DNA from: Candidatus Obscuribacterales bacterium
GTDB lineage: Bacteria > Cyanobacteriota > Vampirovibrionia > Obscuribacterales > Obscuribacteraceae
Assembly (NCBI GenBank): GCA_965228855.1
Contig: CBDDIJ010000005.1
Location: forward strand, 1,024,001-1,088,000
Length of the DNA: 64,000 nt
Reading direction: 5' to 3'
Of this stretch, positions 1 through 64,000 are shown one piece after another (position 1 is the first letter of the stretch; the number at the start of each line of letters is the position of its first letter). The translations under genes and the position numbers were made by a program. The notes under the pieces were generated by a model, which saw only the letters and a program-made list of their open reading frames with translations, ran no database searches and was not told where the DNA came from.

Positions 1-292
1 CCGGCCAACCTTTTGTATACGCCTTAAGACCATCGAGCAAACGGCTCACAGACTCAGGTTCAGCCGGATAGTCAAACTTGCTCGGCAGGACCCAGACATT
101 GTCAGAATTTTTCTGAAGAACCAGAGAGACGTTTTTCTCTTCGAGAACGATTTTATCGACCTTCGAAAGATCAGTTTTAATCAGCTTTTCAGTAGATGGT
201 GTACCGCGTTGAGAATCAAAATATTTGATCCCGAACGCAAGAGAAATTTGAACTACAAAAAGCGCAGTCAATAGCGGCACAGCGTTTTTCAT
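1..292 (-). CDS. DUF4340-type ABC accessory protein, partial (runs off window start)
   Basis: Manual translation from ATG at 292: MKNAVPLLTALFVVQISLAFG...NVWVLPSKFDYPAEPESVSRLL. N-terminal TM segment and W...YPA motif. ATGA overlap with the upstream GldF/G-like gene. Confidence 0.65.
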   Translation of the reverse strand, partial: MKNAVPLLTALFVVQISLAFGIKYFDSQRGTPSTEKLIKTDLSKVDKIVLEEKNVSLVLQKNSDNVWVLPSKFDYPAEPESVSRLLDGLKAYTKGWP

Positions 293-3198
293 TCTTCACG
301 CCCCTCCGCGGCTGTCGCGTCTGTCGGTGAGCTCAGAGCAAGAATTTTCGCGTAGCGCTTTTGGGCGCGTCTGTGTACGATGAAGCGAACAATCCAGACG
401 GCAAAGAGTGAGAAGAAAGCAAGAATGTAGTTAGCCGATTCAATCATCGACTGGTAGGAATCACTGAGCGGAGCAAGCGGACGAGAGAAGTGCCCGCGCC
501 CACGAATTGCCAAAAGCTCGCGGTCGCCCATCGACCAATCGATCGAGTTTTCGATTATCGTGATTGGATTTAGATAGTGAGTTCCACCGAGCACAGATGC
601 AAGTTGCAGCATTTCATCGGAGAGAAACGAGTTAGAAGCAAACACTACAATTCTCGAAGTCGAAGTTGATTTCTCAAGCAACGTGTTCACAACCGGCTCG
701 TCGGGCACTTTGGCGGGGGTTGAAACAGGAGCCACTGTTTTCTTCACAGAATCCACCGGAGGCTTCTTGCCTTTGAAGTATGACTGGAACTGTCCTTCGA
801 TAGCGCAGGCGATCAGATTGCGACCTGTTTTTGTCCCAATCGGAAAACCCAACTTGCTTCTGTCGAAATCCGGCTGTATATCGGTGCTTGGCGAAGTCCA
901 AGATTCGGCGGAACTGTTCAGCAAACGCACAATCGTGTTGCCTTTATTTTTCGTCTCATCAATCACGATAGGCGAAGGCCAGTTCACAGTAATCTGATTG
1001 ATACCAGAGAGGATGCCACTCTGCTTGTCCATGCCGTCTGTGCGCACATCGACGAAGTATGGATAGGGAACCATTTGTGTCTCTTGAATCTTGAATCCGT
1101 TTGCGATTCGTTCCTGAGGAATTGGGAAACTGGAGTTCTTCGGATCAAGCACCATGGTGTCTTCAAGGTTGACTCCATTGTGCGCAAGCCATTGAGTCAT
1201 ACCTGAATCTAATTTTCGCCCTTCCAGATTATCGGAGAAATCGACATCGAAACCGGAAGTCGAAACTATCACGGTTCCGCCGGACATCAGGAATTGATCG
1301 ATGGCAAATAATTCTTGCTCGTTCATCTTTTCCGGAGCAAGAAGAATTAGAACGTCAATTTCGCTCGGAATTTTGCCGCCTTCGAATGACGCATTCGTTA
1401 CTGAGTACTGGCTCCCAAGCATCTGACGAATAGCGCTGAAGTGTTTAGCCTTCATATCGACGTTGAAGCCAGGAACGTCAGGTCTCTCAGTCCAAATACC
1501 GACGGTTTTCAGAAATCCTGTTGAGTAGCGCTGGAGAGCAGATTTGATGCTCTTCTCCAGAGACATCTTATCCAGATCCTGCGGGAGTGAAACTGGAACT
1601 TTTTGTCCGCCACTCTCCAGCACCATGTAGAAATAAAAAGTCTTATCGTCCAGCATGCCCAGCGCCATCGGGCGAAAGCCGTATTCGCTCTCGAGCTTCT
1701 TCGCCAGAACTCCGCCTGCGGCCTCCGGCTCTTTAAACGATACAGAAAACTTGCCCTTCGACTCCTCTTTGAGTTTATCAACAACCTCTTTTACTTTGGT
1801 CTTGAAGTCACGTAGCGGCTCTGGAAGATCGGCATCGGCAGAGATATATCCCGTGAAAGAGACTGGATCTTTGATGTCGCCGAACAAATTTCCTTCAGAA
1901 CGATAAGACGAGATCACCTTCTTTATGGTGCTGGTGATGTCATACTCGGGATTGCGAAGCTCTACCTCGATATCCTGCTCCCCAGTGGTTTTGACCTCGA
2001 TGAGGTCGCGGAAGGAGAGGGTTTCGAATTTGTCGCCATATTTAATTAGTACATCGAAGTACGAGTTCACTACAGCAGCCTGATACTTGCTCGCGGTTTG
2101 AAATACAACAGGCTTGATTCCGTACTTTTCGCCGGCTTCGCGCTCCAGTTCAGGGTTATCTAGAGGATCGACAAACTCGACTTTCACCTTTCCATGACCG
2201 GCAATCCCGTATTCATTCAACAAATCGCGCAGACGCGGCACAAGCGGTGCCAGAAGCGGATGAGTTTTCTTACTGAAGTACCCCCTGATTAGGAGCGGTT
2301 CTTGAAGATCTGAAAGATAACGCTTTGTCGTATCTGAAATCGTGAAGATTCGCCCTTCGGTAATATCAATTCGTGCAAAACCGATTTGTTGAAGCCAGAA
2401 GTTGCCGGCAACAAAATTGGCAATCATGAGCGCGGAGACAATCAGCCACTGCTTGTGTCGAGCGTTTGACTTATTGCCTGCCCATCGCAGTTTTTCAAGT
2501 CCAAGAACGTTTAACGATAGAAAGACTCCGATGATGCTGAGGTAATAGTAAAGATCGCGAAAATCTACAACTCCGCGAGTGATGGATTGAAACCGGGACC
2601 CCGAGCCAATTAACTTCAGCGTTTCACTCATCTCAGTCCCGAACAACGATGTCACCGGATCTGAACCAACAACGAGAAACAAAGCACAGACAAATATCGA
2701 ACACAATAAACTGACAATTTGATTATCTGTGCGAGCGCTTACGTAAAGCCCAATCGCGGTATAAGCGCCTGCAAGAAACATGGTGGCAATATAGCCGCCC
2801 AAGACCGGACCTATATCCAGATCACCCAGCGCGAGAACGGTAAGTGGGATCTGTACAGTCAGCGAAATCGTCACAGCGACTAGAGCCAGACATGCTGTAA
2901 ACTTTCCAAGAATCAGTTCAATATTGCTGACTGGCGAGGTTAATAACAATTCCAGCGTGCCGGAACGACGCTCTTCGCTCCACATGCGCATGGTGAGCGC
3001 GGGGACGAGGAAGATCAGAAGCGCGGGCATCCATTCGAACATCGGTCTAACGTCCGCCACGTTGCGCACGAAGAGAGGATCGGCCCAGAAGAAAACAAAA
3101 AGTGTGACGAATAAAAACGCGCCGATAAATAGGAACGCCGTTATAGATGAGAAGAAGGACGTAAATTCGCGCCGCGCAACGCGCATGATATTACTCAT
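289..3198 (-). CDS. ABC-2 permease (GldF-like) fused to GldG-family ABC accessory domain
   Basis: N-terminal TM permease (LTMRMWSEERRSGTLELLLTSP, SITRGVVDFRDLYYY) followed by DITEGRIFTISDTT GldG-type region and a C-terminal TM. Start taken at MSNIM (ORF track extends to 3207). Confidence 0.85.
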   Translation of the reverse strand: MSNIMRVARREFTSFFSSITAFLFIGAFLFVTLFVFFWADPLFVRNVADVRPMFEWMPALLIFLVPALTMRMWSEERRSGTLELLLTSPVSNIELILGKFTACLALVAVTISLTVQIPLTVLALGDLDIGPVLGGYIATMFLAGAYTAIGLYVSARTDNQIVSLLCSIFVCALFLVVGSDPVTSLFGTEMSETLKLIGSGSRFQSITRGVVDFRDLYYYLSIIGVFLSLNVLGLEKLRWAGNKSNARHKQWLIVSALMIANFVAGNFWLQQIGFARIDITEGRIFTISDTTKRYLSDLQEPLLIRGYFSKKTHPLLAPLVPRLRDLLNEYGIAGHGKVKVEFVDPLDNPELEREAGEKYGIKPVVFQTASKYQAAVVNSYFDVLIKYGDKFETLSFRDLIEVKTTGEQDIEVELRNPEYDITSTIKKVISSYRSEGNLFGDIKDPVSFTGYISADADLPEPLRDFKTKVKEVVDKLKEESKGKFSVSFKEPEAAGGVLAKKLESEYGFRPMALGMLDDKTFYFYMVLESGGQKVPVSLPQDLDKMSLEKSIKSALQRYSTGFLKTVGIWTERPDVPGFNVDMKAKHFSAIRQMLGSQYSVTNASFEGGKIPSEIDVLILLAPEKMNEQELFAIDQFLMSGGTVIVSTSGFDVDFSDNLEGRKLDSGMTQWLAHNGVNLEDTMVLDPKNSSFPIPQERIANGFKIQETQMVPYPYFVDVRTDGMDKQSGILSGINQITVNWPSPIVIDETKNKGNTIVRLLNSSAESWTSPSTDIQPDFDRSKLGFPIGTKTGRNLIACAIEGQFQSYFKGKKPPVDSVKKTVAPVSTPAKVPDEPVVNTLLEKSTSTSRIVVFASNSFLSDEMLQLASVLGGTHYLNPITIIENSIDWSMGDRELLAIRGRGHFSRPLAPLSDSYQSMIESANYILAFFSLFAVWIVRFIVHRRAQKRYAKILALSSPTDATAAEGREE

Positions 3199-3230
3199 CG
3201 CCGCCACCTTGGATCTGTTTGCGAACGCTC

Positions 3231-4178
3231 TCAGTCATCTCTATTTCCTCCGGCTATTTCTCCGAAGATAGTCTCCAGATCTCGCACCTGCGGATGAAGA
3301 GCGTACAGGCGCGCACCGTTTTGAACAAATGCGCGCGCCGCCTCAGGCGCGATTTCCTCAGCAGATGGCCCGGAATCGCTAGAAGTGGCAACTTCGAGTA
3401 CGTAATGATATTGATTGTCAGCCTCACGCGAAGATACTATGGAGACGCCTGGCAACTTATCGATTATAGATTTTGTTTTCTCTTCATCCTGATCGACTGA
3501 AACGAGAAGACGATTACTTGTACGCAGTGCTTCCATCGACGCATCCAGAGCCAGTTTACCTCGATTGATTATCAGAACTCGTCCGCAAACAGCTTGCACC
3601 TCTTGCATAATATGCGTCGAAATTACAACCGTCGCATTCTGTGAGAGTTCACGAATAAGTGAGCGCATCTCCTTGATCTGCGACGGATCAAGTCCATTCG
3701 TCGGTTCATCGAGAATCAAAATTTGAGGCGAATTCAAAATAGCCTGGGCCACACCCAGACGCTGACGATAGCCGCGAGATAGCGTGTTCACTTGCTGTAG
3801 TGCGACATCACGAAGACGCGTTTTATCGATTGCGTAGACAATGCGCTCGTTTTTCTTCTCTGCTGGCACGCCGCGTAGCGTCGCAATGTAATCGAGGTAA
3901 TCGAGCACCTTCATATCCGGATAGACCGGGCAATTCTCCGGCAAGTATCCGGTGTTCTGCTGCACATCGATTCTGTTGGAGGCGACATCAACTCCGTTGA
4001 CAGTAGCGATTCCAGCGGTTGGTTCGAGATAGCCGGTGAGCATTTTCATGATCGTCGTCTTTCCCGCGCCATTGTGCCCAAGCAAACCGACAATCTCGCC
4101 ATGCTCGATTTGAAAGGAAACATTGTCGACAGCAACGATCTTTCCGTATGTTCTCGTCAGAGATTCAGCCTTGATCAT
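3231..4178 (-). CDS. ABC transporter ATP-binding protein (GldA-like)
   Basis: Walker A GHNGAGKTT, signature LSRGYRQR, Walker B ILILDEP, H-loop STH. Confidence 0.93.
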   Translation of the reverse strand: MIKAESLTRTYGKIVAVDNVSFQIEHGEIVGLLGHNGAGKTTIMKMLTGYLEPTAGIATVNGVDVASNRIDVQQNTGYLPENCPVYPDMKVLDYLDYIATLRGVPAEKKNERIVYAIDKTRLRDVALQQVNTLSRGYRQRLGVAQAILNSPQILILDEPTNGLDPSQIKEMRSLIRELSQNATVVISTHIMQEVQAVCGRVLIINRGKLALDASMEALRTSNRLLVSVDQDEEKTKSIIDKLPGVSIVSSREADNQYHYVLEVATSSDSGPSAEEIAPEAARAFVQNGARLYALHPQVRDLETIFGEIAGGNRDD

Positions 4179-4269
4179 TCCAGTTCAACCGCAGTCAGCT
4201 CACGATGTCATGCGCCTACATGGCACGCGACGACCACTATTATAGAGCACTTGACTGAAATCCCTCCCC

Positions 4270-4896
4270 TTAGGGTTTCAGCAATGAATTTCGTTTGAGA
4301 GTTCCGGTTACGGCGGTTTCAGTCCTCGAGCCGGAACCACTGGCGGTACCACTTCCAAGTGGTCGTTCGTAAACAGCCGCTTGCTGGTCGGCAACCTTGC
4401 GAATCAGGCCGGGCGACGAAATCTTGGTCGGTCTCGTCATGCTTGACGGCGGCGCCATGCGACCTGTCACCTGTTGCTTTTGATTCAATAAACCATTCGA
4501 GCTCATTCCCTTTGGCAGGCTATTTTGCAACGACAACGGGCCGCTTGACGGAATGTTGCTACCGAAACGAGATTGCGGAAGCGCATTCAAATCGACGACT
4601 CCAGGCGGCAGCCCGCCACCAGCACCACCTGCACTCACCCGTATGATCTGCGGAGCTGGCACCGCTGGCGGTGTCGTGTCAACAACAAAAAGTTTTTGGG
4701 CCTCAGGTGCATTCGGAGTGCTCGTGACAATAGGATTCTCAGGAACAATCTGAATTCGCAGCGGCGCCGTATAAGGTTTACTCGCATTAGGAAGCTTCGT
4801 CGGATCGACACTCTGAAACTGGGCTCGAGCCTCCATGCCGCTCGTCGTAAATACAGTAATCAAAGAAAGCGCCGTCAGTGTCGCAAATTTTCTCAT
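4270..4896 (-). CDS. Secreted hypothetical protein, Pro/Gly/Ser-rich
   Basis: Signal peptide MRKFATLTALSLITVF...ARA; GAGG-like RBS upstream. Confidence 0.7.
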   Translation of the reverse strand: MRKFATLTALSLITVFTTSGMEARAQFQSVDPTKLPNASKPYTAPLRIQIVPENPIVTSTPNAPEAQKLFVVDTTPPAVPAPQIIRVSAGGAGGGLPPGVVDLNALPQSRFGSNIPSSGPLSLQNSLPKGMSSNGLLNQKQQVTGRMAPPSSMTRPTKISSPGLIRKVADQQAAVYERPLGSGTASGSGSRTETAVTGTLKRNSLLKP

Positions 4897-5132
4897 TAGT
4901 TGAACCTCGCATCGCGCGCCGATCCCCGCGCCTTTCCAGCGCAGAGACTACATATCGACTCGCTACTAAAGTATCAAAGTCGCACATCGCGACCGTCTTT
5001 CGCCAATTGTCATTCAACACGAAGGGACTTGATACAGGGAAAACCCTCATTCAAGTCCCGTTGTTTTCTTGTTTTCGCGCTCCCGGTTTCCATCGCACTT
5101 CGACAGACCGTTTCAAAACGGCTCCAAAACCG

Positions 5133-6398
5133 TTATCTCCAGTTCTTATTCTGGAATTTCAACCACATCTCCGCTTCCTTACCAGCAGGAAGAGGTTTCG
5201 AATGAGTCTGCACAGGCGTCGAAGAATAGTTTGATTGAACTGGTTGAGTTACCACCGGCTGAGTCACAACAGGTGTCAGCTGTGCAGCGGGTTGCGTCAC
5301 CACAGGCTGCGTGGTTTGTTGAACCACCTGCTGAGTCACTACCGGTTGAGTCGAAGGCGCGGTCGGCGCACTGCTATTGGTGGCAACCGGTTTCACAAGA
5401 TCGCCGCCCTTAGCTTTCATCTCAAGCACGCGTTTGTAGGTCAGACTCTCATCTTCCGGCACGGAGCGCGGAGAAACCGGTTTAGCAGCAATGCGTAAAG
5501 GTTCGCCTTCCCATTTGCTGTGCATCACAGGAGTTTGAAAGGCCTGGCGGTCGAACTTGACTTCAGACTGTACCTTGTCTTTCAAGGTATCGAACGCTGC
5601 TTGCAGGTCCGCCTTCTCTTGTTCTCTAGCCAGAACTTCGATCAAGTTGCGAGTAAAAACACCATTGTCGTATCGCTTTGATTCCCAGCTGCGTTGATCG
5701 GCGCCACTGGAGCTGATTACTATCTGACCTTTGCCTGCGATGGCCATCGGGTCGAAGTTGGTCGATCTATACAGGCCCTTTCCACCAACCTCGGCGGCGC
5801 CGCTGTTACAAGCGTCCAGCAAAAGCACAACGCGATCGCAGTGTGTACGTCTGTAGATCGTGGGAGCGAGGTCTTGAAGCAGAACTCCGGACGTGAACAA
5901 ATCGGATTGCTCAGTATCGTATGCAACAAGGAAGTTCTCGCCGCCTTTATCCAATTCACTCGGGCTGCCGTGAGTAGACGCATAAATCACAACAAGGTCA
6001 TCCGGCAAAACGCGCATCGGCAACCAAGTACCTGCGATCGAAGAGACTATATTGTTTCGCGTCGCATTTTCGTTCAACAACAAAAGCACATGGTCAGGAG
6101 CAAAATTTGCTTTCTCGACCAGAAACTTTGCGAAGTCCTGCGCGTCTTTAGCAGGGTAACGAAGTTTCGGAATTTTCGAATCCTTGAATGTACCAACGCC
6201 GATAACTACCGCCCACTTATCCTTAATAGGACGTTTTGAGGCAGATTCGTCAATAGCCTTCATGACCTTGTTCTCTGCCGACTCTTGCTCTGCGGCAAGG
6301 GCAGGAACGAAGTTGAGTATGCCTGTTACTAAAAGCGACATGCTTAAAAGCGAAAGCGCTCTCTTTGCACCATGCCGATTTTTCATATAATCCACCAC
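5133..6398 (-). CDS. Exported caspase-family (peptidase C14) protein
   Basis: Signal peptide; KWAVVIGV, LRYPAKDAQD, catalytic dyad STHG and LDACNSG, ISSSGADQRSWE, NGVFT, QTP. C-terminal PVVTQ repeats. Confidence 0.88.
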   Translation of the reverse strand: MVDYMKNRHGAKRALSLLSMSLLVTGILNFVPALAAEQESAENKVMKAIDESASKRPIKDKWAVVIGVGTFKDSKIPKLRYPAKDAQDFAKFLVEKANFAPDHVLLLLNENATRNNIVSSIAGTWLPMRVLPDDLVVIYASTHGSPSELDKGGENFLVAYDTEQSDLFTSGVLLQDLAPTIYRRTHCDRVVLLLDACNSGAAEVGGKGLYRSTNFDPMAIAGKGQIVISSSGADQRSWESKRYDNGVFTRNLIEVLAREQEKADLQAAFDTLKDKVQSEVKFDRQAFQTPVMHSKWEGEPLRIAAKPVSPRSVPEDESLTYKRVLEMKAKGGDLVKPVATNSSAPTAPSTQPVVTQQVVQQTTQPVVTQPAAQLTPVVTQPVVTQPVQSNYSSTPVQTHSKPLPAGKEAEMWLKFQNKNWR

Positions 6399-6625
6399 CT
6401 ATATATCATCAGACGGAGCCGACGGCCGGAACGCCATCATTGCCCATAAGTTGAATTCGTACTTTCTCTACTTGGTTATAGATAATTTTAGGGCAGGAAA
6501 TTTATTTTTGCACAGCTAACTCTTGGCGACAACGTCAGACGGTTAATAAGTCCGCTGCAAGCCATTTTTTGCGTTTCAAAATTCCTTCGATTTCGAGCGA
6601 AACCGACTGTGCGTTCCCACACAGC

Positions 6626-7636
6626 TTAAAGAAGCTTGTTCTCTTCAGCCCAACGAATCTCGGCCTTAAGCGCAGCGTTTAGAGTCGCCCGCGGTTTAAA
6701 ACCGGTTGCCTGAATGAGTTTGGCGGGTGAGACGGTGGTTTCAGTAGTAAGCTTCTCGAGCTGTTCGCTGGACACGGGCGTCTTGCCGGGCATGAAGGTT
6801 TCAGCCATTTTTACGCCAAACTTGAGAAGACCGGCTGGAACAGAGGGAATTTTCTTCTCCATATCCAGTGCTTTCGAAATCTCTTCAGCCAGATCGTGGA
6901 CTGAAACCGCCTGCGGGTTTGCCACGTTGAAGACGTGATGTCCTTCCGGCACACGCGTGACACAAAGGAGAACGGCTCGAGCCAGGTCTTTTGCGTAAAT
7001 CAGGCTCTTGCTCGTATCACCTGCGCCGATGTGTTTGTAGCGCTGGTCCTTGATCTCCTTGATCATGCGTATCAAGTTACCCTTATCACCCTCACCGAAA
7101 ACGAGGGACGGGCGCAGGATTATCACACGCGGGATACCCTGGAGAGTTTTGAGAAATGCCTCGGAAGCGGCTTTGGAAACCGCATATGGTGTTTTTGCTT
7201 TCAGCGGCGCTGTTTCACTTACATCGGTAAACGGTCCCGGACCGTACACTGCCGACGAACTGAAAAATACAAAAGTATTGACGCGGTTGGCTACACAGGC
7301 TTCAGCCAGGGCTTGAGTCGCCCGAACATTTGCCACTTCGTATTCTTGATAAGGCGCATCGGGCTTGTGCGCTAGTCCCGCCGCGTGGATAACGACGTCG
7401 CAACCCTTGGTGAGCTCGCGGTGATCCTGCTCCAGCATTCGGGAGAAGTCGGCTTGATGAAATTCCGTCATGGCGAAATCGAACGCATCGCCGCATTTTT
7501 CGCGGGCTTCCAGTCGATCGCGGACCAGTGCTCTTAAGACACCGAGGCTTTGACCCTGCACGGCCGCTGCCACTTGCCGGCCAATCATTCCGGTTGCGCC
7601 GGTGACAAGTATTCGTTTTACACCATTGGATGCCAT
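6626..7636 (-). CDS. NAD-dependent epimerase/dehydratase (extended SDR)
   Basis: VTGATGMIG, HAAG, SSSAVYG, YAVSK motifs. Confidence 0.9.
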   Translation of the reverse strand: MASNGVKRILVTGATGMIGRQVAAAVQGQSLGVLRALVRDRLEAREKCGDAFDFAMTEFHQADFSRMLEQDHRELTKGCDVVIHAAGLAHKPDAPYQEYEVANVRATQALAEACVANRVNTFVFFSSSAVYGPGPFTDVSETAPLKAKTPYAVSKAASEAFLKTLQGIPRVIILRPSLVFGEGDKGNLIRMIKEIKDQRYKHIGAGDTSKSLIYAKDLARAVLLCVTRVPEGHHVFNVANPQAVSVHDLAEEISKALDMEKKIPSVPAGLLKFGVKMAETFMPGKTPVSSEQLEKLTTETTVSPAKLIQATGFKPRATLNAALKAEIRWAEENKLL

Positions 7637-7675
7637 TTCAATCGCTTTTCTTGTTGAGTTACCGCTGCCGTCTGC

Positions 7676-8629
7676 CTACTTCTTGGTGAGGTGCATTGTG
7701 GGCGCCTCTTGTCGGCGGCTGTCCGATGCTGCAAGACCGCGCCGAGGCGCGAAGAGCCCGCGAATCAGGTTCACCAGGATGAACAGGAATGCCCGGCTCC
7801 AGATTGCAGCATACACCAGTATATTAAATGGTACCCAATATTTCTTGGCTAAATGCTTCTTGTAAAACACGTGCATACCTTTATGCAGGTTGATAGTAGC
7901 TCCGACCGGGCGTAAGCGGCTCGAAGCTCCATGCACGTGATAAATCACGCTGTCAGGAAGATAAACGACGCGATAGCCGTCTTCCTTTATTCGCCAGCAC
8001 CAGTCAATGTCTTCACCGAACATAAAGATGTCTTCATCGAGTAGACCTATCTTGTCTACCACCGATTTGCGAACCATCATGCAAGAGCCTGATAAAGCAT
8101 CTACTTCCAGCAGTTTATCCGGGTCGGCGTGGGTGAGGTTGTATTCGGAAAAGGTCTTGCTCTTGGGAAATAAGTGGCTCAGGTATGTCAGGCGGTAGAA
8201 CGATGCGCTCACACTTGGGAACGACCGGCGGCAAGCCAATTGCAGCGTCCCATCCGGGTTAAGAACCTTCGGACCGACTGCGCCGCAATCAGGATTCTCA
8301 TCGAGATAGGTCGCCATGAGCGAGATAGCGTCCTTCGTGACCTCGGTGTCCGGGTTGAGAAGAAGGACGTATTTGCCCAGCGCCGTCGGAATCACCTGGT
8401 TGCAAGCGACGGAGAAACCGACGTTTGCTGAGTTCTCAGTGAGCTTGACATGGGGATATTTGCTCTTAAGCATCTCCACACTGCCGTCTTGCGAATCGTT
8501 GTCCACGACCAGGATTTCAAAAGACTCATGCCCACTGTCTTCACGCGCAATAGAGTCAAGAAGCACCGCGAGCAATTCCGGTGTTTTCCAGTTCACAATC
8601 ACTATTGAGACAGTCGGCGTTTGTGTCAT
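7676..8629 (-). CDS. Glycosyltransferase family 2 (WbbL/rhamnosyltransferase-like)
   Basis: VSIVIVNW, VVDNDSQDGS, NVGF, LLLNPD, SGSCMM, GEDIDWC. Start taken at MTQT (ORF track extends to 8713). Confidence 0.9.
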   Translation of the reverse strand: MTQTPTVSIVIVNWKTPELLAVLLDSIAREDSGHESFEILVVDNDSQDGSVEMLKSKYPHVKLTENSANVGFSVACNQVIPTALGKYVLLLNPDTEVTKDAISLMATYLDENPDCGAVGPKVLNPDGTLQLACRRSFPSVSASFYRLTYLSHLFPKSKTFSEYNLTHADPDKLLEVDALSGSCMMVRKSVVDKIGLLDEDIFMFGEDIDWCWRIKEDGYRVVYLPDSVIYHVHGASSRLRPVGATINLHKGMHVFYKKHLAKKYWVPFNILVYAAIWSRAFLFILVNLIRGLFAPRRGLAASDSRRQEAPTMHLTKK

Positions 8630-8709
8630 TTTTTCTTTGAAACCAATCTCGTTCTCGTTAAGAAATCTTACTAAGTCTGCCCCGTCACGAGGCGAAAGCG
8701 TCATTAGTT

Positions 8710-10269
8710 TCAAACAGTGACGACAGGTCTAAACTTGCCGAATGCTGTCTTCAAAGTCTTACTGATCTCACCGACGGTGGCATAGGCTTCCACCGCCTCG
8801 AGAATAAACGGCATCAAATTGTCGGTTCCCTGAGCAGCAGCCAGCAGCTTGGCAAGCGACTCTTCGACTCTGGCATTGTCGCGAGTTTCTTTTACTCGCT
8901 TCAAATCACGCACCTGCTCTTCTTCCAGCTTTGGATCGACTCGTAAAAGTGGAATCGACGGATCATCAGCATCGATGAAATCGTTGACGCCGACAACGAT
9001 TTGCTCTTTCGACTCCACGGCTTTGTGATACTCGTAGGCCGAATTCTGAATCTCTTTTTGAATGAAACCGCTCTCGACAGCTTGAATTGCACCGCCCATA
9101 TCTTCAATGCGTTTGAGATAGACTCGAACGTCTTTCTCGATTTGATCGGTGAGACTCTCGACGTAATAAGAGCCGCCAAAGGGGTCTACGACATTAGTCA
9201 CACCAGTTTCAAACGCGATAATTTGCTGCGTTCTCAGCGCCGTCAGGGCTGACGCCTCGCTTGGCAGTGAAAGCGCTTCGTCTTTTGAATTCGTATGCAA
9301 CGATTGAGTTCCGCCAATAACTGCAGCCAGAGCCTCGACAGCAGTGCGAACGATGTTGTTGTCCGGTTGCTGTTGGGTCAGGGAACTGCCGGCGGTTTGA
9401 GTGTGAAAGCGCAACATCAGCGACTTTGGATCTTGAGCGTTGAAACGGTCTTTCATGATGCTCGCCCAGATGCGGCGCGCCGCGCGGAACTTCGCGACTT
9501 CCTCGAAGAAATTCATTTGAGCAACGAAGAAGAAGCTGAGCTGAGGCGCAAATTCATCGACGGACAAACCGCGAGAAATTGCCGCCTCTACATATTGAAT
9601 CGCGTTGGCGAAAGTGAACGCCAGCTCTTGAGTCGCAGTAGCACCAGCTTCCCTGATGTGATACCCGGAGATGGAAATCGTATTCCACTTCGGCATTTCT
9701 TTCGCGCAAAATTCGAAGATGTCGCAAATCAGACGCATTGAGCCGGTCGGCGGGAAGATGTATGTGTTTCTAGCTTCGTACTCTTTGAGAATGTCGTTTT
9801 GAATCGTGCCGTTGAGCAACTTCGGATCGACGCCTTGTTTCTTGCCTACCGCGCGATACATAGCAAGAAGGATCGAGCTGGTCGCGTTGATGGTCATCGA
9901 GGTTGAAACCTTCGAAAGGTCGATCTGGTCGAAGAGTTTTTCCATATCGGCGAGTGTATCGATAGCCACTCCGGTGCGTCCTACTTCGCCAAACGCCATC
10001 GGGTCGTCGCTGTCGATGCCCATCTGAGTCGGCAGATCGAACGCCGTCGACAAACCGGTCTGCCCGTTACCTAATAGATATCTAAACCTTTTGTTGGTTT
10101 CGGTAGCGTTTCCGAAGCCCGCGTACTGCCTCATGGTCCACACGCGAGAGCGGTACATGTTGTCATATATACCGCGCGTGTATGGGTATTGGCCTGGCTT
10201 TCCAAGCTTCTCGTCCTGTTCCCAAGAGCTCAGGTCTTCTGGTCGATAGAGGTTTTTATCAGTGGTCAT
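8710..10269 (-). CDS. Methylmalonyl-CoA mutase, large (substrate-binding) subunit lacking the B12-binding domain
   Basis: [18 protein letters not shown] (Tyr specificity residue), [46 protein letters not shown]. No DxHxxG domain. Confidence 0.93.
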
Positions 10270-10395
10270 GCCGGTTGCGCGAGTTGTGTATTTGAGTGGG
10301 ATGCGTGCCAAATCAAGGTTTTCATAACGTTTTAAGACGGCTGTCACCGTATAATGAGGACGCTTTGCATATATTGTACGGGAGGTTCACCCCTG

Positions 10396-11808
10396 GTGAA
10401 GTACTACGAGAATATTCTTGAAACGATTGGCTCGACACCGCTGATTAAAATCAACAAAATAGCTAGCGGTGTGAAACCTTTGATCCTTGCAAAGATGGAG
10501 CCGTTCAATCCAGGTGGATCGGTTAAGGACCGTCCAGCCAAACGCATGATCGAAGAGGCCGAGAAAGCAGGATTGCTGAAGCCAGGCGGCACGATCATCG
10601 AACCGACGTCGGGTAATACCGGCACAGGATTGGCACAATTAGCCGCAGTCCGCGGATATCGCTGTATTCTCGTCTGTCCGGACAAAGTTGCCAGCGAAAA
10701 GATTAATCTGCTGAAAGCCTATGGGGCGGAAGTAGTAATTGTTCCCACTTCGGTTTCGGCAAGCTCGCACGAGAGCTACTACTCGGTAGCCAATAAGCTG
10801 ACGATGGAAATTCCAGGCGCATTCCAGCCCAATCAGTTTGGAAACCCAAACAATCCCATGGCTCACACATTGAGCACCGGTCCCGAGATCTGGGAAGCAA
10901 CAGGCGGAAAAATCACCGCATTCGTAGCCGGCATCGGTACCGGTGGCACCATATCCGGTACCGCTCGTTACCTGAAAGAGATGAATCCGAAGATCAGAAT
11001 CATCGGAGCAGACCCGGAAGGTTCAATTTATTCCGGCGATATGCCTAAGAGTTATAAGGTCGAAGGAATCGGCGAAGACTTCATCCCAAGCAACGCAGAT
11101 CTTAAGATCGTAGACGAAGTAGTTCGCGTCTCCGACAAGGATTCGTTCACGATGGCGCGCAGAATGGCTCGTGAAGAGGGTCTTCTGGTCGGCGGTTCTT
11201 CTGGAACAGCCATGACGGCAGCACTGAAAGCGGCGGAAACGATGACATCCGACGATGTAATTGTCGTTCTCATACCGGATGGCGGCAGAGGTTACTTGAG
11301 CAAAATCTATTCAGATGAGTGGATGGGCAACAACGGTTTCCTCCCCTCGCCCGGGCACAGCTACTATGTAAACGACCTGATGATGCGCAAAGCGGATCGA
11401 GGCAAGTTCCCACCTTTGATTACTGTAAGACCGGAAGATTCGATCAAGCAAGCGATCGAACTCATGGAAGAACATCACATCGACCAGCTTCCCGTGTGTA
11501 CCCAAACTGGACAGAACGTCGGTCATATAAACGATGTGGTAGCCATGCAAGTAGTTTACGAACGCAAGGACCCTGAAAAAGTGCACGTCAGCGACGTCAT
11601 GGGCAAACCGTTCCCTCAACTCGATCTGCATCACGAGATCGACGAATTGTACAAAACCTTCAGACTCGGCAACGCCATGGTCGTCATAACGGACCATGAT
11701 AAAGCTTGCGGCGTCTTAACTCGCTTCGACATCATGTCGCACTTGCGGGAAACGATGAGCAACGATAAAGGTGCGCCTGAGACAAAATCAAAAGCAGGAG
11801 TTAAGTAA
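10396..11808 (+). CDS. cbs: Cystathionine beta-synthase with C-terminal CBS domains
   Basis: NPGGSVKDR PLP lysine, EPTSGNTG, GTGGT, Y-x-VEGIG, C-terminal CBS pair. GGAGG RBS before GTG at 10396. Confidence 0.88.
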   Translation: MKYYENILETIGSTPLIKINKIASGVKPLILAKMEPFNPGGSVKDRPAKRMIEEAEKAGLLKPGGTIIEPTSGNTGTGLAQLAAVRGYRCILVCPDKVASEKINLLKAYGAEVVIVPTSVSASSHESYYSVANKLTMEIPGAFQPNQFGNPNNPMAHTLSTGPEIWEATGGKITAFVAGIGTGGTISGTARYLKEMNPKIRIIGADPEGSIYSGDMPKSYKVEGIGEDFIPSNADLKIVDEVVRVSDKDSFTMARRMAREEGLLVGGSSGTAMTAALKAAETMTSDDVIVVLIPDGGRGYLSKIYSDEWMGNNGFLPSPGHSYYVNDLMMRKADRGKFPPLITVRPEDSIKQAIELMEEHHIDQLPVCTQTGQNVGHINDVVAMQVVYERKDPEKVHVSDVMGKPFPQLDLHHEIDELYKTFRLGNAMVVITDHDKACGVLTRFDIMSHLRETMSNDKGAPETKSKAGVK

Positions 11809-12972
11809 ATGAAATTTGCTACCAGAGCCATCCACGCTGGACAGGAGCCGGATCCGACAACCGGAGCGATTAACGTTCCAATCTACCAAACATCTACTTA
11901 CGTACAGCAAGAGATCGGCAAGCATAAGGGTTACGAATACGCCCGTACAGGCAACCCGACAAGAACAGCCCTGGAAGCCTGCCTGGCATCACTGGAAGGC
12001 GCGAAGCACGGGTTGTGTTTCGGTTCCGGATTGGGCGCATCGATGAACATCATGCACCTGCTCTCCGCTGGAGATCATGTGGTCGTCGGAGACGACGTCT
12101 ACGGCGGCACTTTCCGTCTTTTCGATAAAGTGCTTTCTCGCTTCGGAGTAACCTTCTCATGGGTAGATGCACGCGACGTCAAAAACATTGAAAAAGCAAT
12201 CAAGCCTGAAACCAAAATGATCTGGTTGGAAACGCCTACCAATCCGCTTCTTCAAATCATCGACATCAAAGCGATTACCGATTTGGCAAAGAGCAAGAAG
12301 ATCGCCACGGTCGTCGACAATACCTTCGCCAGCCCATATCTTCAGAACCCGCTTGCTCTGGGCGCCGACATCGTCGTCCACAGCGCGACCAAATATCTCG
12401 GCGGTCACAGTGATGTCGTAGGCGGTGCCATCCTGACCAGCGACGAAGAGATGTACGAGCGTCTCAAGTTCCACCAGAACGCGGTCGGTTCAGTACCTGG
12501 CCCTATGGATTGCTTCTTGATTCTTCGAGGAGTGAAAACGCTTGCAGTTCGCATGGAAGCGCACCAGAAGAATGCAATGGCGATCGCAAAATTTCTCGAG
12601 AACAAACCGCAAATAGAGCGCATCATTTATCCCGGCTTGGCGGCACATCCGCAGCACGATCTCGCGAAAAAGCAGATGAGCGGTTTTGGTGCGATGGTTT
12701 CCATCGTCGTAAAAGGCGGATTGGAAAACGCAAACAAATTCGCTTCGTCAACAAAACTCTTCGCCCTTGCCGAAAGTCTTGGCGGCGTTGAGTCCCTCAT
12801 TTGTCACCCGGTATCAATGACTCACGGCTCCATTCCCAAAGAAGTTCGTGAAGCTAGAGGAATCGTCGATGGCTTGGTTCGACTCTCGGTCGGTATCGAA
12901 GACACTGATGATTTGCTAGCAGACGTGGAACAAGCACTCGCAAAGGTTCCACAGCTGACCGAAGCGAAGTAG
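11809..12972 (+). CDS. Cystathionine gamma-lyase / gamma-synthase family PLP enzyme
   Basis: YARTGNPT, ETPTNP, VDNTF, HSATKYLGGHSD, AESLGGVES, RLSVGIE. Abuts cbs. Confidence 0.93.
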   Translation: MKFATRAIHAGQEPDPTTGAINVPIYQTSTYVQQEIGKHKGYEYARTGNPTRTALEACLASLEGAKHGLCFGSGLGASMNIMHLLSAGDHVVVGDDVYGGTFRLFDKVLSRFGVTFSWVDARDVKNIEKAIKPETKMIWLETPTNPLLQIIDIKAITDLAKSKKIATVVDNTFASPYLQNPLALGADIVVHSATKYLGGHSDVVGGAILTSDEEMYERLKFHQNAVGSVPGPMDCFLILRGVKTLAVRMEAHQKNAMAIAKFLENKPQIERIIYPGLAAHPQHDLAKKQMSGFGAMVSIVVKGGLENANKFASSTKLFALAESLGGVESLICHPVSMTHGSIPKEVREARGIVDGLVRLSVGIEDTDDLLADVEQALAKVPQLTEAK

Positions 12973-13075
12973 TTCCACCAGAGCGAGTTCGCCTCTCAAA
13001 AATCCGGAACGCAACGAGTAAGCCTGTTGCTGAAAAGTTTCAGCGAAGAAGTATCCATCTGACAAAGGTAGCTTC

Positions 13076-14524
13076 GTGATGAAACCGAACTTGTTTGTTT
13101 TATTGGTGGCTCTTCTCTGTTTTCAATCAGGGGCAGCTGCGAGCGAAACACGCAGTGCGTTCGATAAATATCTGATTCAAGCGGACCGCGATCGCAACAC
13201 TGAAGCGCTCGCCATGATCACTGCATTGTCGAAACGCGATCCGAACAACGAGATGTATCTATCCGAACGCGCTCGTATGCTGATGAATTTAGACCGCTAT
13301 GGGGAAAGCATCGAAGTCGCGACAAAAGCGTTGAAGTTATCGCCAACCAACGCGAGCACCCTGCGAACGCGTTCATACTGCTACCTGATTCAGCACAACT
13401 ACAAAGCCGGAATTGCGGATTTGCTTCTCGCCATCAAACACAGCCAGCCGGACTTCGTGGTTATGTGGCCGCACAACGATCACGACAATCTAGCAAGAGC
13501 ATATTCGCTAACCGGTCGCAACGATCTAGCCCAGAAGGAGCGCGAACTCGCAGCTCTCGACCAAATGACGGAACAAGCCGTTTCAGCCAGAGAACGCGCA
13601 AGTTTAGACAAGTCGATCAAGATCTGCGATCAAGTTCTTCAGAAAAATCCAAAGTCAGTAAATGCACTTGGATTCAAAGGACTCTGCCTGAATAATCTCT
13701 CGAAGTTCAACGAATCCATCGAATACTTGTCGCGCGCAATTGCGCTAAAACCCAAAAGCGTGGCGCTGCTATATCTGCGAGCTGATGCGTATAGAGAGTC
13801 GAAACAGTTTGAAAAAGCCATCCTGGATCTCAGCAAGATAATCGAGTTGAAACCGCAAGTCGTGATGTTTAAATTTGCGTCTCATACGGGAAGACTGCGC
13901 GACACCTTTAGCCATGAAGACATCGACACGATCACGATGCCGGACATCTACTATCTTCGCGGAGCTTGCTATGTCAGCCAGAAGAAGTACGACCTGGCAA
14001 TCAAAGATTTCAAACGGACATTGCAACTGGATCCAAAAGAGTTTAAAACAGCGGCGAGCATCGGCAACTGTTTTTTCAATTTGAAAAATTACAACGATGC
14101 CATTGCAATGTACACAAAAGCAGTATCGATAAATCCGCGTTATTGGCTAGGATACACGGCAAGAGCCAATGCCTATGAACAAGTTGGCAAATTGGAACAA
14201 GCCGCAACAGATTATTCGACAATTTTAAAAACACATCCCGGGGACATTGGTGCACGCTGTCTACGAGGAAACGTCTACCGAAAAGCAAAAGCATTCGACA
14301 AAGCGCTCGCGGATTTCTCGAAAGTTATCGAGTTAGCACCGAACGATGACGAGGGTTTTCGCAATAGAGCAGAAGCGTATGCCGAACTTGGGAAATTCGA
14401 ACTGGCACTTCGCGATTACGACAAGGCGCTCAGTCTGAGCTCTGAGGACAAAGAGCAAATAGCGAAGTTGCGCGCGGCCGTTTTGAAACGTATGGGACAA
14501 AAAGCCGCACCTGGTGCGCGTTGA
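13076..14524 (+). CDS. Secreted tetratricopeptide repeat protein
   Basis: Signal peptide plus multiple TPR units (YYLRGACY...AIKDFKRTLQLDP). Confidence 0.88.
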   Translation: MMKPNLFVLLVALLCFQSGAAASETRSAFDKYLIQADRDRNTEALAMITALSKRDPNNEMYLSERARMLMNLDRYGESIEVATKALKLSPTNASTLRTRSYCYLIQHNYKAGIADLLLAIKHSQPDFVVMWPHNDHDNLARAYSLTGRNDLAQKERELAALDQMTEQAVSARERASLDKSIKICDQVLQKNPKSVNALGFKGLCLNNLSKFNESIEYLSRAIALKPKSVALLYLRADAYRESKQFEKAILDLSKIIELKPQVVMFKFASHTGRLRDTFSHEDIDTITMPDIYYLRGACYVSQKKYDLAIKDFKRTLQLDPKEFKTAASIGNCFFNLKNYNDAIAMYTKAVSINPRYWLGYTARANAYEQVGKLEQAATDYSTILKTHPGDIGARCLRGNVYRKAKAFDKALADFSKVIELAPNDDEGFRNRAEAYAELGKFELALRDYDKALSLSSEDKEQIAKLRAAVLKRMGQKAAPGAR

Positions 14525-14581
14525 AAGGACAAAAATCGGGTAAAAAGATTTCACTTCCCGTCGCCCCTTTCAGGTGCAGTC

Positions 14582-15904
14582 ATGGTAACGGAATTAGAAA
14601 GAGTCCTTGCTCACAGCCGCGCGTTCGTTGACGACATGGTCAGTGAAGAGTTAAACGGCAAACCATTTTCAAAGGCGGCAGTGGAAGAATCAATCACCGC
14701 GTTCTACGCGATGCAGAAGCATGTTCGTCCGCAAATAATTTGGTTTCAAAATCCCTGGCAGTTGCACTACGGACCGGGCTTGTTTGAAGGTTACAAACGA
14801 AAGCAAATTCGGATTGACAGTTTTATAACCGAACTTACCAACACTACTCGCAGCCTGCTCGAAGAGCAGATGGGCAAACGCGAAACAGCTTACATTCTCG
14901 CATCTATTCAAGCGCTTATGCCGACGCGAAGTCTTTCGATGCTTTCACGTACCGTCGATCGGGAAATAGAACTTCTGAATCGACAACAAGATCATACACC
15001 GCTTGAGCTTTGCCACGGTCTGTTCAAAACCTGTAGCGATGCGAATCTGGCTCAGAATAGCAAGCTCAGATACATGCGCGAAGCAGAAAAACTAGATCGA
15101 AACATCGGTTGGTTTCAATTGCATCACGTAACGAATATCGAGAGCCCGTGGGAGCACCTAATCGTTGACTCGCAAAATCCGTTTGGAGTTCGCGGGCAAT
15201 CTCATTTTGAATGGGATTTCTGGGGCGAGCGACGAGCACCACAAGAGCCACCATTACATCTGCCCACACCAGGTGCAGAATGGAGTCACTTTCTGCGGAT
15301 GCGGACGGCAAGCATCTCTATCGCACAGCGTTTCATTGGATTAAAACTCATCGATGAGCTTGCAGAGGCAGCTTTCGTTTTGCAGACGCTGGGAGAGAAT
15401 GTTCATTCTATTGCATGTTTTCATGACGTATGTTTCGTTAGTGAGCCTCCGATTTCCATCAGCAGAGACGAAGATGGGCGATTTCATCGGCTGGGTGGTC
15501 CCGCGATAGATTACGCAGGTAATTTCCACATCTACTGCTGGCGCGACACACGTGTGACTGCCGATGCGCTCACCGGCGAAGTCACGGTCGATCGAATTCA
15601 GAAAGAAAATAACATTGAGGTCATGCGGATCTTACTGGAGCGATATGGCATCGAAGAGTTTCTTCGAGACAGTCAAGCGCAACACGTTCAAGAAGACGAA
15701 ACTGGAGCGCTATATAAACTCAGAGGAGGTCCCTGGGGTGATTCAATTGCTCTAGTGGGCGTCGTAAACTCAACTGCGGAACCAGATGGCACCTTCAAGC
15801 GCTACTTCCTCCGCGTCCCGCCCGATACCACAAGCGCCCGCGAGGGCGTCGCGTGGACCTTCCAATTAGCGACGGATGAATACTCTCCGCTCATCGAATC
15901 TTGA
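14582..15904 (+). CDS. DUF6745-like domain protein
   Basis: C-terminal RDEDGRFHRLGGPAIDY, NIEVMRILLERYG, VVNSTAEPDGTFKRYFLRVPP...AREGVAWTF. Confidence 0.75.
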   Translation: MVTELERVLAHSRAFVDDMVSEELNGKPFSKAAVEESITAFYAMQKHVRPQIIWFQNPWQLHYGPGLFEGYKRKQIRIDSFITELTNTTRSLLEEQMGKRETAYILASIQALMPTRSLSMLSRTVDREIELLNRQQDHTPLELCHGLFKTCSDANLAQNSKLRYMREAEKLDRNIGWFQLHHVTNIESPWEHLIVDSQNPFGVRGQSHFEWDFWGERRAPQEPPLHLPTPGAEWSHFLRMRTASISIAQRFIGLKLIDELAEAAFVLQTLGENVHSIACFHDVCFVSEPPISISRDEDGRFHRLGGPAIDYAGNFHIYCWRDTRVTADALTGEVTVDRIQKENNIEVMRILLERYGIEEFLRDSQAQHVQEDETGALYKLRGGPWGDSIALVGVVNSTAEPDGTFKRYFLRVPPDTTSAREGVAWTFQLATDEYSPLIES

Positions 15905-15905
15905 G

Positions 15906-16802
15906 TTATGAAGGTTGCAGTTTTTCAAATTCCCGTGGCGCAAGCTGTTGGCGCGCGAGTTCCAAAACGGAATGTGCGCGTTCCGAACAACCTGCTCGAC
16001 GTGCAGCATTTATGAATAAGCTAAACGATTCCGCGTCGCTCGCCACTGCGAAAACCTTTCGCACGAATTCATCAGCGACAAAGTCCCGATTTAGACCCAG
16101 ACTCGCTTCGAAAAGAAGTGCAGCATCACCCACAAGATCAGCACGACAATTATCCACATAAGACGAAAGCGCCTTATCCAGAGAGCCTGGAAATAAAACG
16201 CTGCTTTCAACTTCGACCCACATTCTCAGGAACTGAAGTCCCAACTTATCAAAGTAGGGTTCAATTCGCTGGTATTTCTTTTGACTTAGATATCTATCCA
16301 GGCTATGTCGCACAACAACTAGAGAATGGGATAACGTCATCTGACTGTCGCTATTCGCACTTCTCATCTTCTCGAGAAGAACCAAGTCCGGTTCTTCCTC
16401 TCCGAGAGCAAGGCTCAGGGCCAGCCACTCTTCTATTACCGCATGCGATTGAAAACCGCCGACAATTTTTTCCGCAAGTTCATCACGAAGGTTGTTTAAT
16501 GACTCCCTTGCAGCCGGATAACGTTCTAGCAGAACCGTCAAGCACGACTCCAAAGCCAGATCTTGCATGTTACCAACGGAACCTGTTAGAGATGAGAGGT
16601 AGAGTTCAAGTGCCCTCTCGTACTCTCCTGCCTCGACAAACTGGCGGGCTTTGAAGAGCTTCTCCAATTTAGCTGAAATTTTTTGCAGCCCTGTCGTCGT
16701 TCTCTCGCGCGGCACCATATCATCCTCAACGTATAACTGTCTCAACATATATCGACTATCATTGCACCTAGTCGTGTACTTATTGTGAGCCGACCGCCCC
16801 AA
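15906..16802 (-). CDS. Hypothetical helical (TPR-like) protein; true start probably downstream of 16802
   Basis: 298-aa ORF with helical-repeat composition, convergent on the DUF6745-like gene. Confidence 0.6.
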   Translation of the reverse strand: MGRSAHNKYTTRCNDSRYMLRQLYVEDDMVPRERTTTGLQKISAKLEKLFKARQFVEAGEYERALELYLSSLTGSVGNMQDLALESCLTVLLERYPAARESLNNLRDELAEKIVGGFQSHAVIEEWLALSLALGEEEPDLVLLEKMRSANSDSQMTLSHSLVVVRHSLDRYLSQKKYQRIEPYFDKLGLQFLRMWVEVESSVLFPGSLDKALSSYVDNCRADLVGDAALLFEASLGLNRDFVADEFVRKVFAVASDAESFSLFINAARRAGCSERAHSVLELARQQLAPREFEKLQPS

Positions 16803-16876
16803 GCGTTAATGACTGTCAGCGACACAAGCAGCTTCGTCACAAGTCGATCGCGAGAAAATAAGGATTCGATCAGCAT

Positions 16877-16897
16877 CGGTTAACAACACCTTAACCG
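16877..16897. promoter_or_regulatory. Perfect 7-7-7 inverted repeat, operator-like
   Basis: CGGTTAA-caacacc-TTAACCG in the divergent intergenic region upstream of the small ORF and MNIO locus. Confidence 0.4.
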
Positions 16898-16918
16898 TGC
16901 AAATGATAATTTAGTGGC

Positions 16919-17032
16919 ATGAAAAATCAAGAATACGAGTTGAAGAGAAACCGACCAAGGCAAACGAGAAGCCTTCCAGAAAGCCAATCGAGTTTATACC
17001 AGAACGTCCAGCCCGAACAATTTAGTCCGTAA
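16919..17032 (+). CDS. Putative 37-aa small ORF (leader or standalone peptide)
   Basis: ATG..TAA: MKNQEYELKRNRPRQTRSLPESQSSLYQNVQPEQFSP, immediately followed by a terminator. Weak RBS. Confidence 0.3.
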   Translation: MKNQEYELKRNRPRQTRSLPESQSSLYQNVQPEQFSP

Positions 17033-17036
17033 TTCC

Positions 17037-17060
17037 AACCGCCGTTCGAGGCGGTTTTTT
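17037..17060 (+). terminator. Intrinsic terminator upstream of the TIGR04222 gene
   Basis: AACCGCC-gttcga-GGCGGTT followed by a T tract. Confidence 0.7.
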
Positions 17061-17144
17061 GTTTCCAGAATAGCCCGTTATCAAAGGGCAAAAAGTAATA
17101 CAGATTTCCAAGCCGCACCGCATCTGGTGTCGCAGGAGGTACAC

Positions 17145-18026
17145 ATGTTCTTTTTTGAAATTTCAGGTCCAGAGTTCCTGTTATGGTACGTGGTCTTTAT
17201 GGCGGTCTCTCTGATTGCCGCGCATGTAGCGAGAGCCAGCATCCTGCACGTTTCCACAAAAGATGTACCTGACGGTGAGATAGATGAATACGATATTGCT
17301 TACTTGAATGGCGGCGCGGAGCAGGTGTTCTTCAGCGCTATCGCAACTCTCGTTGAATGTGGCACAGTGGAACTCGATAATAAAGAACGAAAGCTGACAA
17401 TAAAAGACAACCAAATGAAAAAACAGCTTCACGTTGTAGAACAGAATTTAGTCAATACAATTCACTGGGGTCAAGCAGCGACTGTAGACAAACTATTTGA
17501 TCGGTTTAAACCCGCCACGGAAAAACTGAAAAGTCGATTGCAATCTATGGACCTGGTTGCAGGCGGAGATCGAGAAGTATTTGTAACCGCAATTCCGATG
17601 ATGATTCTAATGGCTCTGCCAATCGGACTCGGAATTCCCAGGTTGCTTAACGGGCTCTATCACAACCGCCCAGTATCATTTTTGCTTATCCTTCTTCTTG
17701 TTTCCTTCGTGATGATCCTGATGAGCGTGCTCAACAAAAATAAGAGAACCACTCTCGGTGACGAGGCTCTGCGAATACTTCAAAAGGATCACGCATCTCT
17801 GAGAGCAAACTTCAGCACCTGCAGACACACGCTTAAACCGCAAGATATTACCCTGGCGTACGCTCTGTTCGGCGGGGTTCTGGGCGGCGCCTTAATCAGC
17901 ACGCTGGACCCGTTTAACGCCGCAAAAGCTGCGATGCACCCGCCTGTATCCGGTGGCGGCGGAGGATGCGGAAGCAGTTGCGGCGGGGGATGTGGTGGCG
18001 GATGCGGTGGCGGTTGCGGAGGCTAA
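17145..18026 (+). CDS. TIGR04222-domain membrane protein with C-terminal Gly/Cys tail
   Basis: GPEFLLWY, YDIAYLNGG, GIPRLLNGLYHNRPVSFL, RTTLG motifs; ends GGGGGCGSSCGGGCGGGCGGGCGG. AGGAGG RBS. Confidence 0.88.
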   Translation: MFFFEISGPEFLLWYVVFMAVSLIAAHVARASILHVSTKDVPDGEIDEYDIAYLNGGAEQVFFSAIATLVECGTVELDNKERKLTIKDNQMKKQLHVVEQNLVNTIHWGQAATVDKLFDRFKPATEKLKSRLQSMDLVAGGDREVFVTAIPMMILMALPIGLGIPRLLNGLYHNRPVSFLLILLLVSFVMILMSVLNKNKRTTLGDEALRILQKDHASLRANFSTCRHTLKPQDITLAYALFGGVLGGALISTLDPFNAAKAAMHPPVSGGGGGCGSSCGGGCGGGCGGGCGG

Positions 18027-18087
18027 AGGAACGAAGATATCGTTTACAACCACAGTATTAATCAGTTGAGATTCTAGAGTAAGGCAC

Positions 18088-18984
18088 ATGAACAACAGAC
18101 ATACAAAACTGGGAATAGGCTGGAGACCAGAAATAGCGGTAGCAATCGAGCGCCGCAAAGACCTCGATTTCGTTGAAGTACTCTTCGAGAATTTGGTTGG
18201 AAGAGAAATTCCACAAGCTTTGCTAAACCTTCGAGAACGCGGCATTACGATAATTCCCCACGCGGTGTCTCTGTCATTGGGTGGCGCCGAAAGACCGAAC
18301 GCCATAAAACTGAAACAGTTCAATAGAATGGCAAAAGCGGTTGATGCCCCCTTCGTGAGCGAACACATAGCATTTGTTCGCGCTGGAGGCAAGGAGTCTG
18401 GACATCTCCTGCCCGTGCCGAGAACAAAAGGCGCGCTCAAAGTTCTCGTTGAAAACATAAGCATCGCGAAGGAGCACCTGACGGTTCCACTCGTTCTCGA
18501 AAACATAGCGATGCTCTTCAACTGGAACAATTCCGAGATGGACGAAGCGGAGTTCATCACAGAGGTTCTAGAGCAAAGCGGTTGTCTGATGCTTCTTGAC
18601 GTAGCGAACCTTTATGCTAACTCTCTTAATCACAAGTTCAACGCAGTGGAGTTTCTGAAGAAACTTCCGCTGGACAAGGTCGCATATGTTCATACAGCCG
18701 GCGGCGTACTAACTAAGGGCATCTATCACGACACACATGCGCACCCGGTTGTTGATGACGTCCACTCGTTACTCGCAGAGCTGATGAAACTGAATGCGCC
18801 ACCACGAGTGATGCTCGAACGCGACGATAACTTTCCCGGCGAAGAGGCTCTTAATAACGAGCTTGATAGTATCGCAGCCATAATTCAGGGAGGCAATAAC
18901 CATGAGTACTTACAGACAAGAGTTGGAAGCGCAGCAGGAACAGCTTATAAACGCGCTCCTGAATTTAGCCGCGGCACCTTCTGA
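18088..18984 (+). CDS. DUF692 family multinuclear non-heme iron-dependent oxidative enzyme (MNIO)
   Basis: GIGWRPE, EVLFEN, HAVSLSLGG, SEHIAF, GHLLP, LENI, LLDVANLYAN, YVHTAGG, HDTHAH, MLERDD metal-ligand motifs. Confidence 0.93.
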   Translation: MNNRHTKLGIGWRPEIAVAIERRKDLDFVEVLFENLVGREIPQALLNLRERGITIIPHAVSLSLGGAERPNAIKLKQFNRMAKAVDAPFVSEHIAFVRAGGKESGHLLPVPRTKGALKVLVENISIAKEHLTVPLVLENIAMLFNWNNSEMDEAEFITEVLEQSGCLMLLDVANLYANSLNHKFNAVEFLKKLPLDKVAYVHTAGGVLTKGIYHDTHAHPVVDDVHSLLAELMKLNAPPRVMLERDDNFPGEEALNNELDSIAAIIQGGNNHEYLQTRVGSAAGTAYKRAPEFSRGTF

Positions 18985-19219
18985 GGTAGATGCAGAACAA
19001 GTTCTCTGTTGCGCTCTAACGTTAAGAAACAAGCGTGCGCGCGTACTGAATAAACTTTCAGGCAGCAATGATGACTGTTGCGGCTCCAGAAGTGAAGAGA
19101 TGGAAGCTTATTTTAAACGTTATCCGGGAGTTCATCCCGACGGAGGATATGCTGACCTGAGGCGCTACAAGCGTTTCCTCGCAATCCGTCGAATTAAAGC
19201 GCGATTCGGTTTATTCTAG
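18902..19219 (+). CDS. Small putative MNIO partner protein
   Basis: GGAGG RBS; LEAQQEQLINALL...LRNKR...YFKRYP...GGYAD resembles the C-terminal partner domain fused to some actinobacterial DUF692 proteins. Overlaps the MNIO gene by 83 nt. Confidence 0.65.
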   Translation: MSTYRQELEAQQEQLINALLNLAAAPSEVDAEQVLCCALTLRNKRARVLNKLSGSNDDCCGSRSEEMEAYFKRYPGVHPDGGYADLRRYKRFLAIRRIKARFGLF

Positions 19220-20103
19220 CGACTGCGAACTTTGGCGTTGACGGCCGTTTTCGTGATGCGCTGTGAGTAATTCTCAACTGGTGCGATTCTGCTGTAAGGC
19301 GCATAGCTGGCAGCCACGGTAGGCTCCAAAAGTTTAGCTTCAGCATTCTTTGCGATCAACTGTGCATCGACTCCACGCGCAGCAAGCTGGGCGGTGCATT
19401 CTTTCTGAGCCAATTGTCCGTTTACCGCTCTTGTTGCGGAGTTATTCAATCTGTTAGGTGATGCGTTGAGTTCCGCTTGAGCCGGATTGATTTTCGCCAT
19501 CAAATTCTTGCGACGAAGCTCGGCCTCCACTGCAGTGGTGGGCTCATGTTGGCCGCCGGGCGGGATTAAGCGGCCCATTGTGTCTCTATTCGAGAGTTGC
19601 GGTGCCACGTGTTTATAACCAATTGAAGTGTTGGTGCTGCGAAGGGTCGGAGCAACGTGTTTGTAAGCGATTTGTGTTCCAGTGCTGCGATGCGGTGCGA
19701 TTTGGGTCGGTTTCTTATAGACGCTTGGTCTTGCTTGAACCGGTTTATAAAGGTAATTTTTGCTGTCTATCGCAGTCTGATTTTTCTTCGACTTAGATGC
19801 GACCTCATGCTTCTTACCTCTAGAAGTCAGGCATTGTCGCGGGGGCGGCGGCGGACCGACGAGCCTCGTGCCCTGAACATTCGCATATATGGGATTCCAA
19901 TGGTAGTGCCGGAGGTTGGGATTGGACTTCAGGATATTGTTTTCCCAGTTTCTAATTTCGACGCAACCTACCGTCGCGCGAACCGGTCTCAATTCACCCC
20001 GGCGGGCAGCCTCGGCTTTCTGACCACCAACGAGCGCCAGAATTATAAAAACTGCCATAGCCAAGCCCTTGCGGGTGTTTTGGGAAGCGAAAACCATAAC
20101 CAC
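19216..20103 (-). CDS. Secreted basic hypothetical protein with short internal repeats
   Basis: Hydrophobic signal ending AEA; repeats YKHVAP and AVxG/AxL. Confidence 0.65.
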   Translation of the reverse strand: MVMVFASQNTRKGLAMAVFIILALVGGQKAEAARRGELRPVRATVGCVEIRNWENNILKSNPNLRHYHWNPIYANVQGTRLVGPPPPPRQCLTSRGKKHEVASKSKKNQTAIDSKNYLYKPVQARPSVYKKPTQIAPHRSTGTQIAYKHVAPTLRSTNTSIGYKHVAPQLSNRDTMGRLIPPGGQHEPTTAVEAELRRKNLMAKINPAQAELNASPNRLNNSATRAVNGQLAQKECTAQLAARGVDAQLIAKNAEAKLLEPTVAASYAPYSRIAPVENYSQRITKTAVNAKVRSR

Positions 20104-20444
20104 CTCTTGCTATAAACTTTATAGCTTTTTCCCAAGACGTCGACTATGGGGAGATTACCATCGCTGGAACCGTTTATGAAACACTGCTCAAATGCAGTCA
20201 GCGCAAGCCTTTGGGAAATAATGACCGGGGCAAATCATGACAAATTCTTCTGATATTCCCGATATACGGCGGTTTTCGGCAAAAAATGTACCTACTTATA
20301 CCTAAATCCGCCAGATTTGAAAGGTAACGATTGTCATTACCAAGCCTTTTGATGTGTGAATGTCTGTGTCAGAATGCCATCGGAATCCTGAAGCGTGGCA
20401 AATTGCGCATTTTATCGGCTTCCCTCTTAAGAAAATCAGATCTC

Positions 20445-21368
20445 ATGAATTCAAGACTGACACGGAGAAGAGTTAATACCCTCGGGGTTTTAACCGCTGC
20501 CGCGGCAGCACTGCTAACGTTGAACGCTTGCAGCAAGGATACGAATTCCGACCCTAGAAATCTAACGCCAATGGTTTCTATAGAGGGATCGGACACGATG
20601 AGCGTTCTGCTCACCAAATGGGCGACTGCGTTCATGAAGGACAACCACGACATCCCGGTCTCCGTCACCGTCGCAGATTCCGGTGCAGGCTTGAAAGCTC
20701 TTCTGGACCGCAGAACAGACATTGCGGCCTCATCACGAGATCTCACAAATGAGGAAAACGAGACAGTACACAGCAAGGGCATGCACCTGGTGCGCCGAAT
20801 CGTCGCATTGGACTCAATCGCTGTCATCGTGAATCCGCAATCAGAGCTCACCGAAATTGCTTTACCGGAATTGCGCAAGGTTTTTGCGGGCACCATCAGC
20901 GACTGGTCGCAGCTCGACAGCAAACTGAAAGGCGACATCGTCGTTTGTGTGAGAGAGCCGGAGTCAGGCACCTCTAATTACTTTAGAGAACATGCACTAA
21001 AGTCGCCAAAGGAGCCCAAAGAGACCGCCCCGACTGAATACTCGAAAAACGCAGTTATCTTGAACTCGAACGACGCCCTGATCGGAGCGATTGCAACCAA
21101 CAAAAGCGCAATCGGTTTCCTTCCATATAGCGATGCTAGAAGTGCGACAGATAAGGTCAAATCGCTAAAAGTTAAACTGATGGCATCTTCGCCGGACGCG
21201 GTTGCGCCGACTCTGTCAGCAACAACGGATGACTACTCGCTGAGCCGACCGCTTTATATGTTCTTCGACTCGAAGTCAAAACCGTCGACCAAGAAATTCG
21301 TCGATTTCTGCCTCAGCGACAAGGGACAGGCGATCGTAAAAGAGCACGGATTCGTCAAGCTGAAGTAG
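20445..21368 (+). CDS. pstS: Phosphate ABC transporter substrate-binding lipoprotein
   Basis: Lipobox LNAC; IEGSDTM, DSGAG, DIAASSR, VALDSIAVIVNP, REPESGT, YSLSRPLY. Confidence 0.85.
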   Translation: MNSRLTRRRVNTLGVLTAAAAALLTLNACSKDTNSDPRNLTPMVSIEGSDTMSVLLTKWATAFMKDNHDIPVSVTVADSGAGLKALLDRRTDIAASSRDLTNEENETVHSKGMHLVRRIVALDSIAVIVNPQSELTEIALPELRKVFAGTISDWSQLDSKLKGDIVVCVREPESGTSNYFREHALKSPKEPKETAPTEYSKNAVILNSNDALIGAIATNKSAIGFLPYSDARSATDKVKSLKVKLMASSPDAVAPTLSATTDDYSLSRPLYMFFDSKSKPSTKKFVDFCLSDKGQAIVKEHGFVKLK

Positions 21369-21599
21369 TGGCCGATTGGCAACAGTTGTTTAATCAGGCA
21401 GAGAGTTGAAACGGATCTGTCATCTGAATTCTGCGCGCATTTTCGATGCTTAACGTTCTTCAAATTTTGCTTCGCAGCATGGCGTTTGACTTGCCGAACT
21501 TTTCGTAGCTTTTGGAATGTATCGAAGAGTAGCATCCGTTTTTTCTTGTGCTATTTACCTGTCATGGAGAAAGGAAACGGTTGCAAGTGAAGGTGTGAA

Positions 21600-21785
21600 A
21601 TGAGAGCCCTGAGAACGACCAGAGACAATTTGATTGAGGTCAACTTTGGAAAGCAGGAAGAAGTTAGATTGCTCAGCGCGGAGGAAGAAACTTCCGAGCA
21701 GTCGGAGAAAGTAACCTGCGAGAATGGCGTTTGCACTTTGAATTGGTCACCGACAAGACCCGCAAAGAAATCGGAAGCCGCTTAA
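21600..21785 (+). CDS. Small hypothetical protein with CxxxxC (CENGVC) motif
   Basis: 61 aa, AAGGTG RBS, acidic linker then VTCENGVCTLNWSP. Confidence 0.55.
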   Translation: MRALRTTRDNLIEVNFGKQEEVRLLSAEEETSEQSEKVTCENGVCTLNWSPTRPAKKSEAA

Positions 21786-21891
21786 GCTTCACTTCCAGCG
21801 GTACTTACGTTTGATTACCAAACCGTGACAACTGACGCCGATCACCGTATCCTTAGGTAATGGCGCAGGTGACTATGTCCAGGTAAGTATT

Positions 21892-24800
21892 TTGTCGCGC
21901 AAAAATTTTCTAGACCGACTCAAAGAAAAAGTCCTCATTTTCGATGGGGCAATGGGAACGTCGATTCATAAATATGATCTGACCCTCGATGATTACGCGG
22001 GTCTGGAAAACTGTCCGGAGATTCTCGTCGAGAGCCGCCCTGACGTGATCCGCGAGATCCACGGCTCGTTCTACAACGTAGGCTGCGATGTAGTCGAGAC
22101 TAATACGTTTGGCGGAACCCCGATCGTCCTTGCAGAGTTCGGGATTGCAGAACGCGCCTATGAATTGAACAAGAAAGCAGCGGAACTCGCACGAGCAGTG
22201 GCGGAAGACTATTCAGCGGGCGGTCAGCAGCGTTATGTTTCCGGCTCGATAGGTCCGACAACTAAGCTTCCCTCGCTAGGTCACATAAGCTTTGCGGATA
22301 TGCGGGATGCCTATTACGAACAGGTGCGCGGTCTCGTTGATGGTGGCGTGGACGCGCTGCAGTTTGAAACCGGTCAAGATTTACTACAGGCAAAAGCCGC
22401 AGTTATAGCCATGCTCGATTACTTCAAGGTGATCGGGCGCAAAGTTCCGATCATCGTTCAAGTAACTATCGAAGCGCCTCCACTAGGCACCATGCTAGTT
22501 GGCTCAGACATCAGCTGCGCGCTGACGACTATGTCGGCATTTCCGATTGACGTAATCGGAATAAACTGTGCGACTGGTCCGAGTGAAATGCTCGATCCGA
22601 TACATTATCTGTGCAACAACACGGATAAACTCGTGTCAGTACTGCCGAACGCTGGATTGCCTGAAAACGTTGATGGTCAAACGGTTTATAAACTAACTCC
22701 GGATGAACTTGCAACAGCGCTCAAGCACTTCGTGGTTAACGATGGTGTCAACATCGTTGGTGGCTGTTGTGGTACCACTCCGGACCACCTGGCGCGAGTG
22801 GTGGAAGTGATTGGAAATGCCGCGCCGAAAAAGCGCGAACCCATTTACACACCAGCTGCAGCCAGCATCTACACAAGCGTTCCATTTGAAATGGATCAGC
22901 CGCCCTTGATTGTTGGTGAAAGAACCAACACCAATGGCAGCCGCAAATTCAAACAGCTTTTGCAAAAGGAAGATTGGGACGGAATGGTCTCGATGGGTCG
23001 TGAGCAAGAGCGCGAAGGCGCGCATGTGCTGGACGTTTGCACAGCATATGTCGGTCGCGACGAAATCCGCGATATGAATACGCTGATTAAGCGTTTAAAC
23101 ACAGAATTACAAATTCCGATAGTGATAGACACCACCGAGTATCCCGTTCTTGCCTCAGCGTTAGAACGCATAGCCGGCAAGCCCATAGTTAATTCCATAA
23201 ACTTGGAAGATGGCGTCGACAGTATGATGCGCAAGGTTGGTCTGATAACTCGCTTCGGCGCAGCCACTGTCGCGCTGACTATCGACGAAGATGGTATGGC
23301 GAAAACAGCAGATCGAAAAGTCGAGATTGCCAAACGCATTCACGATCTGGCTGTTGAAGCGGGTCTTCCAGCACACGATATAATTTTCGACGCTCTGACG
23401 TTTACTCTTTCGACTGGAAATGAAGAGGATCGCAAGCTCGGTTTGGAAACCCTGAAGGCGATCAAGATGATTAAGGAGCAACTGCCGGGAGTAAAAACTA
23501 TTCTCGGCGTGAGCAATATATCGTTCGGTTTCGATCCGATTATCAGGCAAACCTTAAACTCCGTTTTCCTCCACTATGCCGTTGAATACGGGCTGGATAT
23601 GGCGATCGTGAACGCTCAAAAAATCTTGCCGTTATTCAAAATCAACGAAGAAGAGCGCGAGTTTCACCGCAAACTTATCTTTGACGAACGCACTGAAAGC
23701 TACGATCCACTATTCGCGTTGCTCGATTACTACAAGGCGAAGACTGCATCGGAAGCCAGTGAAACCAAAGTTGTTCAGCACAGAGAAATCGAAGACGTCC
23801 TGAAGAACCGCATCATCGACGGCAATCGTGTCGGTTTGGAAAAGGATCTGGATAAGGCGCTTGAGAAATACGCGGCGCTAGAGATCATCAACAACATTTT
23901 GCTGGACGGTATGAAGGTCGTCGGAGACCTGTTCGGCAGCGGTAAGATGCAGTTGCCGTTCGTACTGCAATCAGCAGAGACGATGAAGGCTGCGGTAGCG
24001 TATTTGGAACCTCATATGGAAAAGGTCGAAGGCGCGAACCGCGGAACCATGGTGCTCGCCACGGTCAAAGGTGACGTTCACGATATTGGTAAAAACCTCG
24101 TCGACATTATCCTTTCGAACAATGGCTACAAGGTTGTAAACCTCGGCATTAAACAACCAATTGAAAACATAATTGCAGCAGCACTGGAGCACAAAGCCGA
24201 TTGCATAGGCATGAGCGGTTTGCTCGTAAAGTCAACAGTCATCATGAAAGAGAATCTGGACGTGCTGAACCAGCGCGGAATAAAGGTTCCCGTTATTCTC
24301 GGCGGCGCGGCTCTAACGAGACGTTACGTCGAATTCGACTGCAGGCAGAACTATCGAGGTCTGACCTTCTACGGTCAGGATGCCTTCGACGATTTGAAGA
24401 TCATGGAAGCGCTGCACGCGTTACGCACAGCTCAAGACAAGCTGGGTGGATTATCAGAGGAAGAGTTGCTGGCGCAAGTACACGGAACTTCAGGACTGTC
24501 TACAGCACATCCGGAAGAAGACGAAGCGACCGAAGAAGCGTTAAGCGATGGAACCGGCGCCGGAGAAGCCAGAATGCTCGAAGACGATGACGCCAGTGAC
24601 GAATCGCTCGACGAGCAAACTGCAGCTCGAATAATAGAGGGCAAACAGAAAGCACCTAGTTGCGCACGCGTGTCAAAATCTGGCATTGCAGGTGGTGCCA
24701 ATGGCGGCTCCAGTGAACGCGAAAACACGACTCGTTCCGACGTGTCTCGAACGATCGACGTCCCAAATCCGCCTTTCTGGGGTTCCAAGATCGTTGATGA

Positions 24801-25581
24801 CGTGCCTCTTTCAGAGGTGTTCGAGTATATCAACCAGATGGTTTTGTTTAAGGGACAGTGGCGAGTCCGGCAAGGACACACGCCCAAAGTCGAATACGAC
24901 AAAATGATCAACGAAAAATTCGTTCCAATTTATGAGGAACTGAAACAGCGCTGCATAGAGCAAAAATTGCTAATTCCGCGAGCGGTCTACGGATACTTCC
25001 CTTGCCGTTCCGAGAAAAACGACTTGATTGTCTACAAGGAAGACCAGAAAACGGAGTGGCTGCGTTTCCATTTTCCAAGACAAAACCATGGAAGAGGTCT
25101 CTGCATCTCTGATTTCTTCAAGTCAACGGACGAAGGGCAGTTTGACATATTGCCACTACAGGTAGTGACCATGGGGTCACGCGCGAGTGAGTACGCGCAG
25201 GAGTTATTTGCGCAAGACAAATACACGGACTACTTATACTTCCATGGGCTATCAGTAGAGTCGGCAGAGGGTCTAGCGGAAGTTATACACAAGAGAATCC
25301 GCGCGGAACTCGGCTTCGCCGGAGACGACGCAAAGAATAAAATGCAATTGTTCCAGCAAGGTTATCGGGGCACACGCTACAGCTTCGGCTACCCAGCTTG
25401 CCCGAATCTGGAAGATCAGCGGCAGCTGTTTGAGCTATTACAACCGGAACGGGTAGGTATTCAACTCACCGAGGAGTTTCAGCTCGTGCCCGAACAAAGC
25501 ACTTCTGCAGTTGTAGTTCACCACCCGGAAGCAAAATATTTCAATATAACTACGAGTAAAAAACCAGTCGCAGTGGAGTAA
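21892..25581 (+). CDS. metH: Cobalamin-dependent methionine synthase
   Basis: DGAMGT, GINCATG, GGCCGT (Zn), VGERTN pterin domain, KGDVHDIGKN B12 motif, RYSFGYPACP reactivation domain. Confidence 0.97.
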   Translation: MSRKNFLDRLKEKVLIFDGAMGTSIHKYDLTLDDYAGLENCPEILVESRPDVIREIHGSFYNVGCDVVETNTFGGTPIVLAEFGIAERAYELNKKAAELARAVAEDYSAGGQQRYVSGSIGPTTKLPSLGHISFADMRDAYYEQVRGLVDGGVDALQFETGQDLLQAKAAVIAMLDYFKVIGRKVPIIVQVTIEAPPLGTMLVGSDISCALTTMSAFPIDVIGINCATGPSEMLDPIHYLCNNTDKLVSVLPNAGLPENVDGQTVYKLTPDELATALKHFVVNDGVNIVGGCCGTTPDHLARVVEVIGNAAPKKREPIYTPAAASIYTSVPFEMDQPPLIVGERTNTNGSRKFKQLLQKEDWDGMVSMGREQEREGAHVLDVCTAYVGRDEIRDMNTLIKRLNTELQIPIVIDTTEYPVLASALERIAGKPIVNSINLEDGVDSMMRKVGLITRFGAATVALTIDEDGMAKTADRKVEIAKRIHDLAVEAGLPAHDIIFDALTFTLSTGNEEDRKLGLETLKAIKMIKEQLPGVKTILGVSNISFGFDPIIRQTLNSVFLHYAVEYGLDMAIVNAQKILPLFKINEEEREFHRKLIFDERTESYDPLFALLDYYKAKTASEASETKVVQHREIEDVLKNRIIDGNRVGLEKDLDKALEKYAALEIINNILLDGMKVVGDLFGSGKMQLPFVLQSAETMKAAVAYLEPHMEKVEGANRGTMVLATVKGDVHDIGKNLVDIILSNNGYKVVNLGIKQPIENIIAAALEHKADCIGMSGLLVKSTVIMKENLDVLNQRGIKVPVILGGAALTRRYVEFDCRQNYRGLTFYGQDAFDDLKIMEALHALRTAQDKLGGLSEEELLAQVHGTSGLSTAHPEEDEATEEALSDGTGAGEARMLEDDDASDESLDEQTAARIIEGKQKAPSCARVSKSGIAGGANGGSSERENTTRSDVSRTIDVPNPPFWGSKIVDDVPLSEVFEYINQMVLFKGQWRVRQGHTPKVEYDKMINEKFVPIYEELKQRCIEQKLLIPRAVYGYFPCRSEKNDLIVYKEDQKTEWLRFHFPRQNHGRGLCISDFFKSTDEGQFDILPLQVVTMGSRASEYAQELFAQDKYTDYLYFHGLSVESAEGLAEVIHKRIRAELGFAGDDAKNKMQLFQQGYRGTRYSFGYPACPNLEDQRQLFELLQPERVGIQLTEEFQLVPEQSTSAVVVHHPEAKYFNITTSKKPVAVE

Positions 25582-25584
25582 GCC

Positions 25585-25989
25585 ATGGCAGACAATCACG
25601 GTATCACCGGGAACTGGAAGGGACACTACACATATCAAGCAAATCCGGATGAGGGTTCGAATTTCGACGCCATATTTGTCGAGCACGAATCAAGCTTGAA
25701 GGGAGAAATTCGAGACGAGGGAATTCTCGGACATGCAGTAGTCAATGGAACTTTCGTGTATCCGGCGGTCAATTTTACCAAAACATATTTCACGCAGGGG
25801 CTGGATCCAATATCGTACCAAGGCACCATGAGTGGTGACGGCAAAACAATAGTAGGAAGGTGGACAATTACTTCCAAAAATGGAAGTGTCCTTAAAGGCT
25901 CATGGATGGCGCATCGAACAGATCAAGACGAGCAGAAAAAACAGAAGGAAACTCAGCGCGCGAAGCAAGATTTAGAAACCGTGCGTTAG
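25585..25989 (+). CDS. Hypothetical small beta-barrel-like protein
   Basis: 134 aa, ITGNWKGHY...FTKTY...YQGT...GRW pattern; directly follows metH. Confidence 0.65.
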   Translation: MADNHGITGNWKGHYTYQANPDEGSNFDAIFVEHESSLKGEIRDEGILGHAVVNGTFVYPAVNFTKTYFTQGLDPISYQGTMSGDGKTIVGRWTITSKNGSVLKGSWMAHRTDQDEQKKQKETQRAKQDLETVR

Positions 25990-25998
25990 ACCTGGACT

Positions 25999-27966
25999 TC
26001 ATCGTGAAACAAATTCGTTAGCGGTGCTCTGATTTGCTTCCACGCCGGGATTCGCGGAGGAAAACGTGCGAGGTCCCTGGAAGGGTAATTCATCTTCCAG
26101 ACCCAGCCTGAACTTGTGACGGCGATTGAACCTTTCTTCAAATTTCTTGAGCTCATCTTTGGACAGACCGGGACAATCGGCTATGCACAAAAGTGTAAGC
26201 GTCGGCATCTTCTCTAAGTAGTTCAGAGATAACGGAGTAATTTCCGCTCCGACCAGCTGAATCATGCGCAATTTGGGGAGCTTCGACAAACGCTTCACAT
26301 CCTCGTCGCGGCAAGGTACACGGTCCATGTCGAGCCTTATAAGTTCGGGAAGATCGCAGATAGCCGCCGGAGAAATTCTGCAAAACTTGACCGACAACGA
26401 TGATAAAGGTTTATTTCTAAGATGACTCAGACCTTCATCCGTCACATTTTGGCAACTGTCCAGTTTCAACGTAATCAACTCAGGCATTTTCGCGATCGCG
26501 GCTAGTCCTTTGGAATCTACCGCGGTCGAGCCCAAGGTCAGCGTCGAAATACGCGAAGACGAAAGTCTCTCGAGCACTTCTGTTGTCACCGGCAAACCTG
26601 AGATATTCAATTGTTGGAGATCTTTGCACTGACCCAGCAACAGCAAACCCTTCTCCGTCACGTCGGTGAAGCTGATGTCGAGAATAACGGGTCTATGTTT
26701 TACAAGCAGTGCTCGAAGCCCTTCATCAGTAATTGGCGCCTGGGCAAATAGGTACGCACGTCGAGCAGGAACTGGAATGCCCGCTTTAAGTCGCTCGTCA
26801 CTAATCGACTCATCTCCCCGCACAGCTTTCGTGAAAACGCTCTCCATCATAGGAACCGGAATCTTGCTTGCCGGATCCGTGGTCGTGAAATCATGATCAA
26901 CGCGTGCCGTTTGATTGTTCAAATTATGGAGGAAGAAGAACAGAAGGGCCGCAATGCTCGACAGCATTAGCAAAACAAATAGGCCAACCCGCGTTCGCGA
27001 TTGCAGAAAGCGAGAGCCGAAAAACTGATTGGCGTAATCGGGAATTATCGGGGTGGTTTCAGCAGATGCAACGGGAGTGATCGTCAGTTGCGGCAACGAA
27101 TCAACGATCTCGTTAATGTGGGTGACCAATTCTTCCACTGTCTGATAGCGCGCAGCAGGTTCTTTCTCCAAACACCTGGACACGACCTCCTGAAGTTTTT
27201 GAATAGATTCTACATCGTCGACATTTGCGAAATCTGCCAGCGCAGGCGGTTCTTCCTCAGCATGCTTCTTCATCATCAACATGACTGAATCCGCTTCAAA
27301 AGGAACGCGTCCGGTAAGGCACTCGAAAAGTAAGCACCCGAGCGAATAAATGTCACTGCGGACATCGCCCTCGCCTCGAGAGCTTTCAGGACTCATGTAC
27401 GCTGGGCTACCCTGAATTTTACCGCTCGTAGTATCCAGACCCGAGCGTTCATCAGGGTTACAGAGATGCGCAATCCCAAAGTCGATCACTCGTGCAGTCG
27501 GGCAGGCCGCATTCAGATGCTCCAACATCACATTGCTGGATTTAAGATCTCGATGGATGATTCCCTGGCGATGAGCATGAGCAACAGCGTCACAGACCTG
27601 GCGAAAAAGGCTCAACATCACCGAGAGATCGGAGGCACGTTCGTCGGAGAGAAATGCGTTAAGCGGAATCCCATCGATGAATTCCATAACCATGTAGGCA
27701 GCTCCCAACTTCGTGACGCCGAAGTCCATGATGCCTACGAGATTGGGATGATTCAGACTCCCAATCGCCTTCGCTTCCTTCTGAAATCGCATCATGCGTT
27801 TGCGATCTGACGAACCGGTTAGCAGGGTCTTAATTGCAACCTCCTTGCGCAAACTTATGTCTAGAGCGCGATAGACCGTGCCCATCGCGCCCTTACCTAC
27901 CGGACCGATCAATTGATAACGTCCAAGCAATTCGACTGGAAATTCGGAGTTGCTACCGGAAAACAT
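25999..27966 (-). CDS. Membrane Ser/Thr protein kinase with C-terminal leucine-rich repeats
   Basis: GKGAMG, VAIK, HRDLKSSN, DFG, GSPAYMSPE; TM helix; LRRs (LDISFTDVTEKGL, LKLDSCQNVTDEGL). Confidence 0.93.
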   Translation of the reverse strand: MFSGSNSEFPVELLGRYQLIGPVGKGAMGTVYRALDISLRKEVAIKTLLTGSSDRKRMMRFQKEAKAIGSLNHPNLVGIMDFGVTKLGAAYMVMEFIDGIPLNAFLSDERASDLSVMLSLFRQVCDAVAHAHRQGIIHRDLKSSNVMLEHLNAACPTARVIDFGIAHLCNPDERSGLDTTSGKIQGSPAYMSPESSRGEGDVRSDIYSLGCLLFECLTGRVPFEADSVMLMMKKHAEEEPPALADFANVDDVESIQKLQEVVSRCLEKEPAARYQTVEELVTHINEIVDSLPQLTITPVASAETTPIIPDYANQFFGSRFLQSRTRVGLFVLLMLSSIAALLFFFLHNLNNQTARVDHDFTTTDPASKIPVPMMESVFTKAVRGDESISDERLKAGIPVPARRAYLFAQAPITDEGLRALLVKHRPVILDISFTDVTEKGLLLLGQCKDLQQLNISGLPVTTEVLERLSSSRISTLTLGSTAVDSKGLAAIAKMPELITLKLDSCQNVTDEGLSHLRNKPLSSLSVKFCRISPAAICDLPELIRLDMDRVPCRDEDVKRLSKLPKLRMIQLVGAEITPLSLNYLEKMPTLTLLCIADCPGLSKDELKKFEERFNRRHKFRLGLEDELPFQGPRTFSSANPGVEANQSTANEFVSR

Positions 27967-28015
27967 TAACTACCGAGGGCAGTGCCTCAAGCATTATTCC
28001 CGGAGCAACGGGCAA

Positions 28016-29092
28016 TTAGTTCTGTCCCCAGACAACGTTTCGAATGCCCTTGCGGACAAGCATGTTGCTAGTACGCTGCATCATTCGATTGCCCATGCTT
28101 CTGCGTTTCTTCACTGGTTTCTGGGGAATCTGACCGAGCATTTCCTGTTGTTTAACGGCATTCTTATCGGCAACCTGTCCAGTATTGAGGTCCCGGAAAT
28201 TTTCGTTTTTATCATACTTCGGTCTGCCGTAGTCCACATAAGCGGCTATGTCGAACTGATTGAACGGAACGAATGGCCTCATCGCCATGCGTTCGTGCAT
28301 AATGCGATCGGTAGTTTTAAAAGCATTTTTCGTACCGGGAGGCGCTTTCATGCCCTTCTCCATGGATACGAGTTGTATCGCAGCCTGCGGATTGACGATG
28401 GTGTCAGACTGGTATGGTCGATGTTGAGCCTCATACTTCATGTCGAAACCCTGCATACGACTCCGCGCAACCATCATTTGCGGATGCTCATCGATGTGTG
28501 CTAATTGTGCATTTCGATATAGCTGTCTCTTCTGCGTAATACTATATCTGGTGTCGTGCCAGAGGTCGTCCATGCGGGCGGCGAACTCGATTTCCCGCAC
28601 GAGATCACCAGGGTTCCAGTATCCAGGCAGACAATGCAGCACAGTTCCATCTGACGATAATAGAAAGGTTTGCAGGTTATGCGGACCGGCACCATTGGTA
28701 GTGACAATCGCATTCCCGTCTGGAGCATGCTTGCCCGAGAACCCGGCATAACTTTCATTCGAGATATCTCGATAACCGCAGACTAATTCATTTTTTAAAA
28801 CGGAGAGGGCTGGTTCCTGCGAGAGCGACACGGCTCTCAAGCTATTGGCGGCACTTCAAGTCGAGCCTGACATTTGTCCGATCATTTGAATCCAGAGAAC
28901 CATTTTGTTCTCTCGTCGAGCTTCTTCCAAGGCCTGTGAGAGATTGGTATTCCAGTGAATCTCGTTGTTCACCGTGCAAATATTTTCTTTGGCTACCGCC
29001 CCCTCTATCAAGCGGGGCATCGCCAGCGCTTGCAATGGCATCGTCAATGAAGAAGCGAGCGCCAGGCTGAGCATAAATGTTTTTTTGAGCAT
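28016..29092 (-). CDS. Putative selenoprotein: secreted thioredoxin-fold protein with SelN-like active-site region (358 aa, Sec79)
   Basis: ORFs 28856-29092 and 28016-28840 are in the same frame and joined by TGA plus five sense codons: WNTNLSQALEEARRENKMVLWIQMIGQMSGST-U-SAANSLRAVSLS. SECIS-like hairpin follows. Confidence 0.75.
28820..28839 (-). promoter_or_regulatory. Putative bacterial SECIS element
   Basis: mRNA UGAGAGC-CGUGUC-GCUCUCG; loop starts 23 nt after the UGA; G at loop position 2. Confidence 0.65.
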
Positions 29093-29250
29093 AGAGCGAC
29101 CTCATCATCGGAGCCGACCACTGCCGGCAAAAGTCCCCATATCTTGTTAAACGTAAAACCGAGACAAAAAGTTCAATCAAACCGACGATTTAAAGATTAA
29201 ATGATCAAACAGCTCGAACCCGCGCCAATACCAGTGTACTGAAATCGGCT

Positions 29251-30837
29251 CTAGTCCTCATCCTTGAAAAGTTTGCGAAAGGCCGAACCTATTTGACCGA
29301 GAAAATCAGAGAAGCGTTTCCCGAAACCTCTCTTGGGCTTCGGGCGGCCGGGACGGCCAACTTTACTCTGTGCTTTGTTTGCGGACTCCCCTCTGTGCTC
29401 GACGTTCGGAGCCTGGCTCGCTGCCACGACATCCGAATCCTGAGGATCGAGCTGTGGAATTCTTGGTCGAGTGAAGTCAGCACGTCGAACAGTCCTGTGC
29501 CGAGCGCTTAACGTCGTTTGATGAGAAGTCGGAGGTTCGGTCGGTTCATCAGAATTGAAAATAAGATCGTCAAGGTCCGCAGGGGCGTCCGGAGGAGAAG
29601 GCATTTGCTGAACTGGCTGCGGCTGATTGGCTTCGCTGCCGGGCGGCGCCAATGGAGACTGCGAGCGCCCAAAACCAAGACCACTTTTACCTTGCAAGGA
29701 TCCCATCAGACCGGACGATCGCTGTTGAGGCTCCGGAGGTCTGCCGGAGTGAGGCTGACCTGGAGGCTGAGGCGGCTCCCCTGCTGCTGTAGCTTCCTGG
29801 AACAAGGCTCCCTGAAACGATTCCGGAACTGGAGCTTCCCGATACGGCTCCTCCTGCAACGGCACATTTGGGAATGGCACTTCTTGAGCAGGCAGGTTCT
29901 GATGAGAGGAGGCTGGAACGGGATTCTGAGCCGGCAAGCCCTGATTGGACTGCGACGGCTCAACCTCGTTAAGACGCCCCAAGAGTGGATTGGCAGGAGC
30001 CTCGAATCCTAAGCCGGGGGTCAGCGATGACGCCACTCGCGGCGGAGCTGCTGACGAGGGCTTCGCCGGTACAGTGGGTTGAAACGGCCGCGGCGGAGAA
30101 GCCGGGCTCTGTGGTGTTACCTGCTGAACAGGTTTCGGCTGGGGTGGCTGAGCCGGTTGGACCGGTTGCGGCGGAGCTGCATTCGGCGGCGCGGCTGGTT
30201 GAACAGATTGCTGTGGCGACGCTGCCGGTGCAGGCACTGAGCTTTTCTGGTTCGGGACATACTTAGGCAACACCGGAAGGGGCGATTGGCCCGGTCGCGG
30301 AGTGTAAAGCGGGGCATTCTGTTGCGGTGATTGAGCCGGTGGAAGACCGAAGGCGGGCGGAGGACTAAATGATTGCGCCGGATCCGGTTGCGCGGTTTCC
30401 GCCTGCGGACCGCCCGGCAAAGAGCCAAAAGTCTGGCTGCCCGAGCGACCAAAACCATTCTGCGAAGCTGGGTCGAGCGGCTGCTTTTCGATTTTAGTCG
30501 GTTTCACGAATTCGCCGGTCGCTTGAAGTAGCGATGAGAAAGTCGTGACCTGCGGGCTTTCCTGTTGCTCATCATTCAAACTATCATGAGCACCTGAACC
30601 GAGCAGGGAGCTTAGCCCTGAGCTGGATTGAGTTACCTCGGGTGGTTCCTCGCGCGCATCCAGATTCGACGGCTGGATCTGCAACTCATCACCGGACAAG
30701 TCGGCGCCAACCTCGAAAGTTTCGTACATGAATTGGTCAGAGACATCAATCATTCGAGTGAACGGTTTTCGCCGTTTCGCTCCGCCGGCCAGCGGATTAG
30801 GCTTTTCGTTTGAGTTGTTTTGTTCGTCGTCGTTCAT
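29251..30837 (-). CDS. Pro/Gln-rich intrinsically disordered hypothetical protein
   Basis: 528-aa ORF, low complexity, with an amphipathic C-terminal helix (FSDFLGQIGSAFRKLF). Confidence 0.65.
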   Translation of the reverse strand: MNDDEQNNSNEKPNPLAGGAKRRKPFTRMIDVSDQFMYETFEVGADLSGDELQIQPSNLDAREEPPEVTQSSSGLSSLLGSGAHDSLNDEQQESPQVTTFSSLLQATGEFVKPTKIEKQPLDPASQNGFGRSGSQTFGSLPGGPQAETAQPDPAQSFSPPPAFGLPPAQSPQQNAPLYTPRPGQSPLPVLPKYVPNQKSSVPAPAASPQQSVQPAAPPNAAPPQPVQPAQPPQPKPVQQVTPQSPASPPRPFQPTVPAKPSSAAPPRVASSLTPGLGFEAPANPLLGRLNEVEPSQSNQGLPAQNPVPASSHQNLPAQEVPFPNVPLQEEPYREAPVPESFQGALFQEATAAGEPPQPPGQPHSGRPPEPQQRSSGLMGSLQGKSGLGFGRSQSPLAPPGSEANQPQPVQQMPSPPDAPADLDDLIFNSDEPTEPPTSHQTTLSARHRTVRRADFTRPRIPQLDPQDSDVVAASQAPNVEHRGESANKAQSKVGRPGRPKPKRGFGKRFSDFLGQIGSAFRKLFKDED

Positions 30838-30936
30838 CTAGAAAACTCAACACTTCAATCCAACATATATACGATTGCAGATTCTAGCAAGCATTCAGGC
30901 TAGCAGGTTGAATTTCCGTTGAATAAGTGGAAGAAG

Positions 30937-32661
30937 TTAAGCCGAGGGCATCAGCCAGCGTTTCCACCATGGCATTTGCGAAACCGTCAATTGCTCCGTT
31001 AGTTTGGAAAGACGATCGTTCAAAGCGGTTATCTCGGTTCCCATCTCTCTGGCGATGCGCTCGGCTTCTTCTTTGGCGGACTGTTTTTCAGTTGCACTGC
31101 AGGCGGTGGCATTTCGAAGGTCTGACTCCAGGCGTTCGATTGCTTGAGCCTGCAGCGCGATCTCGGCAAGGCGCTCATCAAGCCGAGCTTGAATAATCTT
31201 CTTCTCCTGTTGAAGCAAATCAGCCTCATCATTGAGAACAGCAATCTCAAACTCTTTCTGACGCTGGTACTCGGCGGTAAACTGAGCGATCTGGGCGAGG
31301 TCCTTATCTTTCTCTCTTTTCAGTTGAGCGGCCTCTTCCTTGAGTCTTTGAATCTCAATTTCACGTTCCTGACGCATTCTATCGATCTCGGCTTGAGCTT
31401 CGCGGCGCTCACGATCCTTCGCTTCGATCAAGTCCATCAGCGCTGCTTCCAGTTCGACAATCGCAGCTCTGTTCTTCTCATCGAACGTCGCGCGAGTCGA
31501 TAGATCTGTAATCTGCTCGCGAAGCCTGGCAACCTCGATACTATGCATCCGGTATTCTTCTTCAAGCAGGGCCTCAAGTTGCGGGATAGTCTCCTGTTCT
31601 GCTCGTTCGAGCATCACAACGGTGTCGAATTGTTGTTGCTCCATGCAAGAGATCTGCAGACGATATGCAGCCGCCTCAAACTCCAGACGCTCAGCATCCT
31701 CGGCTTTCCGTTGAAGGTCCGGCAGGAGACGTAAGCGCAAATTGCGCTCCTCAAGTTCTTCAACCAAACGTGCAGCAATCACGCGATGATCGTCGAGACG
31801 CTTGGCGAATTCCCGAGCCATAACCCTCACGACCGTCATCATCGACGGTGCGTCGGCAGCTGCGGAAATTGCCTCAACAAGCGCCTGATCGCGCAACGCT
31901 TCGCGTACGACATCATCGACAGCCGCATCGAAGAAATACGTTTCACTTCCCTGCACGTTTTTGAACAGCGCAGCATCTTCGTAGTCTTCGTAGACATCAT
32001 AGAAACTCTCATCAGACTTCGCGTCCAAGGCGACAGTGCCGGCTGTCTCGAACACTAGATCAGCAACAGCGACTGAAACAGTTTCAGCTGTTTCTTCAAC
32101 AACAGCAGCATCGACAACCGTTTCCGCGATATGAGCGACAATCGGCTTTTCGAATTCAGGAAGTGGACCGCTCGTTGTAACGCTGACCTCAATAGTTGCT
32201 GTTGCCGCAGAAACATCGTCGCCCGACTCGACACCGAAGAACAGATCGTTATTCTCGACGCCTTCAGCAGGGTGGGCGTCCGGTGCGAAATTCTCCTGGA
32301 CGACTTTAGCTTCTACAACAGGCTTAGCCTTGTCAGAGGTCTTCCGACGCCGACGTGGTGCCGGAGGCGGTGGCGTGGTCAGCTCGTTCTCAACCACGGT
32401 AGGAATGTCGCCGTTCATGAAATAAGTACCGTTAGGCGTGACAATAGGCATCGATGCCAGCTCTGCATCAATGTCATTCTTCTGAACGAACCAGCGCTCC
32501 TTGTCACCGTCGAGACGCTTCTCGCCCTTATAGAGACCTTGGTCGAGTTTTTCCCGGACGTATTTCTTGTCTCGTCCCAACATAGCTGCTGCAACTTTGA
32601 CTGAAATCATCGGATTGATATGCATCGCATCTCCACTTTCTATTTCTTCGACATGCCGCAC
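30937..32661 (-). CDS. Hypothetical protein: N-terminal HTH-like region, acidic linker, long coiled coil, PWWKRW tail
   Basis: ISVKVAAAMLGRDKKYVREKL...WFV excisionase/MerR-like HTH; heptad-rich C-terminal half. Confidence 0.7.
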   Translation of the reverse strand: MRHVEEIESGDAMHINPMISVKVAAAMLGRDKKYVREKLDQGLYKGEKRLDGDKERWFVQKNDIDAELASMPIVTPNGTYFMNGDIPTVVENELTTPPPPAPRRRRKTSDKAKPVVEAKVVQENFAPDAHPAEGVENNDLFFGVESGDDVSAATATIEVSVTTSGPLPEFEKPIVAHIAETVVDAAVVEETAETVSVAVADLVFETAGTVALDAKSDESFYDVYEDYEDAALFKNVQGSETYFFDAAVDDVVREALRDQALVEAISAAADAPSMMTVVRVMAREFAKRLDDHRVIAARLVEELEERNLRLRLLPDLQRKAEDAERLEFEAAAYRLQISCMEQQQFDTVVMLERAEQETIPQLEALLEEEYRMHSIEVARLREQITDLSTRATFDEKNRAAIVELEAALMDLIEAKDRERREAQAEIDRMRQEREIEIQRLKEEAAQLKREKDKDLAQIAQFTAEYQRQKEFEIAVLNDEADLLQQEKKIIQARLDERLAEIALQAQAIERLESDLRNATACSATEKQSAKEEAERIAREMGTEITALNDRLSKLTEQLTVSQMPWWKRWLMPSA

Positions 32662-32835
32662 GGTTCGCCAGTCTGGAAAGAATTATAAGGCAAGCCAAAG
32701 CGCTTACGGGCTGACGAATTTCTCACAACCCGCACCACCTGTGATGCCGGCGAGTAAAACTATATGCGATACCACCACGTTATGCGACGCAATGGTCCAT
32801 GAAAGCAATTCGGTGGCTATTCAACGACACCAAAC

Positions 32836-32865
32836 AAAAACTCCCTCTGCCGAAGCGAAGGGAGT
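32836..32865 (-). terminator. Intrinsic terminator after the redoxin gene
   Basis: ACTCCCT...AGGGAGT stem preceded by an A tract on the + strand. Confidence 0.6.
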
Positions 32866-32897
32866 CTTTCGACGAACTTATGACAGGTAGCTGATGC

Positions 32898-33572
32898 CTA
32901 TTGATACTTCACAGAACACCCGTAGGATTTGGTCTCAGCGACGGTCACCGGCTTACCTTTGAGAACCTCATCAAGAGCGCTCTTGACGTAGTTCTTCGCG
33001 GTAGCGATTTCGGATTGGTCCACTCCGGACTTGTCGTCGATCGCGCCGGCATAGACCAGCTTACCGGCTTTATCGATCACATACATGTCGGGGGTTGTTT
33101 TGGCATTGTATTCTCTGCCAACCTTACCGTCCTCATCGATTAGCACCACTGATGGTGCAGCCTTTCTGTCGGCGAATGCTTTGTTGTGTTCCTCAGGGGT
33201 TGCGTTACCTTGCTTCCCTTTGGCAGAGGAGTTGATGGAAACCCAAACCACGCCTTTGCCGGTATATTCCTTTTGCAACTTCTGCATGTTGCCGCTCTCG
33301 TAGTGCTTCTTGACGAAAGGACAACCGAAGTTGAACCACTCGAGCACCACAACCTTGCCCTTTTGATCTTTCAAACTCCACTGCTTGCCGTGTGTATCGG
33401 TCAATGTGAAGTCAGGAGCTGCCTTTCCTACAACCGCCGGAGCTGCGGCTTCCGGGGCTGCTTTGACGAAACGATCAGCAAACAATTCATTGGGAATCAG
33501 TATCGCCATCGTCAACAGAAATAACGCCATAAGCTTTTGCGCTATTTTGGAAGAACCGTTCATAAACACCAT
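32898..33572 (-). CDS. Exported redoxin / AhpC-TSA family protein
   Basis: APDFTLTD, VVLEWFNFGCPFVKKHY, AKTTPDMYVID, YAGAIDD, YGCSVKY. Confidence 0.9.
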   Translation of the reverse strand: MVFMNGSSKIAQKLMALFLLTMAILIPNELFADRFVKAAPEAAAPAVVGKAAPDFTLTDTHGKQWSLKDQKGKVVVLEWFNFGCPFVKKHYESGNMQKLQKEYTGKGVVWVSINSSAKGKQGNATPEEHNKAFADRKAAPSVVLIDEDGKVGREYNAKTTPDMYVIDKAGKLVYAGAIDDKSGVDQSEIATAKNYVKSALDEVLKGKPVTVAETKSYGCSVKYQ

Positions 33573-33774
33573 TAGCCTCTTTATAAGCTGAATTCAGTAA
33601 GGACGTATTCTACACCTATCACTTCAAACAACTAGTCGTATTACGGGAGCGAAGGTCAAAACCCTCGGACATTCGGCGTCGCGAGCCAGTAACAGTCTGA
33701 AATATTTATCAGATATGCTTATAGCAAAGTGGCGGCGTAATGCGGCTTTCCGTCTCAAACTCGGTCGCCCGCCC

Positions 33775-34419
33775 CTAACAGAACTCCAAAAGCAGGCTAC
33801 GCGCAACGCTCTCTCGAGCCAACCAGTGTAGCACTCCCCATACCCGCTTTTCTTCTTCAAAGGTATCGCCTGCGATTTGCTGGTCCAGGACTGCAGTTCC
33901 GTTCAACTGACCGACGTCACCAGGAACTTTCAAGAATTGATTGAGTTCATCCAGCTCGCGAAGGAGCGCATTTGATGAGCCTATGTCGCACTTCCAACTG
34001 CCATCGCCAGTGGACGACGCCACGTCAAAAGCAAAAGGCTCATCGAAGTCTACGGGAATATAGAAACCGTTTGAGTCAGAATGGTTAATCAGGTGCTTGA
34101 ACTTACCAAGCGGCAAACGCCCCTGGTTTATTTCGTTGAGTTCATGACCGATTACGGAAAAATCCGGTTCGGTAGGAGGCTCTCCGTGAACCGACAAGTA
34201 CGCAGCATAACTCTTGAGCTGCAGCACGCTCCCAGACTTGCCAATTTCCCCTTTGAAATCCTGATTGGCCGGTCCAATCGTTAATTGACCGCTGTTTCCC
34301 TTGTCAATAAATGCAGTCTGGATAGAATTCAAGAGCGAAGCATAGTAATCTTCGAATTCGTAATCGTCAGTTCCGACCAATCGCCCGTCAAGAGACATCA
34401 TCGCCCTCCGCGTTCTCAC
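33775..34419 (-). CDS. Hypothetical protein
   Basis: 214-aa ORF with globular composition (HLINHSDSNGFYIPVDF). Confidence 0.6.
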   Translation of the reverse strand: MRTRRAMMSLDGRLVGTDDYEFEDYYASLLNSIQTAFIDKGNSGQLTIGPANQDFKGEIGKSGSVLQLKSYAAYLSVHGEPPTEPDFSVIGHELNEINQGRLPLGKFKHLINHSDSNGFYIPVDFDEPFAFDVASSTGDGSWKCDIGSSNALLRELDELNQFLKVPGDVGQLNGTAVLDQQIAGDTFEEEKRVWGVLHWLARESVARSLLLEFC

Positions 34420-34514
34420 GATGAAAGCTTATCGCCCTGGAAGGCAGGGTTCAAGCTTTTCGGACGCTGTCAGGGTATAAAAGACTAAGAAGGGAAACTG
34501 CGGTCACCACTTCC

Positions 34515-35576
34515 ATGTCTAATCATCTTAAAGCTGGTGAGCTTTACGCCTTCGCGACCAACGACGGCTCCTGCCTGGTTGGCAAAGTCGTGCAAAGTTA
34601 TAAAGACTCGGTAGACATATATATGTACGACCGACACTTTGAACCGCTCTCTCAAAAGTCGGACGTTCTGGCAGCACTGATAGAGCACAAAGCCCCAGGC
34701 GGATATACAACGAATATCGAGCGCCGTGAATTCGCGCTGATGTATCCGCTCTGGTTGGCTCATCAGGAAGTCACAGAAAGCGAGGCCCAGAGCGCGTCTC
34801 AGAAGGCTCTCACCATTTACGGAAAACCGATTCGCTTCATTCGCACTCGTCCTTACTGGGACCCGATAATCATAATGGTGTTTTCCTGGCTGATGGTGCT
34901 GATTTTTGCCCTGGCAATTTGCGTTCCGAACAACCAATCACTTCCGAGCGCGTTGTTGATGGCAATTTTTCTGTCGGGCTCCATCGCAATCCCGCTTGGC
35001 GGAGGGATAGCCTTCGTTTTTGTTATATTCCGCTTCCTTGAATCGCTCCGTACAGGCTTCCCGATGCGCTCCAACCCGACCCTTGAATTCCGGCTATCAA
35101 TGCCTTTGGACGAAGCATTCCCAATCTGCAGAGACAAGCTCGGCGCAAAAACCGACCGCGACTTTGATTTTGTAGACCGCCGCTCCGGCTACATACAAGC
35201 GAGGATTCAGAACCATCTGCTTGTGAGGATTATGTGCTACCAGCTCGAGGCAAATGAAACCGGTGTCATCGTTTCCTGTTTTGACTTGAAGGGCGGCACA
35301 TTTGGCTCCGACATGTGGTTGTTGAAAAATCTAGCTGCTCAATTGCAGGCGCAGGAGGGCGAGACCGTGATTGAGCAACAGCCGCTAGTTATTGGTGGTT
35401 TCATGCGCAAGTTTTTCTGGTTCGCAATGACCGCAACCTTCGCTTGCGTAAGTGCGATGTTCTTGAAAGCTGCTATTTCAGGCGAATTGACATGCCTTCC
35501 GCTACTTCTACTGACAGCTATACTGACCGGACTTGCCGGTTTTTACCTGTTCCGACCCACTCAGGAGACGGCTTAA
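34515..35576 (+). CDS. Hypothetical membrane protein
   Basis: 353 aa with about four hydrophobic segments. Confidence 0.65.
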   Translation: MSNHLKAGELYAFATNDGSCLVGKVVQSYKDSVDIYMYDRHFEPLSQKSDVLAALIEHKAPGGYTTNIERREFALMYPLWLAHQEVTESEAQSASQKALTIYGKPIRFIRTRPYWDPIIIMVFSWLMVLIFALAICVPNNQSLPSALLMAIFLSGSIAIPLGGGIAFVFVIFRFLESLRTGFPMRSNPTLEFRLSMPLDEAFPICRDKLGAKTDRDFDFVDRRSGYIQARIQNHLLVRIMCYQLEANETGVIVSCFDLKGGTFGSDMWLLKNLAAQLQAQEGETVIEQQPLVIGGFMRKFFWFAMTATFACVSAMFLKAAISGELTCLPLLLLTAILTGLAGFYLFRPTQETA

Positions 35577-35907
35577 GAACCCGGCGCGGCACCACAGCCG
35601 GTGCCGCGCCGGAAAGTCGCATGCACGCGAAAAATTCAGCGCTATCGGAAGGCGGGGTCGCGAGCGGTTTATATCCTCTATATAGGAATGATTTTGCTGC
35701 GATCAATCTTGCACATTTTTCATATCCACCATATATGGCACCATTGCAAAATACAAGAGTGGCTATTTGTGCGGCTTTCGAGCGATCGCGATTTTCGACT
35801 TCTGATAATCGGAGCAACGCTTGGCATGCCGCCGTCTAACGAAGAGCAGCCTATACTGCGGACTTCACGCGATCGTTCACCAGTATGAAGATATGTGGAT
35901 GGTGCAG

Positions 35908-35936
35908 ATGCACACGCAGGGGTTAGGTGATACTAT
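35908..35936 (+). promoter_or_regulatory. Putative promoter P1 of the tRNA/23S unit
   Basis: ATGCAC-17 bp-TACTAT with extended -10 TG. Confidence 0.45.
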
Positions 35937-35955
35937 TAGAAATCTCGCTGAGCGA

Positions 35956-36029
35956 GGGCTATTAGCTCAGGTGGCTAGAGCGCACCCCTGATAAGGGTGA
36001 GGTCCGAGGTTCGAGTCCTCGATAGCCCA
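35956..36029 (+). tRNA. tRNA-Ile(GAT)
   Basis: GGGCTAT...ATAGCCCA cloverleaf, anticodon loop CT-GAT-AA, GTTCGAG T-loop. Confidence 0.96.
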
Positions 36030-36053
36030 GATCTTAAAGCTTTCCTTGAGAGC

Positions 36054-36082
36054 ATGCGACGTTTCGAAAAGTCTGTTATGAT
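36054..36082 (+). promoter_or_regulatory. Putative promoter P2 between the tRNAs
   Basis: ATGCGA-17 bp-TATGAT with extended -10 TG; same architecture as P1. Confidence 0.45.
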
Positions 36083-36200
36083 AGAGAAACGACGACGCGG
36101 CTGAAGGGAAGTCACCCGTCCGAAACATTCGGACATGGTGAGAGGACTTACGGAGAGCGTTCCCTTATAATGGGAATTGTGAACTGGAAAGTTCGAACTC

Positions 36201-36273
36201 GGGGGCTTGGCTCAGTTGGTAGAGCGTCTCGTTTGCACCGAGAAGGTCAGGAGTTCGAATCTCCTAGCCTCCA
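36201..36273 (+). tRNA. tRNA-Ala(TGC)
   Basis: GGGGGCT/AGCCTCC acceptor stem with G3:U70; anticodon arm TCTCG-TT-TGC-AC-CGAGA. Confidence 0.96.
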
Positions 36274-36552
36274 GAGTTTTTACTGAAAAGCGTCTGTAAC
36301 AACTAAGATACAAACCCTTTTCAAACCAGAGTTAACTGATAGAATTGTTGACTCTGCGAGGTTCGAAAGACCTCGAGAGCCCACAGCCGAGAGGCTATTA
36401 ATCTCGGCGCCGTACCCTGAAAACTGCATATTGAGAACGACAACTAGTGTTGCTGATCTAATCCATCAGCAACAAGTCCGTAATCAAAACACCAATGTAA
36501 GACTCGGTGCCTGCTTGTGTTCCTGTCCTGGAACGAGCCGCATCGAGAATTT

Positions 36553-39513
<2,961 letters not shown>

Positions 39514-39709
39514 AATTTACTTTGGTGTTAGATTACCTAGTTGTTTAAATGGCGCAAGCCACTCAATGTGCAGTCTTCAGGGTAACGGAGTTTGATACTG
39601 AATATGGTGTCAGACTTCCTTACGAGCGGTGACAAAGAACTAGTTTCAAATTGTGAAACTTCACCGCGGTCATAGTGTCTTCTTCGTGAAGATGCCGTAC
39701 CCTAAAAGG

Positions 39710-39828
39710 TTCTTGGTGCCGAAGCGACCGGAACACACCCGTTCCCATCCCGAACACGAAGGTAAAGACGGTCAGCAGCGACAATACTTGGTGGGTGACT
39801 GCCTGGGAAGATAGCCCGGTGCCAGGAG
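39710..39828 (+). rRNA. rrf: 5S rRNA
   Basis: TTCTTGGTG...CACACCCGTTCCCATCCCGAACACG...GTGCCAGGAG with a terminal stem. Confidence 0.95.
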
Positions 39829-39833
39829 TTATA

Positions 39834-39869
39834 AAAGCCTCGAGTTAATAGCTCGGGGCTTTTGCTTTT
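39834..39869 (+). terminator. rRNA unit terminator (possibly bidirectional)
   Basis: AAAAGCCTCGAG-ttaatag-CTCGGGGCTTTT followed by a T tract. Confidence 0.8.
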
Positions 39870-39929
39870 GGAGAAAAAAGTCTGGCCGCGCATTTTGCTT
39901 GTCGACTTATGAGCTTCAGCACTCTTTCT

Positions 39930-41567
39930 TCAGTTCTGTGATTTCAATTGAACGGTACTAAATACGATATCAAACATCTTTTCGTATTTTTCACGAGATT
40001 CCAGTGGGCAGAAGAACTTCAGCTTCCAGATTGAATCGGGTGTCCCGAAGTAAATGTGTCTTTCCCTGAAGTACCCCTCAAAGACCTTTTTATAGATGAA
40101 CTCTGTCTCGTAGCCGCGAAGAGTCTTGTTCGACCCGAAATCAACCTCTTGAAGCGGCCTGATTTCGGTGAAATTCGGATAGGACGCATGCACCGTTCGT
40201 TGATATTTGGCGGAGGTCAACAAATCACGGTCGTTTCCATCAACGGCTTTTGAATCGAGAAATTTTATATCAAAACTGACATTCGGGACGACTCGATGTT
40301 CAAAATGCTCGACGATGCCAGAACCGTCATCCGGCACTTCACTGGCATGAAATTCTGCTGGATACTCAAACGTTACTTGCCCATTATCGAATTTGGAAAG
40401 TTTGTTCGCGTATCGCTTTGCGATTTGGTCCTTTCGAACTGCCTGGCTACGCTCGTAAACTAGTAGACCGGCAACGGCGGTAAAAAGAAGAACTGCGCAC
40501 CATGACGCCAGAAATACCTTTCGTCGGAATGCTTTATTTTTCTTTGAAAGCTTGGCATTCCCACCCGAGAACAAAACGCTCTTGATCTCAGAGGTAAAAT
40601 CCGGCTCTACACCCATCAGAGCATCCTTGAGTTCCTCGAAGTTTTGATAACGGTCATCTGGATCCTTCTGAAGAGCCTTGTTCACAATGCGCACAAGCCG
40701 TGTTGGCACTGATGCTCCACTTTTCGAGAGAGTGATCGGAGCCTCGTTGATATGTTTGTGCATCACCTCGTAAGACGAATCGCCCTCCAGCGGGAGCTTT
40801 CCGGAGAGCGCTTCATACATTACACAACCAAAGCAATAGATATCTGTGCGAAGATCCATTGCGGTCCCCATGCACTGCTCCGGAGCCATGTAGGCCGGCG
40901 TCCCCAGTACTTCACCGGTCAGGGTTAGATTCTCGTGAGCGCTTCCATCTCCCGAGATCACTTTTGCCAATCCGAAATCCAACACCTTAACGTGTTCGAT
41001 GCCCTCCTCAGATTCGAGGAGAACAATATTGGACGGTTTCAAATCCCTGTGAATAATTCCTTTGCGGTGCGCTGCAGCAACTCCATCGCAGCACTGGATG
41101 AATATATTCACTGCCCTTTCTGGTGAAAGAACCTTTGCCTCACTGAGCACGGCTGATAGAGTTTTGCCTGGAGCATACTCCAACACCAGATAAGGCTGGC
41201 CTTGCGCAAGCACCCCATAGTCATAAACCGATGCAACATTGGAATGGACCAGGGTGCTGATAGATTCAGCCTCATGCTGGAAACGCCGAATTTTGTCAGG
41301 CTTGTCGACAAATTCAGCGTGCAAGATTTTGACAGCCACAACTCGGCGTAAGGAAGTTTGATCAGCTTTGTAGACGGTTGAAAAACCGCCCATGCCGAGA
41401 ATCTCGATGATCTGATACTTATCAGCAATCATCTTCCCGATAAAAGGATCGCGCTTAATTACAGCAAGAATGCTGTTGTCGTCTGGACAGCGCTCCAGAT
41501 CCGGACTGTACTTGAATAGGCAGGTAGGGCAGACCTTGCCGATTATAAGTGGAGGGTCAGCGTCCAT
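39930..41567 (-). CDS. Membrane Ser/Thr protein kinase with N-terminal zinc ribbon and PsbP-like extracellular domain
   Basis: CPTC...CPDD; GMGGFS, VAVK, HRDLKPSN, DFG, GTPAYMAPE; TM; C-terminal FEYP...FDIVFSTV. Start taken at MDAD. Confidence 0.92.
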   Translation of the reverse strand: MDADPPLIIGKVCPTCLFKYSPDLERCPDDNSILAVIKRDPFIGKMIADKYQIIEILGMGGFSTVYKADQTSLRRVVAVKILHAEFVDKPDKIRRFQHEAESISTLVHSNVASVYDYGVLAQGQPYLVLEYAPGKTLSAVLSEAKVLSPERAVNIFIQCCDGVAAAHRKGIIHRDLKPSNIVLLESEEGIEHVKVLDFGLAKVISGDGSAHENLTLTGEVLGTPAYMAPEQCMGTAMDLRTDIYCFGCVMYEALSGKLPLEGDSSYEVMHKHINEAPITLSKSGASVPTRLVRIVNKALQKDPDDRYQNFEELKDALMGVEPDFTSEIKSVLFSGGNAKLSKKNKAFRRKVFLASWCAVLLFTAVAGLLVYERSQAVRKDQIAKRYANKLSKFDNGQVTFEYPAEFHASEVPDDGSGIVEHFEHRVVPNVSFDIKFLDSKAVDGNDRDLLTSAKYQRTVHASYPNFTEIRPLQEVDFGSNKTLRGYETEFIYKKVFEGYFRERHIYFGTPDSIWKLKFFCPLESREKYEKMFDIVFSTVQLKSQN

Positions 41568-41676
41568 GTTTGAAAGTGTGCTTTCAGTGTCGATATTAAT
41601 ATTCCCGACATCAGAAACCGACGAACACGTTTGCCAGTGATTCACGAAGAGATTTAGGCCAGACTGCAGGTTCCGC

Positions 41677-43224
41677 ATGAAGAATCAGTTCAGCCAAATT
41701 CTAAAGTCGTATTCAGCGGAGCTCGCTCTGCTGAAATCGCCATCGCTAACTGGCGGTGAGCGGGCAAAGCAAAAAAAACTGTTGCAAATCACAATTCTGG
41801 GGACGATCGCGACCGCGTTGTTGACGCTTACTGTTGGCTTCTTTACGGGTCAGAGCATTCAACAGTTTCTGATGGGAACGGTTGTAGTGGTCTTGCTTCT
41901 CTACCTTTATATTCTTCTTGCTCGATTCCTCACGAGGCACGAAGATGCAGAAAATAAATTGCACGCGATGGCCGCTACCATCGAAGAACGAAACCGAGAA
42001 CTCAAACACCTTGTGTTGATTGACCCATTAACAGAGGTAATGAACCGACGAGGTTTTGAGCGGGTCTTAAAAATAGAGATTGAGCGCGCGGCCAGAAACA
42101 AAACAAAAAACTTTGCGCTCCTCATAGACTGCGATGACTTCAAAGGAATCAACGAAAAATATGGACACTCCGTTGGAGACCTGGTGCTTCAGGAAGTGTC
42201 CTCTCGTTTGGTCAAAGCTGTGAGACCATCCGATCACGTTGCTCGAATTGGCGGAGACGAATTCTTGATTCTGCTTTCCGAGATAGACACCAATACTGCA
42301 CTTCAAGTAGCAGAGCGAGTGCGTTTATCTGTAGCAGAAACGCCGATCAATCTTGCCCACGAGACAACAAAAATTACAACCAGCACCGGAATTATCGAAC
42401 TTGCAAACGAGCTACTTTCGATTGAGGAAATATTGGCCTCTGGGAATGCGGGTCTGAAGAACAGCAAGAGAGCCGGTAAAAACTCCGTCTCGTTTTCAAA
42501 CAGCAATGAGACCTTTAACGAATTAGCAGTTACTCTAGAAAAGCTCCGAAGCGGAGAATGTCTTCGGGCTGTTTATCAACCGATCTCGCAACTGAGAGAC
42601 CAGCAAATTATCGGTTATGAGCTTCAGTGTCGCGCAGAAAAAGGCGTATTCGAACAGCCTGATGCATTTTATAAACTGGCTCGCGAACATAATCTTCGCA
42701 CACCGGTAGACCTAAGATGTTTGAAAATCTGCCTTGAAAACTTAAGCAAATTGCCTGACAAAAGCCCCGGCTTCATCAACGTTTTCGCAGCAACGCTGTT
42801 TGATATTCCGCTAGACAATTTGGAAACAATATTCGATGTTGCAGGACAGGAAGTATGTGTTGTTATCCACGACAACGATTTCCTGGCAGAGCCTATGAGG
42901 CTGTTTGAGCATGTGCAGAGACTCAAGGAATTGGGTGTAAATATCGCCCTTGGCCAGGGAGGAGCAGGATTCAATTCATTCGCTAGTCTTCTGATGCTCG
43001 AGCCCCGGTTTATCAGAATCGAAAAGGAAGCGGTAAAAAACTCTTCCAGTGACGTTCCCACTTATCGAGCGTTTGTGTCGAAGCTAGTAAGGGTTGCCTC
43101 ACAACTCAACTGCCTTATTATTGCGGATGGCATTGAATCTAAGAAAGATCTTGATGCGATGTCTAGCTGCGGAGTGCAGTTGGGACAGGGAGCATTCTGG
43201 GGACTTCCAGTCCAGACAGACTAA
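41677..43224 (+). CDS. Diguanylate cyclase (GGDEF) with degenerate EAL domain
   Basis: Two TM; DPLT, DCDDFKGINEKYGH, RPSD I-site, RIGGDEF. The EAL domain has YELQCR and lacks DDFG. Confidence 0.9.
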   Translation: MKNQFSQILKSYSAELALLKSPSLTGGERAKQKKLLQITILGTIATALLTLTVGFFTGQSIQQFLMGTVVVVLLLYLYILLARFLTRHEDAENKLHAMAATIEERNRELKHLVLIDPLTEVMNRRGFERVLKIEIERAARNKTKNFALLIDCDDFKGINEKYGHSVGDLVLQEVSSRLVKAVRPSDHVARIGGDEFLILLSEIDTNTALQVAERVRLSVAETPINLAHETTKITTSTGIIELANELLSIEEILASGNAGLKNSKRAGKNSVSFSNSNETFNELAVTLEKLRSGECLRAVYQPISQLRDQQIIGYELQCRAEKGVFEQPDAFYKLAREHNLRTPVDLRCLKICLENLSKLPDKSPGFINVFAATLFDIPLDNLETIFDVAGQEVCVVIHDNDFLAEPMRLFEHVQRLKELGVNIALGQGGAGFNSFASLLMLEPRFIRIEKEAVKNSSSDVPTYRAFVSKLVRVASQLNCLIIADGIESKKDLDAMSSCGVQLGQGAFWGLPVQTD

Positions 43225-43264
43225 TGTTTTTAGTATCAACAATGGCTGCGGTGAAACCAAAACG

Positions 43265-44593
43265 CTAGGGTCTTATTTTCAAAGCCTTAATTACTGCAGC
43301 GCGTAAATCCGGAACAACGAATCCTTCTGATGTGACCCTGCCTGTTTTGTATATCAGCTTATCCGCTTTGTCCGGAGTCAACTTCGGATTAAGACTCATC
43401 AACAACGCGATGGACCCGGACCAGCATGGAGCAGAAAAGGAAGTGCCATCGCCGTAGGCCGGATTGCCAGTTAGGGTGTTGTGGGTGCGAATGTTAACTG
43501 CTGGCGCAACCGATTTAAAAGGACCGTAGGTTGATGAGGACCAGTAGAGGTCGTTCTCGTCAATACCGCCTACTCTTCTCAAATACTTGACTTGTTTGCT
43601 CGGATCCAACATATGAACGTTGCCTGCGCCGTTGACAAGTAAGTCTTTGTGCTTAGAGAGAGACTTCGCGATTCCTTGCACAACTGAAGAGCCATTGTAG
43701 GTAGGCAAGCTCGATGAATTGATGCTCAGATTGACAACACCCATTCCTCCGCGCGCAGCCTGGTTATCCACACACCAGGTCAAGGCACGGAGGACATCGA
43801 GCGTATCAATATTGCCGCTCCCGTCCTGAGTTCGCAAAGAAATTATTTTGACGGATGGATTGCTGTGCGAAGCGATACCTGTATACAAAACAGAATTGTT
43901 GGTAGCAGCACCTGCCACACAAGTGACAGCTGTGCCATGAAATCCGCTGTCGAAAGCGGTTTCCGGAACTCCGTTTTGCCCATTAGCAAAATTGTATTGC
44001 GTGATATTCGTCATCTCGTTGGAGATTGGAGCAACTCCCGAATCGACCACCGTGATCCGTGGTTGTACAACTTGCGAGATCCCCTTCGCATCAAGCAAGC
44101 AGCGCATTTCGGAAAAGTTCATCTGCTGCAAAAACAGTTGAGAAGCGAATTCAGGATCGTTGATTGACGGAACACACGCATTTGTTTTGGATGCGAACTT
44201 TATTTCAGCACCTTCCAGATCAACATCGCCGGAGGCTCTAACATTCGCCAAAGCGGCTTGAGCAGATACTTTCGGAGACTGCACCTCAAAGATGCCATAG
44301 CTTTCCGTTTTTGATCTGATTTCATTTACTACAATCAAACCACGCTTCGTCAGCCGTTCTCTGAACTTGTCCACGTCGCATTGAGGACGGCTCATCACAA
44401 GAACACTTTGTCCAGGCGGTATTCTCTTCGCCGAGGCAGACTGAATGAACACCATTGACCCTACCGCGATGACCGCAAGAGTTGTGAAAGCTAGATATTT
44501 TAGTTTGTTGGACAAACGGTGAACCTCATAACGCATTAGCGTCCGCGGCTCGGGTAATGAAAATTGTCCAGGAATCATCACCCCATCACTCAA
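43265..44593 (-). CDS. Secreted subtilisin-like S8 serine peptidase
   Basis: Triad VVDSG / FHGT / GTSFSAP; oxyanion GAGN; VVNLS. Start uncertain. Confidence 0.88.
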   Translation of the reverse strand: MSDGVMIPGQFSLPEPRTLMRYEVHRLSNKLKYLAFTTLAVIAVGSMVFIQSASAKRIPPGQSVLVMSRPQCDVDKFRERLTKRGLIVVNEIRSKTESYGIFEVQSPKVSAQAALANVRASGDVDLEGAEIKFASKTNACVPSINDPEFASQLFLQQMNFSEMRCLLDAKGISQVVQPRITVVDSGVAPISNEMTNITQYNFANGQNGVPETAFDSGFHGTAVTCVAGAATNNSVLYTGIASHSNPSVKIISLRTQDGSGNIDTLDVLRALTWCVDNQAARGGMGVVNLSINSSSLPTYNGSSVVQGIAKSLSKHKDLLVNGAGNVHMLDPSKQVKYLRRVGGIDENDLYWSSSTYGPFKSVAPAVNIRTHNTLTGNPAYGDGTSFSAPCWSGSIALLMSLNPKLTPDKADKLIYKTGRVTSEGFVVPDLRAAVIKALKIRP

Positions 44594-44823
44594 TTCATGC
44601 TACCACTGGCGACCATCCCTGTCGAGCAAATTTATACGCTGCGTCAGGTGACCACACGAAGACCTCCGAAGTGTCCGTCGCGAGTTGATTAAATAATTGA
44701 TTGCCACCACAGGCAGTGCGCATTCTTCATCGCTAAAGTCAGCGACTAGAAAGAGTTTTAGCCCCGAAACCTCCACAAGAGGAACTCGAATGGACGAAGC
44801 TCCCAACCAATCGCCAAGCTCTA

Positions 44824-45297
44824 TCACATAGAAAATTTCGATATGTGCGTGCCGACTTTCCTCTCCGGCCAGTCATACACGATACAGTCGCGTAGTCCGC
44901 ACTTTCTCATTACGCTAAAGACCCGCTCTGACACAACAATGGCGATTGCCGATTCTGCAGAACCGATATCGTCTTTGCCGCCCTCGCCGACAATCTTGAG
45001 CCAGTAGAAACTCGGCAATGAATGATCTGGAATATGTGATGTGTGTTCTTCGTATGCCTCTGATTCGGTCACGATCACATCATCAAACTCACATCCTGTC
45101 GCGTTGATGTCCTTGAGCGCATCTTTCAACTCTTGCGTAACAAGGTAGACACCACTGCGCTCGACGATACAGTCCGACGGATAGTCATCAAAAACGTAGT
45201 GGACCTTTTTGAAGATTTCTACGTTATCCACGATCTCACTCACTGATTGCTCACCGATCCAGCCCGGTACCATCGCCTCTAGGCTCATAAACTTCAT
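44824..45297 (-). CDS. Hypothetical protein, possibly immunity-protein-like
   Basis: 157 aa; HYVFDDY...YLVTQELKDAL...FYWLKI...DDIG...VVSER pattern of a common uncharacterised family. Confidence 0.6.
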   Translation of the reverse strand: MKFMSLEAMVPGWIGEQSVSEIVDNVEIFKKVHYVFDDYPSDCIVERSGVYLVTQELKDALKDINATGCEFDDVIVTESEAYEEHTSHIPDHSLPSFYWLKIVGEGGKDDIGSAESAIAIVVSERVFSVMRKCGLRDCIVYDWPERKVGTHISKFSM

Positions 45298-45388
45298 GGT
45301 ATGACTGCTCCGGTTCTTGGTTATTTTGCAATGTCAGGATCGTACGAATGACCTCAATTATACATTCCTGATTAAAGACATCAGAATG

Positions 45389-45421
45389 CAAAGGGCGCGG
45401 TGGGTAGGTCCGCGCCCTTTG
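45389..45421. terminator. Strong GC hairpin downstream of the SDR gene
   Basis: CAAAGGGCGCGG...CCGCGCCCTTTG 12-bp stem. Confidence 0.5.
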
Positions 45422-45543
45422 TTTATTTACTTCAGCGGCTGACGAATTTGACCCGCTGATGATGCGTTTCGTTAATTGCAAATCTCAATAGAGCACCATT
45501 TATGGTGGCAAGTTTGTTCGCCACCGATTCTCCAACTTCGAGT

Positions 45544-46284
45544 TTATCTAAAGCCGCCGCCTGCGTTGATTAACTCGCCGGTGATCCAGCCTGAATCATC
45601 AGAGGCCAGAAAAACAACAGCCTTTGCGATATCGTCTGGCTGCCCCACTCTGCCCAATGGAGTTTGCGCAACAGCGCCTTTTGCGAAGTCGCTATGTATA
45701 AAATCTTTTGTTCCTTCGGTTTCAACGAGACCAGGATTCAATGCATTAACTCGAATTCTGCGATCGCCCAGTTCCCGTGACAAGACTCCTGTTATCACGT
45801 CGACGGCACCTTTGGTTCCTCCATATACAGCATAGTTTGGAGGCGTAATTCGAGAGACTAAAGAGCCGATGTTTATGATGCTAGAACCTTTACCTAGATG
45901 CTTTACCGCGGCTTGCGTCATCAACAAAACACCAAGCACGTTGACATCGAAGATGCGCCTGTAATGCTCTTCCGTGACTTCCTCGATGGATTTCTGCTCA
46001 TAGACACCGGAGTTGTTTACGAGAATGTCCAGACGTCCGAAATTTTCGATTGCTGCGTCAACGATTGCTTTCGCATCATCAGCTTTTGATACGTCACCTT
46101 TCACTGCGACGGCCTTTCCACCGGCTGAAGTGATCGCATCAACAATCTTGTCTGCACCTTCTTTGCTTGAGGCGTAGTTGACAACGACTGCTGCGCCGGC
46201 TGCACCAATCGCCTTTGCGATTCCTGCGCCAATGCCTTTTGAGGCGCCTGTTACCACGGCAACTTTGCCTTCCAATTTACTCAT
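45544..46284 (-). CDS. Short-chain dehydrogenase/reductase (FabG/glucose 1-dehydrogenase-like)
   Basis: TGASKGIG, LVNNSG, YGGTK, NPG, PLGRVGQPDDIA. Confidence 0.93.
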   Translation of the reverse strand: MSKLEGKVAVVTGASKGIGAGIAKAIGAAGAAVVVNYASSKEGADKIVDAITSAGGKAVAVKGDVSKADDAKAIVDAAIENFGRLDILVNNSGVYEQKSIEEVTEEHYRRIFDVNVLGVLLMTQAAVKHLGKGSSIINIGSLVSRITPPNYAVYGGTKGAVDVITGVLSRELGDRRIRVNALNPGLVETEGTKDFIHSDFAKGAVAQTPLGRVGQPDDIAKAVVFLASDDSGWITGELINAGGGFR

Positions 46285-46335
46285 TTCTGCTTCCTTTAGT
46301 GACTATAAATCCAGCTCGTATCTGCTAAGCGAAAT

Positions 46336-46364
46336 ATAATAGACCGGTCGTCTAGTTCTGTCAA
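46336..46364 (-). promoter_or_regulatory. Sigma70 promoter of the SDR gene with embedded palindromic operator
   Basis: Minus strand TTGACA-17 bp-TATTAT; TAGAC-n5-GTCTA palindrome at 46340-46354. Confidence 0.7.
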
Positions 46365-46538
46365 GGTTGTGCATCGAGGACCGGTCGGAACGATCAAACT
46401 CAGCCGCGCGAACTTAGCCGATTGCGGCTTGCATCTCGATCCAAACGCTTGACAAGGGGCGATTGCTGGGTTAACTTATGAGTCTCGCTTAAACTTGCTC
46501 AAACCTTACTACTCGTTTCTATTTGGGGACCACATTAG

Positions 46539-48992
46539 ATGGTCAACGAAAGCCAGGGCTCGGACAAAGTTGTCCAGCCGAAGGGAGATGCTACTCCCGA
46601 CTCACCTGCTGCAACTCTTTCCCAGAAAACGTGGGAGCAGATGGATACTGCCGGGTCACTTGGCCCAGCGAGTAGAACCATCGACGAACCTCCTAGTTTG
46701 GCGTTCGACAACTCCATCTATAGAAGCGACCAGGTAGCGTTGACCAACAAGCTCCTGAGTCCAGCACCTGAGCGTACTGACGCGCCTGACAAACCGTTAA
46801 CCGGAGCGATCGAGACAAAGGACCTCCAACCTCTGACGAGAGAGGGCATTGATGCAACCAAGGACATCGCTCTCGATCCGAGCACCTCTGACCGTGATCG
46901 GTATCGTAGTCTGCAAGTTCTGCTCAGCAACGATGTAAACAAATTCGAAAATGATGGTCAGCAATACGAAATTCAAACAAGCTCGAACCTGGATAAGCGT
47001 CAAATTTCGCTGATGCGCGAAAATCCGGATTCAACAATGCACGACGTATGGAGTGCAGACGACTCGGTGCTGAAGCCCGGCTTCGAAGCTGTTCGTAATG
47101 AAATACCGACGCGCTCCATTGTGCGTCCTGGTGACGAGAAGGTTCCTCCGGGCACTCCACCGGATGAGCGATTAGCACCGAAGGTTCCAGGCGACCCGGT
47201 CACACCACCGGAACGAGCGCTCCCGGGCGATCCGGCCACTCCACAAGACCGCACAAATCCTCGTGAAGATTTACGCCCTCAGGACAACCAACCGGAGAAA
47301 ACTAAAGAGCAGAAACTGTTTGATCCTTCGTTAAGTCCAGAAGAAAAAATCAAAATTGCAAAGGAACTAAATCAGGAAGGCAAGTCGAAAATAACCGGTC
47401 CTGATGGGAAGACTTACGACATCAGCGTACAAAAAGTTGGCAATCGTGAGTTAGTTGCCGTAATGGGCAAGGACGAAAAGGGGCATTCAAAGCCACTTTT
47501 GCGAGGTATCGTCGAGAAAGACGGGACGGTTTCAAAACAACGAAATTCAAAAGGTCAGTTTGTCGATTTCCAAAGCGATTGGGCGAAGAAAAATGCGCCG
47601 GACAATCCTCTGGTAAAACATGAGCCGAAACAACCCGACCAGCCGACTCCTGCACGCCCAGAACAACCGCCGGAAGCAGATCCTGAAAAGCCTCCTGTTA
47701 ATCCGGTCTTGCCAGAGCAGCCGGTCAAGCCGGAAACGCCTCCTGTAAATCCTGAAGATCCTGCCAAGCCGGAAAAGCCACCGGTGAATCCTGAGGAGCC
47801 CACAAAGCCGGAAAAACCTCCGGTGAATCCGGAGGAGCCTACCAAGCCGGAAAGGCCACCGGTGAATCCCGAGGATCCTGCAAAACCGGAAAAGCCGCCG
47901 GCCAATCCCGAAGAGCCCGCGAAACCGGACAAACCTCAAACACCAGAGCGCCCGCCGGAAACTCAAGAGCGTCCGGAACAGACCGATCGACCTCCCGAAG
48001 TTGAGGAATCCAGAAAGCGATTGCGCGAAAGCGCGGAAAAATCGATTACCGATCCCCAGGCTCGCCAAAAATTCCTCGACGACATGGACACCTTCGAAAA
48101 GAGGGCTCGGGAACAGGGGATATCGCCCCAAGAAGTAGCGCGCACAATGGATCAGACAAGGCGTCTTCTGGACGCCCCTCAGGGTGCAACCTCTGCTGAA
48201 AACCGAATTTTAGCGGCTCGCGGACTGGCGCACCACCTGGCGAATCCATCGGATACGAACCAGGGAGCGCACAACACATGCGGACCGACGTCGCTCGGTG
48301 AGCGGACCTTGACCCGCAATCCTTCTAGAGCCGCGGAGATGGTTGCGAGTGCTGCAATAGACGGGCAGTGGACTTCGTCAGATGGAAAAGTAATTAAAAT
48401 CCCTCCGGGTAATTTGACTCCAGGAGCTGAAGAGCGCACGTTCCCACCAACCGGTGATCACCGAACATTTGCGACCCAACTGATGAACGCGACGATAATC
48501 AATGACGTCACCCAGCACCGAATGCCGCCAGAATACTACGTCCAGGGTCGACCGACCGGTGATGGTGACACAGGCGAACGAGTTTACTACGATGGACAAA
48601 AACCAGAAGACGGCAGGCGATACAACGGGCACACTGGTCCGGAATTGGCGGAGGAAGCTCGACGTCTTAACGGAGATCGCAACGCCGTATTACAAGATCC
48701 AGCAACCGATTCCGGAGCGGATGTCGTGCCGATTCGCAATGAGCAAGATTTGAAAAACGCACTTGAGGCTGCGAAGAGAAACGGGAATATGCCGCTCATA
48801 GTCTTCCTGGATGCAGCCGATCCGAGTATAAATGGCAACGGAACGGGACCAAGACGGTTCCACTTTGTCTCGATAACAGGCTATGATGCCAACACTGGAC
48901 AGGTCACCGTATCCAATCAGTGGGGTCCGCAGCATGACAAACAAATTCCTGCTTCGGATTTGTATCGAGCAATAAAACGTCGGGAAGTATAA
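46539..48992 (+). CDS. Large protein with Pro/Glu repeat linker and C-terminal papain-like cysteine protease domain
   Basis: NQGAHNTCGPTS (Gln/Cys), FHFVSITGYD (His), VSNQWG (Asn). Confidence 0.75.
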   Translation: MVNESQGSDKVVQPKGDATPDSPAATLSQKTWEQMDTAGSLGPASRTIDEPPSLAFDNSIYRSDQVALTNKLLSPAPERTDAPDKPLTGAIETKDLQPLTREGIDATKDIALDPSTSDRDRYRSLQVLLSNDVNKFENDGQQYEIQTSSNLDKRQISLMRENPDSTMHDVWSADDSVLKPGFEAVRNEIPTRSIVRPGDEKVPPGTPPDERLAPKVPGDPVTPPERALPGDPATPQDRTNPREDLRPQDNQPEKTKEQKLFDPSLSPEEKIKIAKELNQEGKSKITGPDGKTYDISVQKVGNRELVAVMGKDEKGHSKPLLRGIVEKDGTVSKQRNSKGQFVDFQSDWAKKNAPDNPLVKHEPKQPDQPTPARPEQPPEADPEKPPVNPVLPEQPVKPETPPVNPEDPAKPEKPPVNPEEPTKPEKPPVNPEEPTKPERPPVNPEDPAKPEKPPANPEEPAKPDKPQTPERPPETQERPEQTDRPPEVEESRKRLRESAEKSITDPQARQKFLDDMDTFEKRAREQGISPQEVARTMDQTRRLLDAPQGATSAENRILAARGLAHHLANPSDTNQGAHNTCGPTSLGERTLTRNPSRAAEMVASAAIDGQWTSSDGKVIKIPPGNLTPGAEERTFPPTGDHRTFATQLMNATIINDVTQHRMPPEYYVQGRPTGDGDTGERVYYDGQKPEDGRRYNGHTGPELAEEARRLNGDRNAVLQDPATDSGADVVPIRNEQDLKNALEAAKRNGNMPLIVFLDAADPSINGNGTGPRRFHFVSITGYDANTGQVTVSNQWGPQHDKQIPASDLYRAIKRREV
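47682..47930 (+). repeat. In-frame tandem repeat, about 6 copies of a 39-nt unit (PEKPPVNPEEPTK)
   Basis: Units PEKPPVNPVLPEQPVK, PETPPVNPEDPAK, PEKPPVNPEEPTK x2, PERPPVNPEDPAK, PEKPPANPEEPAK. Confidence 0.9.
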
Positions 48993-49006
48993 AGAGGGCA
49001 CGACCA

Positions 49007-49705
49007 ATGGACGGCGGCGACATTCCAAAACCTGCTAAAAATGATGTTGAAGTCAGAGTCGGCGGCTTTGAAGATCACTTCAACTATCCACGCGAAGGAG
49101 AGATTCTGGTGGCAGCTAACACCGGCGGGCAAACCCGACATGAAGTCGATGTTGCCGGCGTAAAGTCGGTTGAAGTTCCAAGCAACTGGTCACAAACAAC
49201 CGAGAGTTATCTGGGCGGTCGTGGCTTGATTTCGACCTTTTCACCGGGCGGCAACACTGATGTCGTATTGAGCGTTTTAGACAAAGGTTCCAGGCTCAAT
49301 CAGGATCAAACAAATGCGCTTGATGCTGTTCTAAATCTTGCCGATCACAACGGTCGTCCGCGAGTGCTACTGCCTTCACAGATTAAGAGCATTACTGAAG
49401 CGCTAGGCACAACCACAGTCGGAGACAACCAGTATACAAACACCGCCAAGCCTCCGGATCCGACCTCGCCGGTTTTCAAAATCATGTCGGCACAAGTCAT
49501 AACCGTGGATGGCAAGCCGGTCGTTGAAGTAGACGGTCAGTTCGTAAACGAAAACGGTCAGCGTGTTCGTGACTATATCGGCATCTTCGGCAAAGGGGAT
49601 GGCGGTCACGTCAATCAGATGTTTTTGCAATCCTCTTCAAAAGATGAGTACATCAAAGGCCGCAAAGTTTACAAGGACGCACTGCAGAGTCTTGACTGGA
49701 AGTAA
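49007..49705 (+). CDS. Hypothetical protein co-transcribed with the protease gene
   Basis: GAGG RBS, 14 nt after the upstream stop; 232 aa. Confidence 0.7.
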   Translation: MDGGDIPKPAKNDVEVRVGGFEDHFNYPREGEILVAANTGGQTRHEVDVAGVKSVEVPSNWSQTTESYLGGRGLISTFSPGGNTDVVLSVLDKGSRLNQDQTNALDAVLNLADHNGRPRVLLPSQIKSITEALGTTTVGDNQYTNTAKPPDPTSPVFKIMSAQVITVDGKPVVEVDGQFVNENGQRVRDYIGIFGKGDGGHVNQMFLQSSSKDEYIKGRKVYKDALQSLDWK

Positions 49706-49736
49706 TTGCCCTGAAGAAACTGCGATCTAGCAGTGC

Positions 49737-51644
49737 TCAGTGCTGTTCAGCGGGCTTCTCTTTTACAGACTGCTCGAACCTCGGCGAGTCGGCTTTTCGC
49801 ATATGGTAGAGAGCTCGCAGACTCAAAGAGGTGAGCAGATTTGGTGTTTCGCGAATCGGCATCTTCCCGTCTTGAGCCAGCGTGCGCGCACGACCAAGGA
49901 TGCCATCAACCTGGGCGGGACTGTGACCGGAGCCTTGCAACGCCTGACGCCCAGCGCTAGAGTCGAAATCGCGAACAAAACTGTCCAGCCTTGTGCGCGA
50001 TTCAGTTGACAAAGGTTTTCCGGAAAGACTGCTCATCAGGCGATCGTTGAGCAGGGAAACTCGGCTCTCCGTTTTACCCCAGGACGGCAAGTAATCCGAC
50101 GCATACTTTGCGGGTCTAATCGGGTCAGCAAGATCGATGTTGCTCATCTTGCGTTCGCCGGGGTGCGCAATCATATTGTGCGCATGGTTATCCCACTGCC
50201 CGAGTAGCATTTTCTGCAACCAAACCTGCTCATTCTGCCGCATAAGCTCAGGATCACTGCGCAATGCTCGGGCAGCAGCACGGTCGGTCGTGATACCGTC
50301 TCTCTGCCAGGCTGTCGCACGCAGATGGTCTTCGAACGAGCGGCCGGCGAGTTCCTGAACATATCCTCTACGCATCGCCCCATTGATGGAAGCTTCGGTT
50401 TCCGCCACCGTAAGTGCTCGAGTATCGGCGCCCATCGCACGTTGCATGCGGTAGTCCAACAGCTCGTTTTGCATACGCATGTGCATCTCCGGAGTGTCCG
50501 TCACCCGGAAGACTACTTGCTTCGCCGCGCCACCAGGTGAATTGACCTCTGCGAGCCAGGCGACATCGTTGAGCTGTTTTTTGATTGTGAGAGGCGACTG
50601 TAGTTCTCGTTGTCTTGCATCGAGTTCGTTGAAACGCGCGACACGCTCAGGAACTGGTTGCTGATGTTCACCACCGGCGGTGCGGTCAGACGCTGGAGTC
50701 AAACGCAAACGCTGCATGCGGTCGAAACCGCCAATACCGCCAGCCAAACCGTTTACAAGCATCGACGCTCCACCGCGCGCCATCACTTTCGAGAAATCGA
50801 ATTGCTCGCCAGCTTTGTTTTGGCGCATGAGTTCTTCGCCCGCGCCACTTCCCAATCCATAGATTCCGGCACTTGCCACCGTGGGCAGTGCCGGATGACG
50901 ATACAGAGCGCCCTTCGTGGCATAGTTCAACCGCCCAAGAGTAAACTCGGTCGCTCCGAACAAAAGCGCGTCGGTAGCGACTGCCCGCGGATCGCCCGCG
51001 GCAGATATTGTACTCATCACACCACGGCCTACGGATAAATCGCCGTTAGCATCCTGCCATGTTTGGCGCGTCAGTCCCACATCAGTGACCCGGCTCACCA
51101 CTCCAAGTCCGATACCTTTAATCGCCGGAGAAGCTTTCCAGGCACCAAGCTCATTAAGTGTGTGCTTCATGGCAAAACCTTTGGCGCCCCCGAGCGTAAA
51201 GTCGGTCAACTGAGTACCTAGCGGGTCATCCGGCGACGCCTGGTCGGCGGCGTAAACGCCAACAGTAAATGACACAGCCCGTTTGCGGTCGAGAAAAAGC
51301 GGTACAGCCTTCACGAACATCTTGCCGTATTTTTCAACTTCGTCGTGCGAATGAGACTGAGCCTCCGATTCGCCGAGCATGACCCGCGAGAATAGAGAAA
51401 CCGTCTCATCAGCAGCGTGGTCTAAATACGTGCGTGGATGGTTTTCAGGCGTGACCTCGAGCTTCTGGTTGGGCGCCTGAACTTGCATAAAGCCGGCGCG
51501 CTGCATGCGCTCGCCCATAGGCAATTCGTTATTTGGTCCTATTTCCGGGTTATCGCCCACGAATGTCTCAGCTCGAATCAAATTCCGGACTATATATACC
51601 CTCGAAGAGTCGGAATTTCCCGCCTGGTCTAAAAATACAGACAT
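49737..51644 (-). CDS. Hypothetical protein with Gly/Ala-rich helical region and C-terminal atypical (PI3/4-kinase or HipA-like) kinase domain
   Basis: QVVFR...QNE, GYVQE, LLGQWDNHAHNMI, NIDLA resemble the DxHxxN / D kinase motifs. Confidence 0.6.
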   Translation of the reverse strand: MSVFLDQAGNSDSSRVYIVRNLIRAETFVGDNPEIGPNNELPMGERMQRAGFMQVQAPNQKLEVTPENHPRTYLDHAADETVSLFSRVMLGESEAQSHSHDEVEKYGKMFVKAVPLFLDRKRAVSFTVGVYAADQASPDDPLGTQLTDFTLGGAKGFAMKHTLNELGAWKASPAIKGIGLGVVSRVTDVGLTRQTWQDANGDLSVGRGVMSTISAAGDPRAVATDALLFGATEFTLGRLNYATKGALYRHPALPTVASAGIYGLGSGAGEELMRQNKAGEQFDFSKVMARGGASMLVNGLAGGIGGFDRMQRLRLTPASDRTAGGEHQQPVPERVARFNELDARQRELQSPLTIKKQLNDVAWLAEVNSPGGAAKQVVFRVTDTPEMHMRMQNELLDYRMQRAMGADTRALTVAETEASINGAMRRGYVQELAGRSFEDHLRATAWQRDGITTDRAAARALRSDPELMRQNEQVWLQKMLLGQWDNHAHNMIAHPGERKMSNIDLADPIRPAKYASDYLPSWGKTESRVSLLNDRLMSSLSGKPLSTESRTRLDSFVRDFDSSAGRQALQGSGHSPAQVDGILGRARTLAQDGKMPIRETPNLLTSLSLRALYHMRKADSPRFEQSVKEKPAEQH

Positions 51645-51818
51645 GAGCAGTTTTTCATCTCCGTCCGCGCAACTATTTTGGACCCCCGCTGTATTAGGGT
51701 CAGTACCGCAACCAATCGATGACCACCGCGATGAGTGGTAAACATCGTGCTGACGTTCAGTCGGTCGTGTGCCGAGATTTTATTTTTAGAGTTTGCATTC
51801 AAAGAAAGAGGTTTCATC

Positions 51819-52553
51819 ATGAGAGTTTCAATAAAAACCGCACTCTGCATCAGTCTTCTTCTACCACTAATCGGTGCGTCCATTGCGCCGGCGGAAGCGT
51901 CCAGATGGCGAGCACGCGGACAACAAGGCGCTGCGGGCGCATATAATCAGGTCGGTCAATACGGACAACGAGCCGGAGCTCGCGCGATTCGCTACGGTCA
52001 GGGCGGCGCAGGTGTTAACGCCTCGACATGGCAAGGCCCCAACGGAGGTTCATTTCGGCGCGGCGGGATGAATGCTTACAAGAGTGGTGTCGGAGGTGTC
52101 CACGCCTCCGGTTCGCAGGGAGCCGGTCCCAATGGAGGCAACTATCAACGCACGGGTGTGACGGCTGCCGGGCAACAAGGCGCATATCACAACAGTCAGT
52201 TTAGTGGAACATCGGCAGCGGGCAGCACGCTGGACAGACATTCGACGGGCACAGCTATAGCCGGTCAGGGAGCCAACGTCGACAAAGGTTTCAACTATGC
52301 AGGTGCAAACGGTTCAAGCGCTTCGGGTTATAAAACCAACAACTACGATGCAACCACAGGTAGTGGCAGCTCAACGCGCGGACGTGACTACAACACGGCT
52401 AGCGGAGAAAGCTACGGTTACGATGCTAACACCACGTATCAGAAAGGCCAGGGCTTCAGCACCACGATCGACACGCAGAACAAGCAAGATTACACCATCG
52501 ACTACAGTAAAGGTTCAAAGCCGGTAGTCACACCGACTGGAACGATTAACTGA
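51819..52553 (+). CDS. Secreted Gly/Asn/Thr-rich repetitive protein
   Basis: Signal peptide ending AEA; GPNGG/GANG imperfect repeats; GAGG RBS. Confidence 0.75.
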   Translation: MRVSIKTALCISLLLPLIGASIAPAEASRWRARGQQGAAGAYNQVGQYGQRAGARAIRYGQGGAGVNASTWQGPNGGSFRRGGMNAYKSGVGGVHASGSQGAGPNGGNYQRTGVTAAGQQGAYHNSQFSGTSAAGSTLDRHSTGTAIAGQGANVDKGFNYAGANGSSASGYKTNNYDATTGSGSSTRGRDYNTASGESYGYDANTTYQKGQGFSTTIDTQNKQDYTIDYSKGSKPVVTPTGTIN

Positions 52554-52591
52554 CAGTCTGGTTGCAAAACAGTTTTCGCGCACACACGCTC

Positions 52592-52626
52592 AAAACACCG
52601 GCTTACGCGAGCCGGTGTTTTGTTTT
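52592..52626 (+). terminator. Intrinsic terminator
   Basis: AAAACACCGGCT-tacgcg-AGCCGGTGTTTT followed by a T tract. Confidence 0.85.
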
Positions 52627-52769
52627 GTCAGCATTCGTCAACCCCCTGACTGTTGAATACAACAGTCTATCTCGAAGCCGCAAATGTTAGTTTCATAAAG
52701 CGCTGAAACTCAATACGGAAAAGTACATCACACATGCCAGCTCTGCGAAGCAGAGCCGATTCGTAGCGT

Positions 52770-53729
52770 GTGAGTGTGGGGGTGTCTATGCTGCTCGATG
52801 CTTTAGCGGGTCCACCGCAAAAACGTCCACAATCTGATAGTGGTATCGCACCGCCACCATGGCTGAACGGGGGTGAGACGGTTGAAGAGATTAGGAGCTA
52901 CAGCACCTGCATTCGACATGGCAGATTAAGAGCCAATCTTTGCGAGCGCTGCCTGGCGGGATACGCTAGACATCTCCATAGCAGTGAAACTCTCGAACGA
53001 TCAAATTTTCCAGGTCTGGCGAATGCCGAAATCCAAATACGGTCGAGGTTGTCGAGAACGGCAAAACTAGTGAAGAAGCACATGCCAGCAGCGCTGCGCC
53101 TCTCGAATGCGTTGCTCAAAGCATCATGGGTAGTCATAACCGTTATAGGACAGATTACTTACTCTTGTTTCGTATGCCTCATTCTGATGTGGTTCGTTCA
53201 ACCTTCGTTAACCCCCGCTGAGCAAGAACGACGCAATGCGGAGCGAGCACGCAGACGAAGAGAGGACGACGCCTGGCGCGAACGCAGGGACGCGGACTAC
53301 GCGGCTCGGCGAGAAGAACAAGAAGCCTGGGAAAAACAGCGAGACGAGGATTATCGCAAGAAAGTAGAAGAATACTACAAGTGGGACGAAGAGAGAATCG
53401 CTCTGGCGGAAGCTGCCGCCATTGCAGAGAAGATGACGCATTCGAATCAGTCAGTGATAAACGATGCCTGGAGGCTGGACGATCTGAAGGAGGAAATTCA
53501 GACGCCGGAGCTTGCCAAAGCAATTGAGATCATGGAACAACATGCCGTCGACGAGCGCGTCGAAAGAGCATGTGATAGCATACGAGGCGCCGAGAGCATT
53601 CTAGACGACTTCAGACAGCGTGATACCACAGATGGTTCTCGACGAGTCAAGTTTTTCGGGGCGCTCGACGATGCAGAAGATCAAATCAATGACGCGGACG
53701 ACGCAAGGAAACGATGGCGTCATCATTAG
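52770..53729 (+). CDS. Hypothetical membrane protein with charged coiled coil
   Basis: 319 aa; CxxH..CxxC, one TM, R/E-rich helix. Confidence 0.55.
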   Translation: MSVGVSMLLDALAGPPQKRPQSDSGIAPPPWLNGGETVEEIRSYSTCIRHGRLRANLCERCLAGYARHLHSSETLERSNFPGLANAEIQIRSRLSRTAKLVKKHMPAALRLSNALLKASWVVITVIGQITYSCFVCLILMWFVQPSLTPAEQERRNAERARRRREDDAWRERRDADYAARREEQEAWEKQRDEDYRKKVEEYYKWDEERIALAEAAAIAEKMTHSNQSVINDAWRLDDLKEEIQTPELAKAIEIMEQHAVDERVERACDSIRGAESILDDFRQRDTTDGSRRVKFFGALDDAEDQINDADDARKRWRHH

Positions 53730-53747
53730 TTCGCAGCTATATCACCT

Positions 53748-54425
53748 CTAGTACAAGAATGAAGTAGCAGCCTTGTCTTTGAAAGAATCTATGAATGTGG
53801 AAATCTGCTGAGCAGTGTCTGGCTGACCGAGGGCTTTATAGAATTCTTGCGCTTTCGTGAGATTCTCTTTGGCAGCTCTGATCATTGCTCCATTTAGTTT
53901 CACAGGTTCACTCGGCTTACCGTTAGAATTCGGCTCTGGCACGGAGCGAATGTTGCTCAGTTCGTAATTACACATGCCCAAGCGATAATGAAGCTCAGCC
54001 TTGGCACTGCTCTTATAGTCTTTTCCTATCGACTTGAGCGCCTCTTCGAACTCAAGTCGGGCAGAATCCCAATGTTTGGAGTCGTAGAATTTGCGACCGG
54101 CAAGAATGTGATTAACTACCAGAGCAAGCCCCCGCAGCCGCGTCTTCATAGAATTCTTTGAATAGGTTGCACCAAATACAGTGCGCTCCAAAGCTGCAAT
54201 TCGGCCGTCTATGGTGTTGCCCTCGTTCACTTCGCCGTACAAAATCTGCTCGAGCAGCTTCAAATCATTAGTATTATCTACAGGCGATATCGTTTCTTTC
54301 TTGCCGTACGGATTCGGCAGATGAGCAGGAATCACCGGTACGGTGTCTTCTGCAAACGCCGGTGAGATAGCCAACATGATAAGGGAAACCGAGTGCGTCA
54401 ACGATACTATCAGAATCGTATTCAT
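53748..54425 (-). CDS. Secreted TPR-containing hypothetical protein
   Basis: Signal peptide; LEQILYG...RIAALERTVFG motif then TPR helices. Follows the selenoprotein gene directly. Confidence 0.7.
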   Translation of the reverse strand: MNTILIVSLTHSVSLIMLAISPAFAEDTVPVIPAHLPNPYGKKETISPVDNTNDLKLLEQILYGEVNEGNTIDGRIAALERTVFGATYSKNSMKTRLRGLALVVNHILAGRKFYDSKHWDSARLEFEEALKSIGKDYKSSAKAELHYRLGMCNYELSNIRSVPEPNSNGKPSEPVKLNGAMIRAAKENLTKAQEFYKALGQPDTAQQISTFIDSFKDKAATSFLY

Positions 54426-54427
54426 GA

Positions 54428-55378
54428 TCACTTCCAAAGTAATTGCGCGGCGAGTTGCTGGACGCGCTCCGGGTAAAGATCCACTCCCTGGACAACGCCA
54501 TCGGGCCCGACCAAGGTCAGTCCATAACCATCAAGGTTGAATTTGCGGTGCGCATCATCGAAACCATGAGGCAAAAGGACGTTATCCCACTTCACTCCTT
54601 GAGACTGCAATTTATCTCTGTTTCCTACCACAGGACTCTTACCAGGCATATGAAATGCTGCGTCTACACTCAACATCAGGACTTCAAACTTATCACTACC
54701 AAACTTTTCCTGTATCCCTTTCACGAAGGGAATCTCTTCAATGCAGGAGTGTCAGGTCATGCTCCAAACGTCTAGCAACAAGACTTTTCCCTTGTACGTG
54801 TCGAGACTTACCCTCTTTCCGTCCATAGTCGTAAGTTCAAAGTCTGGACACTTCCTACCGATTACGCATCCTGATAGAGGAGTCGGTGACTTCTCGAGCA
54901 ACAACCAGGTGCCGCCCGGATCGAATTTCTTGACCTCATACATCTCGTCACCGAGCCGAACGGGTAAGGACGTGTACCACTTCTCACCTGGATCTGCTTG
55001 ACCGTTGTTATCAGAGTCGACGCTGATCGCTGTACTTGTGTTCGAGTACGAATGATGCTCGGCTGACTGCGTCGAATAAGGACCGTAGGTCGGAACATAG
55101 ATGGTTATCTTTTCTGAGCCAACATCTAATTCGCCACGCGACAATTTCTCCGGAGGCGGTGGATCCCAGCTTCCGTCCATCATCCGGAAAGCTCCCGGTC
55201 TCGTTACATCGCTCGGTTTTAGTTTAACCACCACTTGTCCGGGCTCTGGATCTGGCGCTACCTGTGGTGGCACCACTTCACGGGACTTTTCAACCACAGC
55301 AGGTTTCGTACTACATCCAACAGCAACAAGCATTGCTAATGACCAAGCAAAGAAAACCTTTCCCTTATCTGAATTCAT
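54428..55378 (-). CDS. Putative selenoprotein: TlpA/ResA-type redoxin lipoprotein with UxxC motif (316 aa, Sec209)
   Basis: Lipobox AVGC; CPDFELTTMDGKRVSLDTYKGKVLLLDVWSMT-TGA-HSCIEEIPFVKGIQEKF...LMLSVD reads through in frame into ORF 54428-54724. Confidence 0.88.
54715..54731 (-). promoter_or_regulatory. Putative bacterial SECIS element
   Basis: mRNA UCCCUU-CGUGA-AAGGGA; loop starts 26 nt after the UGA; lower stem UCCUG/CAGGA possible. Confidence 0.7.
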
Positions 55379-55387
55379 GGATGAAAC

Positions 55388-56251
55388 CTAGCGAACAGAG
55401 GAAATCTCTACCGATTCAATTTGGGCAATCTCTTCTGAAGTCAGAGATAAATTTACCGAGTCCAGGTCTTCTTTCATATGCTGCAAACTCGTAGTTCCAG
55501 TCAACGGCAACATTCCGATCTCCATGGAGAACTTGAATATCACCTGAGCGGCCGTTGCACCTAACCGCTTCGCCACCGTGCGAACTATCGGATCGTTTAG
55601 CGCGCGAGCGTTAGCAGTCAGCAACGAGAAGCCCTGGTAAATAATTCCATTCTCTCGACAGATATCGCGCACTTCGCGGTCCCAGCCCATCACGGCGTAG
55701 CATCGATTTTGCACCACCATCGGTTTCACCTTCGCCTTTGCGCAGAGAACCTCGAGTTGTTCGGCGCTGACGTTACTTACGCCAATCATTTTGGTCTTAC
55801 CGGCATTGTAGAGGTCTTCGATAGCCGCCCACACTTCCCAATCAGAGGGAGTCAATCCATGGCGAGAATACGGACCATGCAAAACAAAAGAGTCCAGATA
55901 GTCGGTATGCAAATGCTTCAGGGAGCTCTCGAACGACTGAGTAACCTGGGTGGTCAAATTCGCGGAGGCATCGTAAGGTGTGCGGTGATCCTGCCCGTTT
56001 ACCGAAGTAAACTTGGTCTGCAGGAACAGCTTCTCTCTGTTGATGCCCTTCTGGGCCAGATTCAGCAACGCCTCGCCGACACGAGCTTCGTCGTAATGGA
56101 TAAGTTGATTAGCGGTATCAATCGCGACGAAACCGGCTTCAACAGCAGTTTCAACCAGTTTCGTCGTGGCATCTTTTTTCCATGCCGTTCCGTACATAAA
56201 GGACGGAATAGAAACGTTGTTGTATGCAGTTAATGTCATAAATTCCTCCAC
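55388..56251 (-). CDS. Aldo/keto reductase
   Basis: MYGTAW, IDTAN..HY, LFLQTK, DYLDSFVLH, IGVSN, VVQNRC, YQGFS. Confidence 0.9.
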   Translation of the reverse strand: MEEFMTLTAYNNVSIPSFMYGTAWKKDATTKLVETAVEAGFVAIDTANQLIHYDEARVGEALLNLAQKGINREKLFLQTKFTSVNGQDHRTPYDASANLTTQVTQSFESSLKHLHTDYLDSFVLHGPYSRHGLTPSDWEVWAAIEDLYNAGKTKMIGVSNVSAEQLEVLCAKAKVKPMVVQNRCYAVMGWDREVRDICRENGIIYQGFSLLTANARALNDPIVRTVAKRLGATAAQVIFKFSMEIGMLPLTGTTSLQHMKEDLDSVNLSLTSEEIAQIESVEISSVR

Positions 56252-56352
56252 TGCTGTTTAAGGTTAGCAGTTGCTGGATCAAATAAACTCGAAAAAGCTT
56301 CCCTGGGAGCCAGTCAATTATAACAACTGCTAACCTTCAATCAGGTGAATAT

Positions 56353-56982
56353 ATGACAACATCGAAGGACACAAACTTGCGGCGCCGGTCAACGTTCGGA
56401 GTTCTGGTGATTCTGACGACTCTGAGCGTGTCCGGAATGCAAGTGACAGCCAGTGAGGAGCCTACGACTTCGTCCGGCACGAAGCCGGTCGATTCGATCC
56501 CACAAAGCTCGCTCGAGAAGACTGAAAAGGGTAAAGCCAAATCGAAGCTGAAAGATGGCCTTTACCTGATTTTGCGCCAAGACACAGATAGAGCCAAGGT
56601 CGAGCCGGCCGGTCCGGACGAGGAGATCGTCATCAATGACTTCGAGTTCCTCCAACCATCAGAGCGTGAAACGACTTCCTTCATAGCGGTTTCGGAGGAA
56701 CAGTTTATACCTTTCATCTTCTCGACTGATCCGGCTAAAGGTTCTGATGACAAAGGTCGAACGAAGCTTCTCCTGCAGCTTGCAGAGGATCAAATCAAAC
56801 CGTTGGAGAATTTTACCGGAAAAAATTGCGGTAAATCAGTTGCCATCATAATCGGTGGCAAGGTGGTCACCACTCATAAGATAAGAGAGGCAATCACCGG
56901 TGGAAAGCTGCAGATTACCCGCTGTTCCGATTTCGGATGTGATGTTTTATACACTCAACTTTTGAAGGACTCGAAACATTGA
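56353..56982 (+). CDS. Standalone SecDF P1-head-like domain protein, exported
   Basis: LENFTGKNCGKSVAIIIGGKVVTTHKIREAITGGKLQIT; N-terminal signal; no SecD TM domain. Confidence 0.65.
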   Translation: MTTSKDTNLRRRSTFGVLVILTTLSVSGMQVTASEEPTTSSGTKPVDSIPQSSLEKTEKGKAKSKLKDGLYLILRQDTDRAKVEPAGPDEEIVINDFEFLQPSERETTSFIAVSEEQFIPFIFSTDPAKGSDDKGRTKLLLQLAEDQIKPLENFTGKNCGKSVAIIIGGKVVTTHKIREAITGGKLQITRCSDFGCDVLYTQLLKDSKH

Positions 56983-57155
56983 TAGGTACGCAGACATTTT
57001 AAGCCACCCAGCCAAAGGAAGGAAGCTGGAAGTCTCAAAAAAAATCGAAGGGTAATCGGAAGCGCACCGCTCAAGAATTAACATTCGCAAACCGCCGATG
57101 GTTGACCTTCCAGCACCATGCTGGGTATAAAGAGTCTGGACCCAGGGACGCGAGC

Positions 57156-57608
57156 ATGTCAACACCGAAACCGGAAAATCATAACGATTCAGCAGACACG
57201 AAAGCCAGCAAAGCTTCAGGAGCCAGGAACGAGGCAGCGGACAATTTGCGCGCCGACGCGAACGGTCATCCTATTAACCTGTTGCTGGAACTGGCGACCG
57301 ACGACAACGTCGAGACTGATGAAGGTGTTGAACTGAAAATCAATGATGTTCGAGGCTCGACAGATAACGCCCTGCTGACCAAAACTGAGTTGCAGAAGTA
57401 CGACGACTACAAACGCGAATGGCAAGCAGCTCTTGAACGCCCCCAGGAATCTCTGGATGCGCTAGCTCTGCGCGAAAAACAAATTATAGAAGCAGCCGCA
57501 AACCACGACTGGGAAACCCTGGATAAATTGCGTAGTGAAGTAGCAGCTGACTTGGAAAAAATGCAATTTATCTTCTCGAACATCGTTTCCGACATGCGTG
57601 ATATCTAG
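57156..57608 (+). CDS. Hypothetical acidic protein
   Basis: ATG at 57156, helical C-terminus, overlaps the kinase start. Confidence 0.55.
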   Translation: MSTPKPENHNDSADTKASKASGARNEAADNLRADANGHPINLLLELATDDNVETDEGVELKINDVRGSTDNALLTKTELQKYDDYKREWQAALERPQESLDALALREKQIIEAAANHDWETLDKLRSEVAADLEKMQFIFSNIVSDMRDI

Positions 57609-59688
57609 TGGTCAAATGATGACCAATTCTCCCGAACTCTGCCCGACCTGTCGCCAGCCGAAAGAACCAAAGGCTTCGGGTCGATTGACTCAATGGATCG
57701 TTGCGTGTAACTGCGGTGCTCCATCGCTGGATTCATTCGAGGAACAGGGACCGACAGTAAACATTTGCGCGATCTGCAAGAAGCGAATCGAGCGAGGTCG
57801 TCCGGGAAGTTTCACACAATGGGTGTTTCGGGTCGACATCTGCGATTGCGAGAAACCGGAAGCAGTGTCCGTTCCACTTGCCTCCTTAGGCGAAGCCGTC
57901 ATCAGCCAGCCTGACTTCGTTGAAGTAGAGGAAGATCCTGAACCGTTGCCACTGCCCAGCGAAAAATTTCCAGTAAACCGATACAAACCGCTCCTGGAAA
58001 TCGGCGGCGGCATGGCTGGTTCAGTCTATCTCTGCAGAGACCTGGTCTTAAACAAAAAAGTTGCCGTCAAAACTTTAAGACAACTGACGCCGGAGCAATT
58101 GGTTGCCTTTCAGCAAGAGGCTAAGGCTTCAAGCCGCTTGTCACATCCCGCTATCGTGCAAGCCCTAGACTTCGGTGCCACCGAATCTGGTGACCCATTC
58201 ATGGTAATGGAGTTCGTCGACGGAATTTCCTTAGACAAGTATTTAGAGCAGAACGGTGCTCTTCAGCCCAATGAGGTGGCAAACATAATCGGTCTGTTGA
58301 GTGAAGGACTCCAGGTCGCGCATGAGAACGGAGTTTTTCACCGAGATCTGAAGCCCAGTAATATATTAGTGAAGAACCTCGGTGAACATAAATTCGAAGC
58401 CCGGCTAATTGACTTCGGTCTAGCACACGTGGAGGACCACAAGGACGTAACAATCTTTCAGGGAACGTGCCTTGTGGGAAGCCCGCTGTATATGAGCCCT
58501 GAGCTCGCTGCCAACAAGTCATATGACGCGCGATGCGAGGTTTACTCACTGGGATGCGTGATGTTCGAATTGCTCACAGGTCGCCCGCCTTTCGTTGGCG
58601 AGACCGCGCTAAACACGCTTTATATGCATGTCAATGAAAGAGCCCCCAGAATGTCTGAGGTCATCGACAAACACATACCTGAAAAACTCGAATCGATAGT
58701 TGCTAAATGTCTGGAAAAGAATCCCGATATTCGATTTCAATCTACCGCCGAGCTTGCCAACAGTTTGATACCGGATACGACACCAGAAACGACCGGAGTT
58801 TTCACGAGAGAGAAAGCGAAAAAAGGCAGTCTCAACCTGGCAATTGCTTTGACGCTCTTAATAATTTGCGGACTGTTTGCCGCGATAGCGGTTACCGCCC
58901 TGAATCCAAAGAAAGAATCTGAAAAGTTGGCAGTGAAACGATTTCGACATAGCAACACTGAACGAAAAGTTGCTGTTGAATCTAAAGAGAATGCGGAGCA
59001 AATGTCTCACGCCATGACGGGCTTCGCAACTGTTGGCGCAAGCGATGATTCATATTTCGGCGCGGATAACAGTGCAGCCGAGATTGCGGAGATGGCTCGA
59101 CAGGGAAAGCAATTTCAAAATATTATATTGCACAAGGCGAATTTGACGGACAGGGATATCGACAACATCGTAACTCTCCATCCAACGACAATAACAATGG
59201 ATGACTGCAATAAAATAACCGACAAAGGTTTAAAGAAGATCGCCAGTCTGGGTCGAATTGATCGCCTCGTGATTGATGAATCAACCCAGATCACGCCGAC
59301 TGGTCTGGCAGAACTCCGAAAGTTGAAGTTGCTGGAATTCGTGAGTATGCGCAAATCAGGATTGACAGATGAGCACATGAAAGTGCTCAGCACATTCCCA
59401 ATGGACCTGCATAAAATCAATGTTTCCGGCAATCCGAAAATAACAGCGGTCGGGCTCAACTATTTCAAAGATCGGAAACGCCCGATGGAAATTGTCGCCG
59501 AAGGTTGCGCAATTCTACTTCCTGGTGTGACCATGAACAAGCTGGCAGCAGAACACAATATCAGGCTTAGAATGGAAGACTCGGACACATTCGACTTCAG
59601 CGTATTTTCAGAGGCCATGGACGATACCATGTGGGATGATGAAGATGGCTCCAGTATCACCCATGGTGCATTTCAAACGGACAAATAG
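57598..59688 (+). CDS. Membrane Ser/Thr protein kinase with duplicated Cys-rich N-terminal motif and C-terminal LRRs
   Basis: GGGMAG, VAVK, HRDLKPSN, DFG, GSPLYMSPE; TM; LRR-like units (ITDKGLKKI, LTDEHMKVL). Confidence 0.93.
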   Translation: MISSGQMMTNSPELCPTCRQPKEPKASGRLTQWIVACNCGAPSLDSFEEQGPTVNICAICKKRIERGRPGSFTQWVFRVDICDCEKPEAVSVPLASLGEAVISQPDFVEVEEDPEPLPLPSEKFPVNRYKPLLEIGGGMAGSVYLCRDLVLNKKVAVKTLRQLTPEQLVAFQQEAKASSRLSHPAIVQALDFGATESGDPFMVMEFVDGISLDKYLEQNGALQPNEVANIIGLLSEGLQVAHENGVFHRDLKPSNILVKNLGEHKFEARLIDFGLAHVEDHKDVTIFQGTCLVGSPLYMSPELAANKSYDARCEVYSLGCVMFELLTGRPPFVGETALNTLYMHVNERAPRMSEVIDKHIPEKLESIVAKCLEKNPDIRFQSTAELANSLIPDTTPETTGVFTREKAKKGSLNLAIALTLLIICGLFAAIAVTALNPKKESEKLAVKRFRHSNTERKVAVESKENAEQMSHAMTGFATVGASDDSYFGADNSAAEIAEMARQGKQFQNIILHKANLTDRDIDNIVTLHPTTITMDDCNKITDKGLKKIASLGRIDRLVIDESTQITPTGLAELRKLKLLEFVSMRKSGLTDEHMKVLSTFPMDLHKINVSGNPKITAVGLNYFKDRKRPMEIVAEGCAILLPGVTMNKLAAEHNIRLRMEDSDTFDFSVFSEAMDDTMWDDEDGSSITHGAFQTDK

Positions 59689-60330
59689 CTAATAGTTGCG
59701 TTTTTTCTTTGCATTCGGGTCATAAGCACCATAGCTTGCCGCATACGAAGAAGTTGATGAATTCTGGCTTGGCGGCTTCGGTTTCTGAACCTGCTTCACG
59801 ATTGGCGTGTTTTTGGGAGCACCAATCTCATTGCCCCGGCCGGTGCCAAGCGGCACTCGAATCGCTCCGGTTCCCGTTCGTCCCGCCCCCTTACTGGAAG
59901 TCGGTCCGTTTCGAATAATTTCCAGCGGACCCGTTATAGTGGTAACAGTCGTTTTGACACCAGAGCGTGCATTCAAGTTCGCGTCTCGACTTTGAGCCTG
60001 CCTTCTTGTCTTGCTCGAACCTCGATTCAACATATAGCTCTGGGCGCGTGTGGAACGAACGGCTGGCAAATCAGGACGCCCTCGGCTGTCGGCCGACGGT
60101 GTTCGTTCTGGAACGACAGGCGCCTGACGAGCCTGAGGTTCGGAACCAGCAGGTTTCTTCTCTCCTGCGGGTGCTTTCACAAACTGTCGTTCTTTAGAAT
60201 TCCAACCGTTCTGACTCTGTTGAACTTCCATGAGTCCGGCATCCTCTACCTTGATTTCTTGGGCAGAGGATGGCGCGAGCAACAACCCATTCAGAAAGAC
60301 GAGCGAAATTGCCAAAAATGTTTTTTTCAT
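59689..60330 (-). CDS. Secreted hypothetical protein
   Basis: MKKTFLAISLVFLNGLLLAPSSA signal peptide; low-complexity basic mature part. Confidence 0.6.
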   Translation of the reverse strand: MKKTFLAISLVFLNGLLLAPSSAQEIKVEDAGLMEVQQSQNGWNSKERQFVKAPAGEKKPAGSEPQARQAPVVPERTPSADSRGRPDLPAVRSTRAQSYMLNRGSSKTRRQAQSRDANLNARSGVKTTVTTITGPLEIIRNGPTSSKGAGRTGTGAIRVPLGTGRGNEIGAPKNTPIVKQVQKPKPPSQNSSTSSYAASYGAYDPNAKKKRNY

Positions 60331-60449
60331 AGCGACCAGGAGGAATTTATGCCGCGGCCAAGTATAAAAGAAGTGGTAAGTTACAGACTCCCTGAGCATA
60401 CCACGTTGCAAAGCGACACACCAGTGAAGACCAGCATGAGGAGCCCGAG

Positions 60450-61070
60450 ATGTACAAAGAATGCACATGGGATGAGCGCTATAAGGCCGGGAAAGAAGCA
60501 CTGCCATGGGATTCAGGTGTGCAAGCGCCAGAGTTGGAACAGTACTTCTCCTCACTAAAAAAACTACCGGCAACTGTTCTCGAGATCGGTTGCGGCACGG
60601 GAACCAATGCAATTTGGATGGCTCAAAAAGGCTGCAAGGTCATAGCGACTGATTTGTCCCCAGCCGCTATCGATGCGGCAAATGACAAACAAAAGTCTTC
60701 CGGAACCTCAGTTGAATTTCAGGTTTCGGATATCATCGAGAAGAGTCCAGTACAACCGGGAAGCATTGACTTCGTGTTCGACCGGGGTGTTTTTCATGTG
60801 ATGACACCTGAGCTTCGCCGCGTGTTTATAGACCGCGTCGTTGAAGCATTGAGCGAAGATGGCTTTTGGCTCTGCCTGGCGGGTAATGCTGATGAGTACC
60901 GGGGACCAGATGAAGAAGGTCCACCACAATTGAAGTTGAGCGAACTGGTCGATGACGCAGAGAAACACCTTGAGATTCATAGGGTGGAGCGCGCGTCGTT
61001 CGTTCTTCCGAACGGCTCTCCAAAGTTGGCTTGGATAGTGCTTTACAAGAAACGGAAGCAAAGCAAGTAA
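60450..61070 (+). CDS. Class I SAM-dependent methyltransferase (TPMT/TehB-like)
   Basis: WDERY...LPWD, VLEIGCGTG, DLSPAAI, DFVFDRGVFH; GAGGAG RBS. Confidence 0.88.
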   Translation: MYKECTWDERYKAGKEALPWDSGVQAPELEQYFSSLKKLPATVLEIGCGTGTNAIWMAQKGCKVIATDLSPAAIDAANDKQKSSGTSVEFQVSDIIEKSPVQPGSIDFVFDRGVFHVMTPELRRVFIDRVVEALSEDGFWLCLAGNADEYRGPDEEGPPQLKLSELVDDAEKHLEIHRVERASFVLPNGSPKLAWIVLYKKRKQSK

Positions 61071-61283
61071 GCCGCGTTTAGTCGTAGTTTCGGACTTATC
61101 TACGAATTGGAACGGCGCGCGCTGGTATCAGATGCGATGTCTATTCGAACAATGCCGTCCCGTTCCAATCGGCTGAAAGATTTCGGAATATTAAGCGCGG
61201 CTTAAGAAAAGCCGAATTGTCAACAGTTCGCGATATGTTGATAGAAAGCATCAACGCCCGCACCTCGTGCGAGCCGCTTTGCC

Positions 61284-62894
61284 ATGTCTGTCGTCGTTGA
61301 TGGGTTTATACGAATGTTGCAAGCGCTTCTCGCACCCGTTCAGTCAGAAGACAAGAAAAGGATTTTAAACGCGATAGAACTGCTCGGACCAAGGGTCACC
61401 CCCGAACTTATTGCGCTGGAAACGGGAATGCCGCTCCTCACTGCCGTCAGGCAACTAAACCTGGTGGCAGCTGAAACACAGGCGCATCTGGAGGTCGACT
61501 CAAGCGGGAGAATTTGTTATCGCTTCGCTCCAAATTTCGCAAGCAGCTACGTTTTCGATCTAACTAAAAATCTGTTTTATTCGCAAGGCAAGTTCACCGT
61601 AAAGCTGTTCAAGCTCGGTATTCGTATGATTGTTGGCTTGACGATCATAGTAGCTCGAATCGCATTCAGCCTTCTGTGGTTTCTCTTCCGCATATCGTTC
61701 GGCGTCATTCTGATTGGTTCGATTCTCATGGTTATCTTCGGACTATTCGCCCTGCTTTCGAATAGCGACGGCGATGCGCTCGGAGGACTAGGCGATCTGG
61801 GCGGTGCAGGCGCAGAAGCCGGCAGCACCGCTGGTGGTGCCTTGCTCGAGAGTAGCGCAAGTTGGGGACCCAATCTTGGCGAGTGCTTCCTGGATCTGCT
61901 CCGCTGTTTCGAGTTTACAACCTATTTAAACTGGTGGTCGCCTTATCACAGCGGGTATTTTTATGACGATTCATGGAACAGTCACAGCTATTCGCGACCC
62001 AGTCAGGGGCAGCCAGCCGGCGCCCTCGTTGTGGCCGCGGTAAACTCAAAGCAAACGACGGAAACGAAGAGCACCGACTTTTTCATGGATTTCTTCTCCT
62101 TTATTTTCGGAGATGGAGATCCGAATCTGAATTTGGAAGACAAGCAGTGGCAGTACGTCGGTCGAGTCATTGAAAAAAACAACGGTGTTGTCGTAGCCGA
62201 GCAAGTTGCTCCTTACATGAGCAAGTTAGGCGGCAAGGACGAAGACTGGATGCTGAGCGTTTTAGTACACTTCAACGGTGCTCCGGATGTTTCCGACACC
62301 GGCAACATCATCTATGTGTTCCCATCATTCGTGAAGGAGCTGCTCCCGACACCCGACTCGTCGAACAAAGCACAACAAGATTCCGACCAATTACGAAACT
62401 TGTACCATAGCCACATCAGACGCCAGACGGTGACGGCGATCCATGAGAAGGCATATTTGCCGCAGTATTTGATGGAGAGGAGTCTGGTTTTCAGTCTTGC
62501 CGAATCCCACGCGACCTACTTAAATACCTTTCTGGTCGCCTTGAATCTGGTCGGCAGTATCTGGTTTTTCGGTGCAACCGGCAGCATGCGGCTTCTTCAG
62601 AGCTTCCACGGACTATCGCTATTTATGCTCGTATTCGCAGTTATCATTTCGGTCCTTCCAGCACTACGCGCAGTGGCACTTATTTTTATAAATTCTAGAA
62701 TCGATAAGCGAAACTGTTTGAGAATGAAGCTGGGAAATATTGTTTCAAAACCAGATGAATTACTCAGAGCGAAACTGGCTGAAGCGGAGCAGGCATGCGA
62801 AACGTTAGCGCTGGAGCTGCATTCCGAGGTCATCTACCAGACGGACGGTGACTATGTCGACCAAGAATTTGCAAATTTGAGTACGCGACACTAG
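61284..62894 (+). CDS. Membrane protein of the cyanobacterial/chloroplast At5g03900-like family
   Basis: HLEVDSSGRICYRF, FSFIFGDGDPN, GVVVAEQVAPY, EDWMLSVLVHFNGAPDVSDTGNIIYVFP. Confidence 0.7.
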   Translation: MSVVVDGFIRMLQALLAPVQSEDKKRILNAIELLGPRVTPELIALETGMPLLTAVRQLNLVAAETQAHLEVDSSGRICYRFAPNFASSYVFDLTKNLFYSQGKFTVKLFKLGIRMIVGLTIIVARIAFSLLWFLFRISFGVILIGSILMVIFGLFALLSNSDGDALGGLGDLGGAGAEAGSTAGGALLESSASWGPNLGECFLDLLRCFEFTTYLNWWSPYHSGYFYDDSWNSHSYSRPSQGQPAGALVVAAVNSKQTTETKSTDFFMDFFSFIFGDGDPNLNLEDKQWQYVGRVIEKNNGVVVAEQVAPYMSKLGGKDEDWMLSVLVHFNGAPDVSDTGNIIYVFPSFVKELLPTPDSSNKAQQDSDQLRNLYHSHIRRQTVTAIHEKAYLPQYLMERSLVFSLAESHATYLNTFLVALNLVGSIWFFGATGSMRLLQSFHGLSLFMLVFAVIISVLPALRAVALIFINSRIDKRNCLRMKLGNIVSKPDELLRAKLAEAEQACETLALELHSEVIYQTDGDYVDQEFANLSTRH

Positions 62895-64000
62895 CGATTG
62901 CGAGGTAGAACTTCGCCCTCGATCTTTGTCTCGGTTCGAGTTCCCCCGCCACCAGGAGCGGAGCGCCTGGACTTAGCGGAGTTAAGTTGTGCGCTTGTTG
63001 AGCCGAGTTGTGCAGAAGTACTGGTCTCATCGGTAATCGCAGGCAAAATTCGCGCCTGGGCGTCCAAGGATTTAACTGCAGGTTTGGCGCTCGAATAATT
63101 TCGGATGTAGAGATTAGTGCCTATCGGATTCAACTTCACGGTTCTCCCTTTATAATCCCGATCGTTGTTAACCAACTGCTCTTCTAATTCTTGAGCTTGA
63201 CGTTGAAGTCCTTCCGCTTTATCACGAGCTTCACGCTCTTTCCATGCGGCTTTAGCCTCGCCAAGCCGGCGCAAACTCTCGGCGTTTTGAGCGGCGCGAT
63301 TTCGCAAGGTAGCGAGTTCTGCTCCGCTAAGACCTTGTTGATCTCCGCGACTGCCACCATTATTAATAAGACGCTCGACTCTTTCTCGTTCAGACTTCCC
63401 TTGCACTTCGGCTTTGTGCTTTTCGCCGTCGGCCTCGGCTCTTCCAGTCTGAATGGCTCTTTCACGAGCCTTGGCAGTCTGCGCGCGAATAAGCTCCAGC
63501 GTTCCTGGGGGTAGATTACTTGGTGAAGACTTAGTTTCAACTCTGTTTGATTCCGAGTCCGAATTATCCATCACATCGGCTTCATCGCTCTGGTTATCAG
63601 ATAGAGAACGATCGGTAGAACCGGCCCTGGATAGCTGCGAGGTTTCTATCTGTTTAATCGCTTTGCGAGCTTGATCCGCAAACGGAGTTTTAGGTCCGAG
63701 ATGGACGACGAGTTCATATTCATGTGACGCTTCGGGCAATCGTTTCAAGGCGAGTAAACAATTTGCCCGTAAGTAGCGAGCAAAAATATTTTGAGAGTCG
63801 TGATGCAGTATCGCTTCCAGAATTTTCTTTGATGCGCTGTAATTGCCAGCTCTATAAAGTTTCAGCACGGCATCCAGGTTATTGACGGGAGCTTGCGCCG
63901 CTGCTGGAGCCGTCCCGGATGCGGGTTCGGCAACGATCGGCGCAGCCAACGAGGGCGGTACGAACGCACCACTACACAATGAAAGAAAGACGATAGTCTG
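62891..64000 (-). CDS. Secreted TPR/coiled-coil protein; start at or beyond the window end
   Basis: Signal-peptide remnant, TPR (ARYLRANCLLAL), coiled coil, KLNPIGTNLYIRNY. Confidence 0.7.
   Translation of the reverse strand, partial: QTIVFLSLCSGAFVPPSLAAPIVAEPASGTAPAAAQAPVNNLDAVLKLYRAGNYSASKKILEAILHHDSQNIFARYLRANCLLALKRLPEASHEYELVVHLGPKTPFADQARKAIKQIETSQLSRAGSTDRSLSDNQSDEADVMDNSDSESNRVETKSSPSNLPPGTLELIRAQTAKARERAIQTGRAEADGEKHKAEVQGKSERERVERLINNGGSRGDQQGLSGAELATLRNRAAQNAESLRRLGEAKAAWKEREARDKAEGLQRQAQELEEQLVNNDRDYKGRTVKLNPIGTNLYIRNYSSAKPAVKSLDAQARILPAITDETSTSAQLGSTSAQLNSAKSRRSAPGGGGTRTETKIEGEVLPRNR

Follow-up and report, generated by a model that had tools for sequence, protein, structure and literature searches.

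A TIGR04222 membrane protein with a cysteine-glycine tail as the candidate substrate of a linked MNIO in Obscuribacterales

What does an MNIO (DUF692) enzyme act on where no cysteine-containing precursor peptide is encoded beside it? The MNIO products described in the literature consulted are soluble or secreted peptides. In the Obscuribacterales genome studied here, an MNIO gene follows that of an integral membrane protein ending in regularly spaced cysteines; we analysed this locus within a window of 64,000 nucleotides, to which coordinates refer unless a locus or contig is named. The gene pairing and the hypothesis that the tail is the substrate are already in print, as the available part of PMC12452194 makes clear. 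New here are the argument on membrane topology, the strict linkage within the family, the observation that MNIO and UCP032817 domain exclude each other, and the promoter.

Gene layout and the upstream region

The three co-oriented genes of the initial annotation were re-found at the same positions, all on the plus strand. ORF 1 (17145–18026) encodes a TIGR04222 membrane protein of 293 residues, ORF 2 (18088–18984) the MNIO and ORF 3 (18902–19219) a small partner-like protein. AGGAGG precedes the ATG of ORF 1, the MNIO gene starts 61 nt downstream of the TIGR04222 gene, and ORF 3 overlaps the end of the MNIO gene by 83 nt. A scan of 16780–20340 gave no plausible free cysteine-containing peptide, only two antisense ORFs over cassette genes, and so upheld the earlier remark that no such precursor lies nearby.

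The closest related locus is 99% identical. Elsewhere the layout varies: loci of the Pyrinomonadaceae type (L014–L017, L020) carry one or two genes for zinc-ribbon membrane proteins between MNIO and partner, and within the Obscuribacteraceae family a nucleotidyltransferase gene lies upstream only in the group L010–L012/L078. A nucleotidyltransferase was considered as a core part of the cassette and rejected, as none was found in the genome studied. The TIGR04222 gene appears split across reading frames in L060/L076 (G088) and in L013 (G252), where the MNIO also appears split, by assembly error or decay. Within 10 kb of the cassette, at 8710–12972 and 21892–25581, lie genes that we take to be methylmalonyl-CoA mutase-, cystathionine synthase/lyase- and B12 methionine synthase-like. 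These neighbours were not seen in the inspected neighbourhoods of relatives, except in the nearest strain.

Family-wide motif comparison revealed a promoter-like element upstream of the cassette (16880–16912, plus strand), consisting of a TTAAC-N5-CTTAA direct repeat with an 11-bp period and a TAnnnT −10 hexamer 27 nt from the start of the first repeat. The hexamer stands at +27 in 29 of 35 upstream regions and at +26 in one more, and among 9 independent loci that had been held out, 7 show repeat and −10 element together. Scored with a matrix trained without it, the element tied for the highest score genome-wide; column-shuffled matrices gave 0–3 matches at that score. Its CTTAACCT-type 11-bp repeats, set some 10 bp ahead of the −10 hexamer as in the SphR/PhoB box of the Pho regulon, resemble the CTTAACCT repeats of the cyanobacterial Pho box (PMC1906773, available in part). 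From this Pho-box/OmpR-type geometry we infer an OmpR-type activator, which could not be named because the genome holds 46 OmpR-type domain matches.

Membership of the Pho regulon was considered and rejected, as the phosphate genes lack the box. The only pstS-like gene of the genome, which encodes an orphan binding protein (20331–21368), has no box; PstB gave no match at E ≤ 1e-60 in this 95% complete genome, and the 15 other pattern matches in 14 genomes were followed by no recognisable pst gene. Over these genomes the pattern matched 28 times, against 34 for a reversed-pattern control, and 13 of the 28 are the cassette itself. In several family genomes the same repeat motif precedes genes for membrane peptides of 44–45 residues, SPFH-adjacent small ORFs and DUF3592 genes (sites G000:C3:3758082, minus strand, and L193; G000:C3:1850736, minus strand, L178 and L198; L187 and L196). 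These sites may form a small regulon, the total matches being not above the control. As to expression, the one sequencing run labelled as RNA is probably of DNA.

A cysteine-free, apparently leaderless ORF of 37 codons (16919–17032, plus strand) begins where transcription would start. An intrinsic-terminator-like hairpin with a T run (17037–17063, plus strand) separates it from the cassette; neither feature was part of the initial annotation, which did not cover 16919–17063. Similar ORFs of 37–47 residues occur at same-genus loci, and in L006–L009 and L066 a similar hairpin comes after the leader ORF; the order of promoter, cysteine-free leader ORF and terminator is thus found in the genus, while ORF and terminator are missing from most of the family. 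A promoter, short ORF and terminator ahead of enzyme genes recall the layout of a precursor gene, and the presence of similar ORFs in the genus adds to the likeness, so that the 37-residue peptide might itself be the true substrate of some non-cysteine chemistry. This seems to us highly improbable: the peptide has no cysteine, and its ORF has shrunk to a bare ATG-stop in two loci and is absent from most of 30 leaders, whereas enzyme and tail are always there. The 37-codon ORF is probably a leader and not a substrate. A riboswitch or other known RNA in this region was likewise rejected, with no Rfam match at E ≤ 5 and folding no better than that of shuffled sequences (z −1.3).

The MNIO and its small partner

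The ORF 2 product matches PF05114 with 268 bits and aligns to 3bww, TglH and MbnB; its iron site is assigned from this alignment together with established knowledge. All nine MNIO metal-site residues are present, and an alignment of 36 clade members shows no variation at H58, H93, E138, D171, N174, H202, D215, H217, E244 or D246, which bears out the earlier description of an MNIO with intact metal ligands. By motif, N174, D215 and H217 correspond to the HvfB site-3 residues N175, D242 and H244, and D246 is paired, by motif only, with the catalytic Asp249 of FonB. The best characterised matches are the BufB and HvfB models, with scores below their cut-offs (199.8 against 310 and 182.3 against 360, respectively). 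As these scores fall so far short, the chemistry may differ from that of BufB and HvfB.

In the MNIO tree, from which 8 near-duplicate rows were removed before building, the 26 rows of Obscuribacterales type form one starred branch (100/99). The three other MNIOs of the genome fall outside this TIGR04222-linked clade. Two of them have full DUF2063 partners and short cysteine-containing precursors with signal peptides upstream; judged from their sequences, ordinary bufferin-like systems exist separately in the same genome. At these bufferin-like loci, L002 (G000:C5:54103-57888) and L003 (G000:C2:1431694-1435479), both with DUF2063-type partners, one precursor has a signal peptide and repeated EGSCKGK units and the other has 7 cysteines. 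The fourth MNIO (L005:325-2428) is divergent and is followed by a very short ORF. Upstream of it lies a 323-residue signal-peptide protein with a cysteine-containing tail (...CGMG), possibly another protein substrate.

Domain profile searches gave no direct family match for the 105-residue product of ORF 3. Its relatives were more informative: PF26136, which we take to be the SCO6045-like C-terminal domain, is present in 8 of 9 homologues, and DUF2063 is matched by 5 of 17 aligned relatives. The structure model of the partner (pLDDT 90.5) consists of four helices and no strands. Compared with 48,161 chains, it placed MbnC at rank 1 (Z 5.0, rmsd 4.1, 80 aligned), NGO1945 at rank 8 (Z 4.1) and TglI at rank 16 (Z 3.8), where Z scores of 3.8–5.0 are weak and only the N-terminal helical parts of the three proteins align. 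They are the three solved MNIO partners named in the literature consulted. A sequence search of solved structures and a Foldseek search returned nothing for the partner. Taken together, relatives and modelled fold support the earlier call of a small partner-like protein, and they identify it, at the level of sequence and model, as a four-helix, DUF2063-like partner of PME-type 2 without an RRE domain.

The cysteine-glycine tail, its membrane side and its genomic linkage

The ORF 1 product matches TIGR04222 with 100.7 bits (cut-off 43). Its Gly/Ser/Cys tail (17952–18023, plus strand) reads, just as first described, GGGGG-C-GSS-C-GGG-C-GGG-C-GGG-C-GG, with five Cys-Gly dyads and cysteines 275, 279, 283, 287 and 291 spaced by four within the last 19 residues. 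No second C-terminus of this kind was found among the 19,942 stop-to-stop segments of 100 or more residues in the genome. The tail is disordered in the structure model (pLDDT <60). It is retained although the identity of the membrane domain falls to 24–50%. At least three tail cysteines are present in 55 of 55 MNIO-adjacent loci, which were picked by a tail-free model, and in all 120 listed homologues, a set biased by a search query that included the tail. CGG ends 38 of the 55 MNIO-linked tails. Glycine or serine follows cysteine in 335 of 347 cases in MNIO-linked tails, a pattern that fits the preference of FonB for a small residue after cysteine (PMC13097082, available in part), versus 65 of 68 cases in unlinked ones. 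Because the unlinked tails show the same bias, the dyad reads as permissive, not diagnostic, for modification by an MNIO.

Less could be said of the soluble domain of the TIGR04222 protein. Foldseek returned no match for its fold at E ≤ 0.001, and the matches of a VIA search with the TIGR04222 model were all generic three-helix bundles that cover the membrane helices, the three long helices of the model aligning to them. An Atlas search gave a sub-0.9 DUF2207_C lead. A GPP34/GOLPH3 fold was also considered, with no evidence for or against it from these searches.

Whether a cytoplasmic MNIO could reach the tail depends on membrane topology. Three transmembrane helices are predicted at residues ~8–34, 141–172 and 178–196, with the N-terminus outside and the C-terminus inside, and they reach a KD of 1.6 in 90, 95 and 96 of 97 homologues. 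Lysine and arginine in the flanks point to the side of domain and tail as cytoplasmic in 97 of 97 (means 8.6 vs 2.5). Among long fusions without a signal peptide, 15 of 21 carry an extra helix ahead of helix 1, and in the DUF2207-type homologues L159 (which scores above the TIGR04222 cut-off), L161 and L134 an apparent signal peptide is joined by three more segments, a fourth being absent. Since charge bias, folded model and both fusion types agree, it is likely that the tail faces the cytoplasm and the N-terminus lies outside. The initial annotation had made its proposal depend on such access, and these predictions place the tail on the required side. In several UCP032817-TIGR04222 fusions (P0079, P0080, P0100, P0106, P0107, L141 and L145) the extra helix ends, just before the TIGR04222 start, in L-x-x-G-C, which we presume to resemble a lipobox.

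A periplasmic tail, modified by the MNIO before translocation, is what Antoine et al. (2025; PMC12452194, available in part) proposed with their topology prediction, and bufferins do act outside the cytoplasm. In this TIGR04222 protein a borderline fourth hydrophobic stretch (KD 1.66, Hessa sum 1.8) matches helix 2 in hydrophobicity, the corresponding stretch reaches transmembrane hydrophobicity (KD 1.6) in 51 of 97 homologues, and the short loop that we place outside holds about two Lys/Arg. The model (pLDDT 88.6), however, turns the fourth stretch into a helix of only 11 residues with a break at Gly-Gly. With the uniform charge bias, the extra helix of the fusions and the three further segments of the DUF2207-type homologues also against it, we consider a periplasmic end point unlikely. 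A cytoplasmic tail, as predicted, would need no modification before export and would open the soluble C-terminal region to a direct test.

Genomic linkage provides the second line of evidence. Of 72 genomes from the same family, 34 contain TIGR04222 (33 over cut-off); among 178 genomes from elsewhere in the class, a single one does. A clade-MNIO profile, built from TIGR04222-adjacent MNIOs, matches 44 of 104 family genomes, and a TIGR04222 gene stands directly upstream in 44 of 44, of which 42 were inspected and two (G104, G224) read from coordinates. Given how the profile was built, only 9 of the 44 were not already part of the analysis, and related genomes do not count as independent. Conversely, the clade MNIO is present in all 33–34 family genomes with an over-cut-off TIGR04222. 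The co-occurrence check proposed at the outset therefore came out in favour of the pairing, the clade MNIO never being found without a tailed TIGR04222 protein. MNIO, partner and TIGR04222 form a tightly conserved cassette in this family.

Beyond the family the picture is more varied. Two further phylum samples of 251 genomes each were used, with loci picked by a tail-free TIGR04222 model. The 69 loci counted are the over-cut-off ones, minus frameshifted L013, the tail-less DUF2207-type L159 and below-cut-off G248, from sampling without Actinomycetota, the main hosts in print. No claim made here depends on the unpublished genome G278. An adjacent MNIO is present at 55 loci, a UCP032817/GRDP-like domain, fused or adjacent, at 10, neither at 4 and both at none. 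All 14 loci without an adjacent MNIO keep tails of 2–7 cysteines, and 12 of the 14 genomes have no PF05114 match by a first-look filter on incomplete genomes. One of the four loci with neither, L122, has a nucleotidyltransferase and a radical SAM enzyme. The UCP032817 domain is His-rich, with an invariant Glu, Asp and four His; a profile of its fusions found no meaningful solved relative, and the Obscuribacterales genome studied contains no such domain. At L079:755-2492 (G037), in a genome without an MNIO match, a stand-alone GRDP-like gene lies head-to-head with a Cys-tailed TIGR04222 gene, an arrangement that reads as a split form of the fusion.

These MNIO-less tails allow two readings, one in which the tail functions without any modification and one in which it is modified by different enzymes. 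On the first, the bare Cys-Gly tail would be a working metal or Fe-S ligand, with the MNIO acting elsewhere or dispensable. Besides the 12 MNIO-less genomes, L153 speaks for this, as it keeps the tail beside what appears to be the decayed start of an MNIO (no Pfam match). The one-to-one linkage in the family speaks against it, as do the want of any other candidate substrate nearby and the enzymes found where the MNIO is missing, UCP032817 at 10 of the 14 loci and the nucleotidyltransferase and radical SAM pair of L122, which may be substitute maturases. We accordingly rate an unmodified tail as a doubtful explanation. On the second reading, the tail would be a portable module that MNIO, radical SAM or UCP032817/GRDP-like maturases convert into a cytoplasm-facing tethered heterocycle array, an idea that we put forward as speculative and rather unlikely in this general form. 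If true, the GRDP/DUF1399 domain would be a self-modifying metalloenzyme, in plant GRDP proteins as well; the exclusion between MNIO and GRDP-like domain offers a testable hypothesis on the enzymatic role of a domain that plants also possess.

For the locus itself, we propose that the MNIO, as an iron enzyme, and its small partner would oxidise the five tail cysteines of the TIGR04222 protein, probably to 5-thiooxazole rings, once the protein has been inserted into the membrane. Because the helper has no RRE, the folded cytoplasmic domain could stand in for a leader peptide. Expression of the cassette would be induced through the OmpR-type regulator, and the modified tail would stay tethered at the cytoplasmic face of the membrane and bind metal there. 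We hold this proposal, modification to a membrane-tethered, metal-binding array, to be the most probable of the explanations considered, with about even odds of being right. The earlier suggestion of the tail as MNIO substrate thus stands in part: strict linkage and predicted access favour it, and the persistence of tails in 12 of 14 genomes without an MNIO counts against it.

The initial annotation had also allowed for release of a peptide by cleavage, in which case the modified tail would be excised to give a free RiPP and the membrane domain would be only a long leader. The tail does resemble Gly-rich RiPP cores, and a flexible Ser/Gly linker precedes it. Nevertheless, the inspected neighbourhoods contain no conserved peptidase or exporter, alignment A1 has no conserved cleavage motif, and related DUF2207 proteins have a Cys-free Gly/Ser tail at the same place, so that the release suggestion was not borne out and we regard it as improbable. 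A tethered product, if confirmed, would extend RiPP chemistry to membrane proteins, give a function to the large unexplained TIGR04222 family, with more than 3,500 proteins in PMC12452194, and make TIGR04222 the first integral membrane MNIO substrate found in print.

Comparison with known systems

Plant GRDP proteins share the tail motif. They combine DUF1399 with a Gly-rich tail interspersed with cysteines, in the motif [CG]GGGCGG[GC] (PMC4299439, available in part), and a His-rich domain related to theirs is fused to MNIO-less TIGR04222 proteins, although it is absent from the genome studied. No enzymatic activity of the GRDP domain was found in the available part of PMC4299439. DUF2207 (YciQ-like) membrane proteins are weakly homologous in the soluble domain and the helix hairpin, and some have a Gly/Ser-rich C-terminus; unlike the TIGR04222 protein, they carry a signal peptide as well as a large external domain, and they have neither tail cysteines nor an MNIO.

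The bufferins and captophorins (BufABC, HvfABC, FonABC; PMC13097082 and PMC11626156, both available in part) share with the present system the metal-site residues and the repeated cysteine followed by a small residue. According to PMC13097082, enzymes of the BufB/HvfB type form 5-thiooxazoles, and FonB requires a small residue after cysteine. In these systems the modified substrates are secreted peptides that bear Sec signals, and the partners are DUF2063-RRE proteins, whereas the candidate substrate here is an integral membrane protein and the partner has no RRE. The MNIO stays below the BufB and HvfB cut-offs, and the locus contains neither a free Sec-signal precursor nor a partner combining DUF2063 with an RRE.

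The closest counterparts are the TIGR04222-MNIO clusters with PME-type 2 partners described in silico by Antoine et al. (2025), who proposed the tail as substrate and, in the available part of PMC12452194, left its modification to be investigated. Our literature search, with most subscription papers outside its reach, found no experimental test of this modification, and the spreadsheet supplements of that paper make no mention of the host lineage. Gene order, the Cys/Gly/Ser tail and the short DUF2063-like partner without a full RRE are the same in both. The locus has a TIGR04222 protein over the cut-off, a C-proximal Cys-rich segment, an adjacent MNIO and a downstream DUF2063-like partner that escapes the Pfam signature. 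Two differences stand out. Domain and tail are predicted to be periplasmic in PMC12452194 and cytoplasmic here, and the linkage is reported there as loose overall, whereas it is strict in the family examined here. PMC12452194 also counts 490 of 1,372 TIGR04222 genomes as lacking an MNIO.
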